Source of the DNA: Microthyrium microscopicum
Lineage: Eukaryota
Direction: 5' to 3'
DNA length: 64,000 nucleotides
Assembly (NCBI GenBank): GCA_010405405.1
Contig: MU004232.1
Coordinates: 1,135,481 to 1,199,480, forward strand
Positions within the stretch are counted from its first letter, which is position 1; every line of letters begins with the position of its first letter. Position numbers and translations under genes: made by a program. This document shows positions 1-64,000 of the stretch, piece after piece. Under the pieces are notes generated by a model. That model was not told the DNA's origin. It did not search any database and was given only the letters and a program-made list of their open reading frames with translations.

Positions 1-315
1 GTTCACCAAACGGGTAGACCATTGTGTCAAAATATCAGATACCAACAAGTGGAGACTGTGTTCTAGCAAAAAGACGTATTTCATGGAAGAAGGGGTCATA
101 TCTTCATGTGAAATCAACCTCTACCTAGGTAGGTAGGTACTTCTCATGGTTATCTTTTGTTGTGAAGTCCAAGAAATATACCTTATTAGAATAGCATTTA
201 CAGATGTCACAACCCGTGCTATGAAAAGATATAAGAAGCTCAAAACTCCTTGTGAGTTCATTAGTTCGCAACCGGTTGACAGATTCAACACATATCCTCT
301 AACACAAACTGAAAC

Positions 316-576
316 ATGTGCTTTGTGCGCGGGAAATGTTACAAATGTGGACATCCATATGACCCATCCAACTATATTGACTTCTGTGATACTGCGGCTA
401 TGAATATGGCCCCATGTGAGTATCCTAAACCGACTCAGGGTACAGTGGATGAGCTTTGTGCCTATTGTAAGCACAATAACCCTTATGTACGGCCTCACGC
501 TGACACGTTACTTCAAGGTGCAATGGACACTGTACCATTCCGCTATTACAACCATTTGAGGCTTTCGGATATATGA
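316..576 (+). CDS. Small Cys/His-rich protein, MC-CGH family copy 1 (86 aa)
   Basis: ATG-started ORF with M-C-x3-G-x2-Y-x-C-G-H...C-x2-A-x6-C-x2-P-x10-C-x2-C, the same scaffold as ORFs at 1738 and 2439. Confidence 0.7.
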   Translation: MCFVRGKCYKCGHPYDPSNYIDFCDTAAMNMAPCEYPKPTQGTVDELCAYCKHNNPYVRPHADTLLQGAMDTVPFRYYNHLRLSDI

Positions 577-1174
577 TATTCAAAGAAGCTTTCATCTGAC
601 AAATTGTTGGCTATGGCGCAGTGACTAAAAAGAAATCTGTGCGGTAAACAAACGGCATTAAAATCACTACTAAATCCTCCACTCTGTTTGTTTGTTCTAA
701 GAAGATGGAGGCTTTGTCTCAGACTAGTATGTGTGATAGGACCTTATTATGATGTTTATTTCCAATACCACAAGCACCTTATTTTACTACCGTTTGTTCC
801 ATGGTTTGGGCGTGTGGCGTTGCAGTGACGTTCGTCTCAGCTTTGAAAAGATGCAATACTTAACCTACCAGACACTGCAAGGTACCTAATCGCTTGGAGT
901 CTATCAAAAGCTATATACATCCCATAGCTTCTGCCGGAATGGTTGCGCGAATGAAAAAAAGACTTAGTACTTTCGTCAAACTTCCCAGGAGCACAACATA
1001 AAGTAAGCATTAATATCAAGAGCAGAATGTGCATCCATCAAAGATCATGTTTCTCTTGTGGTCATTATCTGAGCTGGCCATGTCTTTGCTGCTCTTGATT
1101 GTCGGTGCCAGAGTTTAGGTCTACAGTTTGCAGCAAACAAATCCTATTGCTCTCCATACCTAGGTAGGTACCTA

Positions 1175-1396
1175 CCATAGCGCGCGAGGGGGAGTTTTGC
1201 AAATGATCATAGGGGAATCTTAGGCAAGAACGAATCACTTTAGCATGTTATGATCGTTTTTATTCTTCTTAATTATGCTTTAATCATTATAACGACAATG
1301 TCTACATAACTGCAATCGGCAAAGGGGAAGAAATTGTAGATTTGTGTACCAAATCATCATATGAGGATTTCTATAACTCCCCCCTCCACGCTATGG
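1175..1396. mobile_element. Putative non-autonomous MITE (Tc1/mariner-like, TA flanks)
   Basis: Left end CCATAGCGCGCGAGGGGGAGTT and right end AACTCCCCCCTCCACGCTATGG are imperfect inverted repeats; TA at 1173-1174 and 1397-1398; AT-rich non-coding interior. Confidence 0.6.
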
Positions 1397-1737
1397 TAGT
1401 TGATTGATGTCATCAAATTCACGATACCAGACCTTTATATGATCTCCATGTGATAGCACCCCTCAGTGGTCAAAGTTTCAAACGATGGTGAAGAGTAAGA
1501 GCTGAATGTTATCGCCGCCGTATGATCCAACCAAGTAAAATTGGCAGATCATTCTATAAGCTCCTTGGGATCCATATCACCACCACTGTTACGAATGTGG
1601 CGTACGAATTGTGAACAGCACAGCTTAAAAAGTATTTAAAACGCGTATCTCCTTGATATATTCCCACTTATACCTTTCTCACAATTTGCAACAGAGCAAG
1701 AAATTGATATATAAGCAATATCATTGACGAATATAAG

Positions 1738-1965
1738 ATGTGTCAATACATAGGAAAACTCTACGCATGTGGACACATCATCCCCGAGGTTGATGTATAT
1801 GGGAATCAGCTTGCAAGCTTATTCTTTCCCTGCCAGCTAGCTATTCAAACCGGAGTATTCTGCAGTAAGCCGCAAACTACTCAAGGAGCTTCAAATTGGA
1901 GCTGTCAGAAACCAGAGTGTGTGAACATTGGATCGCATGTTGAGCCAGCCTGGAAGTTTAGATAA
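1738..1965 (+). CDS. Small Cys/His-rich protein, MC-CGH family copy 2 (75 aa)
   Basis: MCQYIGKLYACGH...CQLAIQTGVFCSKP...CQKPECVNIGSH; TATA-like TATTTAAAA near 1633. Confidence 0.75.
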   Translation: MCQYIGKLYACGHIIPEVDVYGNQLASLFFPCQLAIQTGVFCSKPQTTQGASNWSCQKPECVNIGSHVEPAWKFR

Positions 1966-2341
1966 TCTATTGACCTTGCAGTCAAACACTTGAGCACCGG
2001 AACACGCTCATAGTTCATAGCTTTTCTTGTAATCTAAGATACTCATTGTTATGATTGGGGATCATTATCCTGCACAGATGCGAACATAAGTCTCAGTGAC
2101 TTCAAGTGCCAACGATAACAAACGTATCCAAGCAATCGGAAATTCAGCCAACCATCAGAACTGTTTGAGATACTACCTGGGCTTTTGACAGTCGCCTTCC
2201 CACCGTGACAGAATATGGCACTTGAAAGTACCTATTTGAACTGTTAAATACCCAATGTTGTTTCAATTGTGCTCTCCTCTCCAACACAACACAAGCAAAA
2301 ATCTATTACTGGAACAACCAATTCACAATCTTCATTGCAAT

Positions 2342-2435
2342 ACTTCATCACGCACTTCATCACATACTTCATCACAATACTTCACCACAATCCTTCACCA
2401 CAACACTTCACCACAACACTTCACCGCAAGACTTC
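2342..2435 (+). repeat. 12-13 bp minisatellite (ACTTCA[TC]CACAA[TC]-like), about 7.5 copies
   Basis: Units acttcatcacgc, acttcatcacat, acttcatcacaat, acttcaccacaat, ccttcaccacaac, acttcaccacaac, acttcaccgcaag, acttc; ends 3 nt before the ATG at 2439. Confidence 0.85.
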
Positions 2436-2438
2436 GAG

Positions 2439-2654
2439 ATGTGCTCCTTCACAGGACAATGTTTCGCTTGTGGTCATCCCGTGCCCGAGCCTCTGATGGA
2501 ACTGAAATACTACAACCTGTGCCTACCCGCTCTGGACAGCGGCCGCCACTGCGACAAGCCCAAATCAGCTAAGGATAACATCAATGCGAACTGTGGAAGA
2601 CCAGAATGTCAGAACATTGGACCCCACACTGAAGCTGGTTATGAGTTCAAATAG
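2439..2654 (+). CDS. Small Cys/His-rich protein, MC-CGH family copy 3 (71 aa)
   Basis: MCSFTGQCFACGH...CLPALDSGRHCDKP...CGRPECQNIGPH; closest to copy 2 (shared PECxNIGxH). Confidence 0.75.
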   Translation: MCSFTGQCFACGHPVPEPLMELKYYNLCLPALDSGRHCDKPKSAKDNINANCGRPECQNIGPHTEAGYEFK

Positions 2655-3458
2655 ATTGGGTATTCTCGGTCTTTACTCCTTAGCCTGATGATGTACTTTA
2701 GTCTAGATGGAGATCTTGATCGGCATGATCTATGCTGATAGTTAATGAATGGCTTTCATTTCTCATGACTATTGATCTTTGTTGTTTCCGAAACGAATTA
2801 TGTAAAAGTGCGCTAACAAATTATCACCCGCGGTTTACATGAAGATTTCAAAGGAGAGACCATGAGTGTGTTATGTCTTAACAATCATTGTCGTTAGGCG
2901 GGATGCTATCCCTGAGCATGAATTTTATCGCCAGCTTGTTATTGCCCGCCCACGTAGCATATACGCTGGAACTGGAGTCGAAAGCGATAGTTCTGGGTAT
3001 ATTAGGAAACAAGGATCGTGCTCAATCAATCTGTCTGGTTATGAATGTGTAAAGTCAATACATTGAGTGATTATGGACAATTGAGTTGAAATCTCGGTCA
3101 TTAACTCCAAAACCAACTCCTGTTCGCAAGCAATGACAGCAAATGTTAAGGACAGGCTAGAACGACAAAAGAAAGAATGGAAGCCACTTTTAGAGGTAAT
3201 CATGCACAGATACATGTGAACAGCAGAAGAACTTGTACAGCACCGGCAGCTTCAATTGGAATCTGCCAGCATCATTCTTCAAATTGATTATCAAGCATGA
3301 ACTCAAATTGGGGAATCTTTTAAGCAAAAGTAGGGAACAAAACCAGTTCGCAAAAAGTCCAACTGTACTACACCAGTTAGATATCCAACTCTCGTGTATC
3401 CAAAACATCCTCAAATCAGACATTACATCATCAAAAATGAAGGCAACCATACAACACC

Positions 3459-5580
3459 TTACAACTGACGGAAATTCTGCATATGACGGATGGTATGCTT
3501 CATCTCGTCCATGAAGTTGTTGTGTTCATCATGCCGCTGGTTGAGCTTATCGAAGAGTGTTATGTAAACCTTCAGCAATTCTTTCAGATCGCCAGCCTCT
3601 CGTGCTGCTCTGCCTGTGTTTAGAAAGTGTTCCATATCTTCTACATCGCTGTCGCGCCAGAACGGATGTAGGCTCATCTGAGATACCAATTCGCTTAGCT
3701 GTGCATAGCCAATAAGTATGGCTGGCCGGATCCGCGGCTGAGAGTCAGTCACCTCTTCGCGGAAGCTCATCAGACATGCCTGGAGCATGTCTTTTTCGGA
3801 GAGCGGGAGGTTGGTGGATAGATTCACTTCGTTGTCGCCGATTCTGGTAGAGCGCATGATTGCGACTGACCCCACTGAACGTGCTGAGAGTCGACGGAGG
3901 GGGTTGAGGAGCGCTTTGCCGTAGTGTATCGCGGTACTGGTAGAGTTGTTGGCGGCGGGGCCGCCGCTGGCAATAGGAAGCGCATTGGTCATGCGGATGT
4001 CCACGTCTATCTTCCGTAGAGGCATATCGCTGTTATCGTTCAGACAGTCGACCATTCGATGTATGTAGTCGCAGAGCAAGTTACGCTGTGCCTCTGCCAT
4101 GACTTCTTCTTCTCTTTCGGCATCTGAAAGAGGTGCAGTGAAACCTTCTCCAGGCTGGTCGAACTTGATGTTGATCTTGAATGAACGAATTCGAGTGAAA
4201 TAATGCATTGCTAGTAGCGGCTGCCAAGGTCTGAAATCATTCTGGATTCCTGATGGAGGTGCCTTCAAGCGAGCATTATGGTTATGCCCGTATGATATTA
4301 CCATTTGCTGCTGCCGTGATATCATCATTTGGTAGGTCGGGTCGTTTCCACGACTGCGCATGATAGACGACACTGTGTTACTTGCGGAGGCGAATTGTTT
4401 TTTCGAAGCCAGAGTGATACTGGTTCGACCACCAAGTTCATTTGCGATGATGACTTCGAAAGTTGGCCGACCGTACAGAGCATCGGCGAATTCGTCATGG
4501 ATCATTCTGTTGACTCGCAGGAGAGGTGTGGCAATAGATACCCTATATCATATGAGCTTCAGGTCTTTGAACTGCAAAAATAAGGAAATGATCACAGTGC
4601 CATCATCACAGCGCATTTCACAAGGGAAACAAACTTTACTTTTCATTGCGATCACCCGAAGAGTTACGTTTCAACGCAGCCGACAGCATAAGAAGTACTT
4701 GTAAAGAGGCAGGGCAGAAGATAGAATAATATCGTCAACGCAAGCCAAGTCAAAGTTTTGCAGGCACTCGAGAAGAAAAGCACTTGACACAGACGGCAGC
4801 AAATGATAGCTTGCGGTCGACGAGAACGCGGCATACAAAAAGAACTGACCTATCTTCTCGAAATTCCCGTTTGCCATAGAAGCTCGCTCGAAGTTGGGAA
4901 GTGTAGGAGGCACTCTGTGCGGAAACCGTCTTATTTGGAATCAGATACTCGTAGATCATGAGGCGGATTTCCACGGGTACATCCAAGAAGCCGCATTTGC
5001 CTTGGTCCCTATGCTGGTCGCAGAGAGAAAACCCATGAGCTTCCCACCGAAGTGTTTTGCCACATGCGAATCCACAGTGCAACATGGCTTTGCATTGTGT
5101 CGCAGGCATGATTTGATCCCGATGTGATGGGCATACAGGCAGTTTTCCTTTAATGAAAGTCGTGACGGGCCGAAGACATGCTTTGCCCCTATATGGTCCA
5201 TTTGGCGACCATCTGCCGTAGCATTCAGCCACTGGTTTGGATGCTCTTGATGGATGGAGCTCACAGACATGGCTCTGTTCGACCTTGATGCGCTTGGTGC
5301 GAGCTGGTATGCCCCCTCCAGGATGCCGACGCTTCTTCTTCGATGGTGTTGCCGAAATCTGTATCTCTGGTAAGTCCATCAAGACTGGCCAAAGTTGTGC
5401 CTGTGGTACGGGATGGTTCTGCGACGTGGAGGTTGTTGAACTGTCTACTACTTCGGGCATGAGCCCGTCCCAGGGCCGCGTCCAGTCTTGCGGCTCTTGC
5501 CAGTCTCCGAGATACATGCCACTATCGAGGAAAGCTGCAATCCCATCGTTCTGATCGAAGGGCAGGATACTATCAGACAT
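3459..5580 (-). CDS. Protein with tandem Cys/His (putative zinc-finger) units and an F-box-like motif
   Basis: ATG at 5580; CPSHRDQ and CDQHRDQ units, then FLDVPVEIRLMIYEYL; inferred intron 4849-4543 (GTCAGT...TAG) joins EDR to VSIATPLLRVNRMIHDEF in frame with the 348-aa ORF. Confidence 0.7.
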
Positions 5581-7791
5581 TGGGAACAACCTAAGAATAA
5601 TACTCTACCTTGTATGAGTATCTGGATAGATATATAAAGGATATGGATGAAGATGCGGGGGGATTTCCACGTCAGGCTGAAGATAACTGTTTGCAGTAGT
5701 CAACGATCTCACAAAGTGGAGTTGGACGATGCAGCTTTTAACAGGTGACTTGGAATCTGGAAGACTGGATAGGCCGCATTGGATTCCTTGCAGAAGTTGC
5801 AGAGCGGCTAGTGGTCGATGCCTAGGGCGTGCCTGCTGGTGTCTGTCGTGGTAATATTGTGGTGATACACAAGGGAGGAAGTAACAGATTATACTAATAG
5901 TTTACGGCCTTGAAGGCAACAGACCCCTATTTGTACCAAATTTGAAATTTTCTATTCAGTCAGACTTGTGAGCAGGTCCCGGATGAATGGCCTCTTTGTA
6001 CATGCAGGCGGGTAACACTAATTTCTAAAGACATGAAGTAAGACCAAGTACAGGTAACTGGCGGTTCCCGTCGATTCTGTTTTCTGATCTGACCCGCTCT
6101 ATTTTCTATCTATAGTACGCCTGGAGACCTGCTGGAATCAAATACTTTGTTTGCTGTAAGACGCATTGCCACTCATTAAAGGACCTGAATTCATGTCAAA
6201 ATGGCATCTTCTGTCGAGAGCCCGTGTTAACCCTTGTCATCAGTGAGGACTCTAGTATTCATACTGTTATGCAGTTCACCGAGGCCGTTGACAGTACCCG
6301 GCAGTATGTGCCTTTATACATCTAGCTGCAAGGTAAAAAAAATCGAAGCGATAATGAGTACTAGTCATGTCCGGTCTGTCACTCGACGGCAGGGATGGAA
6401 TCAAATCTATGCCCCCTGAGGAACGAAGTATTTCCTCCCAGTGAAAGCAATGTCAAGGCGAATTGGTGCCATGCATGTCAACGGACGGGCAGTGACTTAC
6501 ATTTCTTTGTGATCTCAAGCTGTGCCGTCAAGATCCTGGCACGCCCAGCATGACTAGCATGACTACACCCTACTCCCTTTTCTTGACATTTCGTGCACGC
6601 CCTTCTGCAAACACCGAGCTGGAAGCAGAGACCACGCCAATAGTGTCTCCATAATGGGCCGTGGGGCAGAATGTGTGCGCTTAAATAAGCGGTAACCAAA
6701 CAAGTTGCGATTTTGTTGGGCTTCATGCACACCATGCGCTCTAGGAAAGTCACATCCTCCCGTCGTAACAGGTGGCAGTCCAGGTGCAATACGGCAGATA
6801 ATAAGGTAGAACCAGAACTTGGGTGCTTTCACTCGGGTGATAGCGAGGCGCCTGGCAACATAGCACCTAGGCTACAAGGACGCACAAGTGACGTGGTGAT
6901 GATTTACTTGTAAATGATGGGTTGAAGTTGGAGGGTGGAGGTACTTCAGCACAGAACGAGCCGCTAGCGAACGATCTGAACCATAGTTGAGCTTGCGAAT
7001 ATCACCAAGTGGTACTGTGATCCTGCAGTAGAGGTAATATGCCACTTGCCCATCAAAGGGGTGAATATTATTTTGCCACTGATGACAGGTCGAGATGGCA
7101 TGGTAGATGTTCCTTCCCCTAATAGGTACTGCACAAAGTATGAAGGCCTCAGAAATCTTATGGACGATAGATCAATCGAGAACCCTAGGCGAGGCGTATT
7201 GAATTGCGCGCTTCGTGGTACATTGACACATGCTACTATTCCGTCCATAGGCTCAGTTGATTAAGAAGCCTGAACTTACAGACCACTCGAGTATCAAGAC
7301 ACGTTGACAAGTGCTCGACCACTGTACCAAATTTTGGTGCGCTTCCATCTACGTCGAAGTGTGGTCGTCATCAGTTCTATAGAGAAGAGACTTGATTTCA
7401 TATCGAAGTTAAAGAAACAGCTGCAGATTAATGCATTCGGAAGAAAGCGAGATAGCGAGATTGATGGTACCAGCAAAGTTGATGGAAGCGCGTAGCATGT
7501 GCTGAAGATGTAGCTGATCGTGAATGAGATGGTCAGAGCAAATGGCCCGAGCAATTGTTCCCATAAAAGGCTATGGGAAGTGTGCGTTGAGCATTAGGGA
7601 GAATGTTAGTCAGCGATTGAGAGCAGTGTTCCCTACCAAACTTGAGGTCACTGAGATTCAAGCTTCATCAACTTTTTGGTGGTTGCCTTTTTGATGACTC
7701 ATCCCTGACTACACCTCATACTACCAACCTCGACTGCACCCAAAACTTTTATACATTTCTATCTCCTACAAAACCCCTCATCTCACCCGCG

Positions 7792-10700
7792 ATGGACGAA
7801 TTCGAGACCTTAGAAGTCGTTTCTAAGGTTACCTCAGAGCTGCACAATCATTTGGGCGTATCCGACAAAACGCTCGCTGAATTCATCATCGCCCAACACT
7901 CAGAATCCCTCGCCGACTTCCAAAAGAAGCTCGATGCATTAGGCGCAGACTTGCCAAAGAGCCTAGTCGAGTCCATCGATCGCGTAATCCTCACCCTACA
8001 TCCGAAGTACAAGAAAAAATCAGGCGGCAAGAATGGAAGCGCTACGCTGCAAAACGAAAAAGATAGGAAGGCTCGAATATTCAAGGGCATGGCTATTCCA
8101 GATAAAGAAATAGCGTTTGACGATACGTTTGCCATGTTGGAAGGAATGGCTGGTCCAAAGAAGCAGAAGAATAGCAGATCTGAAGAGTTTCGTCCAGAAA
8201 GAAATTCACGTAGGTCGCCACCATTCAACGTTAGGCGCGATCGAAGCAGATCCCCATACCACGATCGTAGAAGCCGGAAAAGAAGCCCTCCTCCATCTTA
8301 TGGCAATCGATATGAACGTGGATCGAAGCGACATCAAGCCAGCGCAGCACCAAAGCAGAAGAAGCGTCTTACTTCACCAGAGAGATGGGAAATTCAGCAA
8401 TTAATTGCGTCGGGAGCCCTCTCACGCGATCAATTTCCAGACATCGATGACGACGGGGATCAGAACGTCCGAAACTTCGATGAAGAAGAAGAGGAAGACG
8501 TGGATATCGAGGTTCGGGACGAAGAGCCCCCATTCCTAGCAGGCCAAACAAAACTCTCGTTGGAATTATCTCCCATCAGAGTTGTCAAAGCACCAGATGG
8601 ATCGATGAATCGAGCCGCTATGGCTGGAGGCGAGTTGGCAAAAGATAGACGAGATCTGCGACAACAAGAGGCACAGGAGAAAGCGGCGGAAGAAGCTAGC
8701 AAAGTTGATCTCTCAGCGCAGTGGCAGGATCCTATGGCTGCGCGAGATTCACGCATGTTTGCGAGCGATCTCAAGAAAAAGACAGGTGGGGCTGGAGAAG
8801 AAGTACTTCCGGAATGGAAAAAGATTGCACAGAATAAGGAGCGATCTCTGGGAAAGAGGACAGATCTTTCGATGAAAGAACAGCGGGAGAGTTTGCCCGT
8901 ATACAAATTTCGAAAACAGCTCCTGGAAGCAGTCCACGCCAACCAAATTCTTATCGTGGTCGGAGATACCGGTTCTGGAAAAACAACACAGATGACTCAG
9001 TATCTTGCTGAAGGTGGCTTTGCTGAGCATGGTATTATCGGATGTACTCAACCTAGACGTGTCGCCGCCATGTCTGTGGCAAAGCGAGTGTCTGAAGAAG
9101 TTGGTTGCCGGCTTGGCCATGAGGTTGGATATACTATTCGGTTTGAGGATCAAACTGGACCGGACACCAAGATTAAATATATGACTGATGGTATTCTCCA
9201 GCGTGAGATTCTTTTAGATCCGCTCTTAAGAAAATACTCGGTTATCATGCTTGATGAGGCCCACGAAAGGACAATTGCAACGGATGTCCTTTTCGGCTTA
9301 CTAAAAAAAACCATCAAAAAACGACCAGACCTGAAGTTGATAGTCACTTCGGCTACTCTTGATGCGGACAAGTTCTCAGAATACTTTGTTCAATGTCCTA
9401 TTTTTCATATTCCAGGCCGTACATTTCCTGTCGAGGTTATGTATTCTCGGGAGCCGGAATCAGATTATGTTGATGCTGCGCTCATTACAGTTATGCAAAT
9501 CCATATTTCAGAACCGCCAGGCGACATTTTGCTTTTTCTTACGGGTAAGGAAGAAATTGACACGAGCTGCGAAATTCTACATGAGCGAATGAAAGCTCTT
9601 GGGCCCGGTGTACCAGAACTCATGGTTCTTCCGATTTATGGCGCTCTACCGAGTGAAGTGGCCAGCAAAATTTTCGAGCCTGCACCCAACGGAACACGAA
9701 AAGTGGTTATTGCTACTAATATCGCCGAAACATCTATCACTATTGATGGCATTTACTACGTTGTCGACCCAGGAATGGTCAAACAGTCAGCATATGATCC
9801 TAAACTGGGTATGGACCGACTACAAGTAATGCCAATATCTCAAGCACAAGCCAAGCAACGTGCAGGTCGTGCCGGCCGTACTGGACCCGGTAAATGCTTC
9901 CGACTATACACAGAGGCGGCATTCCAGTCAGAGATGTTGCCAACAACAACCCCGGAGATTCAGCGTCAGAATCTGTCAAATACAATCCTCATGTTGAAAG
10001 CCATGGGCATAAACGACATTCTCAACTTTGACTTCATGGACCCACCTGCCACAAACACTACCTTAACAGCACTAGAAGAATTATACCAACTATCTGCGTT
10101 AGATGACGAGGGATTATTAACCCGACTGGGTCGCAAGATGGCCGATTTCCCAATGGACCCTGGACTAGCCAAATCATTGATCGAGTCTGCTGCCGTTGGA
10201 TGCTCCGAAGAACTTCTCACCGTAGTATCCATGATCTCTGGAACACAAACTCAGCAACTGTTCTACCGACCTAAGGAGAAGCAAACCCAAGCCGACCAGA
10301 AGAAACAGAAGTTCAACGACCCTCACGGCGACCATCTTACCCTTCTCAACGTCTACAACGCCTGGCGCCGCAATAACAAGTCCCGTGCATGGTGCCAGGA
10401 GAACTTCATCCAGTGGAAGGTTATAGATCGTGTTGAAAACGTCCGAAAGCAACTCCTCACTATCTTTGAACGTCATAAGCTTGTAGTCGAGTCCTGCGGT
10501 CGTGATACCACCCTTGTTCGCCGCGCCTTGTGCTCAGGTTTCTTCCGCAATGCGGCGCGCAAGAGTCAAGAAGGCAACTATATGACGTTGGTTGAAAATA
10601 CCCCCGTCTACTTACATCCCTCCTCGGCCATCTTTGGGCGACCCGCGGAGCATGTTATCTACCATGTGTTGGTGGAGACCACTAAGGAATACATGCATTG

Positions 10701-10896
10701 CGTTACCGTTATTGAACCTAAATGGCTTGTGGAAGCGGCGCCCACGTTCTTCCGTGTAGCTCCAACTGATCGTTTGAGTAAACGTAAGAAGGCTGAACGA
10801 ATACAGCCATTGCATAATAAGTTTGCGGGCGAAGATGACTGGCGGTTGAGTGCGCAGCGGCGCGGTGGACGCGGAGGCGCAGGAACCTGGGGTTGA
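7792..10896 (+). CDS. PRP22: Pre-mRNA splicing DEAH-box helicase Prp22/DHX8
   Basis: [31 protein letters not shown] and QRAGRAGR motifs; [11 protein letters not shown] and [21 protein letters not shown] segments typical of fungal Prp22; intronless; ATG 7792. Confidence 0.95.
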
Positions 10897-11870
10897 GGTC
10901 TGTATATATTGTATATTACGCTAATGAAGAACATTATGCAAGCTCCCACTATGCTTTCTGTTGGAAATACAAGCTCTTTTCCTTCAGCTACAACAAGCAA
11001 TGGACTTCCGTCACTAGATGCCCATTCTTCTGCTAGTATAAATTGCAAAAGCATATCATTACAGTCTTTTGCTTCATGACAAGAAGGCTGAAGGCAACTC
11101 ATGGGGTGGCATATTTCAAGGGCCCTGATGATACCAATTTGGGCATGCACTACATAGAGAATACTCTTAATGACAAGGCTAATAGCGCCTCAGATCGAAG
11201 GTCTTGTCATCATCATGACATTACTCCCCGAACAAATTCGTGAGTTTAAACGCTGGGCCAAGACCCACTTTCATGGGGACATGTTGGTGGCTGAGATAAT
11301 GTTTGCATGCCAAGTTCATGACAGTAGTCATGATTCATCTTTTGAGCTGATTTTCGCCAGGATTTCATATCGTGATAGCATATTGGCTATTTTTGTGGTG
11401 TTGGTGTTGGTGGCGACCATGTATGAAACAGGTTGGCGCCGTACACGCCGCAATTCTTCAACGACAATCCTTCTAGCGCCAACTCCAGACATCCTTCCAA
11501 GGGTTATTCTGTTCACTCCGCCATCATCTTGAGCTGATACCATATAGTTGCAAACGTTTTCGATTCGATATCACCAATCATTTTGACCACGATGGTAAAG
11601 CGTCTCTTTTCTTCGAGTCGCCAAGGTCGCTGCCATCGCGATGGGTATGATAGTTCTACAGAAATAGCGTCATGACAACAATGCGGCACAGTTAGCCCAT
11701 CTGAAGATAGTCGAGTCCAACAAGGCATGGCTGAGTATGTTGTATATCTCCACCAACTTCGCAAAATGTATAAATATCACCCAACAGTTCATGAAATCTG
11801 TCTTTGATATCAACCAACTCATCCTACTCATCTTCATTCAACAGATCCTACCAACATAAGCGCCGCCAGC

Positions 11871-12475
11871 ATGCATTTTCTATCAACTGTTCTTACCATT
11901 GGGCTGGCAAGCCTGGCAGTCTCTTCCCCCCTCGCCTTACCCGACACTATCGATCTTTCCAAGGTGAAACTTGTGAAAAGGGACGACGTCAAAAGCTCCC
12001 AGGACGGCAACGTCCCTCAAGAGTGCTCATTTTTGGGACCGCGATTGACATTCAACTACCAAGTGATCGATCTTGGGGGACACGGTACAGCTTGCATCGG
12101 CGCTCAAACTGGTGTGGGCGCGAACTGTCCAGCCTCTGGGGGCTGGACTGATCAGGATTATAGCGACATAGTCAGTGCAGTAAATCAACAGGTAAGAAAT
12201 GCTTCTTCAGCCAGGGCGAAGGCAGTCTCCGTACTTGGGTAGCTAACAATTCCCGAACTCAGGTCACGAAAGACGGTGCCTTGGAAACTTCCGAGGTTGG
12301 GGATTGGACTGTGAACTGGTTTCTGGGCAACTCAGCTGTCCCGGATCAAACATCCTATTCAGTGCTGTTCCAAACTGGCCTCGAATTTGGCGAATTGAAG
12401 GATGAGCAATATAAGAACTTTTTCTTCGGCTACAACAACAACTACATCGCAATAAGCCATAAACTTTTTTGCTAG
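11871..12475 (+). CDS. Small secreted protein with KR pro-peptide site and 4 Cys
   Basis: Signal peptide MHFLSTVLTIGLASLAVS; VKR site; intron 12192-12262 (GTAAGA...GCTAAC...CAG) joins in frame to VTKDGALETSEVGDWTVNW...KLFC*; TATAAA near 11769. Confidence 0.8.
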
Positions 12476-12763
12476 AATAGTTACGCTAACATATGCCACT
12501 ACTTCGAAGGAGCATAATGGTACAACAAGACCTTCGGATTGGTGAGCAATTCGACAGAAAGTACAATGAGCGTCAAATACTTTTCAGTATAGTTTTAGGA
12601 TGTCAACTAGAGATTAAAATAAATGGCATGGCCCATCAGCTTTGCTGGCTTTCGTATGCTACTTCCCTCCTTCGAGTGCTTTAATTGACATAGAGGTCGT
12701 TCAGACTTGGCTCATCTTAGCCGTCACTGCCAAACAAACAAGCAACTTACGCGCTAATCAGAT

Positions 12764-13281
12764 ATGCGTTTCGTATCGGCATTTACTACTCTTTTGCTTG
12801 CCGCTCAGTGACATCTTTCCACAAGAGAGAAGGCGCTCCAGGAGACTGTGCTTTCTGGGAAAAGACTGGCTTTCACTCAAAGTTTTCCCACCAACTATAT
12901 GACCTTAGCCATGGATCAGCCTATATTGGAGCCCAAGACAACAACAATTGCAGCTCTGGGCCCTGATCTGATCAAGACTGCAACGACATAATCAGCGCAG
13001 TTGCACAATAGGTAAGAAAGCTAAGCTTCATGTTGAGCAATCTCGCTATCACACCTTTGCTAACCAAACCTTGATATCAGGCTACGAAAAATGCAAGTGG
13101 TCAGCTCCAGAGCAGCAACGTTGGAAGCTGGACTGCCACCTACTACCTGAATGCCCCGTAAGCAGCTGTTTTTAGTCCCCAAACTTATGAGACTCTCTTC
13201 GCGTGGGGCCCAGATTCCGGTGGCTACAAGGACTAGCAGTACAGACAGTTTGCTTGCAGTTACAACAAGGTTTTGATGTGA
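12764..13281 (+). pseudogene. Degenerate tandem paralog of the 11871 secreted protein
   Basis: Manual translation MRFVSAFTTLLLAAQ* then a frameshift to HKREGAPGDCAF...HQLYDLSHGSAYIGAQDNNNCSSGP*SDQDCNDIISAVAQ*, intron 13012-13080 at the same position, then ATKNASGQLQSSNVGSWTATYYLNAP*...YKD*QY; aligns with the upstream gene. Confidence 0.8.
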
Positions 13282-13494
13282 ATCGTGTATAACAAGTCTA
13301 CATGTCCGGCTACCAACCTGGCAGGAGGCCAACCGGTCGACAAGACAAATGAGGCGTTCCCGTCGAGGGCATCAATTCCCACTTGCTACGTTCTGCTATC
13401 AATTACTCTGATTCTCATTGCATTCAATGTTTCATAATACCTCTACGAACTCAGAAGGAAATAAACTAATCCACACCAGATCGTACCGAGAGGA

Positions 13495-13544
13495 GCCAAC
13501 GATGCCGATGGGGGCCAACGAAGCTGATGGGAACCCACGAAGCT
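13495..13544 (+). repeat. 19-bp imperfect tandem repeat, about 2.6 copies
   Basis: gccaacgatgccgatgggg / gccaacgaagctgatggga / acccacgaagct. Confidence 0.55.
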
Positions 13545-13760
13545 ACTTTGACCGAGAACCAAGAAAGTTCATGTGAGAAAGATTAGACACAATACTTAGT
13601 CTAAGGAGTCAATACAAAGAATCATTTAGGATTATTTATTACATACAAAACAAACTAAGCGCGTACAAGGGTATCTGATATTGATGGTCTCAACCACAAC
13701 CTGCGCGTCAGCAGCCTCTGAGAAAGCTCGCTTTTGATTACGAACTCGTATTATCCGAGT

Positions 13761-16700
13761 TTACAACTCATAGCCCATGGCCTGGACCTTCTCCTTGAAA
13801 TACAACTCGTGCATCTTCTCATTATCCAACACCATTTTGTTCTTTTCGTCCAGAGTGGCGCCTGCATCGGTGATTGGTACCACTTTGCCGCTTTCGCGTA
13901 CTTCCTGGCCAGATATACCAGTAGGGTCACGTGGTACAATGAGACGTGGAAGTTCGTTCCACACACCAGGCGCTAGATATGCGTCATTGGCGAGCGCAGG
14001 ATTGATCTCCTCTTCATCCGGATTGACCTCAGTCTTAGGCATAAGGCGACGCATAGTGGCATAGTCACAATAGATGTGAGGCTTGAGGAACTTGGTGAGC
14101 ATATTAGGACGCGGGTGTTTTGGTGCAAGAATGGTGGAATCGACACCTTCCAGATCGTTCTTTTCGTCAATGGAGCCATTCTTGTGAAGAATATTCGCGG
14201 CAAGACGCTCTTCCGCATCCAAGCTCTTTGGCAAATAGGCTAGTAGCGGTGCAAGAGCGGCATTGAGAGAAATGTGGTAGAGAGCAGTGACAATGACGAG
14301 AAGAATTCCGAGAATGAGTGGGCCAATGCCAGCTTTAACGTTGCTACCCAGTGCAACTGCGATCAAAGCCACAAGGCAGATTTCCGCAAGGTAGAGTCCA
14401 ACGAAAAGTTGTTGAAGAGCTCGCGGGTATAAAAGACCTTTGGTGTCTGGGCCAGTGGTATAGACGTAAAGAATGTTGTACCGATAGGCGAAATAAAAGA
14501 GAAAGAGGCCAAGAGCAGACAGACCGGTCACCAGAGGAGCTATAGGTGCGTAGACGATCGCTGTCCGAGTCAGTCACGTGTCTATTATAGGAACCAAATT
14601 TTGCTTACCAATAACTAAAAGACCAGTGTAAACCGGAAAGACGGTACCGTATTTCATGGCCTTCAAGTTATTCCACTTGATGAACTTAGAGCGCGGTGTC
14701 TTGCCGAGAAATTTGGCCAAAAGAGGCCTCACTACAAGTCCACTCACAGCAGCGAGTGTTCCAGAGAAGACGCCCAGACCCTGAAGAATGATATAACTCA
14801 AGTAGAAGTTGTTAGACTTGGGTATCGATGTCCTCAGAAGTGATATGGCTGACGACGGATTCGAAATGATTTGTGACACTGCGCCCGCAGCAGCGCTAGT
14901 TAGAGTAGTGACCAAAAAGACTTGAACGACCTGGAAGGCGAAGAAATAATTGGAGACAGTATACTCGACGTCTGCGGTAGTTGGAGCACCTCCTAGCTTG
15001 GCCATCCCTGAGAAGATTAGTTCTTGAAACCGCCTGGGGAATGGACAAAACTTACATCTTAAAAATGGTGGTAACAAGGACATGAGTAAAGCAAGCAGTA
15101 CAACTGGAAGCAATCCCTGAACCACACCAAAAATGGGGGTCGGAATCTTCAATAGGAAACTGAGCCATGGCAGGTAGTCTCCGATCAAGGAGCGGATGTT
15201 GGAGAGGGCACCAACAAATGCTACGGGGACAGACCAGTACACAACAGTGGCGACAACAATCGATAGTGTGATAGTCTTTCGAAGGAATCTGGCAGGACCT
15301 TTGATCTTCAAGTTTTTCCAGATAACTTCTCGCGGATGCATTCCAGTGTATCGTGGAGCCATTTTCATCATTTGGTGGTGGGTCAAGCTTTGAAATGCCG
15401 CCTGAGCCTCACTAAGGCTATCAAACTCGACAAATACAGCGCCCTCCTTCTTTGCAGAACCTGAACGGTGGCGAGCTTGTTCTTCGGCGATGATGGGATC
15501 TAGTCTCTGCAGAGTTTATTAGTATTACTGCTCGCACATTTGGTAGTTACATGCATTTGATGCTACAATAAGGACATACCTCAATTTCAGATCGAGCCCA
15601 TGGGATGCTCTCAACTTTCTTGCCAATGAGACCGAGCAAACCCAGACGGTGTGTCGGACGCTGCTTTGGTGTGATCCATCGCTCAGCAGAGGTTTCGCCA
15701 TGAGCCACTTCCGCATCAGTCTCTCCATTTTGATGACTGTGCTGACCAGCTTTGAGGCGCTCTCCGTTCGCGGCCATGATGAGCTTGGTTTCCGCGCCCT
15801 CAAGTTTCATCCCGGCTTTGGTACGCTCCTTGACTAGATCATCGAGGTCATCAGTATCAGTTGGGAACCATACACGCTTGACATGAGATCCAAGCATATT
15901 TCGAAGCTTGGTCTCATCCAGGAATTCTGCTGGCACAGCAGTGTAAAGGACGGTTCTAGCTGGGAGTTTGCTCGCATAAGCCGGATTCATCAAGTAGGCT
16001 TGACGAAGGTTGATGTAATAGATGGATTCACGGGTGATCAGAATCAGAATGAAACCAAAGAATAGCCAGGCGCAACCAACATGAGCATAATAGCGCCAAT
16101 TGCTTGCGCAGTTTGCAAACGTAAGAATATCAAGTTGCTGTGAGATACCACCACCAGTCGCGTTGACTGGAAACAGCACTGGCCATGTAATGGCAGCACC
16201 AACCAGGCAAATGATGACAGACATCTTGAGAAATCGTAAGAAGAAGTAGGCATCGAGACTAGAGCGCTGCAGTACAAGGGTATCCGGAATTGCCCAGAAA
16301 TGTGAGAACCAGGCAAAAATTCCGTTGGGTAAAGGCTCAGAGTGCTCGTCCGATTTGAGCATCCAGGAGCTTGCGCGAGGACTATAGTTCCAGCCAAATT
16401 TCGGCCGTGCCACCATGAAGACAGCGAGCCATATTATTGCAACCAAGGCGACTGGTGCAAGGGTAGATAGAAGCTGTGATGCCGATACGGGTGCTTGTCC
16501 ATTAGCAGATCCGATGTTTTTGTCGCCGCTTTGATCCTGTTGAACCAAAACATTAGCTCGAGTGGTTGAAATAGCAACGAAACAGAACGATGCTTTGCAA
16601 TCATGTACGATACCTATCCTTAACGGCGTCTATCATTGAGCTCTCATGAGAAAGCCAAGAAAGTCAATGGTTTAGAGCGTGGTAGATGGTAGTCATCGTA

Positions 16701-16810
16701 GTGATTGGGGGCATGAGAGTATTGCGTCATAAAACAAATGCTTCTAAACATACCACGCGCTTGACGAGCTCACTCGCAAATTCACGGCGCAGGAACTCAT
16801 GTAGTCCCAT
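13761..16810 (-). CDS. OSCA/CSC1/TMEM63 (RSN1/PHM7-like) calcium-permeable stress-gated channel
   Basis: Multi-exon; SLDAYFFLRFLKM, YYINLRQAYL, RPTHRLG, PREVIWKNL, YFFAFQVVQVFLVTT, FAYRYNILYV and DTKGLLYPRALQQLFVGLYLAEICL motifs. First exon (MGLHEF...) is inferred. Confidence 0.9.
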
Positions 16811-19545
16811 GATTGCGGTGAATTGGACAATTGAAGATTTGTGTGATGGCGAAAGGATGGAGTGAGGTTGGAAGAAATTTAAGATGGATGCGATTCGCGA
16901 TAAACAAAAGTTGGAAGGCACGACCCAGTTGCTGGGGAAGGAACAGCCCAGGGCCAAGGATAGTTGGTCGCGCTTGTCGCTTTGAGCTGGCTCTGGCTCA
17001 ACCACTGACAAACTTGTGTCGACAGAGTTCTGCGACTGTAAATAATGGGAGCCAAAAGGGGGATTTGAGAAAGAAGTGAAAAGAGCAAGGAAATGAGGAT
17101 GAAAAGGACTTTTGACGCTCAATCAATAGTTGGATGGGTTAAGCGTGTAAAATTGGACATCAAGGGATCAGAGAAACACGCTAAGGAGCAATGCAAGCCA
17201 GTGAAGCCACTCTACCGGCTGCCACTGACGCAAGTGTTCTGGATTCAATATTCAAATCTCCAAATCATATGATGATCTGAAACTTTGAGGAGAGGATGAG
17301 AGACAGCAAGAATGCTTCTGCTGGCGGTGAGGAGAATGGTTGCGTTGGGCTGAAAGTGTCACAACAGATGGACTGACATCACTCGTGCGGCCAGCTACAG
17401 ATATAGCTTTGTTGGAGCAAGCAGATAGGTAGCTGTAGCCAGCACCCAGATGGAAGTATCTCCACTGCAGCATGCACTAACTGGTCAAGATCTGAGCTCA
17501 CAAGCTGAGTTGACATGTCACTAACCATCTATCCATTGGTCAATCGCCCAGTTGGTACGCGCACTCACGGTACAAGTTCAACCTGGGCAAGCATCCACCC
17601 AGATCATCGTTGAAAGAGCGCTTGCCGGCGTCGATAATGATTCAGCATGGGTCTCCCCTAACCATTCATCAACAACGCCATGGTTGAAGGTACAGCATCG
17701 CGGCCTCCACAGCCACCATTGTTCCAGGCCAGCCTTCTTCAGACTCCCCTTCTCTGAGTTCTTGCACCCTCAAAATTGAGCATACAACTACTCAATTCGG
17801 CATTCTATGCTCCTCACTTGCATCAAATTATCAATCGTCGTTGCGGATTCGGTCCCATCCGATCGCACGAGATCGGTACCACGCTTAGATGTTACTAGCC
17901 CGCAAACGGCACCAGGTACTTGGCTTCGTATGGTCGTTGGCTGCCCCACCGTGTGCACTGTGCAAATCAGACCACGACTGATACCCTCGAAGAATCTAAA
18001 TTTTCAAAGAAAAAAGATTCATCGGCGAAGTTTTGATACCTTGAATTTATTCCAAGGTCACCAGATACTAGCTCCTCAGTGATCTGTCTGTATCTGATCT
18101 TGAATCTTTATCCACCTCACGATTCATAATCTGTACACCATCAAGTCGCACACAAACCTCTGCGCAACTGTCAAATTGCATCAGAAGATACAATAAATGA
18201 AGCTAACAAATTGTCTCAATGATCACTCGGGGATAGCGTGCGCACGTCAACACGCTAGACCAAGCCTGCAGCTGTCAAAGGCTGTCAAAAAAAACTCAAT
18301 ATCAATTCCTCATCACGAACCTCATCTAATCGCGCAACTGCCAAACTCCTATTTGCTGCCAGCCATCTCGCCAAATCCCTCAGCCACAGATATATGCATC
18401 AGTAGCATCTCTGTTCAAGGATTAAATCCCAGTCCATATGCAATCATCTATCTCGCTTATAGGCAAGCAAGGCAAGGTAATTAGCCTACTCCAGGACCAA
18501 GCGCAGTCGCACCGCCACATTGATGAAGCGAGCCATAGAACATTGGCCAAAAACACCAGCCGCCCAGTCTGAAAATCTAGACTCACGATACAGTACCCCA
18601 GAACATACATACATAAAGATAACAAGCCTCGTGGTCAAACGACTGTCATCATAAATGTGGCTGGGAAAAAACTGCTGAACATCCATGAAGATGAGATGGG
18701 GCCCTAGTCATCCAGCACGTTTAAAGTCTCAAAGATTACAAACGCCTTGCTCCAAAAAGTCACTTCCTCATGCCCTGTCTTGGTGATGTTTACGAACGGA
18801 CTGTCGGCCGAACGTAGATCCCTTGGAACTTTTGGGTATGCATGTTTCACCAGTTTTGGGAGTTATACTTGGTAAAGTGATTTGAAATATGGCCTAGACT
18901 TTGCTGTTTGATGTGAACAATATCAAGGAGTGAACTCCGAGGTCTGGAGATATTGCGAAACTGTGGTCGTACGTAGTGGACCAGAATAGCTACGAAGGTA
19001 GAAAATGGTTGGGCGATGGTTGGTTCCTAGGTCGCCGATATGGAACCGTTGTCAAAGAAAACACGCGCAAGGCCATGCTCCTTGTCATCGGATGCAGTTC
19101 TTAGCTGAGATGGCTATCAGGCTGGGGTACACTATAGCCTGGCTACCAAAACCGCGCCTCACTCAAATCTAACGTCTATAATGTTCTCTCATTTCTGAGT
19201 GAGTCTGGCCTTGGGGAATGGATCATTACGAAAAGGAGATAAAACATGGTCATGTTGAAAGTGATTTCATTCTCTCCTCGCAAACAGAAAAGGAGCATCT
19301 AGAACGAAAAAACTGCTGCTGCTGCTAGTAGACACGCTCTCAACCAAGAGACAACAATGCCCTTTTTCAACCACCCAAGTTGCCAATGCTTATGCTACAA
19401 TGTATAAAATGCCTTTGATCAAAGATAAAAATTTCTGCACAATATTTTCTTGTTCGTAAAATATACATAAAAAGACAGCGCCCCAAAACCAAACCAAACC
19501 ACACTGCCCTAGTGAAGGTTGTCCGGCTTTTTAAGGAAGCGTTCT

Positions 19546-20853
19546 CTATTTCTTGGGTGCAGCTTGCAATTGCTTGTTCTTGCCGTCAAAGATGACATAG
19601 TTGGAGCGGAACATGACATCGCCGTAGATTTGGAGGTTGGCTCCGCCGTTGCCTTGGATGCCGCCGAAACATGTGTTGGCATCGACTTGGGCAAAGGTGA
19701 TCCCAGAGCCGGGGACCATGGCCATGTAGGTGCCCATGGAGACACCAAAGTCGGGGAGTACGGCGTTGCAGGGGTAGGTGAAGCCTCCTACTTGGGGGTT
19801 GTTGACGGCGCCTTTGACTTGGCTGTAGTAGGTTTGGGCGACTTGTTGATCGACGAGGAGGAGAGAAGTGCCAGTGTCTGAGGAAAGTTAGTGTGGTTCA
19901 GAGCTTTGTTTTGGGAAATACATACCGGCAATGGCTGGGGAGGCACCTTGGTTTTGAACCTTTTGGGTACCGACCTGGAAGGATGGTGAGTCGACTTGCC
20001 AGAAACCGGTAGTAGCCTGGACTGGGATGGTGGTGAGTTGTCCAGTGAACTTGGTTGGGTCCATAGCACCGAAAGTGTATGATCCACTGGTGTCGTTGGT
20101 CAAGTCGACAGCGAAGATAGGAGCAGCGAGTTGTGGCATGACGGTGTCGAAGAAGGTGGTTTGCTTTTGCGGCTTGACGGTGTTCAGGTTGGAGAACGCA
20201 AGACCGACAAGGCCATCGTTGTTGGTGTCGCGAACGAATGATTGAGAGACAGCGGTAGCAAGTTCAACAGCCTGGCTGGTAGCGGTGGCGCCACCAATGT
20301 TGACGACATCCATACCGACTGTGCCTGCAGCACCAGATCCATCACCGTACGAGATGGACCAGCTGGCTCCTTGCATGACCTTGAATGATGTGCTCTTCGC
20401 TGGGTCGAAAGCACCGTGTTGACCAATGGTGGCTTTTGATAGAGCTGTGCTGAAAACCCAACTATCGACTATTAGTATCATCTTTTTGACCAATATGAGA
20501 TGGTCTTACAGATCAGATGAACCGGTATCGAAATCCATGGTCACCATTTGTCCTCCAATGCTGACCTGGGAGAGGTACTCGGCAGCATTTGGCTCTGGTG
20601 CTGCTGCAACCTTTCCGGTACCTTGGGCGGCTGCGGTGGTGTTTGCTGCTGCTTGACGTGCAGTGAGCTTGAAGTTGTACTTCAAGAATGCCTTGGCCAT
20701 GGCGTTGGGACCGGCCATTGGGTGGCTACGGTCAATGTTCCTCCGTACATGGTGGGTAAAGCTTCGCTTCTCAAGCGGCCTGGTGGGAGTGGGAGATGCC
20801 AACACTGAGGTGAAGAGCGCCGCCAGGAAAAGAATGGTCTGAATGGAATACAT
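19546..20853 (-). CDS. Secreted aspartic protease, peptidase A1 (aspergillopepsin-like)
   Basis: Signal and pro-peptide; catalytic DTGSSDLWV and ADTGTS motifs; ISYGDGS flap; introns 20509-20462 and 19925-19878. Confidence 0.95.
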
Positions 20854-21117
20854 GTTGTATAAGTCGTATGAGAACTAGCTGGCCGGCAGCAACTATGAGA
20901 TATGTTTTTCTATTATTCACAAATGAATGGAATCCTAAGTGGCGAGAGTGTATATGTCGAATATAACTTGATAACCCGGTGAAGAATAGATGCCGTTGAC
21001 CACGCAAGGCTAACCTGTCAACAGGCAAATGATTGAATGGAAGGGAAGAAGGGAAAGACCAAGGATAGGCGACGACCACCAGCAGTAACAGCAAACGAAA
21101 AGAGATTCAAGAAGATG

Positions 21118-21159
21118 AGGCAGAGTCACCTTTAAGGCAGAGTCACCTTTAAGGCAGAG
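21118..21159 (+). repeat. Perfect 17-bp tandem repeat, 2.5 copies
   Basis: AGGCAGAGTCACCTTTA x2 followed by AGGCAGAG, about 265 bp upstream of the protease ATG. Confidence 0.85.
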
Positions 21160-24100
21160 CACGGGAGCACTATGCATTATGAAGGTCACAAAAGTACCTA
21201 CAAACGTCTTGTTTGACGCGGCCCAAGAGAGACATTGCTAAGGAGCGTCGCAATGCCGAGCCAAAGAGGCGCAAAACATCTGCATCTCAACACTCTCCAA
21301 GGCTCCACACAGGGCCAGCACAAATAGCACGGATTGCCAGACTCAAGGCCCCGCCGAAACGAGTAGGTCGTTGGACAAGAAGAGCCCCGAGACTGCGCGG
21401 CTGTCGAGCATTGGTGGAGAGGTTGACAAACAGGGCGAGTCCAGAAACAAAGTGTGCACAAATGCGTAACACATTAGTCCAGTAAGGACCAGGAGAAATG
21501 GTGGAGTATGTAGGATTGCCGCAGAAAATGATGGTATGGCCCAAGAAAGTCTCCAGTGGCGGCGGGAAGGGCCCGCTGGTGCCGGGTGCCTGCTTGAGGA
21601 TGCTTGAGCCTGTAACTTACGGGTTTGGCAGTTTGAGCAGTTGGCATCTCATTCTCAGGAGGATGAAGTGGTGGAAGCAAACAAATTTGATGGATCTGAC
21701 GGGAAATCCAGGGGCACGGAGCCGCTTATTCGCCAACCGTCACGCAGAGCCGCTCAACTGCATCTGTTCTGGGCCACTCATCTCCCAGCATCTACAGATG
21801 GTGCCGTTTCTCTTGCGTTTCAGTATACCCAGCTTGTCTCAACACCTCATGGTCTTTCTCCCTCTAAAATCCCAAAGAGGAATTCTCTTGGAAGTACCAG
21901 CTAATTATACTTCGTGTGGCCAATGGGCTCAGCGAAGCTCATATGACAAGGAGATATTTACCAACCCAAGACCGCCCAGCGCTGGCAGTACAGAACACCA
22001 GCAATCCCCTTCTTGATAATGCCTGCTGGGGCTATAAGAATAGTATGTCAGATCTCCAGCGTACTGCATTAGTGACAAGCTTGGCCAGGTTTGCACCCTA
22101 TTGTAATACATCGACAGCTTGTTACTTGAACACAAGCTGTGAAGGAATTGAGCATCAGGCGTGAAATGTGACCAACGAACAACTAACAAAGAGAAAACCC
22201 TTATTACCATCGTTTATGGTTTGGTACCTCAAACACTTGTTGGAATATTGGCATATTGCTGGGAGCATGTGCTACTCTTCAATCACACGTCCGTAAGCCT
22301 CTCGGGTTCGTCAACGCAACCCAGCAACGATGAACGAAGCAAGTACAAACTCACTTCTTTGGCATTTGGCATGTCGAGCTTGCGACATCAACTCCATGTA
22401 ACTGCAGTGGGGAGACCTGTAGATGCACAATTCAGGATGCGGTTCCACAACTACCCGAGCCAATCTGGTCGCATCTCCTTTCGAAATCGCCTGTCAGGCC
22501 CTGCATTCAGAAAAAACAAGCCACAATATGCTTGTACTTCTGTCAAAATCGTCCTTCCCCTGGGATTAGCATCCCACTTCTGTAGCTCTAGAAATTATAT
22601 CCACACAAAGAGCAGGAGAGAGCAAGGAAAAGTTCAACAGAAAAGCACATCTGATCTACACCCAAAAGGTGATCATCAACGCGACTCGCTCCTGTCATTT
22701 TGTAACATGCCACGCACGCTTTTTCCTTGATACAGTATCCATTTAACTTTTAATAAAGTCTCGTTATACGTGTAAGACATCCCATCTCATGTAAATTTAC
22801 ATGTACTTATGTTGGAGTATACTGTATTCCTGTTTTATGGCCGACATTTGGATGACAGGGCTCCATGTATGGCCATGAATGAAAACTATGGAAATAGAAG
22901 GATAATGGATCAAACCAAATAGCGAACAATGACGATGATCGACCTATAATCGGTAGCCTTGCTATATCCTCGAATTTAAGCAATTCAGGCCCACATGGGA
23001 TTGACTCGATTTTGTGGAGTGCATGAGATTGTTCAAGGCCTCCCCTCGCTATAGCCATGGTGTTACGATGCAAACAGAGTTCCCGTGAAATAATCGGTTT
23101 ATCATGTCCTATCGATTAATCCTTCCAGCGCTTAATTGAAGGAAGCAAGCCTTTGATTCAAAACAAGAGCAAAATCCTGAAAAAGCCACTTGTATCGACT
23201 TTGCTGTTGCAAGGACTTCTACTCGACATACCGCCACTCAGATGGTTAGACAATCGCGTAAACGAAGAAGAACTGATTTGAGTACGAGGTCGATTGTTCA
23301 AACCACCGAATGGCAAGAAAAATTATATACTCCCAATATCGGCGATGGCCGCCACCACCTTTTCCAAGATTGAGGATGCGATATCTCCCATCGCACTCGT
23401 TAAGCTAGGTATCCAAGCTTGAGCGCTCCTCATGGCCAACGAAATAATCCATGGGAAATGCCAACAGGCTGGGGACAATCTAGTTGATGGCAGTCGCCCC
23501 ATTCAGCTGGCCTTCTGGTCGAGATACATTGAGAATAGAATCGAGACTTCGCGCATAATCATTTGCTACTGAATGGATGGCATTTCTGAAAGCATTCTGT
23601 TGCTTCAGGAGGTGTTCTCTGATGATGAATTTCAAGTCCACTTTTCCCTTCGGTGTCCCATTTCCTCACGGACGGTCAATTAGGACTTCTACATAACAGC
23701 AGCACACCAGCCGGGCAGAGTTATGCGGGTATCACAATTTGCTATTGCAACTGCAGAGGCCACCAGCAGCCAGCATACTTGTGTATTTCCAAGGATATCC
23801 AACTTCCGATACATGGCATGCAGGTAAGACAACAATATGGGGATTTCAATAATGAGTTCGGAGTTGGAGCAAACTTTACCCAGGCACTCGCGGTCCCCCT
23901 TTCCTACCCTCCATGCGAATTGTACACGAAGAAGTGGTAATTGGACGTAACGCGTTCATCTTAGTCTCTCATACGGAGGCAATGTACTAGCTAAGGGTAT
24001 TACCGTACCGCCAGAATTCAGAGAGACCGTTGATTGGCCGTATGCAGTTGCTTCGGCGTCTTGTAAGTGGAACTTGGTAAGAACGAGCAGCGAGTATCTT

Positions 24101-25947
24101 CAACCCAGGCCCGTGGACCGGTATTGCCACGAGCACACACAGGTGCTACTGCATGTATGGATCGCACCGAATGCTCATCCTGCACCAATTTGGGAAATGT
24201 GATCGCTTCAAACTTCGATTTTAGATATTTTAGCTTCATGTCGAGTTGCCGATCAATGTGCTGCTGCGCGCTGAGTCTGACCTCTTGTGAGTCTAGAGTT
24301 GATGCAAAGTCGAAAGACCCGGTCTCGACTGCGGCTTTTCAGACGAACATTACGCTCTCGATTCACTTGTCGAGATCACAAGTCCTGACAAGGAAACTTT
24401 ACGATATAGAGGGTGTTGAACACGGAGCTACCTTATAGCACGTACAGGCGTCCAAGTCGTTACCAGCATTACCTATAGAAGAAATGACAATACCTTGTAG
24501 TGAGTTTTCGATACTTGATGACATTTACATCATCAACTGTTGATCGTGTACGAAAGGTACGCGGTAAGTGGCATCCATGATTTCGCTTCGACGTCGCATT
24601 GTCAGTTTCCAATAGTGGATGTCAGTCACTGAGCACCGAACTACGAGTGGACTACTGGAAACGAAATTTTTTAAAATCTAGGGACTGTTAATGTCTGAAA
24701 GAAGTCCCAAACACTATTTTCTTTTGTTCAAAGGAGATCACAATGGTGCAAACTACAATTGGTGTGAGCGCAAGTTCCTTTTGGACGTGCTCTGGGAAGT
24801 CAGGAAGTAGAATTATCCTAGAGCCCCTATACTTGCTGATTATCAATCAATCTTGTACGGAGTTTGTGTTCATTGGATATCACTGGTATCTTACACTAAA
24901 CAGAATTGATAGTTTTTGGAATGCCCAGCGCTCTGCTTGCAGGATCCACGAATCCAGATGTGAGGTTTCCTTTGCATGGGTCTCTGATAGAATCGATCAG
25001 ATCAAAGTCAAGTCAGGTAGCACTAGCGCATGGTTCTTATCCTTCTGCTAGAGTGAACTGGTCTGAGACTTATGTATGGTTTTAATACATGTTCTTGAGA
25101 TATAGACCAAGGGCCTACTGGTAACAGTCAACACTGCGTCTGCATACTTGCTGACAGGTTTGTCACTGGAAGAATCGCATCGATTAAAATAAACTAAGAG
25201 TACATGAAAAACGATTTTCCAAGGCAATTCTGCGATGTTCTATTATGATTGAGTAGTGTCGTCAAGCTAATGGAAGAGGAGATTAATTCCTGTTAGTCGG
25301 GAAAATGATATCCAGAGTCCGCAAGCCTGGTTCCGGCCAACGTGTCTGCCATGTGAGGATATACGCACATGCTTACATCGCCTATCATATTTCCCATCGT
25401 TTGGGTTAGGATTCCCTGGATTGACAGTTCGCCACGACAAACTAGCAAGATGAGGTGCGTAAAAATACCCGCAATCAACTTCCAATCCAAGCCAACCAAT
25501 GTGCATCTCTCGCTCTGTATGGAGTAGCCTCACGCCATGTGCCTCGTTTACGGTGAGATTTCAAAGGCCCGACTAGAACTTTTTGTTAGTCAACTCCAGT
25601 AGTCGCGCTCATGCTCACCAAGCCCAGAGACTCTCTTGTAGCATTGGTTATGTAGATCCGCTGTGTGGAGTCTAGATGTACGTCGACCAAGCCTTGTCGT
25701 CAAACTAAATGCTCTAGTTCGATTCGCCAAATACTGTATTATGCACCCCAGTAGTTCCCCAGATTGAACTAACAACCATGGGGAAACAGACTGGGGATAA
25801 TGTGGGCTCTAGGATTACCCAAGCTTTAGAGTTGACATGAGATACATATAAGTTGATCGCCGCTTCCATATCTCCCAGGGTTAAGTGTGCTGAACCGTTG
25901 ATTTCTTTCAAGTCTTCAACTCTCAATTCTTTTCCACTTGACTCGAC

Positions 25948-28284
25948 ATGGAGCCAGAAAAGACTCATCTCGATACCGTCGAGAATGCCTCACAGCAATC
26001 TAGCGATCTTGCTGGACGCCATGGCGCTGCTGAGCACAACAAACCAAACCTGCCCTATGAGGCTGGCGAGAACGACATTGTAACTATGAAAACATGGATT
26101 GTTGTTACTGTAAGATCTTTCAGAGCATTGTTGAAGACAAGACACTTTACTGACCGGAGCAAGGTCTTATCTTTATCTTACGGCTTGAGTTTCTGGAGTG
26201 TACCAGCGATAGGAGCCATTGGTACTCAGATTGCTACTGAGCTGGGAAATCCTTCTGATGCCGCGTGGTGGACAACCACCTATACCATGACCACTGCTGT
26301 GAGTATCTTCCCGAGATAATGATCTTTACGAATTACATCCTAACGACAGCAGATATCCTTCATGCTTTTCGGTGGCAACAGTGACTTGTTTGGCCGTCGT
26401 TGGTTCATCATCGCGGGAAATGTTCTAGTATTCATTGGTCTCATCTTAATCGGCTCAGCAAAGAACACACAATCAATAACTGCAGGCAATGCTTCTATTG
26501 GTGTTGTAAGTTTTGGTCAAAACCAGATTGCTTGTCACTCGTCGCTAACTCGTCATCAGGGCGCAGGTCTTTGTCAACTTGCAGCTTTTGCGCTGCCTGA
26601 AGTACGAGTCTAACATCAAATATTGGAGAACATGAATCTGACCTTAACCTAGCTTCTACCCAACCGAATCAGACACGTTGGTATCCTCATTGCAGGTTGG
26701 CATACCTCTTACCATCCCATGAGATTACAGTTGACTAACGCATATAGATGCAAGCACTTGGATTGCCGTGCTTTTCGGTCCAATTACCGCCAGATATGCC
26801 ATTATACATGAGGGTCGTGTAAGTCTTGCAAAGGAATGTCAAATGGTAGCACCGAAGACTAACACAACATAGTGGAGATGGCTATTCTACAGTCCTGCCA
26901 TCATAACCGGTATCTCTTTCGTTCTGCTTGTCATTCTCTATCACCCACCAAAGCATCCTCGCGGTATTCCATGGGGCCAGGCTCTGAAACAACTCGACTA
27001 CCTTGGCATGCTCTTATTCACCGTCGGTGCTACCTTGGTCTTTACTGGTGTCATCTACACCACCATTCTTCCATCGTCCAACACCAAAGTCGTTGCCACT
27101 CTTTCAGCTGGTTTCGGCACGATAGTCTTATTTGCCCTGTGGGAGACTTTTGGAAAAGTTAAACAGCCGTTGACACCACCGTGGGTGTTCGCACAGGACA
27201 AGGGCCGAGAGTTCTTCTTTCCATTCATTGCAGGCACTATCGTCAACATGTTCTTTTACTCTGTCAACATTGCATATCCAACAGCTGTAAGTCTGCTATC
27301 AATGAGATCGTTCATTATTTACGGCTTCTCACACTAACATACTTGAAGATCAATGTGCTTTGGACCGATCCTACAACTCCACTTTCTTATTCTATTGAAT
27401 TGACTCTTCCCCAGAACTTGGGTCTTATCTTCGGTTCGATGATGCTGATGATTTTCGGGTACGATCATCCACAAGTTACTTCAAAATCCGAATTTTACTA
27501 ACTATCAACTTAGAATCAAAATTGGACACTGGAAGTGGCAATTTGTCGGCTCCTTCGCCGTTATGACCATCTTCGGAGCTCTCTTAGCATTAGCAACTCC
27601 AAACAACAGAGCAATGATCATGGTATTCGTTTTCATCTGTGAAGGTGCTTATGGATGGGCTCAAACTCTATCAATTGCCTGGATCCAATTCGGTGTACCA
27701 CAGACTGAACTCGGTATCTCAGGAGCTTTAGCGTAAGCACGCCAATAGATCCGCTCTTTACATACTAACTTTGCCGCAGTGGTGTAGCTCGATGGACTGG
27801 AGGTGCCATTGCTTCATCTATGTACCTCACCATTCTTGCCAATACGCAGGGCAAGAAGGCGGCACAGCTGGTTCCAGCCGCTGCGATGAAAGCTGGCGCG
27901 AGTTCCTCTACCGCTCAGGCTCTGTTGAAGGCTCTCCCACTCGGTGCCACAGCAATTGCCAAAGTCGCCAACACAACGCCCGCTATGGTTCAAGCTGCCG
28001 GTGCGGCTTTCGTCCAGAGTTACGTTGTTGGCCTACGGTAAGTCTCATATACTGATATCCAATCAGCCAACGCTAACTTTATATTTAGAACAATCTGCTT
28101 AGTTTCTATTGCCTTTGGTGTTATTGGCACCATATGTTGCGCCTTGTCCAATGATATTGGCCCAAAGATGAACCGAAAGAGTAAGTTATCATCAGTTCTG
28201 TTCCGATCGCTCGTTGCTAACAGGTTCATAGTCGAGGTTTTCTTGGAGAACGATGTTCAAGCAGAGAAGAACAAGTTCCATTGA
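25948..28284 (+). CDS. MFS transporter, TRI12/fungal drug-efflux type
   Basis: About a dozen short introns; GGNSDLFGRRWFIIAGN, YHPPKHPRGIPW and IGPKMNRK motifs; many hydrophobic helices; stop TGA at 28282-28284. Confidence 0.88.
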
Positions 28285-28709
28285 TTGACTCAAGGCTAGT
28301 AAAGTTTTTAATCCACAAAATCCTACCCTTATATTGATTAGGAAGTTTGTAGTAGTATATAATGTTCGAGAATATGTCTTGAAAACAGTAGAATGATAAT
28401 AAAGATATTTTCAACACCCGAAGCTGCTGAGCGAGTGATACAATTCTCCGTCGGGGTTTACTTCCAGGTAGACATCCCTGATCAATATATCAATCTGGCA
28501 TATATTGCCGTGTTTTATAGAGTATCAAATCAACGGACATTTGCGTTGCATCTCCATAGGCCCTATATTCTCGCTTTCTCATTATGCATGCGTACTCCAA
28601 AGCACCAAGAACACGGCAGCAACTGTTAATTTTAGCTTGAAGATGGAGTAGTCGCGGAAAATTGGAGCGGACAGACTTTCACTGAAAAATAGTAGTGATT
28701 GAGCGCGAC

Positions 28710-30138
28710 ATGGCTTTCAACTTTGTATTCATCGTTCTTGCTTGTCTTTGTGCCGTTCAGAGAACTTTACAGCTGCAAATCGTCCCAGGAGCTACTCTCA
28801 CGGCGGTAAGAAATAACCATTTTTTCATTACTTATCGCTAAAATACTTACTTAACACTTGCATAGGTGAACACCGGCCAGCATGTCCAAGCCCATGGAGC
28901 CGGCTTCATAAAAGTTGGGGACCTATACTATATGATCGGCGAAGACAAAGCCAGCGGAAGCAACTTCCAGAACGTCAACTGCTACTCATCACCCAATCTT
29001 GCCGAATGGACCTATGTAGGCGCGTTAGTGTCACGCGGTGCCAGTGGTGATCTTGGTCCAGGTCGAGTAGTTGAGCGTCCAAAAGTCATATATAACCGCC
29101 AAACTAAGAAGTATGTGCTGTATATGCATATCGACAGCGGCAACTACAAGGAAGCCAAAGTTGGCGTTGCAACTGGAGATACTGTTTGTGGAAAGTACAC
29201 GTACCATGGTAGCTATCGGCCACAGGGCCATCAGAGTCGCGATATGGGTCTCTTTCAAGACACCGATGGCACTGGATATCTGCTTGCGGAAGACGTAAGT
29301 CCTACAAAATTTCTCTTGTCTCGAGTACTAATGTTTTGCGCAGCGCGAGGCTGGTCTCCGAATCTTCCAGCTGTCTGCGGACTATATGAATGTTACCGCA
29401 TTAACATATTTATGGAAAGAAAAGTATGAAGCGCCAGCCATTTTGAAGCGTGGATCAACCTATTACATGTTTGCGAGCCATCTTTCTGGCTGGAATTCCA
29501 ACGACAACATTTACAGCACCGCTACAAAAATGACTGGCCCATGGTCTGGATGGAAAACCTTTGCACCTTCTGGAAGCAAGACACTCAACTCTCAAACAGC
29601 CTACATCTTAACTCCCGATGAGAACACTGCCATCTATATGGGCGATCGCTGGATCGAAAAGGACCTCTCCCGCTCAACATATGTCTGGCATCCTCTAAAA
29701 GTCAACGGAAACACAGTGACCATGGAAAACCACGAATACTGGAACCCTCCAGTTGGCGCAACTGGTCAAGCAGGCCAAGAAGTGACCTACGCCGCCAAAG
29801 ACGCAATTCTGAAATCTGTAGCTAAGATGTCGAATGGAGCGGCGGGATATATTGGAGGTCCTGATAATGGCTCTATAACATTCTCAGCAATTCGAAGCTC
29901 GTCGAATCAGCGAAGGACGCTCAAAATTTACTACGGAAGTGGAGATAAAGCTCCGAGATATGCTTCAGTGACTGTTAACGATGACAAGCCGCAAAAAGTA
30001 CAGTTCCTGTCGACAGAGTCAGGGCGAGGTATATCTGTGGTTTCTGTAGATCTTCGAGCGGGAAAGAATACCATTACGATCTCGAGTTTCAATGGTGGAT
30101 GGGGTCCAGATATCGCATCGCTGAAGGTGGCTGAATAG
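28710..30138 (+). CDS. Secreted GH43 glycoside hydrolase (exo-beta-1,3-galactanase-like) with C-terminal CBM35-like module
   Basis: Signal peptide; VQAHGAG, VVERPKVIYN, SRDMGLFQD, YEAPA and YMGDRW motifs; C-terminal AGYIGG...NTITI...WGPDI; introns near 28806-28865 and 29295-29343. Confidence 0.88.
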
Positions 30139-30239
30139 TCTTTCGATTGAACAGCTTAGAGGGGATTGTAAATATTTGAACTTGAATTGATTTCTAGTAG
30201 TACCGGTATTGTTCTAGTTCAATTTCTGTAAAGTTGTTC

Positions 30240-30848
30240 TCAAAGCCATATCACAACAAACAATGCGAGTGCTCCCAATATCAAACCCGGCTTCATTAAC
30301 CTATCTGAAGCTCCGTTCGTAGTTGGTTTGGCTGTGCTGACAGTGCTTATCACACTCGTGCTCAAGTTGAACTGCTCTAAACCAGCAGTTACCGTGACCG
30401 GCACAAAAGTATACTCAGACTGAGCATACGTTGTTCTCATCACCGTCGTCGAAGTAGGCTCCATAGGAGCCTGCGTGAAGTAGACTGTACTAAAAGTACA
30501 GTTTGCTGTACTTGAAGGTGCGACAGTGCAGGTAGCATATTCTGTGGAAAGTCCATAGCCTGCTGTAAGTTCGTATGTTGACTTATCGCGAATGGCGACA
30601 TCCACTTGATGCGGCCAGCAGTCGAGATTGGCATTGGTAGTGTCTGTTATGTTGTAGACTGCTGCTGTGGAATCGGCGCTGTAGAGAGATGCGGTGTACG
30701 TTGGGGTTGCGGTACAGGATGTGCGTGGGCCTGGGAAGAAGACGGAGACTACTGATGTGCTTGTCGGAGCTGGAGTTTGGGTGGTAGATAAGGCGTAGAG
30801 ACCTGTTGCTAGGAACGGACCGAATGACGAGGAGGATGTCAAAAACAT
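30240..30848 (-). CDS. Ser/Thr-rich putative GPI-anchored cell-surface protein
   Basis: Thr/Ser-rich with 4 Cys; FVPVTVTAGLEQ motif; TNGA followed by a hydrophobic C-terminal tail. Confidence 0.7.
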   Translation of the reverse strand: MFLTSSSSFGPFLATGLYALSTTQTPAPTSTSVVSVFFPGPRTSCTATPTYTASLYSADSTAAVYNITDTTNANLDCWPHQVDVAIRDKSTYELTAGYGLSTEYATCTVAPSSTANCTFSTVYFTQAPMEPTSTTVMRTTYAQSEYTFVPVTVTAGLEQFNLSTSVISTVSTAKPTTNGASDRLMKPGLILGALALFVVIWL

Positions 30849-31573
30849 GTTGGCGATCGAAACTGGTATGATGATGACCGTTATATCCTAGATACGAAAT
30901 AGTAGATGTTATGATTTTGGCCGATTATGATCAATTTTTGAACACTTGAAAACAAATAAAGAACCCCTGGAGAACATATTTATATTCATTTTGGATTTGT
31001 CCCCTTCTCATCGTAATATTTGAATGGCGAGGCTGTACATCGTGAACTGTGCCGCCCAACGGCGGCGAGAATTAACGCCACGCGCCTATTCGTTGTAGAT
31101 TTGTTTCACCGACTGAGATCGAATCCTTATAATAGTCTTGGCTCGCATATGGCTTTGAGAAAGGCCAGGTAAAAAGAGTGCATAAGCCAAACAGAGTGGC
31201 GAAGATCACAATGCTGCTCCCAAAGTCCCCAGAACTTGGACGTCATTTTCAGCCACGAAACATGAGAATATGATCTTGGAGCAACGGACTGAACGAAAGG
31301 GCGAATCGTCATAGACGTTGACAAGTTCGAATCAATTCTGGTAAGTGTCAGTAGAGTAGAGTATTCTTTGACCATCAGTACGTCTGATCGCTAATTTCTG
31401 AAAACCAAACCTTCTCACAATCTCAAACCCAAAGAAATCACTGGACCAACCACTCATTCAACGTGGAAATACACACTCGAGAATATCCATTGAATCTTTA
31501 GTCCTAAATAGAAGACTATATATCCAACATATCTCCCACCCAAACCTACTCTAGATCAATATCCACCCACATC

Positions 31574-33850
31574 TCATTCCCTCTCAGTAAACGAGCTACC
31601 CGCAACCGACAACTTCTCCATATTCTCCTCCAATCCGCCCTTCTTCTTCGTCCTCCTCTTCCCACTTTTCTTACTCCTTGCACCCTCCACCGTCAATGGT
31701 GCCTCCAGCACCCACCTCGCAATCGCTTCCGCACGCTCCGTCGAGAATCCCGTGCTCTCACCCACCCCTTGCGCCTGCGGATTCGCGTGTCCATGTTCCT
31801 GCTCAATCGCTCTTGCCACCGAAACCTCACGCGCATGGAATGCCGACTCGCGGCTCTGTACGGCTTTATGAAAGCTCTCTTCATCCACGACTCGTTCGTC
31901 CGCGAGGGCCTCGACGATAGCTTTCTGCACAACGGCCTCCTTCTTCTGGCGCGGTGAAAGCGCACGAAAATTTCGGTTTGCGGAGATGTTGGCGAGCGAC
32001 GCTTCCTCGTCGTCCTCGGGGTTACGCACACCGGAGCGGCAGAGACTCATCCAGGACTCGCGTAGGTCGATCCAGTCGCCGGTAAGACGCAAAATCTCAT
32101 TCCAGTCTGCGCGAGAGGTGGAGCGGGCGTGCAGAAAGACAGGAAAGCCAGAGAGCAAGCGAATCAGGCGGGCAGCGTTGGTGGCGTGGCGGCGAAGTTC
32201 CGTGGGTGGTGTTTGTACGAGAGCGTGGCAAAGGAGGAGAGAGTGCAGTGCTTCGGTGAGGAGTGGGTGGTAGGTGACGCGCTCCATTTGGTAGTCGCTT
32301 GGCTTAGTCTCCGACCGCGGATCGGGAGGCTGGCGAGTTCGTGGGACGAGTTCGGTCGATGTAATTGGAGGATATGGCGGGAGGTTTGGTGGGAGAGCCG
32401 CTTCGAAGAGATCGCAGACTTTGAAGACTTCTGGGTATCGTAGATTTGAACTAGATCGTGATAGATTTGGATTCTTGTATGATGTCCCACGTCCGTTGGT
32501 ATGGACCAAGTCCTGAGACTTCGTCGTCTCGGTACCTGGGCTGGCACCCGCAGTGGTATCATCATTATCGGTGACTCCAGGTGTGTACTCAAGATGGGCC
32601 ATGAAACTTTGAAAGTCGCGTAAAGCTTTGCGCGCATTGGACTTGACGACTTTCCGAACAGCAAGGTGGACATTCCGCGCTTCGCTGGCTTCTTTACGCT
32701 TCACTGGGTCGTCACTACCTTCACCAGCAGCCATGCTTTCGCTGGTATTCCAAGCAGTCAGAGCTTCGCGGATACTCTGACAGGCTATCCGCAGATATAT
32801 GCTACCACGGTGAAATAGCAGTTGTGGTTCAATGCTACTTGGTTGGTCCTTTTCCTCGAGTTTTCCTTCTGATCGCCAGTCTCGGGACTTGAAGTGGCCA
32901 TCCGCGTCCAAGTAGCCTTTCGGACCAGTATCTTCCCGCGCCGCGCGATGTTCTGGGCTTTGTGACATGCGAACAGTCGCCAAAGCCTCAGATAAATCTT
33001 TCGTTGCTCCCGCAAGATCATTTTTGAATATCTTCGTCAAAGCTCTAGTCCTATATGGTGAAACATCGCCAGGTCTCTCCGCTATAAGGTCATTAAGAGT
33101 GGTGAGCGGTGTGTACTCGGCCATCATCCTAGAAGGAATCTTCTCGTGAAAGAACTCGACATATTTCGCATCCCGATCATCCGGATTCCGCTGGAGCACA
33201 TGCTGCGCAAGATCCTCCAGAGTGGAAGTCCCCTGCATCATAGCCACACTAGCCGCGATCTCGTCTAAATGGTACGCCTGTGATAGCTTCTGCGTCGCGA
33301 GTTCGCGCATTCGAAACTTGCGCTCACGACTTAATTTGGCCACCGGACCATTGTTGCCAAACGCGAGACCCAGTGCAGCCGCTCCATTTAGGACACCATT
33401 GCTTGACGCGATCGAGTTTTGCAATTGCGCAGAGGACACGCCTGATGCTGCGCGGACAGCTAGATCTGTGGCCTCGTCCACAGCTCGCCGGATTTTCAAC
33501 AGATCAAATATTATAGCAGGATCGATAGGGTGCGGGTGAGGAGCGTAGTAATTCGTATGGGCAATTGTCTCGAGAACTTCTGTGGGAAGCTGCAGCCAGG
33601 GACCGTGGTAATTGCTAATGTATCGCCAATGCCTGTGTTCAAGGAGAAGATTAGCCAACGATCTCTGATAACAGTAAAACGATTATATAATGTGCTAGAA
33701 ATTCTAGAAATATGACTGCGCATAAACGTACTTGTTGCGAGCTATCACCAATGCTGTCGAACGCGGTTCGGCTGCGGGAGCTGATGCATTTGCTGGAGTC
33801 TGCGCCGACCCGTTGGAAGCTGCTCCCGCTGTGGCTTTTTTCTTCGTCAT
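31574..33850 (-). CDS. Conserved fungal protein with TPR-like helices
   Basis: Exon 1 MTKKK...ALVIARNK; intron 33731-33633; then HWRYISNYHGPWLQLP in a 694-codon ORF; LSRERKFRMRELATQKLS and TYHPLLTEALHSLLLCH blocks. Confidence 0.8.
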
Positions 33851-34367
33851 GCCAGTAATTGTAAAGACATGGATTGCTTTACACGAATATATTCGGGCTT
33901 CGGGAAAATCCACAAAGACAGACTGGTAAATGGATGAAGGGCAGTGGGTATGGGAAAAAATGAAGAGAATCTGGGCAAGTGGAGTTGAAGATGCGGCTCA
34001 ATCAATCAATGGATCGGATGCACCTTGTCTTTTCCAAGCCTTACCCGACATTATGCCCGCCTTTCTCCATTGTCCACCTCCTGATCAATGATTATAATCT
34101 GTCCGCGGTTACAATTCTAAACGGAACAATTGGCACAACAAGCCCATCAGATCAAGCTCATCACGGCAATTCATGGTTCAGGTAACGCTCCACACAATCT
34201 CGTACGCCTGTCGGAGCTCACAAACGGACCTTATCACCAAGAACGAAACGGGAAAAGAGATTGTTGCTTCGTGTCCAACATTGACACAGATATCATTATC
34301 ATTCCCGGCATTACGCTCATGACTAAAAATTATACATGACATAACAACCCCCCGGCCACTCTTAAAG

Positions 34368-37300
34368 TTATATCCCCAGCAGCCGTCCAAATATCTTCTT
34401 CTTGTTATTACTTCCAATACTACTCTCGTCATCATGGGTATTACTCCTCCGGAACTTTCCTGCGCTCCTTTGGGATGACGTTGATGTGCGTCCTCCTTCT
34501 TCAGTGTATGTCTTTTGACGTTGACTATTGTCAAACGATGTGGCGGATCGGATTGATGGTGTGTTTGGTGCGGATTCAAGGATTATGCCTTCTTGGAGGT
34601 CTTGTTTGATGTCTCGTATGCTACGAGCAGGCTTTTGGCTGTCGTCTGGGTTGATCTCGATGGTCATGCCGACTTTGCGGACTTTGGATTTGCCGATTAC
34701 GGTTTTGGGTGGGCTGGTTCCTAGGTCGTGGGTTGCGGTGGAGGTGAATGTGAAGCCGGCAAAGTCACTTCCAGCTTCGTTGGGGCGGAGATTTTCCATT
34801 GACTTGGGGTTGGATAATGAGTCCTTGCGAGGGCGCGGGGCGTCGGTTTTGGCTGGGACTGCTGGGACTGCTGTTACGGGTCGATCGTCGTCGTCGTAGG
34901 TTTTGCGCAGATTGGGCTCCGAGCGGAATCGACCTTTGGTATCTTCTACAGAATTACGGACCAGGCTGGTTCGTGGCTTTCGGGGAGCGGCGGTTGGTGT
35001 GACATCGACACCGGCGCCATATCCATCAGTCTCTAGATCATCCTCATCGATTTCTCGGAATGCACCTAGATCTGGATGAGCGACTTCGGAAGTGTGGGCT
35101 GCCGAACGCCGGACTGGTGGTGTTGCCATTCCAGTGCCAGATGCCAAAGTCGAATCTGTCGACGTCCACGATGAGTTTGAAGAATTGGCGTAATGCATAG
35201 ATCGGAGCTTTGTGCTGTGCAGCATTGCCGTAGCTGGAGAATTGTCACGGGAAACTGACGTCGAATCTCGCAAGCTAAGACGGGAGAAATTGGTCATGCT
35301 GCCTCCAGACGGCGAATCCATGCCTCCTGATTGCTGAGAGGATCGTCGACTCAGTTGAGAAGAATCTGTGGCAATTGAGACCACGGAATCTTGCTTGAGA
35401 TGGTTGCCTCGAAGCGGGCCAAGATCTTTCTGCATATGAACTCGAGCAAGAACTCCGTGGAGTTTACTCATGTTGTCCTGCAGAGTGACTAACTCCTCTT
35501 GAAGAGTGCGCTCTTCTTGTATCGTGTCTCTTATTGAACTCGTTCGTTTTGGTCGCCGGCTCGGATGTGTAGGAGATGTTGTGACGGAGCGGTGAGTTCG
35601 AGCTTCGGAAGCAATTCGTTGCCCAAAAGAATGTATGGCGTGCTGGAGTGAAACGCTGACTTCAACTAGTCGGCGCGCTTCTTGGTCATATGTGTTAACG
35701 CTGTCTTCAGCTTGCTCTCTTGCTGTGATAAGGGAGACGCGTTCTTTTTCGTACCTCCGCGTCTTCTCTTCTGCCTCGCGAACGAATCTTTTGAATTCAA
35801 TATCAAGATTTGAGACAGACCCTTCGGCCGATTTCAGACTCTCGTTGGTGCCTTGGACCACACCATTTAGTCGGGCGTTTTCCTCCATGGCAGCATCCAA
35901 AGCTTTTTCGGATCGAGCAAGCTGCGATTGTAGCTTGCCGTTCTCCTTGGAGCTTGCGACAAGTTTGACACCAAGGAATCGTAGTCTCTGGTTCGTCCTG
36001 TTGTTTTCTTTCTGCATTCGAGCTACGTCTTCCTGTAAGACCTGGCTGAAATGATGAGTTTTCTCCATATTTTGGCGGTAGGCGATAACCTGTTCCTTTG
36101 TGGTGTCAAAGTCGTTCTTCAGTCTTTGCATGGCTTCGCGGAGGTTGGACAGCTCCAAGTGGGCGGAGTGGAGCTCGTCTTCGAGGGATTTATTTGATTG
36201 AGTGAGGGTGTCGATTTCGGTGATAAGAGTCTTCTCTGTCTCTTCCAGCAGAGTCATGCGACTTCTTTCTGCTTGGGCAGACTCCTCAATGGCTTTGAGC
36301 TTGGTCTCTGCAAGACTTAGTCGCTGCTGAGCGTCATCTGAAGAAGAAACACTTGACGACCGTCTCTCACCAACGCTTGATAAGCTTTCAAGTCTGTCCA
36401 GGGCCGCCAGTAAATGGTTGTCAGCAGTAGCTGCTTGCCACATCATGGCATCAAGCCTTTGTTTCCTTTCTGCGTCGAGATGCCGAAGCGATTGAACATT
36501 TCGGTTTGCTTCATCTAGTTGTTCGCTGAGAGTATCGCGTTCTTCTCGCAAAGCATGAAGTTGGTCGACCACACCTTCATCTTCGTTCCCGGTTATGGCT
36601 GTGCCATGATGATCATGCAGTTGCTTCGCGAGTCGACCATTAACGGTCGAAAGGGCTCGAACTTCATTTTCGAGGTTTTCCTTACTATCGAGAGCATCTT
36701 GTAACCTCCTTTCGGAGCGTGCCTTCGATTCGCTGACTTTTTGGAGATGAGTTTTCAGCTTTTGCTCCCTTTGTTTTGCGGCTCGAATGTTCTTCTCCAG
36801 TCTGTCTCTAGTTTGCCGGAGTTCGACGATCTGTCGACTCGACCGTTTGGATTCATCTACTTGACTAACATCTAAAAGTAAGTCATATATCGAGTCCCTC
36901 TGGTCTGTTTTACTCTCGGCCTCGGATAGCGAGTCGTATGTCAGATCTGTGTGACTCGAGGTCTGAGAAAATGCCATACTCGGCGCATGGATTTTTGGTA
37001 TGTTTAGATCGAGTTGTCCGCGGAGGAAGTGTCTCGATTCATTGAGGATTTGTAGGTTGCGTTGATATTCATCGAGGAGGGAGTCGATTGAGCTTTCGGA
37101 GCGATGGCGACCATGGGCGATTTTTTGTTTTTTATTTCCTGCAAAAACTGCTTCGCGCTGTTGAAAGAGAGCCATGTCGACAGACTTTCTCGAGTTATGC
37201 CCTGAAGCATTCAGTGTGCCAGCCTTGTCGAGATGCACCGCAGATCCCAGCACCGGCGTGGAAGATCGATGGCTAGTATAAACACCTACTTGTTAAAAAG

Positions 37301-37952
37301 CTGTCAGTCAAGACCAAGAAACAAACGTTTCACACGTCAATTGTCGCGTGTATAAAGATAGAAGCGTGATTGACGGAGCAAACGAAGCAAAGGATCTCTA
37401 TGTATAAATCGACTTCGAGTACACCCGATTGAAGGTGCAAGACATTGATCGACTGGATCCAGGATTCCGGTAAGTGCTTTTGAACGTACCTGGCAATCCA
37501 ATAATGGTATTAAAGTCGTTGTCGAGTCCATCAACAGGAACAGGGGAGTCTGCCAGCATCCATCTCGCCTGTTGGGCACTTAAACCTTGAATAGTTCTTT
37601 CTTTTGCATTAAGCATGCTGTACAAACGCTTGATTTCAGCGCGCTGGCTGCGTTGCGCGCCGTCTTGGTGGATTAGAGCGCGAACGAGTGCTTTTCTGCT
37701 GACAGCGGTCCAACGGCCCAGCCTTAGCTTTGCCTTTGTGGCATGGTGCCTGGTTTTGGTGCGCAAGGAGCTTTGATGTGGATCCTGTACATGGTGGAGT
37801 TGGTGGCTTGCGAGATGGCTTGATGTGTCTTCCTGCATCCGACCTGTCTTCCTTGCATCGCCTACAGGTATCAATATTCTTTCTGGTAAATCGATCTCTT
37901 CTTGCACAAGCAGGGCGATGAGAGATTGCTCCCGCTTGTTGTTCGCCATCAT
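34368..37952 (-). CDS. Large coiled-coil protein with disordered C-terminus
   Basis: 961-codon ORF rich in heptad-like E/K/Q/L; upstream exon joined by inferred intron 37489-37286; start codon uncertain. Confidence 0.75.
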
Positions 37953-39907
37953 TCGTTCTGTTTCAGTGGTATATGCTGCTGTGAACAATGAGTCCGCCTA
38001 GCGGTTCGCTAGAATCGAACACGACTCGCGTCGGCGAACTTTTCGAGATCTCGCAAAAGGCAGGAGAATAGGAATTAGGCCTAAACAGGCTCGATCTAAT
38101 TGAGCCACTCGATGTGCCACCCAAGCAGAGACAATTCCTGAATCCTTCCAAATCTTCCTGCCGAATCGAGATCCAAATCATTGAATGGTAAGCTATCGCA
38201 TCAATAGACTGACGTCGTGTCACTCTCATACAGAAAGTTCCCGAGTCCAGTTGTATTCAAACACTCATAAATCGAAAAGACTGGTGGCACGAGATAGGAA
38301 GATTTTGAGCCTCTTTTGATCAACACCCCAGATTACTCTATCTTCAATTGAGTTTGGCCCCAATCAAAAATAACATTTGGCAACTCCACGCGTTCTATGA
38401 GATATTAATACCTATTTCCGAGAGATCCAATACCCGTATTCATATATGAGATGCTATACATTAAGTCCTCATTCAGTACTAAACACACAATATAAATTGC
38501 TTAGAGGGCAATTGAACTATAAACACATGCAGTAAGGTCAGCGAACTTGCGAAGTGATTGAATATCAAATGCTGGGATGAATCTTGAAGTTAAAATCGCC
38601 TTTAGAAGTCCAATTTCGGTAAGCTGCATATTCAATATTCTCCCTACAATAATCACACGAGGTCTCAGCTTTGCTTTCTTGCTTGTCAAGGACTGACGTC
38701 TCCAATCATTCAAGACCTCTCACATCTCTAACATCCAAAGCCAAGCTTGGCAAATCTCAACAAAGAGGAGACAACGCACGCCAAAAACCTGCGCTATCTT
38801 GTCTTGTGTGTGTCAATTCAACTCGATTGGCCCCAGAAGCAGTGTTGAACTCGGTGGACCTTCCTTTTGGCGGTGGAGGCGTCCAAAATTGAGTCTCCAC
38901 CGCCAGCCCAGTTCCATCCCGGTCAGCGGGTTTCTCCTGATTTTGCATACGCTTTTGCTTTTGGTTCTGCGCCCGGAGCCAGCGTTCGAGAAATTGAAAC
39001 ACCTCTTTTTGGGATCACGCATCATCCATGTTCTCTTGGTTTTGCTTTTTGGCGCACCTTTTTGCTCGGCCCTGTGAGCTGGGTCCACGAGACTCCGCCA
39101 GCGCGAGCAAGGGGATTGGCTTTTCTTGTCACGGTGGTCCTTGTCAGTCACGCTAGCAGCAAATGATTACTTATAATTCGTCGCTGATCTCTACTGGCAA
39201 TTGTCTGAAACGTGCAATATCTGCCGTTCAAAGGACCGTGTTGGCACTGGCGATCAACGTGGTCAAAGTCTCCAGCTTTTCGGGCCAGAAGTTTTTTGGA
39301 GCAAAGCGTAAAATCGTTAGAATACGAGCCATCGATTTAAATAAGGAAACTAAGACGCAGATCTCTTGGAGTCTTTGACATCGACTTTGATCGGATATCG
39401 TATTTCGTAACCTTGCAAAGATGTGAGGACTCAGGAGAGAAATCTCCTTTGTTCTCATACCCAGGTTCTCCCTCTTCATTTTCTTTGAATCTCTAGGAAA
39501 GCCTGGGTTGAACAGAGATCAAAGAATCTGGAACTCGTCCTCTCACGATCACGAACATCACAGACACATTGTTTATTCCGGACTGGCCGGCACCTTGCAG
39601 CTTTCCCTTGCAGTTGGCAGCTCCCCGTTCCTTTCAACTATCGGAACGATCATATGCACGATGAAGGAAATGCGGGACGCATTTGTACAGGCTCACAGGG
39701 CTGCAGCACGCTACTTTTGCACCGCACGAATATCTGGGGTATTTGGTTCGTTTAGTGTACCATGACATTCATTTCAATTTCCTTCGTTATGTACAACGGT
39801 CCCATGTCTTCTTTCGATGATGACTACAGGTTAAGGTATCTTATGTTCCCAGGCGTTATAGTGAGATACCCAATTGCTTCCGTTTCTTTTTTGTGATCGA
39901 TTAGCGC

Positions 39908-40721
39908 TTATGCGGACAAGAGCTTCTCCATCTCAGGAGTTAGCGACAAGGGCGTGTTGAAGAACTCGAGTGTCTTTGATACCCAGGTGCCCTTGGCCTC
40001 TGACAGTCCAACAATGCTGACACGGCCCAGTTCACTCTTTTGCTTAACCTCTCCAGTCGCCTCGTAAATGGTCTCGCCCTTCTTGATGTAGACATTGCCA
40101 ATCTGTGTCGCGAGGACTTCACCAGCCTGGTTCTTGAATGCAAAGACAACGTTGCCCAGATCAATCTCGACGGGAGATGGGTTGATGATCTTCATTGTGT
40201 TCTTGAATTGGCCGTCGCCGAGCACTTCGGTCTTGACGATCTCAGTCTGTGGGCCGTCCATACCTTTCATGGCGACTGGCTTCTTGTACACGATCTTGGA
40301 CTTCATGCCAAGGGCCTTGATGGTGCCCTGACCGTTGTCGAGGTGCATGGTGAGCTTCTCGTCGAGTTGCAATGACTTGTTGAACGCGAGGAAGGCCTCC
40401 ATGTCGGTGATCTGGATCTTTTGGTCCTTGATAATGACATCTGCGCCCTTGGATGTGGTCTTGACTTCAGGCAAGTTGAGTTTGCCAAAAGCGCCCTTGG
40501 GCCCAACGAGGTCTACAGTCATTGGGGCAAGAGTGGCTGGGAGGGGGCCAGTGTGTGTAGTCTTGGACTCGATTGACATGACAAAAGAGCTGTGATATGT
40601 CAATTCGCGGTCACGTACGGTACGATCGCAGATATACTTACTCTGTGGTGGCTTGTGTGATACTGATGGTGTACACCTCCAGCCTGGAGAGGTTGAGAAT
40701 AGCCTGAACGATGGAGTCCAT
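39908..40721 (-). CDS. DUF3712-like protein
   Basis: Exon 1 MDSIVQAILNLSRLEVYTISITQATT; short intron near 40641-40591; GKLNLP, DQKIQITDMEAFLAF, YKKPVAMKGMDG and INPSPVEIDLGNV motifs. Confidence 0.75.
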
Positions 40722-42304
40722 TGTGATGTTTGGTGGATGATAAAGTTGCTAGTACCGAGTGGGTATTGATAGTAAGTTGAAAGTTTAGAAGTTGTTAAAA
40801 AAACGCTGGAGGGGACAAATTGATGTCACTGGCATATATATATTGTTCGCCCAGATGCTAGATTGCCCTGTTGATCAAACGTACGAAAGAGCACATGGAA
40901 GTCTATTGTACGCCAAACCCTGTTGTAAGCTATCTCGGTTGTTTCGAACTTTCAAGCTTGCGATCTGACGTTGCAGGGACGCTGACTGACAAGCCTCGGA
41001 AGCCTAGAGTGACAGACATCTGAAAACATAATTGAGCCTCAGCCTTACCCGCTCCATTTTTGGCTTTCAATATTTGTTCGACCCTGTTTGCCTATTCCTA
41101 AAAAGAGAAGAACCCCTATTTTCCACTCTATGGCCATATATTCAAACTCATTGATCCACTACCAACTTTCTCGATGATTTTCAGTTGTTCTATGAGTAAC
41201 AATGCTTATGAAGAGGAGAGCATAGAACCGTTCACATGCACGTCAGTTCCCCCACAGTCTGGGGTCTGGCTTTCTTGGGCACCAGTTATATCATGTCTGT
41301 GCGGCTCGGGAAAGGCTCAGATGAGAATATACAGGGGCAAGTAATCTACTTGAGTGGCCAAACGCGGGCTATGAGCTCAGTGTCTTGGTGGGCATGAAAT
41401 GATTGACGGTTGACGATTGCGTAGCCTGGCAACCACGAGCTACGTGGCTCAGATGGTGTAGTATGAACAGAGCATATCGTTGCCCCTTCGATCTAGAATG
41501 ACATATCTACTCGGGCTTTCGATTTTGTACTCTTAGCCGTATCCTGATTCGAAGATATTCCTCAGTGATGATAAGGCCCATGGCCAAGTATCGATGTTAT
41601 TCCCTGGTTCAATGCCCCTTTCAACAATCACACGCTCCACTGGCGATTGCGATGAATGCGAGACCAAGTTACAGGGGAGTGCCGACTTGAAACTTGGAGA
41701 TGCAGTATCAACTACTCCTTCCGATGCTATAGCATGATTACTACTCTAATGAGGAGCAACGCCAGTGACATGGAAAGAAAACACTGATGGCAGCGATGCC
41801 TCCTTCTTGCTATAACAGACGATAATCGTCATGCTGTACATTCAATTCTTAGAGATAGCAGTCGAAAAATAGCCTATACATGCACCCCTAGGGCTGATCG
41901 GTCCACCTGGAAGCATATCAAGCGATCAGTGTAGTTGCGGCCGTACAATCTGAATAAAGTAAAGACCCAAAAGCAAGTGCATATACACCGAGAAAGTCAA
42001 CTGATCAATCGCAGTGGTAGGTCAGCAAACAATAGACTGGTCGGTGCCCAATTGTAACGGTTCCTTGCTATTAAATCTGAAGTATGAGAATTGGAGGTAA
42101 AGTTACTAGGGAACGTTGGAGTCGAGAGAATATCGGCTAGACCAAAAGTAGACTAGTGCGAGTTCTTGATCTTTTATCGATTGTGGAGATGATTTCAAAT
42201 GCACGCTTGCACTTGAGCCCCACCAGAACCGACAATCGGAACAGGAGCCAAACAAAACTTCCTCCTCCTTATTTCTAATTCTTTCACACATCATACAAAA
42301 CACA

Positions 42305-43366
42305 ATGGCGCCCTCAATAGAAACACACCTCAGCGAGTCCGCCACAACAACAACCTCCGCATTCACCGCTCCCCTCAAAGCCGCTCCCTCCCTCGTCGCC
42401 CCCGAACCAGAACACTGTCCCGGCCCAGAATCCGAACAAGCCGGTACCTCAGACGCCTGCGCCGACTGTCCTAACAAATCAATATGCGCCTCAGCACCCA
42501 AAGGTCCCGATCCGGACATTCCCCTCATCGCAGCACGTCTCTCAGGCGTCAAGCACAAAGTGCTTGTTCTCAGTGGCAAAGGTGGCGTAGGCAAGAGCAC
42601 ATTTAGCGCACTTCTCGCGCAAGCATTTTCGGCGCAAAGAGATGGCGAAGATGATACAACAGTGGGTTTGATGGACACAGATCTATGTGGACCTAGCATA
42701 CCGCGCATGGTGCTGGGCGAGGAAGGCGTAAAGACGAGCATTCATACATCCGCTAGCGGATGGAGTCCTGTGTGGGCGAGTGATACGCTGGCGGTGATGA
42801 GTATTCAGTTTATGCTACCACAGAAAGACTCGGCAGTTATATGGCGCGGACCAAAGAAAAACGGACTGATCAAGCGGTTTTTGAAAGATGTGGAATGGGG
42901 CGAGCTAGATTTACTTTTGGTTGATACGCCACCAGGCACATCGGATGAACACTTAAGCATACAGTCGTTCTTGACAGCAGCGGGAGTGGATGGTGCAATA
43001 CTGGTTACGACACCGCAAGAAGTCGCGCTGTTGGATGTGCGCAAGGAGTTGGATTTTTGTCGCAAGGCGAAGATTCCAGTCATTGGAATTGTTGAAAATA
43101 TGGCTGGCTTTGTGTGTCCGAATTGCACAAACGAGAGCCAGATATTCAAAGCATCAACCGGAGGAGCGCGGAAGCTTTGCGAGGATGAGAATGTGCCATT
43201 CCTGGGGTCTGTGCCTTTAGATCCGAGAATTGGACAAGCTTGCGATTTTGGCGAAAGCTTCCTTGAAGCGTTTCCTGATAGTCCTGCTGCCAAACGGATA
43301 TCTCAAGTGGTGGACAATGTCAGCAAGATCATTGGCCTTCATCAAATTAGTAATGGCGGATCATAA
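42305..43366 (+). CDS. NBP35: Cytosolic Fe-S cluster assembly factor Nbp35
   Basis: N-terminal HCPGPES...[11 protein letters not shown]e-S motif; [11 protein letters not shown]-loop; [21 protein letters not shown]. Confidence 0.96.
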
Positions 43367-43787
43367 CCTTACTCACGTCATACTATCGAGTTTTGATGTC
43401 CAGTCAGTTCAGATTGATCTAGTCAATTGTTCGGACGGCCTCCTAGATTTGAAATGCATTTTTGGCGCATTGTAGCGTATGGTAGAGATCTGAAATAGTC
43501 TCTACCACATCCTGTAGATTAGCAGCATAGACTCTCAAAATTCAACTTAATCACAAAATTCCTCGCTGGACCAAAAAATATGTGTTACAATGTTCAGAAT
43601 TTTCTCATTGGTTTTGCCCTCGAAAAAGGATATCCCATGCATTGAAAAAGTCCACAGACACCATGGAACCGATCACAACGCCTTGACAGAATGGTTTGTG
43701 TTTGGCCTTGAATTTTTTTCAAGACCGATGAATCGTCTACTACTGCATACAGCCCTTCGCTCTTCATGAATCAACAACGTCCGGCAG

Positions 43788-44510
43788 TCAGAAGACCATC
43801 TCGTGTGGCTTGTCGCCCTTGCGCAGGCTGAATGATGCGGCAAGGTAGCTGGCGAGAAGAGGCTGCTTTTTGATCTCGCTTATTATGGCCTTGTCGACGT
43901 TCTTTTGGTCATCCACACGACCCTTGGCAGTTTCCTTCTTCTGATGACACAGTTAGTCTCAAATCATATCCATGTTTTTTCAGACCATTTCATACCTCTG
44001 GCTTATCTCCCTGCTTGAAGAAAGCTTCCTCTCCCGTCTTCTTCTCACTCTTTTCGCGCGCGAAGTATTCGCTTCCGGAAAGCTTCTTCAGCAAGTCCTT
44101 GTCGATGCCCTTGACATTGACGTTTGTGGAGGTTGCGATGACATATCGGGCATTGACACGACGAATGGGTACACCGTTGACCTTGAAGGGGCCTGTGACG
44201 AGGAGAACGCCTTGTTCAAGAGCGCTAAGGAGGATGACACGCTTGCCACGGAAACGGCCAGCGAGGAGGATGAGAACTTGGCCGGGTTGTAGAGAGTCTC
44301 GTAGAACTGCTGGGCGAGCTGTTTTGCGAACCTGTTAAGATGGACAGTTAGCAATGTTTCCGAGAAGCCAATGGTTTATGTTGAGGTATATCATACCTTC
44401 TTTGGCTGTCGCTCATCCTCCGCTGGGTACCACTTGGAGGCTTTCTCCGAGTGGTGAGGGACAGTCCGCTCGCCTTTTCCGAACTTCTTGGTTTTGTGTT
44501 CCGCAGCCAT
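43788..44510 (-). CDS. RPL6: 60S ribosomal protein L6 (eL6)
   Basis: [56 protein letters not shown]-terminal GDKPHEMVF*; two introns. Confidence 0.95.
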
Positions 44511-44868
44511 TGCTCCTGGTATAAGGAAGGAAACGAAAAGACGGGTATAGGGAGGGGTTGTTGTGGTTGAATTATTCAGACCATTCGCTTGCTTGATGTG
44601 TAGAAGAATTGGGTGCGGCTTTTGGTTGTGGTGGTGGTTCGGTGTCCGGATTATCTGTGCCGCCGAATAAGCGCGACTTGGCGTGGGTGGCGTGTGGCTC
44701 AAGCTGTTGTGCGCCACAGTTGTCATTTTTGAAATGCAAGTGGAAAGAGCAACACAAGAGGTTGCGCAAGGGTCGTTGCCTTCCTTCCTCAGAGCTTGAG
44801 ATGCTCAACAACTCCAACTACAACATACGACCTCTACCTTTCTTCAGTTATACTCCACCAATCTAACA

Positions 44869-46462
44869 ATGGCCTCAAATATCGTGCCTTTAATAACTTT
44901 CAAAGCTGGAAGATGTGACGATGCGGTCAGTACTACCCTCACTCTTTTCGCCGTATTGTGCTGACGTCGGGTTGTAGACAGGTTCCAGCGGCGATAATCC
45001 TATCAGTATCAAATGCAAGCCAACGCCTGGTTATGTCTATGTCTACACTGGTGCAGAAGATGGTACATCCCAACGTTTAGTCTGCCGCATCGTTTTGCGT
45101 TTCTAATGTTGCATAGAGCTCACTCACTTCTGCTGGCGTCCCAGGACACAAGGCCTAGACGATCCAGAGCTTGATCTCATCATGTTCCCCGGCGATGCTC
45201 GCTTCTTGCCATATGTCGGAAGAGATGGCCCCCTCTATGGCCCCAACGTGACTAGTCCAACCAGTGGCCGCATTTACGTCCTCAAGTTCTCATCCTCCTC
45301 ACAACGTCACCTCTTCTGGCTACAGTCAAAATCTCAACATCCCGATGGTAATAAGAACTGGTTCAGCCGGCGAGATCAGAAGCTTGGCCAAGTCGTGGAT
45401 CTGATGCTTCAAGGTGAAGAAGTAGATGTCGACAATCATGTTGGTAATGAGCGCGGCAATGACGAAGACCATGACATGGACGATGCTCCAGGTGGCAACG
45501 ACACGCGACCAAGCGGACGAAGAGAGAGTACAACCGGTGGCGCGGGCGCGGATGCTACGGGCGGAGATATAAGAGACGAGGGTTCAGGAGCTCGGGATGG
45601 CGGAGCAGATGGAGGACGAGCGTAGGTCTTCCTTCTATGCACAATTGCGTGTGGCTTAGCGAGATTATGCCATTGGGCGGCGTTTCTTCTGTTTGGTGCA
45701 CTTCAGCTTGGTTATCAAGAAAGCATGTATCATGAAGAGATGTATGAATAAGAACAAAAAATGGAATGGCGCGTTTTGCTGCCTTCAAATTACATCATCT
45801 CTAAGAAACGCCGTCCAATGCTCTTTTTCTGTGTTTGCATGCGTTTTCTCATCGTACTAACATTTTTCAGAGCATCAGATGCTGCTGCAGACACTGGGGC
45901 TGCTTCAACCGACGCGTCGACGCTTGTACAAAATCTACTGAGTTCTCTCGGTCAACCTTCCGGATCAGCTGGTGGCCGTGGCCAACAACGAGTTCAGAAC
46001 GGATTCTGTTCCCTATCCGACCTCCTGACACCCGAAACTTGCATCCCAGTACTGTCCGCATCATCAGATGAATTTCTCGACTCACTTCTCAATCAACTTC
46101 CCGGGCCTCTCATATTACTCGAAACACTCACATCCGACGATACTGTAGACGACATGGACACTTCGCCAGACGTTGTCGAGGCAGTCATCATGAGCCTAGC
46201 TCGTGAACAAAAAGTTCGCATTCTCACACGAGTAGTGCGCAGCGCACAATTTCAACAAAGTCTGGGCAGTCTTACAGTAGCAATCCGCGATGGTGGATTG
46301 CCAAGTGTTGCAGAGGCATTGGGTGTAAAGGTTGCCAATGGTGGTTACATGAGGGGAAGTGCAGTTCCACTTGGTGGAGGAGATGCAGTTGAAGCATTTG
46401 TAGAAGGAGTGAAGACAACGGTCGCAGAACACAAGGATGACGATGAGATGGATATCGAGTAG
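44869..46462 (+). CDS. RPN13: Proteasome ubiquitin receptor Rpn13/ADRM1
   Basis: PLITFKAG, THFCWRPR, LIMFPGDA and GRIYVLKFSSSSQRHLFWLQ (Pru domain); C-terminal VVRSAQFQQSLGSL...VEAFVEGV (DEUBAD-like); three introns including 45622-45870. Confidence 0.9.
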
Positions 46463-47221
46463 TGGTTTTCGCACAAAGATAATTGTATAATGGACGGTGC
46501 AGATTGTGGTCAACTACTTGCCTGGCTAAATACGTATCATACAAATTCGTGCTGATAGACATGAAGTTTATTATTCTGGTTGCTTGGCTAGCCATAGCTT
46601 GACAGGATGATTTATTTTCTTTCCGCGTGATGAGGCACGTATGCTAGTATAATCTCATAACAACATTGTTTATGCTCGATTAGCTGTACAGCAATACGTT
46701 GCAACTCTATGCTCGGATAGGTCAAGACAAAACGCTCTCTTCCCTTTTCTCAACATGCTGCGAGGGTCCTATGGAGTTTTGCAACAATATTGGACAGATT
46801 GAGAATTGTTGGCAGATTTGCCCATTTACTCCAATGAAACACATTGACTCTGGCACTGCATGAGACGATTGGCGATGAATGAGAGTCATCTCATGGGATG
46901 TGACAATCAGCTGGCAGTATAAATTAGTGATGCTACTGGGTCGATGGCCCCTTCTAAGATGATGGTGTGGGCAGTGTTTGGCTTAATAGTGGTTGGCGGT
47001 GTGTTTGCATGAAATGGTATGGCATGTAAAGCAGGAAGGCAAGACATGCAGATGGCTAACTTGATGAGAGCATGAGAGGAAGGGCTATATGGGACACAGA
47101 CGCACCGAATATGTTACAGACAACAATTCCATTGCTGAGAGTTTATTCGCGTATAAAAATGCAATGCTGCCACTACCATATCATACACATATACAACACA
47201 TTATCTCCTTTCAAGAAAATG

Positions 47222-47479
47222 TTATAGACTGACACCTCCTTTCTTGATTCCAGACTTGTTTGTTGAAGGGTGACATTCAAAGTATTTTCCCTTTGCTTGA
47301 CAAGTATTGCCAGACTTGCATCCTGTACTCTGCCTCAGTTCAGGAACGCATGGCTATAAGACATGTTAGATAAGTGATATTAGAACAACAATTATAGCAC
47401 GTACTTCACCAAGCTCACCGAGAGCATTCACCGAAATGACTAGCATGGCAATGCTGACGAATGCCGATGTGATCTTCAT
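47222..47479 (-). CDS. 68-aa secreted Cys-rich peptide
   Basis: MKITSAFVSIAMLVISVNALGELGE, intron 47404-47354 (GTACGT...CTAAC...TAG), then PCVPELRQSTGCKSGNTCQAKGKYFECHPSTNKSGIKKGGVSL*. Confidence 0.75.
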
Positions 47480-47974
47480 AGTTGCGATTTGCGGTATATA
47501 TTGAATTAGGCGATTGTTGAAAATGAATGGGAAGTGGTTGGGGATTTTGTGATCTGATGTTATGATAGAATTTTCAGGCCCGTTCGATATCATATGTAGA
47601 GGGAGATATACCCGTCACCCAGATTCCAGGTTTGTGGCACCAGGAAGACTGGAACAGGAGATTAAATGTGTATTATTCCGCATATGATTTCGAGGCCTGT
47701 TTCATATAAAAGGCGGACTTCACTCCGATCGCATGTCCGAGCCCTTCCTAAGTTGGAAGACAAAGACATGTATGGTACACGGTGAATCATAGAAAGACAT
47801 TTTTTGAGCTACTTCTCCAGTAGATGATATCCCGAAAATGGCGGCGTGCTCCGTTGGTATATCTTCTCAAGCTCCAATACGCATGAGACGTTGAGTGAGT
47901 ACTTCGTTGCGATAATCATTAGCCCAGCCAGTAGCTCCTTAGTTTCTCCAGGTGAAGAATGGTTGGCCAGGTTC

Positions 47975-48886
47975 TCAATCATTGAGACTTTCAAATGAAC
48001 TGATTGATCCGAATTCTAGTTCATCTTCCAGTTCATCTTCTGATTCATCTTCTGATTCATCCTCTGGTGCATCCTCAGATGGCTCGGACCGCCTGCTCTC
48101 GTTTTGGCTTTGCTCTTCTTTCAAATGAGTGATCAATCCCTCTGGTAATGGAGCCGATTGCAGACCATTGACTGCCCAAATTTCTGGCTTACCGCCGCAA
48201 CATCCGATTATGCTATTCATAAAAAGCACCAAGTCACTTGAACTTGACGTCATTTCAGTATTGCTAGCACTTGCCTGGCTCGGCCATTGCAATAGAAAGT
48301 AATTCGCAGAATCATTGACCCGATCCCCCAGCTCTGCAACGTAGTCTCTGTCAAGCTGCGATATGACGAGATCGTATAGCAAGCCCATCTTGATGCCATG
48401 TTCCTGAAGCTCATCGAATTCGGAGCTGATCTGCGCCCGCGGAGTTCTAGTTGAATAGACGCATGGGTAATAGTGCTCAAACTGGATCTCCCTCAGCTTG
48501 ATGGGTGGTTGTATAGGAAACATTCGGCGCCAGGATGCATCTGGTCTAAGAACAGCGTTTCGACGTTCTTTATCCACAAACCATTGCATGTCTTTAACTA
48601 CATCAGCACTTTGACTCATAGACGACTCGACCTCATCGTCGGAATCCTCGATATCAGTAATTGGGGTGAGAAAGAAGGGTGGAAATAGCTCCTTCAGAAG
48701 AGGGTTGAATCCGAATTCAGAATCAGGCCGTTGCTGGGAAGGCCTGAAGAAGAGTGCTTGCTGAAGAGTAGGAGAAGCACATATAATTGTTGTCCAGTGC
48801 TGGCACACTCGCTGAATTCGGAGAAGGTCACCGAGGTCTAACTTGACAAAGATCTCTGCCAAGATTTCGCATGGTAAGGAGTTCAT
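47975..48886 (-). CDS. F-box protein
   Basis: LPCEILAEIFVKLDLGDLLRIQRVCQHW...SPTLQQALFF; FNPLL and ASWRRMF motifs; acidic EDE repeat tail. Confidence 0.85.
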   Translation of the reverse strand: MNSLPCEILAEIFVKLDLGDLLRIQRVCQHWTTIICASPTLQQALFFRPSQQRPDSEFGFNPLLKELFPPFFLTPITDIEDSDDEVESSMSQSADVVKDMQWFVDKERRNAVLRPDASWRRMFPIQPPIKLREIQFEHYYPCVYSTRTPRAQISSEFDELQEHGIKMGLLYDLVISQLDRDYVAELGDRVNDSANYFLLQWPSQASASNTEMTSSSSDLVLFMNSIIGCCGGKPEIWAVNGLQSAPLPEGLITHLKEEQSQNESRRSEPSEDAPEDESEDESEDELEDELEFGSISSFESLND

Positions 48887-49680
48887 GATGTTTGGACAAT
48901 GAAAGGTGCTAGACCAGATGAAGATCAAATCAATCCTTGAACAGAGCTTAGATTTGCGTGAGTTGCATTGGAAAGTCGAGTACTTATGAGAGCGAGTCGG
49001 TGACTCTAAATACCCAATGAGACGGGTGAATCATTATTCATGACCATCAAACCCTATAAGAATTATGAGAAAGCTATGACTGGTACATCACATATGGACA
49101 AGGAATGAATACTAGGCTCATGATCTCGAATCCTGCCGGGCGAGATGGATTTGAGTTCTCGCTGGCCAAAACCGTACCCGTATCAGTCAGGGAGTTTGCA
49201 CAGCCTTTTGGACAAGCATGAGAGCACTCCGCAAAAGACAACATGGACAAAACAACAGGTTCGTTGTATTCTGATGAGTCATCTTTCGTTCATTGACGAG
49301 GGGGATTAGATGTAGAAGTTTGATGATTGAAGTTGTTGGCCGTTGCTTCAAGTATCCATTTGAAAGTTATGCTTGATCGGGCCGATGGCGCTTATGTCGG
49401 TGCGGATCAATGTCTCCCGTCTTGGCGTCTGTCGGCCCGGAACGTACGCATCAATTGACGGTGGAGTCTGGACAACCATGACATGTCCCTGAATATCAAC
49501 GCCAGCTTCCACTTTAACAATCAATTCACTCTTCAATCGATCCAGTCTACCATCTGTAAACCTCCGCAACCTTCAAACATCTACAAGACATCTCCAAATT
49601 CTATATCAATACCCGCGCCTCTCACAATACAACCTTTTTTCCATAAGCCCCATTGATCATCACACGATTTAATTCTAAAT

Positions 49681-50582
<902 letters not shown>

Positions 50583-51218
50583 ACGAATTCAACGCCGACT
50601 AATACTAAATTTATATTATTATGGGCCTTGATAATCCCAAGTCCGGCATTCTTAGGTAGGTAGGCGCATTGCAAAGCGAGGCGTTCCATGGTTTTGCATT
50701 CTGTGGTTTGAATATTGTTAACCCGCATATTACCACCTTGATGGTCTTTAGTGACATGGTCTTTCGCATGGGCTATCACAGACTATTTGCTTTCTAGACA
50801 TCACAACTCGGATATTTACAATTAATCCAGATAGTTCTTGGTATCCAACTCTTGTGTTACTTTTCACCGAATCATAACTGGCCAATTCAAAAGGTAAAAG
50901 TACTGGCTCATGCAAGGCCACAAGAGCTAGAGCATTTGCCGAGTCACATATAAGGCATACTTCCATCGTGGAACTCGACTAGTACACACTGACATTGATG
51001 GACAGAGACACTGATTAGAGGACTCGGCTCGGTAGCTCGAGTCAATTATTGGAGTATCTACGTCTGAGCAGCCATTGGCATCCTGTCTGTCGGTAGAAAT
51101 ACTTCCTATCAATCCTCAGGGGAAGGCGGATCAAACATCCTGAGTATTAAGCTTCCTGCAGCGTCAGTTTGAATACCCTCCGTGCTGACTACATCAAATC
51201 TAGTTCTTGAAAGAAAGC

Positions 51219-54203
51219 ATGAGTTCAAGATACATAACATTTGACCTTGGGCGTCGTGACCAAGCTGAATTCGCGGCATTATCTAAGCCAGAGGATGTAG
51301 CTCGCGATTTTGCGGCAGCCATATTTGAATTCTTTGTTGACCAAGATGGTGTCGTTTCAAGAAAACGACATGACTGTACAATGTATGATCTGATATATGG
51401 CTCAGAAGTTGACGCGATGAGTAGCAGACCGCAACCATCGTTTAGATGGATTCATATTCCGCATAATTGGGTACGTATATAGTCTATATCAATTGGCAGC
51501 AAGGGCAGCAAACTAATTCACCATCTCAGATAATATGGGTCAAGGTAGGCTTTCCTCCTACGCTTACCTATGAGTTATCATATACAAAGAATTGCTCACT
51601 TCACACCAGAAAATCATGACCAAGACTGACTTCGGTATGGATTTCTCGGCATTCGAGTATTATTGCGCATTCTATCAAACACAATGTCGCGCAATGGGTC
51701 TTGCGACTATGTCACCAACCTGTCAGCCCTTACCAGGAGAATTCCCTGCCTCGAGGGACGAATTGTACTCGAAGTTCATGGTGTTTGTCAGTATACTTTA
51801 CCACTCCAAGAAATGAATAATAACAAGAAACTAGATGCCTATGTTCGGTCTGAACTGCCATCCTCAAAGTGACGATGCAAGCAATGTAGGCAACTGTTGC
51901 TGTGCTGGAGCCCTCTTACAGTCCAGATTACAATTCTGGCACCTTAACTATTACACTCAAACAGGAGGGCAAAACCTTTATACGAGCACCGGACAGACTT
52001 TGGGCCAATATCTCAACTGTAATGGTCTATACAGGAGCTACCTGGAGCAGAACGAGATAGATGGTCGAAGAAGGACCCGAGACGAAGAGAATATTGGTCA
52101 AAATGCGGATCCTTTTGATCTTGAAGTTGATCGATTGTGGTTATGGAACGACTCCCGTAAGTCTTACCTCTCGCAGCCATGCTCGAATGTATTTTGATGT
52201 GTTAGATACTGTAATCACCGCCTTTCCCAGCTTCCCGACAGGCTCTCAATCTCTGTTGGATAAGATCCTTTGCTTCCTCGAAAAGCCCACGCAAGCACCT
52301 ATGAAGACAATCACAAATTTAATCATGTGCATCATTCGTCAAGGCTCTGGAATCTCAATGTTCCATACCCTCTATAATGATCAGCTTCTGAACGTGTTTG
52401 AATACTTGAACCGGGCTATAAGTACTATCGTAAGTAGAGATGTTGTATCACTGATGCTAGGCTGATCAAGTGGTCGTAGCGAGATGATCACTCCATACTA
52501 CAAAACCAATTTGAAGAACTCTGGAAGGTTAGCATTTCTACCTTTTGTTCTACTCTCCCCTGCTCCAAGGCGAATCCACTGTCAATTGTATGAGCTCTGA
52601 CTGATCTGCCCAGGACCTCAAATCCATCGAGCTACCAGATCCCGAGTATACACATAGTTTTAATCTGCAGGAATATGTCAAGAAAACCGATCAGATGTTT
52701 ATTGCACAAACAACGGATAAGAAGATCTTTGGACAAATCAATCCATCTAGCTGGAATACCAATGGAGAAATTCTGTTGATATCGCAGATTGACAACTTGG
52801 AACTACAAGTCAGCCACATCACAGCCCTAATGAATGACCAGTCTACACTAGTCAAGAAATTTGTCAAATTCATTTTCAGGCAGCAGAAGCTACAGGGCGA
52901 AAGCGATGAAGAAGCCTATGAGCGAGTTCTGGAAGAAGTTCACTATGATATCAGTAGAAGTCTCATTGAGCTGGGCCGATTAGACTTCCAAGCTAGTAGG
53001 GCCAGAGAAAAGGTAGGAAGTTTGGACTTTACATTTACTGAGGACTTTGCTAAGAGGCTCTAGATCGACTACCTCATCTCGATTAAGAACAGTCTGCGCA
53101 CAAGATGGGAAAGTGACATGAACTTAGATATGGCCACTTCAGCTGCAAAACAGAATCAGGCCATTCTAATATTCACCATTTTTACAATGATTTTTGTAAG
53201 TATACTTCATTTCAGTACCGTTGAAGTACTTTCTGATGATAGGAACCTTCCAGTTGCCATCGTCGTTCATAGCCGCGGTATTCACTATACCCATCCGCGA
53301 GTTTCCATCTTCGGCATCAGGATCCATTTCTCTTCCGCTGTCTTACGTAGTCAAGAATATGTGTAAGTGCAACCTTGCCTTGAAAAGAGTGCCACAGTCA
53401 ATAGCACCAAGGATGAGGGCAACACGTCCCAATGACTTCGCTAAAAATATACAGCTACATTCACCGTCGCGGTCGTGGTCCCGTCGATTGTCATTGCATT
53501 CAATTTGCAGAGGCTTTCGCGGTGGAAAGATAGAATCATAGCAATCTCACCCATGACCCAAAATGTCAGCAGTCGCATCTCGCTGATGAAGAGAAGCATT
53601 TGGAAGAAGTTGAGAGGCAAAAAGTACATCGATCAAGAGGCAGGTCGGGAAGAAGATATATGTCCACATATGCATGAAGAAGGAGTACTTGTTGATCCTC
53701 CCGAGCCTATAGGGCCAACCCAGCTTCCAGATCCTTCACGACGTAGTGGTCGCTCACCTCTTGTCGTAAGCCTTGAACAACAAGTCGCCGCTGCATCTTC
53801 ACAGACTGGAGCATACTCCCAGCAAGATGAGTCTTCCCGGCTAGATAGATCCTCACTTCAAGTCGGCGACTCACCACAGATAGGATTTCGACTACCACCA
53901 GAATTACTCCGACAAATGGCAGCATTTATAGCAACTTTGCCCTCGCGACCACCCGTCAGTTCTTCAGATCAAGTGGGGTCTGTACAAGCAGAGGATTCTG
54001 TACAGGCAGAAAGTTCTGTACAGGCAGAGGGTTCCTCACATCCAGGAGGGAAGTCTCAAGTTACTGCCTTTTCCCAGCAGGAAACTTCTTCTCAGCCCGA
54101 AGCAGCTTTACAGACGGATAATACAGTGGAGCCAAACGACACTTCACAGGCCGATTCTCCTACAGATGCTGCCGATATCAGCCTTGACTCCATTGTCAAT
54201 TGA
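51219..54203 (+). CDS. Fungal CorA-like membrane protein
   Basis: FRWIHIPHN, VDRLWLW, TVITAFP and QNQAILIFTIFTMIF-LPSSFIAAVF blocks followed by a second TM segment; many introns; an additional upstream exon is possible. Confidence 0.65.
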
Positions 54204-54528
54204 ACATCATCTCCAGTGGCCATCATCACTTGTCGGATCAGGAGCGTCGTGTGTTGCTAGGTTTGCCCAAAGAATAGTCATTCTACGCTTGGTGCTTTTT
54301 GCCAGCTCATGTATCAAGGCTTTTTCAAATCGTCGTTATCGATCGTGGGGCTTTTCTTTGTTACTATTGTAATGAGGCCGGCAACATGGCCGTGTAGCAA
54401 TTCGATTCTAAATATCAACGTCCTGGGTACACTTCAACAGCCGTGTATTTTTAGTTATATCAATCTTTATTCATTAAGCGCTACGTGATGTGCCCAAAGG
54501 ATATCAAGTCATACTCACACACTACTCC

Positions 54529-55950
54529 CTACAAGAAATAATCCGCGGCCGGCTTCTTCGCAGGCATCCCTCTAGAATCCTGCGGTGCAGCCTCAAACAC
54601 GCGATATCTTCTTCCAGGCCCAATCCGCTCCCAGGATTCCGGCCTTCTCTTGTACTCGTCCGGACCCTGGGCCGGCGTTGCGCCTGCCACTGCGCCTCGC
54701 GAATACCCATTCGCGCCCCCGTCTTCAAACAGTTCCAGTATACTGGCTACATTGCCACAGCGATAGCAGTAGTTAGGAGCGCTCCAGACAGTCACAATAC
54801 GAGCTTCGAACATCTCCTTGAAGCCTTCCATCACGAGTTGATGTGCGCGCGCAATGAGCGAGAGGTCGTTCCGCTGGTTGAACATCTTAACTATATCCTG
54901 GCCAAACAAGAACCCTGCGCCACGCGGACTTAAGCCCCAGCCGTCTATTTCGTCGGGGTCGCTCCAGAGAAGATCGCACATCGCGCCTTCGTGTGGGACT
55001 TCCTGTTTTCGGTCGAGCAGGCGGATCTTATCGATTGTCTCGACCAGTGGAGACAGGCCACCGTGAACGCAGAAGACAGCACCGCTCTCGGTGGATGAGC
55101 CATGGGCTGAGCCAGAGGCGGAAGTTCCAGGTGCGCCGTTGCGATCGGGTGTGGAGCTGGAGCGGGTGACGGGTGAAGATTGGAGGACCTGGGAGTCGGT
55201 GTGGATGTAATTGTCTCGGCGAATCCGACTAACGTGTTGAGTTTTCTCATTTACTATTTCAATTTCAACATCTTCATCGGATCTAATACTGGTGGAGTCG
55301 GAGAGAGCTGTTGTAGGGTCCAGGTCGAGTTGTGTAGTGGCACCGACGACTAAAGCTCCAAGTGCTAGATAGTCGAATACATCGCAGCAATATCGCCATA
55401 CATTGGCACTGCCGTATTTACGCATGCATTCATCGTAGAAACCATACACGGTGGTAATCTGGCGGGATTCGTGATTGCCCCGAATAAGTGTTATGCGATC
55501 TGGGTATCGTACTTTAAGGCATAGGAGGAGGAGGAATGATTCAAGAGAGTAAAATCCGCGGTCGACAAAGTCGCCTGTAATGTGTCAGCTTAGGTCCACC
55601 TAGTCAATCAGGAGACAAACCCATGAATAGATAATTGGTTTCTGGAACGTCACCGCCGACTCGAAACAGTTCCATTAGGTCGTGGAATTGCCCATGAATA
55701 TCGCCACATATCTACGAACGTTAGTTGGCGCAAAACGTAGGTAAGATGCGTAGAACATGCTGTAACTGGCGCATTCACAATGACCACATTTCCCTCCATT
55801 ATTAAAAGCTCGCGTGCTTTGTAACATACTTCTCTAACCTGGGCCTCTGGAATCGGGCGACAGGCCCGAAGCTGGGTAATTGCTCTGGTTCCGTTAGTCT
55901 CATACTTCCACATGGGATAGGACCCAGAAGTACCTGTCCAAGTCACTCAT
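54529..55950 (-). CDS. PPH3: Ser/Thr protein phosphatase 4 catalytic subunit
   Basis: [35 protein letters not shown] segment and C-terminal [22 protein letters not shown] matching PP4; three introns. Confidence 0.88.
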
Positions 55951-56565
55951 GGCGACAAGGTTGGTCGCAAGGACCAGAAATTTCGCAACAAAGGCGCTCG
56001 ATCAATTTTAAGTGTGGGTATGGCCTGTGAATACAGAAGTTGACGTGGTGAAGCAGCCCGAGCTTGTGCTTTAGCTGAGAATGAACCAACTACGTAGCTA
56101 ATGGTTTGTAAGAGTGTAATGTGAGGGGCGAATATGAATGGATGGAGTATGACTTTGGTAAATACAATGACGAAAACACTGGTACTGTTTTTGAGAATTG
56201 GATACCTAGGTATAGACAACGTCGAATATAAACACGAGAAGACGAAGAAGATGTTTAAGAGTTCAGCTCTAGAAAGGTGGGAGGCAAGAGCGATCCGCGG
56301 CCTGCACGTATTATTGCCGCGCGCCTGCTCTGACCAATCGCTGGGCAAGAACGCCTATCAAAATTCAACCTCATGCGAAGCCATCTTCATAGACTACGAC
56401 AATTCTCACACAGCTCAATCCAGTTCCGCAACTCCAGAAAGTGCTCAGAGTAAGCTCAATCTACTCAATTGAAATACTCAATGCTGACTTGGTAGTGGAG
56501 ATTACACAAAATGTACCATAGGCACACAACTTAGCTCTGTCACCGCCAGAACTCCGCGAGGAGCC

Positions 56566-56952
56566 ATGCCTCCAGCTCTACACCCTCGATCTCGCACCAC
56601 CCTCACTCTCTTTACCACAACACTTGCCCTCTCCTTCGCGGTGGTCGGACTACCCCACATACTACCATGCCCCGTTCCTCATAACAAACGCATGTACGCA
56701 GATGGCGAAATGCCAGGTCGAAGGAGGAAGAGGAAACCTCAGGAAGGAGAAACCCAGAGCGGCAAGACGGGCGAAAGAAACATACAAGAAACAATACCAG
56801 AAAGAGAATGCCCAGTGCCTAAACCTACAGGACTCGTGGGGCAGATTCTTGGATTTGAACAAAAGAACAAACCACTAGCTCCAATTGTAAAGGTAGAAGC
56901 ATACACAGGAAGGATACCCAAGGAGTCGAATTCTAAGAATAAGGAATCATAA
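56566..56952 (+). CDS. Small conserved fungal protein, COA2-like (possible cytochrome c oxidase assembly factor)
   Basis: MPPALHPRSR...LPHILPCPVP and RECPVPKPTGLVGQILGF motifs recalled from this family; probable 5'UTR intron near 56449-56495. Confidence 0.65.
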   Translation: MPPALHPRSRTTLTLFTTTLALSFAVVGLPHILPCPVPHNKRMYADGEMPGRRRKRKPQEGETQSGKTGERNIQETIPERECPVPKPTGLVGQILGFEQKNKPLAPIVKVEAYTGRIPKESNSKNKES

Positions 56953-57601
56953 CATTAACCAGACGTGGCCATGACCACGTTCTGTTGTACTATCAAGATC
57001 AAACAACACTTTCAAAGAAGATTTTTCTGGTACTGTGCTACTAACAACATATGGAAAATCCGAACATTGTGGATAAGCTGTCTACCAACCAACAGTCTCA
57101 ATCTTTTTTCGGAGAACTACAATCTACTACAGCGATACCGGAGGCTCACGCGGATGAAACGTTACAAAGAAGTAAAAATACCATGCTGGCCCTCTCGACC
57201 TCAAAGCTTCGTCCTTGACAGCTTATCGAAGTCACAGATGTGTTACACCAGTCAGCAACGACATGGTTCACGAACCCGCAAAACTCGTCGTACGAAATTC
57301 GCGAATAGAAGAATCTTATTGCATAACTGTTACTAGCAAGTAATAAAGAGCCTATCAGCGGTAAGGACAGACTTGTCAACCATCTCCATTTTCACACCTC
57401 ACCTCATCCCCACAACTTCGTATACAAAATGAAGAAATACAACGAAGAAGAAATCATGGCTGTACAACAGCCCTCACATGTTCCAATCGACCCAGCTATC
57501 GGCTGCACCCCAGTACCGTCCGCTTGCCATGCATATCCTCAAGAGCTAGGAAGACACGTGCGGTATTAGGTTTGCGCCGGCTCAACAATCGCCAGGCTCG
57601 C

Positions 57602-58381
57602 CTACTCTTCTTCGTAGTGCTTGACGGACCCAAGAGTTGTTCCTTCGTAGCTCTTCACAGATCCTAGAGGTGCTCCGTCAGTCGATGCCTCGTTGCGTCT
57701 GTAGTGATGATGATGGTGATGGTGGTGTCGACCACGATGATCTGCCGACGCATCCGAAGCGTCTGTAGCGTCTGTGGCATCAGTAGCTTCCGAGTTGGTC
57801 TCTGCTACATCGCGTCTGTAATGGTGTTTGTGAGGTTTGTGTGGATGGTGAGGGCCCTTCTTGTGTTCTTCAGAATCAACATCCGCGACATCTGCTTCGT
57901 CGCGCTTGTAGTGACCGTGGTGGGGCTTGTGGTGGGGCTTCTTCTTGTGCTCAGTCTCATCTACATCGCGTCTGTAATGGTGTTTGTGAGGTTTGTGCGA
58001 ATGGTGAGGAGGCTTCTTGTGCTCTTCTGCGTCGGTTTCGGCTACATCGCGTCTGTAATGGTGTTTGTGAGGTTTGTGTGGATGGTGCGGGCCCTTTTTG
58101 TGCTCTTCAGAGTCAACATCCGCAACATCTGCCTCGTCGCGCTTGTAGTGATGACCCTTGTGGGGCTTGTGAGGCTTGGGCTTGTGCTTGTGCTCAACCT
58201 CATCGACATCGCGTCTCCAGTGTCCATGGTGGTGGTGATGGTGGTGGCGTCCACGATAGTCTGCCGCGGCATCTGCGGCGACGTCTCGACGCTCAACGTC
58301 TGGGACGGCTACATCGGCCTCAGCAGGGGCGGCCAAGGCGCCGAGAGCAAAGAGAAGAACAGCTGGAAGAGCGATCTTCAT
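57602..58381 (-). CDS. Secreted Kex2-processed repeat protein (KEP): His-rich peptide precursor
   Basis: Signal peptide MKIALPAVLLFALGALA; eight KR/RR sites delimit seven acidic plus His/Lys/Pro-rich modules ending in Y or W; intronless; TATAAG on the minus strand near 58488. Confidence 0.9.
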   Translation of the reverse strand: MKIALPAVLLFALGALAAPAEADVAVPDVERRDVAADAAADYRGRHHHHHHHGHWRRDVDEVEHKHKPKPHKPHKGHHYKRDEADVADVDSEEHKKGPHHPHKPHKHHYRRDVAETDAEEHKKPPHHSHKPHKHHYRRDVDETEHKKKPHHKPHHGHYKRDEADVADVDSEEHKKGPHHPHKPHKHHYRRDVAETNSEATDATDATDASDASADHRGRHHHHHHHHYRRNEASTDGAPLGSVKSYEGTTLGSVKHYEEE

Positions 58382-60688
58382 GATGGTCGTTGATATCCGA
58401 ATGATTGATGAGTGTTTGGTTATTGCTCTGATCAGAAAGAGTGAGCTGGTTGAGAATATAATCCGGCGGGTCTGACTTGGTTCTTATAGACGTCAAGTCT
58501 ACGTTCTCCGAGGGAGCCTTTTGGTATCAATTCCGTTCCCAGCTTGCTAGAATACCCATCAAAGATGCTGTGTAAGCAGACGGCATTCACGTACCCGCCG
58601 CCGACTCTACTCGTTTCCAGGATTCTCCCACAACAATATCATTCAGCTGACGGTGACATCTCTTGAAGCGTCTCACGATGCACGGCTACGTACTTTGGAT
58701 CAGCATCAATACGTCTTGCCCATGAACGTATACAGACGTATCCGTGGTGCCGAAGCGAGAGTTCGTCGTGCAAAGACGGGTACAAGACTGACGAAATGCA
58801 AAACGTCTTCAACAAGGGGTATGGAAATGTCGGCACGCAATGTCGAAATATGCACCGACTGCTGACTTGTTGAGTTGATGACGAGAATTTGGGAAGGTTG
58901 GTTGGAGAGTATCCATTCGACAGGCGATATCAAAAGCATCTAAAAACGAATTTGTGGAGAAGCTGTTTCGCCTTTCAAGACTTATTGTTCTTCTTGGCAA
59001 AAGCTAGAGAACTTGAAAAGGCGCTGGAAGCAAAGACACGCGAAGATCGTATTGCTTAGGAAGGACGAAGTAACTTTGATGTTCTCTAGGTACTTGTCTT
59101 TGCAACACCGGCAGACAGGTTGATAGCTGTCGATTTCGTGCCACAGCATATGCCGTTGCAGCACCACTGATGAAGTGATGCAAAGAAGCTTACGGATGAT
59201 GCAAGAGAAAAGTTTGAAATGCAGGTACCTCTATCGTCCTGCTGTCAGAGTGCGTGAACTACAGGTTCTTCAGCAACGCGATTTCGATCTAGCTATACAG
59301 TTTTCAACCTCAAGGATCTCTTCCTACTCTGATAATGAGAATTTGAAACACCTTTGAAGAGACATGCTTCCATTTAATCTGAATACAAATTTGATTGATA
59401 CGATTCAGACAATCTATCATCAACAACTACTTCTCATTACGAAATCAAATGGTGTTTGCAGACACACCACATGCGCAGTGCATCTTCAAAACCATCTCTC
59501 CCGTAACACGAAAACTCCAACATCTCAGCATCAACCTCATATCCCTACAAATCCACCCAACGGACCTACCGTCCGTGATACTAACCTCAAAGACCAAGCA
59601 AAGTCTCCATTTTTTTGCTCATAGCTCATGTCAAGGTCGTCATGAGCTTGATCTCTCTGTGTATCTACCTCTCGTATTGGGGCAAACCTACAGAGCTGTG
59701 GAGACGATCGGTTTTCGGGAACACAAAGTGAGGAGAAATCATGTACCTAGACAAGCGCTGATGTAAGAACTGGATATAACAAATCGCAAAAACATCTCGA
59801 TCAACTGATGTTGCGATGTGGTTCTGTATCACGATGCGGCCACGAGCTTAGCCACGAGAGTTGAAGATTCGCCTTTTGAGGGGAAATGTTTCGAAATACA
59901 CGAGATTTAGTTCATTTTGCAGTGATACAGGACTGGAGAAATGCTAAATATAGAAGTGTTGGGTGTGTAGCGTTGTGGCTATCATAACTACTTGCTGATC
60001 TTTAGTGCTTGATAGAAGCTATAGCTGGGATGTGGAGAAAGAAGTGTTTGTCAATGGAGGTATATGGCAAATGGTCAGCATGCCTTGGTCATACCCTAAA
60101 TGGCTTATGGTTACGGATTGGACGGGATGTTATCAACAGTCTATTCATATTCACCATCTGCTCTACTTCTGGGAATATTGACGAGCTGGAGGTCAAGCCG
60201 AATAAGTTTGAGCTACTCAAGGCTACTATGTATTTACCTAGCTGTCGGGCAGAAAAGGTCCAGTGCGACTTCAGTGTAGCCGTTTCTCATACTCGAGTTC
60301 CAACGTGACAATGTATGCCTACGCGGAATGTGGGTCGTGGTTGGACTGCTCAGAACTCTTGGAATCGAAGATCAAGAAGTTATGATTTTCGAAGGACTTT
60401 TCTTTACGACAGACATGTTGCAAATACCGAGGGAAGAGGGCCAATTGAATACCTAGCGTTGTACTATAACCTGAGCAATTATTGCCCTACGCCATTTGGT
60501 CTCTCATCTATATTGAGAAGCTCGTTTTGAACCAGCAGTGTAATATGTTGAGAAATTATTCCGTCGGTTTGCCGAGACCGACACGAATAGCTTACAGCTT
60601 ACCTTAGCTAAGAATAAATCATAAATCTTTGACACTACTTCAAAAAGTGTTTGAAATCACCACGCTCATTACCAGAAGTGTACTCACC

Positions 60689-61432
60689 ATGGCACGCCTC
60701 ACTCTAGCGCTCTACGCGCTCCTCTCTGCCCTCAACCTCACATCCGCCGCAACAATCTACCTATGCGGCGACTCAACCATGGCCCGGGGCAACGGCAAAA
60801 TCGACGGCTGGGGCCAGCATCTCGGTCCTCTAATGACCATCCCCGTAGTCAACAAAGCCATCGGCGGACGCTCAGCACGCAGCTACACAGTAGAAAAGCG
60901 TTTCGATGAAGTCGCTTCCGCCGTAAAACCCGGAGACTACGTAGTAATTGAATTCGGACACAACGATGGCGGCGGGATCCAAAAGAACGACAATGGGCGC
61001 GCAGACTGTCCGGGTACGGGCAAGGAGACGTGCCAGACGACAAATGCAAAGGGGAATAGGGAGACGGTGTTGACGTTCCAGGCGTATTTGGTGAATGCGG
61101 GCAAGCAGATGATTGGGAAGGGGGCGAAGGTGGTGTTTAGTAGTATGACGCCGAATAATGTTTGTGAGGGTGGGAGTTGTAAATATAGTGGGAGTCGATT
61201 TGGGGATATGGCGAAGGCGGCTGCGAAGGAGGTGGGTGAGGGTGCTAGTTATGTGGATCATGGAGGCGCAACGGGGCAGGAGTATATTAAGATGGGGAGT
61301 TCGAAGGTAAATGCGCTGTTTCCGCAGGATCATACACATACATCTCCGGCTGGGGCCAAGGTGGTTGCAGAGACATTTGTGAAAGCAGTGGTGGCGGAGA
61401 GGAATGTGTTGGCTCAGTTTGTTAAGAAGTAA
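60689..61432 (+). CDS. Rhamnogalacturonan acetylesterase (CE12, SGNH/GDSL)
   Basis: Signal peptide; GDSTMA, NKAIGGRSARSY, EFGHNDGG and DHTHTSPAGA motifs. Confidence 0.93.
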   Translation: MARLTLALYALLSALNLTSAATIYLCGDSTMARGNGKIDGWGQHLGPLMTIPVVNKAIGGRSARSYTVEKRFDEVASAVKPGDYVVIEFGHNDGGGIQKNDNGRADCPGTGKETCQTTNAKGNRETVLTFQAYLVNAGKQMIGKGAKVVFSSMTPNNVCEGGSCKYSGSRFGDMAKAAAKEVGEGASYVDHGGATGQEYIKMGSSKVNALFPQDHTHTSPAGAKVVAETFVKAVVAERNVLAQFVKK

Positions 61433-62003
61433 TAGTTGGTAGATATAATGATATCTTGCACACACCTATATCAAGGACGACAGCGAGACAGAGTTAGAAA
61501 GGTTCTGGCCAATGTAAAATGGTGGAGTTCAAAGAATATGTGGTTGGTGGTTGGATCAAGATCTTTGACTCTTTTGGTGTTTGAAGATGCGCCATGTCGT
61601 CAATTGGCTGTCCTTTTTGCAGCAGCGTCTCCATCAATTATTCCAGCAGACAGACGCAGCCTTGGTTGTAATTCCCAAACCTGGTGCAAAGTTCCACTTG
61701 GATCTTGAGGTGGTTGGTGATGTTCGCATGCCAGAGGAGATGGCTGCATCCAAGATCCAAGAAAGTACAGGGCATGGGTGTTTCGGGCCAGTTATGTACC
61801 CTGTCACCAACCATTTCGACGTCATATTGCATTCGCGACACCAGACTTGTCCAAGTTCATGCCATTAAAGAACGTGGCTAGTTTTCTGCAAGACACCTAA
61901 GTATCCAGCCTGCTGTGTATCAGGTCAGCCAAAATATCCATATCATCTTCCAAGTCAACATCGTGGTCAAATCATCCAAGCCAAACATCACACAGCATAC
62001 ACA

Positions 62004-62905
62004 ATGGCAGCAGAGCATCAACCCCGCGAGAAAGCTCTCCATGAGTGAGCCCCATTCCCTGATCCTCAAGGTCCAGGTCAGAAACTAACCTTGACAATAG
62101 GCTCCTCTCCCACCACATGGTAGACATCTACGTCGGCTCCGAAAACACACACTGGATTCTCCATGAGAAACTCCTATGCGCCAAGTCAAAGTTCTTCAAC
62201 AAGATCTTCTATACCAAGCAAGTCAAGGGCCAATTCAACTCTGGCAGCAAGACCATTGGTTTCCCAGATGAGGAGGACGAACCATTCCGTCTTTTCGTCG
62301 GATGGCTATACTCTACTCGCGTGCCTGTACCAAAAGAGGAGAAGGATCTAGGTGATCTGTTCGACTTGTATCTCATGGGCGAGAAATGGCAGATTGCGAG
62401 TCTGATCAAGGACGTTCTTGATACTGTTCGCTGGTGGTACCGTACAACTGATACCTTCCCTGGACTGCGACGAGTGCAGTACGTGTATGCGAATACAGAC
62501 GACGACTCTCCCATGAGGCATCTATTGGTTAGCAGCGTCGCGCGCATGCTCGCTACCAGACCTGATATGCCCGGTCATTGGGATCGCGCACTGAAGAAGA
62601 ACGGACAGTTGGCAGTCGACATTCTCCGTGCCATTCAAGCGTGGAAGGTGGATCCAGAATCAATCCCAGACGCAAGAGAAGAGGCGCAAAAGCTTGAGAA
62701 AGAAAAGGTCAAGGTCGCTGAGGAGGCAGAGAAGAAACAAAAAGGCATCCCGAAGAATGAAATTGAAGAGAACGAGAGGAACGAGGAGCAAGACGCTGGA
62801 GCAGCCGCGGGAAAAGACGTTGAGAGTCTGGCCAATGGGGATGGTAAGCTAACGAATGGGGTTTCTGAACATGACGATGATGAGACGATGGTGAACAGCA
62901 ATTGA
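62004..62905 (+). CDS. BTB/POZ domain protein
   Basis: Exon 1 MAAEHQPREKALHE; intron 62045-62100; VDIYVG...WILHEKLLC...FRLFVGWLY; acidic tail. Confidence 0.88.
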
Positions 62906-63404
62906 TGTTGCGACTTGGCGCAAGTATTTCCTAGGATTTGGCAGGAGGCTTTCATGTTTGGAGTAAGTGGTGTCATTGCTCATGTAATAGTATGGCTGTT
63001 TAGGTTTATTTGATGGCTCTCAAGCGCTTTGCAATAAAATGTTGTTCCGCTCAGTCAAATCTTGATGTTTACTCTAGGCTGTGATCGTGAGTTCCGCCAA
63101 TGCAGTAAATACGCTCTCTCAAGCTGTAACGTTGGTGAACATTCAAAGGCCTCAATGATGCAGCCATAACTCGCAATCAAAGTAATTCATGCAATGAGAT
63201 GGATCTGCAAGCAATGATCTTGCAATGCTTGGTGGGAGAGGAGGCGAAGAATACGCTTGCCCAAAGAAGACTGAAAGTGGTGGTCAAAGCGCCATTCACG
63301 CGTCGCGCTCAAGACGCGTTCTCAGTCTCCTGGATCCATCCATCATTTCTGAATATCGACTGTCCCTCCATACTCCCCTCTCAATCATATACCAAATCGC
63401 CAAA

Positions 63405-64000
63405 ATGTCTTCGCTAGTTGATGCTATTATCGCTTCCGACATTCCTTCGAGCGCTCCACATGGCGGTTCCTCTCCACCACCACAATCTCGTCGACCAGCA
63501 ACATCATCGCGGGGCTTGCCTTCAGACAGCATTGGACCCCAAAGTGAGACAGGTCGTCTTCCCGATGATCAGGTTGTAGGAGCAAGAGGTACTGTTCGCA
63601 GACCTCGTGCGCCAGCAACAGATATCCCGAAAGTAGTCGATGAAATTGGAGAGCACATGGTGCAACAATTTGAGGATTTTCTAGAGACGTAAGTTACGTG
63701 TCTAGATAGCCTTCATTTCTAATGTATGACAGATTCGAAGAAGAACCATCGTCTTCAGCTATTCCCGCTTCCAGTGTTTCGAATACCAACAAGTACTATG
63801 TCGCGCAAATCCACGGTCTTGCGCATTATGGACTCTCAACTCTCTACGTGGATTACAGACATCTGAACAGCTTTGGCGAAAGCGTCGCTGCTGGTGCCAT
63901 CCTCAGAGAGTACTACCGATTCCAGCCATATCTCATTCGCGCCCTTCATAATGTGATTGCGAAGTATGAGCCAGCATATTTTCGCGAGCATCGACAACCA
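63405..64000 (+). CDS. MCM6: DNA replication licensing factor Mcm6 (5' partial)
   Basis: PKVVDEIGE...FEDFLE, an intron near 63689-63732, then KYYVAQIHGL...STLYVDYRHL...YYRFQPYL; runs off the window end. Confidence 0.88.

Follow-up and report, generated by a model that had tools for sequence, protein, structure and literature searches.

This locus raises the question of whether one reading frame, in which acidic and histidine-rich blocks alternate between dibasic sites, is a gene at all, and if so what peptides it would release and what these peptides would do. The window is the whole 64,000-nucleotide stretch of Microthyrium microscopicum DNA that was analysed, and the polypeptide translated from the frame is called P0001 below. 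A first-pass annotation of the same DNA had described it as a secreted Kex2-type repeat precursor of seven peptides, and its individual claims are taken up where the results bear on them.

The reading frame, its modules and its probable transcription

The frame is uninterrupted and consists of a single exon on the minus strand, and its translation contains 51 His (about 50 of 259 residues had been estimated before), 26 Lys, 18 Pro, 48 Asp plus Glu, and no Cys. Among the 121 stop-to-stop frames of at least 100 aa in the window, the frame of P0001 ranks at the top for His fraction, with 0.177 in comparison to 0.117 for the runner-up. The N-terminus is signal-like, with Lys at position 2, a hydrophobic core (9-residue hydropathy up to 2.8) and small residues at -3/-1, and the predicted signal cut site is uncertain, since several positions from aa 14 to aa 22 fit. 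The ATG has an A at its -3 position. The coordinates of all features are presented in Table 1.

Table 1. Features of the P0001 gene, with positions counted in the window
Feature	Position	Strand	Basis
Prepro-polypeptide P0001, 259 aa	57602..58381	-	ORF translation; synonymous-only repeat divergence; no joint inside
Signal peptide, predicted, about aa 1-17	58331..58381	-	Hydropathy; crude -3/-1 rule
Pro region, short and acidic, RR at its end	58286..58330	-	Sequence splitting at [KR]R
Module 1: 9-aa acidic spacer, then YRGR, His7 tract, GHW	58217..58285	-	
Module 2: 6-aa acidic spacer; 16-aa His/Lys/Pro core, HHY end	58145..58210	-	
Module 3: 12-aa acidic spacer; 16-aa core; protein identical to module 6	58055..58138	-	
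Module 4: 9-aa acidic spacer; 16-aa core	57974..58048	-	
Module 5: 6-aa acidic spacer; 14-aa core; paralogue of module 2	57908..57967	-	
Module 6: copy of module 3 with six synonymous differences	57818..57901	-	
Module 7: 24-aa Ser/Thr/Asp/Ala spacer, then HRGR, His8 tract, Y; paralogue of module 1	57701..57811	-	
C-terminal acidic tail, 30 aa, LGSVK[SH]YE twice, without a dibasic site	57605..57694	-	
TATA-like element TATAAG, 107 bases 5' of the ATG	58483..58488	-	Pattern match only

Splitting of the translation at [KR]R gave a 32-aa signal/pro piece, seven modules of 20-37 aa with six distinct sequences, and the tail, which reproduced exactly the earlier layout of seven modules between KR/RR sites, one of them present twice, followed by two copies of LGSVK[SH]YE. 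All seven modules are closed by the junction H[YW][KR]R[DN], with Tyr as the last residue in six of them, while among 100,000 composition-preserving shuffles a single such junction was seen in 267 and more than one in none. The shorter pattern [KR]R[DEN] occurs 8 times in P0001 in comparison to a maximum of 5 in shuffles. The tail may be a separate product; its repeat shows a pN/pS of 0.26 on 8 codons, with synonymous divergence exceeding non-synonymous divergence per site.

The two identical modules offer a view of the selection acting on the frame. Of 90 bases, 6 distinguish module 3 from module 6, and all six differences are synonymous with 0 non-synonymous changes, a pattern with a probability of 4.5e-5 when all changes are taken as equally likely and 1.4e-3 when all are taken as transitions. 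Because modules that encode the same peptide differ by synonymous changes alone, the peptide frame is under selection, and judged by its repeats the P0001 ORF is a real gene. The pN/pS was 0.14 for modules 1 and 7 and 1.66 for modules 2 and 5 (a short gapped alignment of 22 codons); selection across the modules is thus not uniform, as the latter pair differs mainly at non-synonymous sites. The array looks as if a unit comprising modules 2 and 3 and the beginning of module 4 had been duplicated, with a pair of related poly-His modules enclosing it. An antisense ORF at 57707-58393 (+) was also considered as a gene and rejected as a shadow of P0001, because the changes between modules 3 and 6 alter five of its residues.

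For transcription we used one sequencing run, X1, whose type was guessed as RNA and which may share the source of the window. Of its 16 joints, 15 were examined; these lie in neighbouring genes and 11 of them are GT..AG, so that the run holds spliced transcripts. Its contigs span 56501-57833 and 58058-60180, and none of the same 15 of 16 joints falls within the P0001 ORF. Depth was present in 30 of 30 bins, the intergenic ones included, and the contigs carry no strand or level, so that these reads point only weakly to expression of the P0001 gene. The contig at 58058-60180 extends from inside the gene for 1.8 kb into upstream DNA where Pfam recognises no frame, and it could be a long UTR, a non-coding transcript or DNA carry-over. 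No full zinc-responsive element was found in the 2.3 kb upstream of the ORF; one short ZafA-like and one CuRE-like match, either of which may be a chance occurrence, lie about 1.2 kb off.

Relatives and the class of the precursor

The searches for relatives were blank throughout. With phmmer at E of 0.001 or less, no relative of P0001 was found among 8,000 word-sharing candidates of 142-454 aa from a collection of 5.8 billion proteins, nor in a second collection of 1.84 billion representatives, and its first 160 codons gave nothing at E of 10 or less in 3,304 candidates of 88-280 aa from the larger collection. Simulated collinear variants of P0001 were recovered in 50 of 50 cases at 46% identity and in 37 of 50 at 37%, and a collinear relative with more than about 45% identity would not have escaped detection. 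Because P0001 itself is missing from the 5.8-billion collection (2 of 8 window proteins are present), fungal coverage there is partial and repeats assemble poorly, the blank search is to be read as "not found" and not as "absent".

A peptide-pattern scan of metagenomes produced 580 matches, 0 of which were confirmed by tblastn; low-complexity filtering would reduce even the self-match of P0001 to 89 bits. A three-junction DNA pattern, which matches 4 times in the window and 0 times in shuffles, was found at 2 viral-contig and 81 metagenome loci, and 0 of these 83 had an unfiltered tblastn match at E 0.01. Thirteen frames with at least two H-aromatic-[KR]R-[DEN] junctions were rejected by eye, being short tandem repeats or Arg-rich off-frame reads with no signal peptide. 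Two metagenome loci, L022:2296-2448 (-) and L041:19-321 (-), carry 11-codon tandem repeats in which one frame reads as His/Cys/Tyr units split by RR-D; both sit at the edges of contigs, lack a signal peptide and are partly interrupted by stops, and they are probably off-frame.

Nor did P0001 match a characterised family in the domain and structure collections, in line with the orphan status given to it in the first-pass annotation. Pfam gave no family and nothing relevant up to E = 1, and the sequences of the PDB gave weak matches alone (best E 0.066), which lie almost without exception at the ends of chains and which we read as His-tags. The ESM Atlas contains P0001 and gives it a disordered model (pLDDT 0.37), with no named match and with all structure matches at TM below 0.5; three Ascomycota clusters at 0.81, 0.77 and 0.76 fall under the bar of 0.9 and serve as leads only. 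The supplement tables of Umemura, which list accessions without sequences, have no Microthyrium entry, and no description of a poly-His fungal KEP was found in the literature searched, most subscription papers being outside its reach.

The class itself is well described. As far as the excerpts of the two sources go, a KEP is defined by a signal peptide and by KR/RR sites that set off three or more repeats of 8-100 aa, hence four or more fragments (Umemura 2020, PMC7329392; Le Marquer 2019, PMC6339444), with the repeats making up at least 15% of the protein (PMC6339444). P0001 has 8 sites, 9 fragments and 7 modules of 20-37 aa, as counted without the authors' repeat-scoring scripts, and the modules take up aa 33-229 of 259. 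By these sequence measures, with the signal peptide a predicted one, P0001 is a KEP of the stand-alone type and an orphan. Its orphan status is ordinary, as 2,560 of the 7,878 KEPs counted by Umemura are without homologues, and 78% of KEPs have no linked DUF3328 (both from the consulted part of PMC7329392). Like other stand-alone KEPs, P0001 has several repeat subtypes in one precursor, repeats that fill most of the protein and no linked DUF3328 seen; unlike them, it consists of 20% His, carries His7 and His8 tracts, keeps strictly to acidic and basic blocks and has no homologue found. HH is given for 3.9% of the repeats of non-DUF3328 KEPs, and a di-His motif with Pro marks the widespread types G-3 and G-8, DUF3328-linked in 57 of 64 and 45 of 49 cases, respectively (PMC7329392, in excerpt). 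These two types (Umemura 2020) and the SPPHKT motif (Le Marquer 2019) share with P0001 the use of His/Pro(/Lys) in Ascomycota KEP repeats, but P0001 is, as far as seen, neither DUF3328-linked nor widespread, and it is set apart from G-3 and G-8 by their descriptions and not by their sequences.

Probable processing and possible roles of the peptides

The signal-like N-terminus and the eight [KR]R sites agree, at the level of sequence, with the secreted Kex2-type precursor proposed before, and secretion of P0001 with cleavage by Kex2 and Kex1 into linear peptides is very probable. The precursor would enter the ER, Kex2 would cut after each KR/RR and Kex1 would remove the basic pair, following the pathway outlined in PMC6339444; seven peptides of 20-37 residues with His-Tyr or His-Trp ends, plus the tail, would then be released. 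Without modification, the computed masses of the six distinct modules are 2689.20, 2678.36, 3275.52 (modules 3 and 6), 2990.43, 2455.19 and 4107.73 Da, and those of their cores 1889.87, 1992.08, 2001.05 (modules 3 and 6), 2031.06, 1766.93 and 1783.83 Da.

The seven modules are built alike. In each of them every Asp/Glu stands N-terminal to every Lys/Arg/His, which bears out the earlier description of an acidic N-half and a His/Lys/Pro C-half with an H-[YW] end; such an order would arise by chance with a probability of 1e-5 to 4e-3 per module, the modules not being independent. The basic cores are near constant in length (13-16 residues, with 6-9 His and 2-5 Lys/Arg), while the spacers vary from 6 to 24 residues, and this difference suggests a core that does the work and a spacer that serves as a mask or a handle. 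The whole-module net charge was -5.7 to +1.2 at pH 7.4 and +3.2 to +7.1 at pH 5 in a simple model with assumed pKa values, so the arithmetic holds for the earlier idea that the acidic halves may mask the cationic cores. The acidic spacer would neutralise the core in transit and would be lost later, through aminopeptidases or a second cut at KK/KKK/RGR, leaving His/Lys/Pro cores of 9-16 residues; we put the chances of such neutralisation and later removal at about even.

Some details bear on the removal of the spacer. A second basic motif (KK, KKK or RGR) starts from core position 2 in six of the seven modules, module 2 having K-H-K, a feature that the first-pass annotation did not mention; it suggests that trimming follows Kex2 and leaves end products of less than module length. 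Pro directly follows two of the KK-type motifs, and KK is reported in the consulted part of PMC6339444 to be cut by Kex2 less often than KR/RR. Trimming by Ste13 was considered and rejected: its X-Ala/X-Pro signature occurs at 0 of the 8 post-Kex2 N-termini of P0001, so that Ste13 cannot begin on the spacers. In the excerpt of PMC9769878, cuts after single Arg were seen in Coprinopsis, and the loss of an acidic N-terminal piece has a precedent there in that one Coprinopsis KEP yielded both DDDPEGPPAPSW and GPPAPSW.

We assign a probability of roughly 45% to the reading in which the products are linear, histatin-like peptides with a metal-based role. Poly-His binds Ni, Zn and Cu, and as a matter of chemistry such binding by the His7-8 tracts of modules 1 and 7 is near certain. 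Through several imidazoles the cores would bind Cu, Zn or Ni, below about pH 6 they would acquire a strong positive charge, and outside the cell they could act in competition or in metal buffering on the fungal substrate. Histatins, which occur in human saliva, are cationic His-rich peptides with Cu/Ni and Zn sites, and their 14-residue active fragment ends in Tyr (PMC7409060, in part). The P0001 peptides resemble them in being short and His/Lys-rich with a Tyr end, and HHSH is common to the histatin fragment and module 4; they differ in being fungal and Pro-rich, with acidic spacers and a multi-core Kex2 precursor. No significant match was obtained in Pfam, the PDB sequences or the protein collections, the likeness being compositional, and we infer that histatins and P0001 are unrelated by descent. 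The metal role is weakened by the lack of a full zinc-responsive element in the upstream region and by the results for KEP peptides assayed so far: as given in the consulted part of PMC9769878, synthetic Coprinopsis KEP peptides were not antibacterial, and knocking out kep genes produced no phenotype.

Other roles have to be weighed against the metal-based one. The peptides could be structural or adhesive components of the wall, the matrix or the surface of the fruiting body, assembling by themselves upon a pH shift or with Zn, or cross-linked between His and catechol via the terminal His-Tyr. The KEP Rep1 of Ustilago maydis, whose 34-53-aa products form wall amyloids for attachment (PMC3133707, in part), resembles what is predicted for P0001 in that its linear products are secreted, have about the same size and are not trimmed by Ste13, and squid HBPs and Nereis NVJP-1, which are His-rich with Tyr, show pH- or Zn-triggered assembly and His-catechol cross-linking (PMC9999432, in part). 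The modules are also blocky polyampholytes near neutral at pH 7.4, and variable cores of like composition suit a material better than a receptor ligand. Rep1 repellents, however, are amphipathic amyloid formers, while the P0001 cores are polar and predicted to be disordered; being rich in Pro and Lys, with few Gly or hydrophobic residues and one aromatic each, they are unlike the HBP pentapeptides, and short pieces would be expected in general to weaken coacervation. A structural role is unlikely in our judgement. A role in signalling, with pheromone- or hormone-like peptides acting on a fungal receptor and an incidental His content, would account for the layout of dibasic site, acidic spacer and core and for the linear products, which are shared with ascomycete alpha-pheromone precursors, as well as for the exact conservation of modules 3 and 6, and the constant aromatic C-terminus is reminiscent of the agaricomycete KEP cores that end in Trp (PMC9769878, in excerpt). 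We give it little credence: the spacers do not begin with the X-Ala/X-Pro dipeptides of Ste13, Pfam finds no MF_alpha in P0001, the two Cys and the PYGxPxG motif described for Dothideomycete alpha pheromones (PMC6339444, in excerpt) are both missing, and six different, heterogeneous His-rich cores with His7-8 tracts and no pheromone motif are hard to fit to one receptor.

Cyclic products of the dikaritin type are improbable. For such products a DUF3328 (UstYa) gene is expected within about 15 genes; here they would call for an oxidase gene that is unlinked or lies beyond the window, with the spacer as a recognition sequence and the terminal Tyr or Trp cross-linked with His. Dikaritin cyclisation goes through Tyr, according to the consulted part of PMC7329392, and Tyr ends six of the seven modules. 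The first-pass annotation had preferred linear products on the ground that no DUF3328 or tyrosinase gene is nearby; no such gene was detected by Pfam (PF11807 and tyrosinase) in 258 of the 360 window frames of at least 65 aa, from about 19.8 kb to the end, a scan that took in about 15 genes to the left and three to the right. Its case is nevertheless weaker than stated, because three right-hand genes alone are visible and the di-His KEP types are mostly DUF3328-linked. The HxxHC motif had five matches in six frames, each at least 14.9 kb from the P0001 gene, whereas DUF3328 genes are on average 3.09 genes away from their KEP and most often adjacent (PMC7329392, in excerpt), and the nearest genes here encode a COA2-like protein, a phosphatase, an acetylesterase, a BTB protein and an MCM subunit. 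The cores of 13-16 aa are moreover long and heterogeneous in comparison to the dikaritin cores of 4-6 residues. P0001 might also stay uncut, as an intact disordered secreted His-rich protein or the product of a weakly expressed repeat gene, in agreement with X1 contigs that cover the gene and every intergenic bin and with homologues that were not found; the odds of this are poor, given that eight regular [KR]R sites with Asp or Asn after each are far beyond chance and that the gene shows synonymous-only divergence, a TATA-like element and a suitable start context.

P0001 is, on its sequence, an addition to the known KEP class with unusual and readily testable chemistry, seen as one orphan gene, probably expressed, in one genome. 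Most of the approximately 7,900 catalogued KEPs are without a known function, and the chemistry of P0001 predicts a cheap and decisive test, as the natural His7-8 tracts permit one-step IMAC capture and all products are short enough for synthesis. If metal binding has a biological role, fungi would have a way of competing for metals or defending themselves with ribosomal peptides, and orphan KEPs would gain a functional class. It is doubtful whether P0001 stands for a recurring fungal class of linear, histatin-like, His-rich peptides with His-aromatic ends, many per precursor and with an acid mask removed after Kex2; such a class would supply ribosomal Cu/Zn-binding agents or pH-switched antimicrobials.

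Neighbouring genes and other observations in the window

The genes on the left encode a COA2-like protein, a calcineurin-like phosphatase, a weakly CorA-like multi-exon product, a Ras-family GTPase, an F-box protein, Rpn13, L6e, an NBP35-type NTPase, a DUF3712 protein, two proteins without a firm family, a GH43 protein, an MFS transporter and an aspartyl protease. A rhamnogalacturonan acetylesterase, the BTB protein and the MCM subunit follow on the right, where the window ends 5.6 kb past the P0001 gene. As far as can be seen, with the right side short, the locus is no biosynthetic cluster.

The acetylesterase at 60689-61432 (+) is a secreted one, arranged head-to-head with the P0001 gene at a distance of 2.3 kb; its best named relatives come from filamentous ascomycetes with up to 59% identity, and metagenome proteins reach 68%, so that the host belongs to a thinly sampled part of the ascomycetes. 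The cationic cores could bind pectin, and co-regulation with the acetylesterase is unsupported. The CorA-like gene, 3.4 kb from the P0001 gene with two genes between, lies at 51219-54203 (+); when its exons are put together by the joints, a protein of 808 aa results, in which two membrane helices are predicted near aa 511-580, the CorA-like match is weak (E 0.03), and a 13-base mini-exon is found at 51530-51542. In the phosphatase gene a CT..GC joint at 55711-55761 (-) represents a GC-AG intron on the minus strand. At 11871-12242 (+) lies the start of an ORF that resembles a small secreted protein in having several Cys and a KR pro-site. Short tandem repeats were located by TRF at 2338-2435, 13492-13544, 21118-21159, 48014-48080 and 53975-54034.
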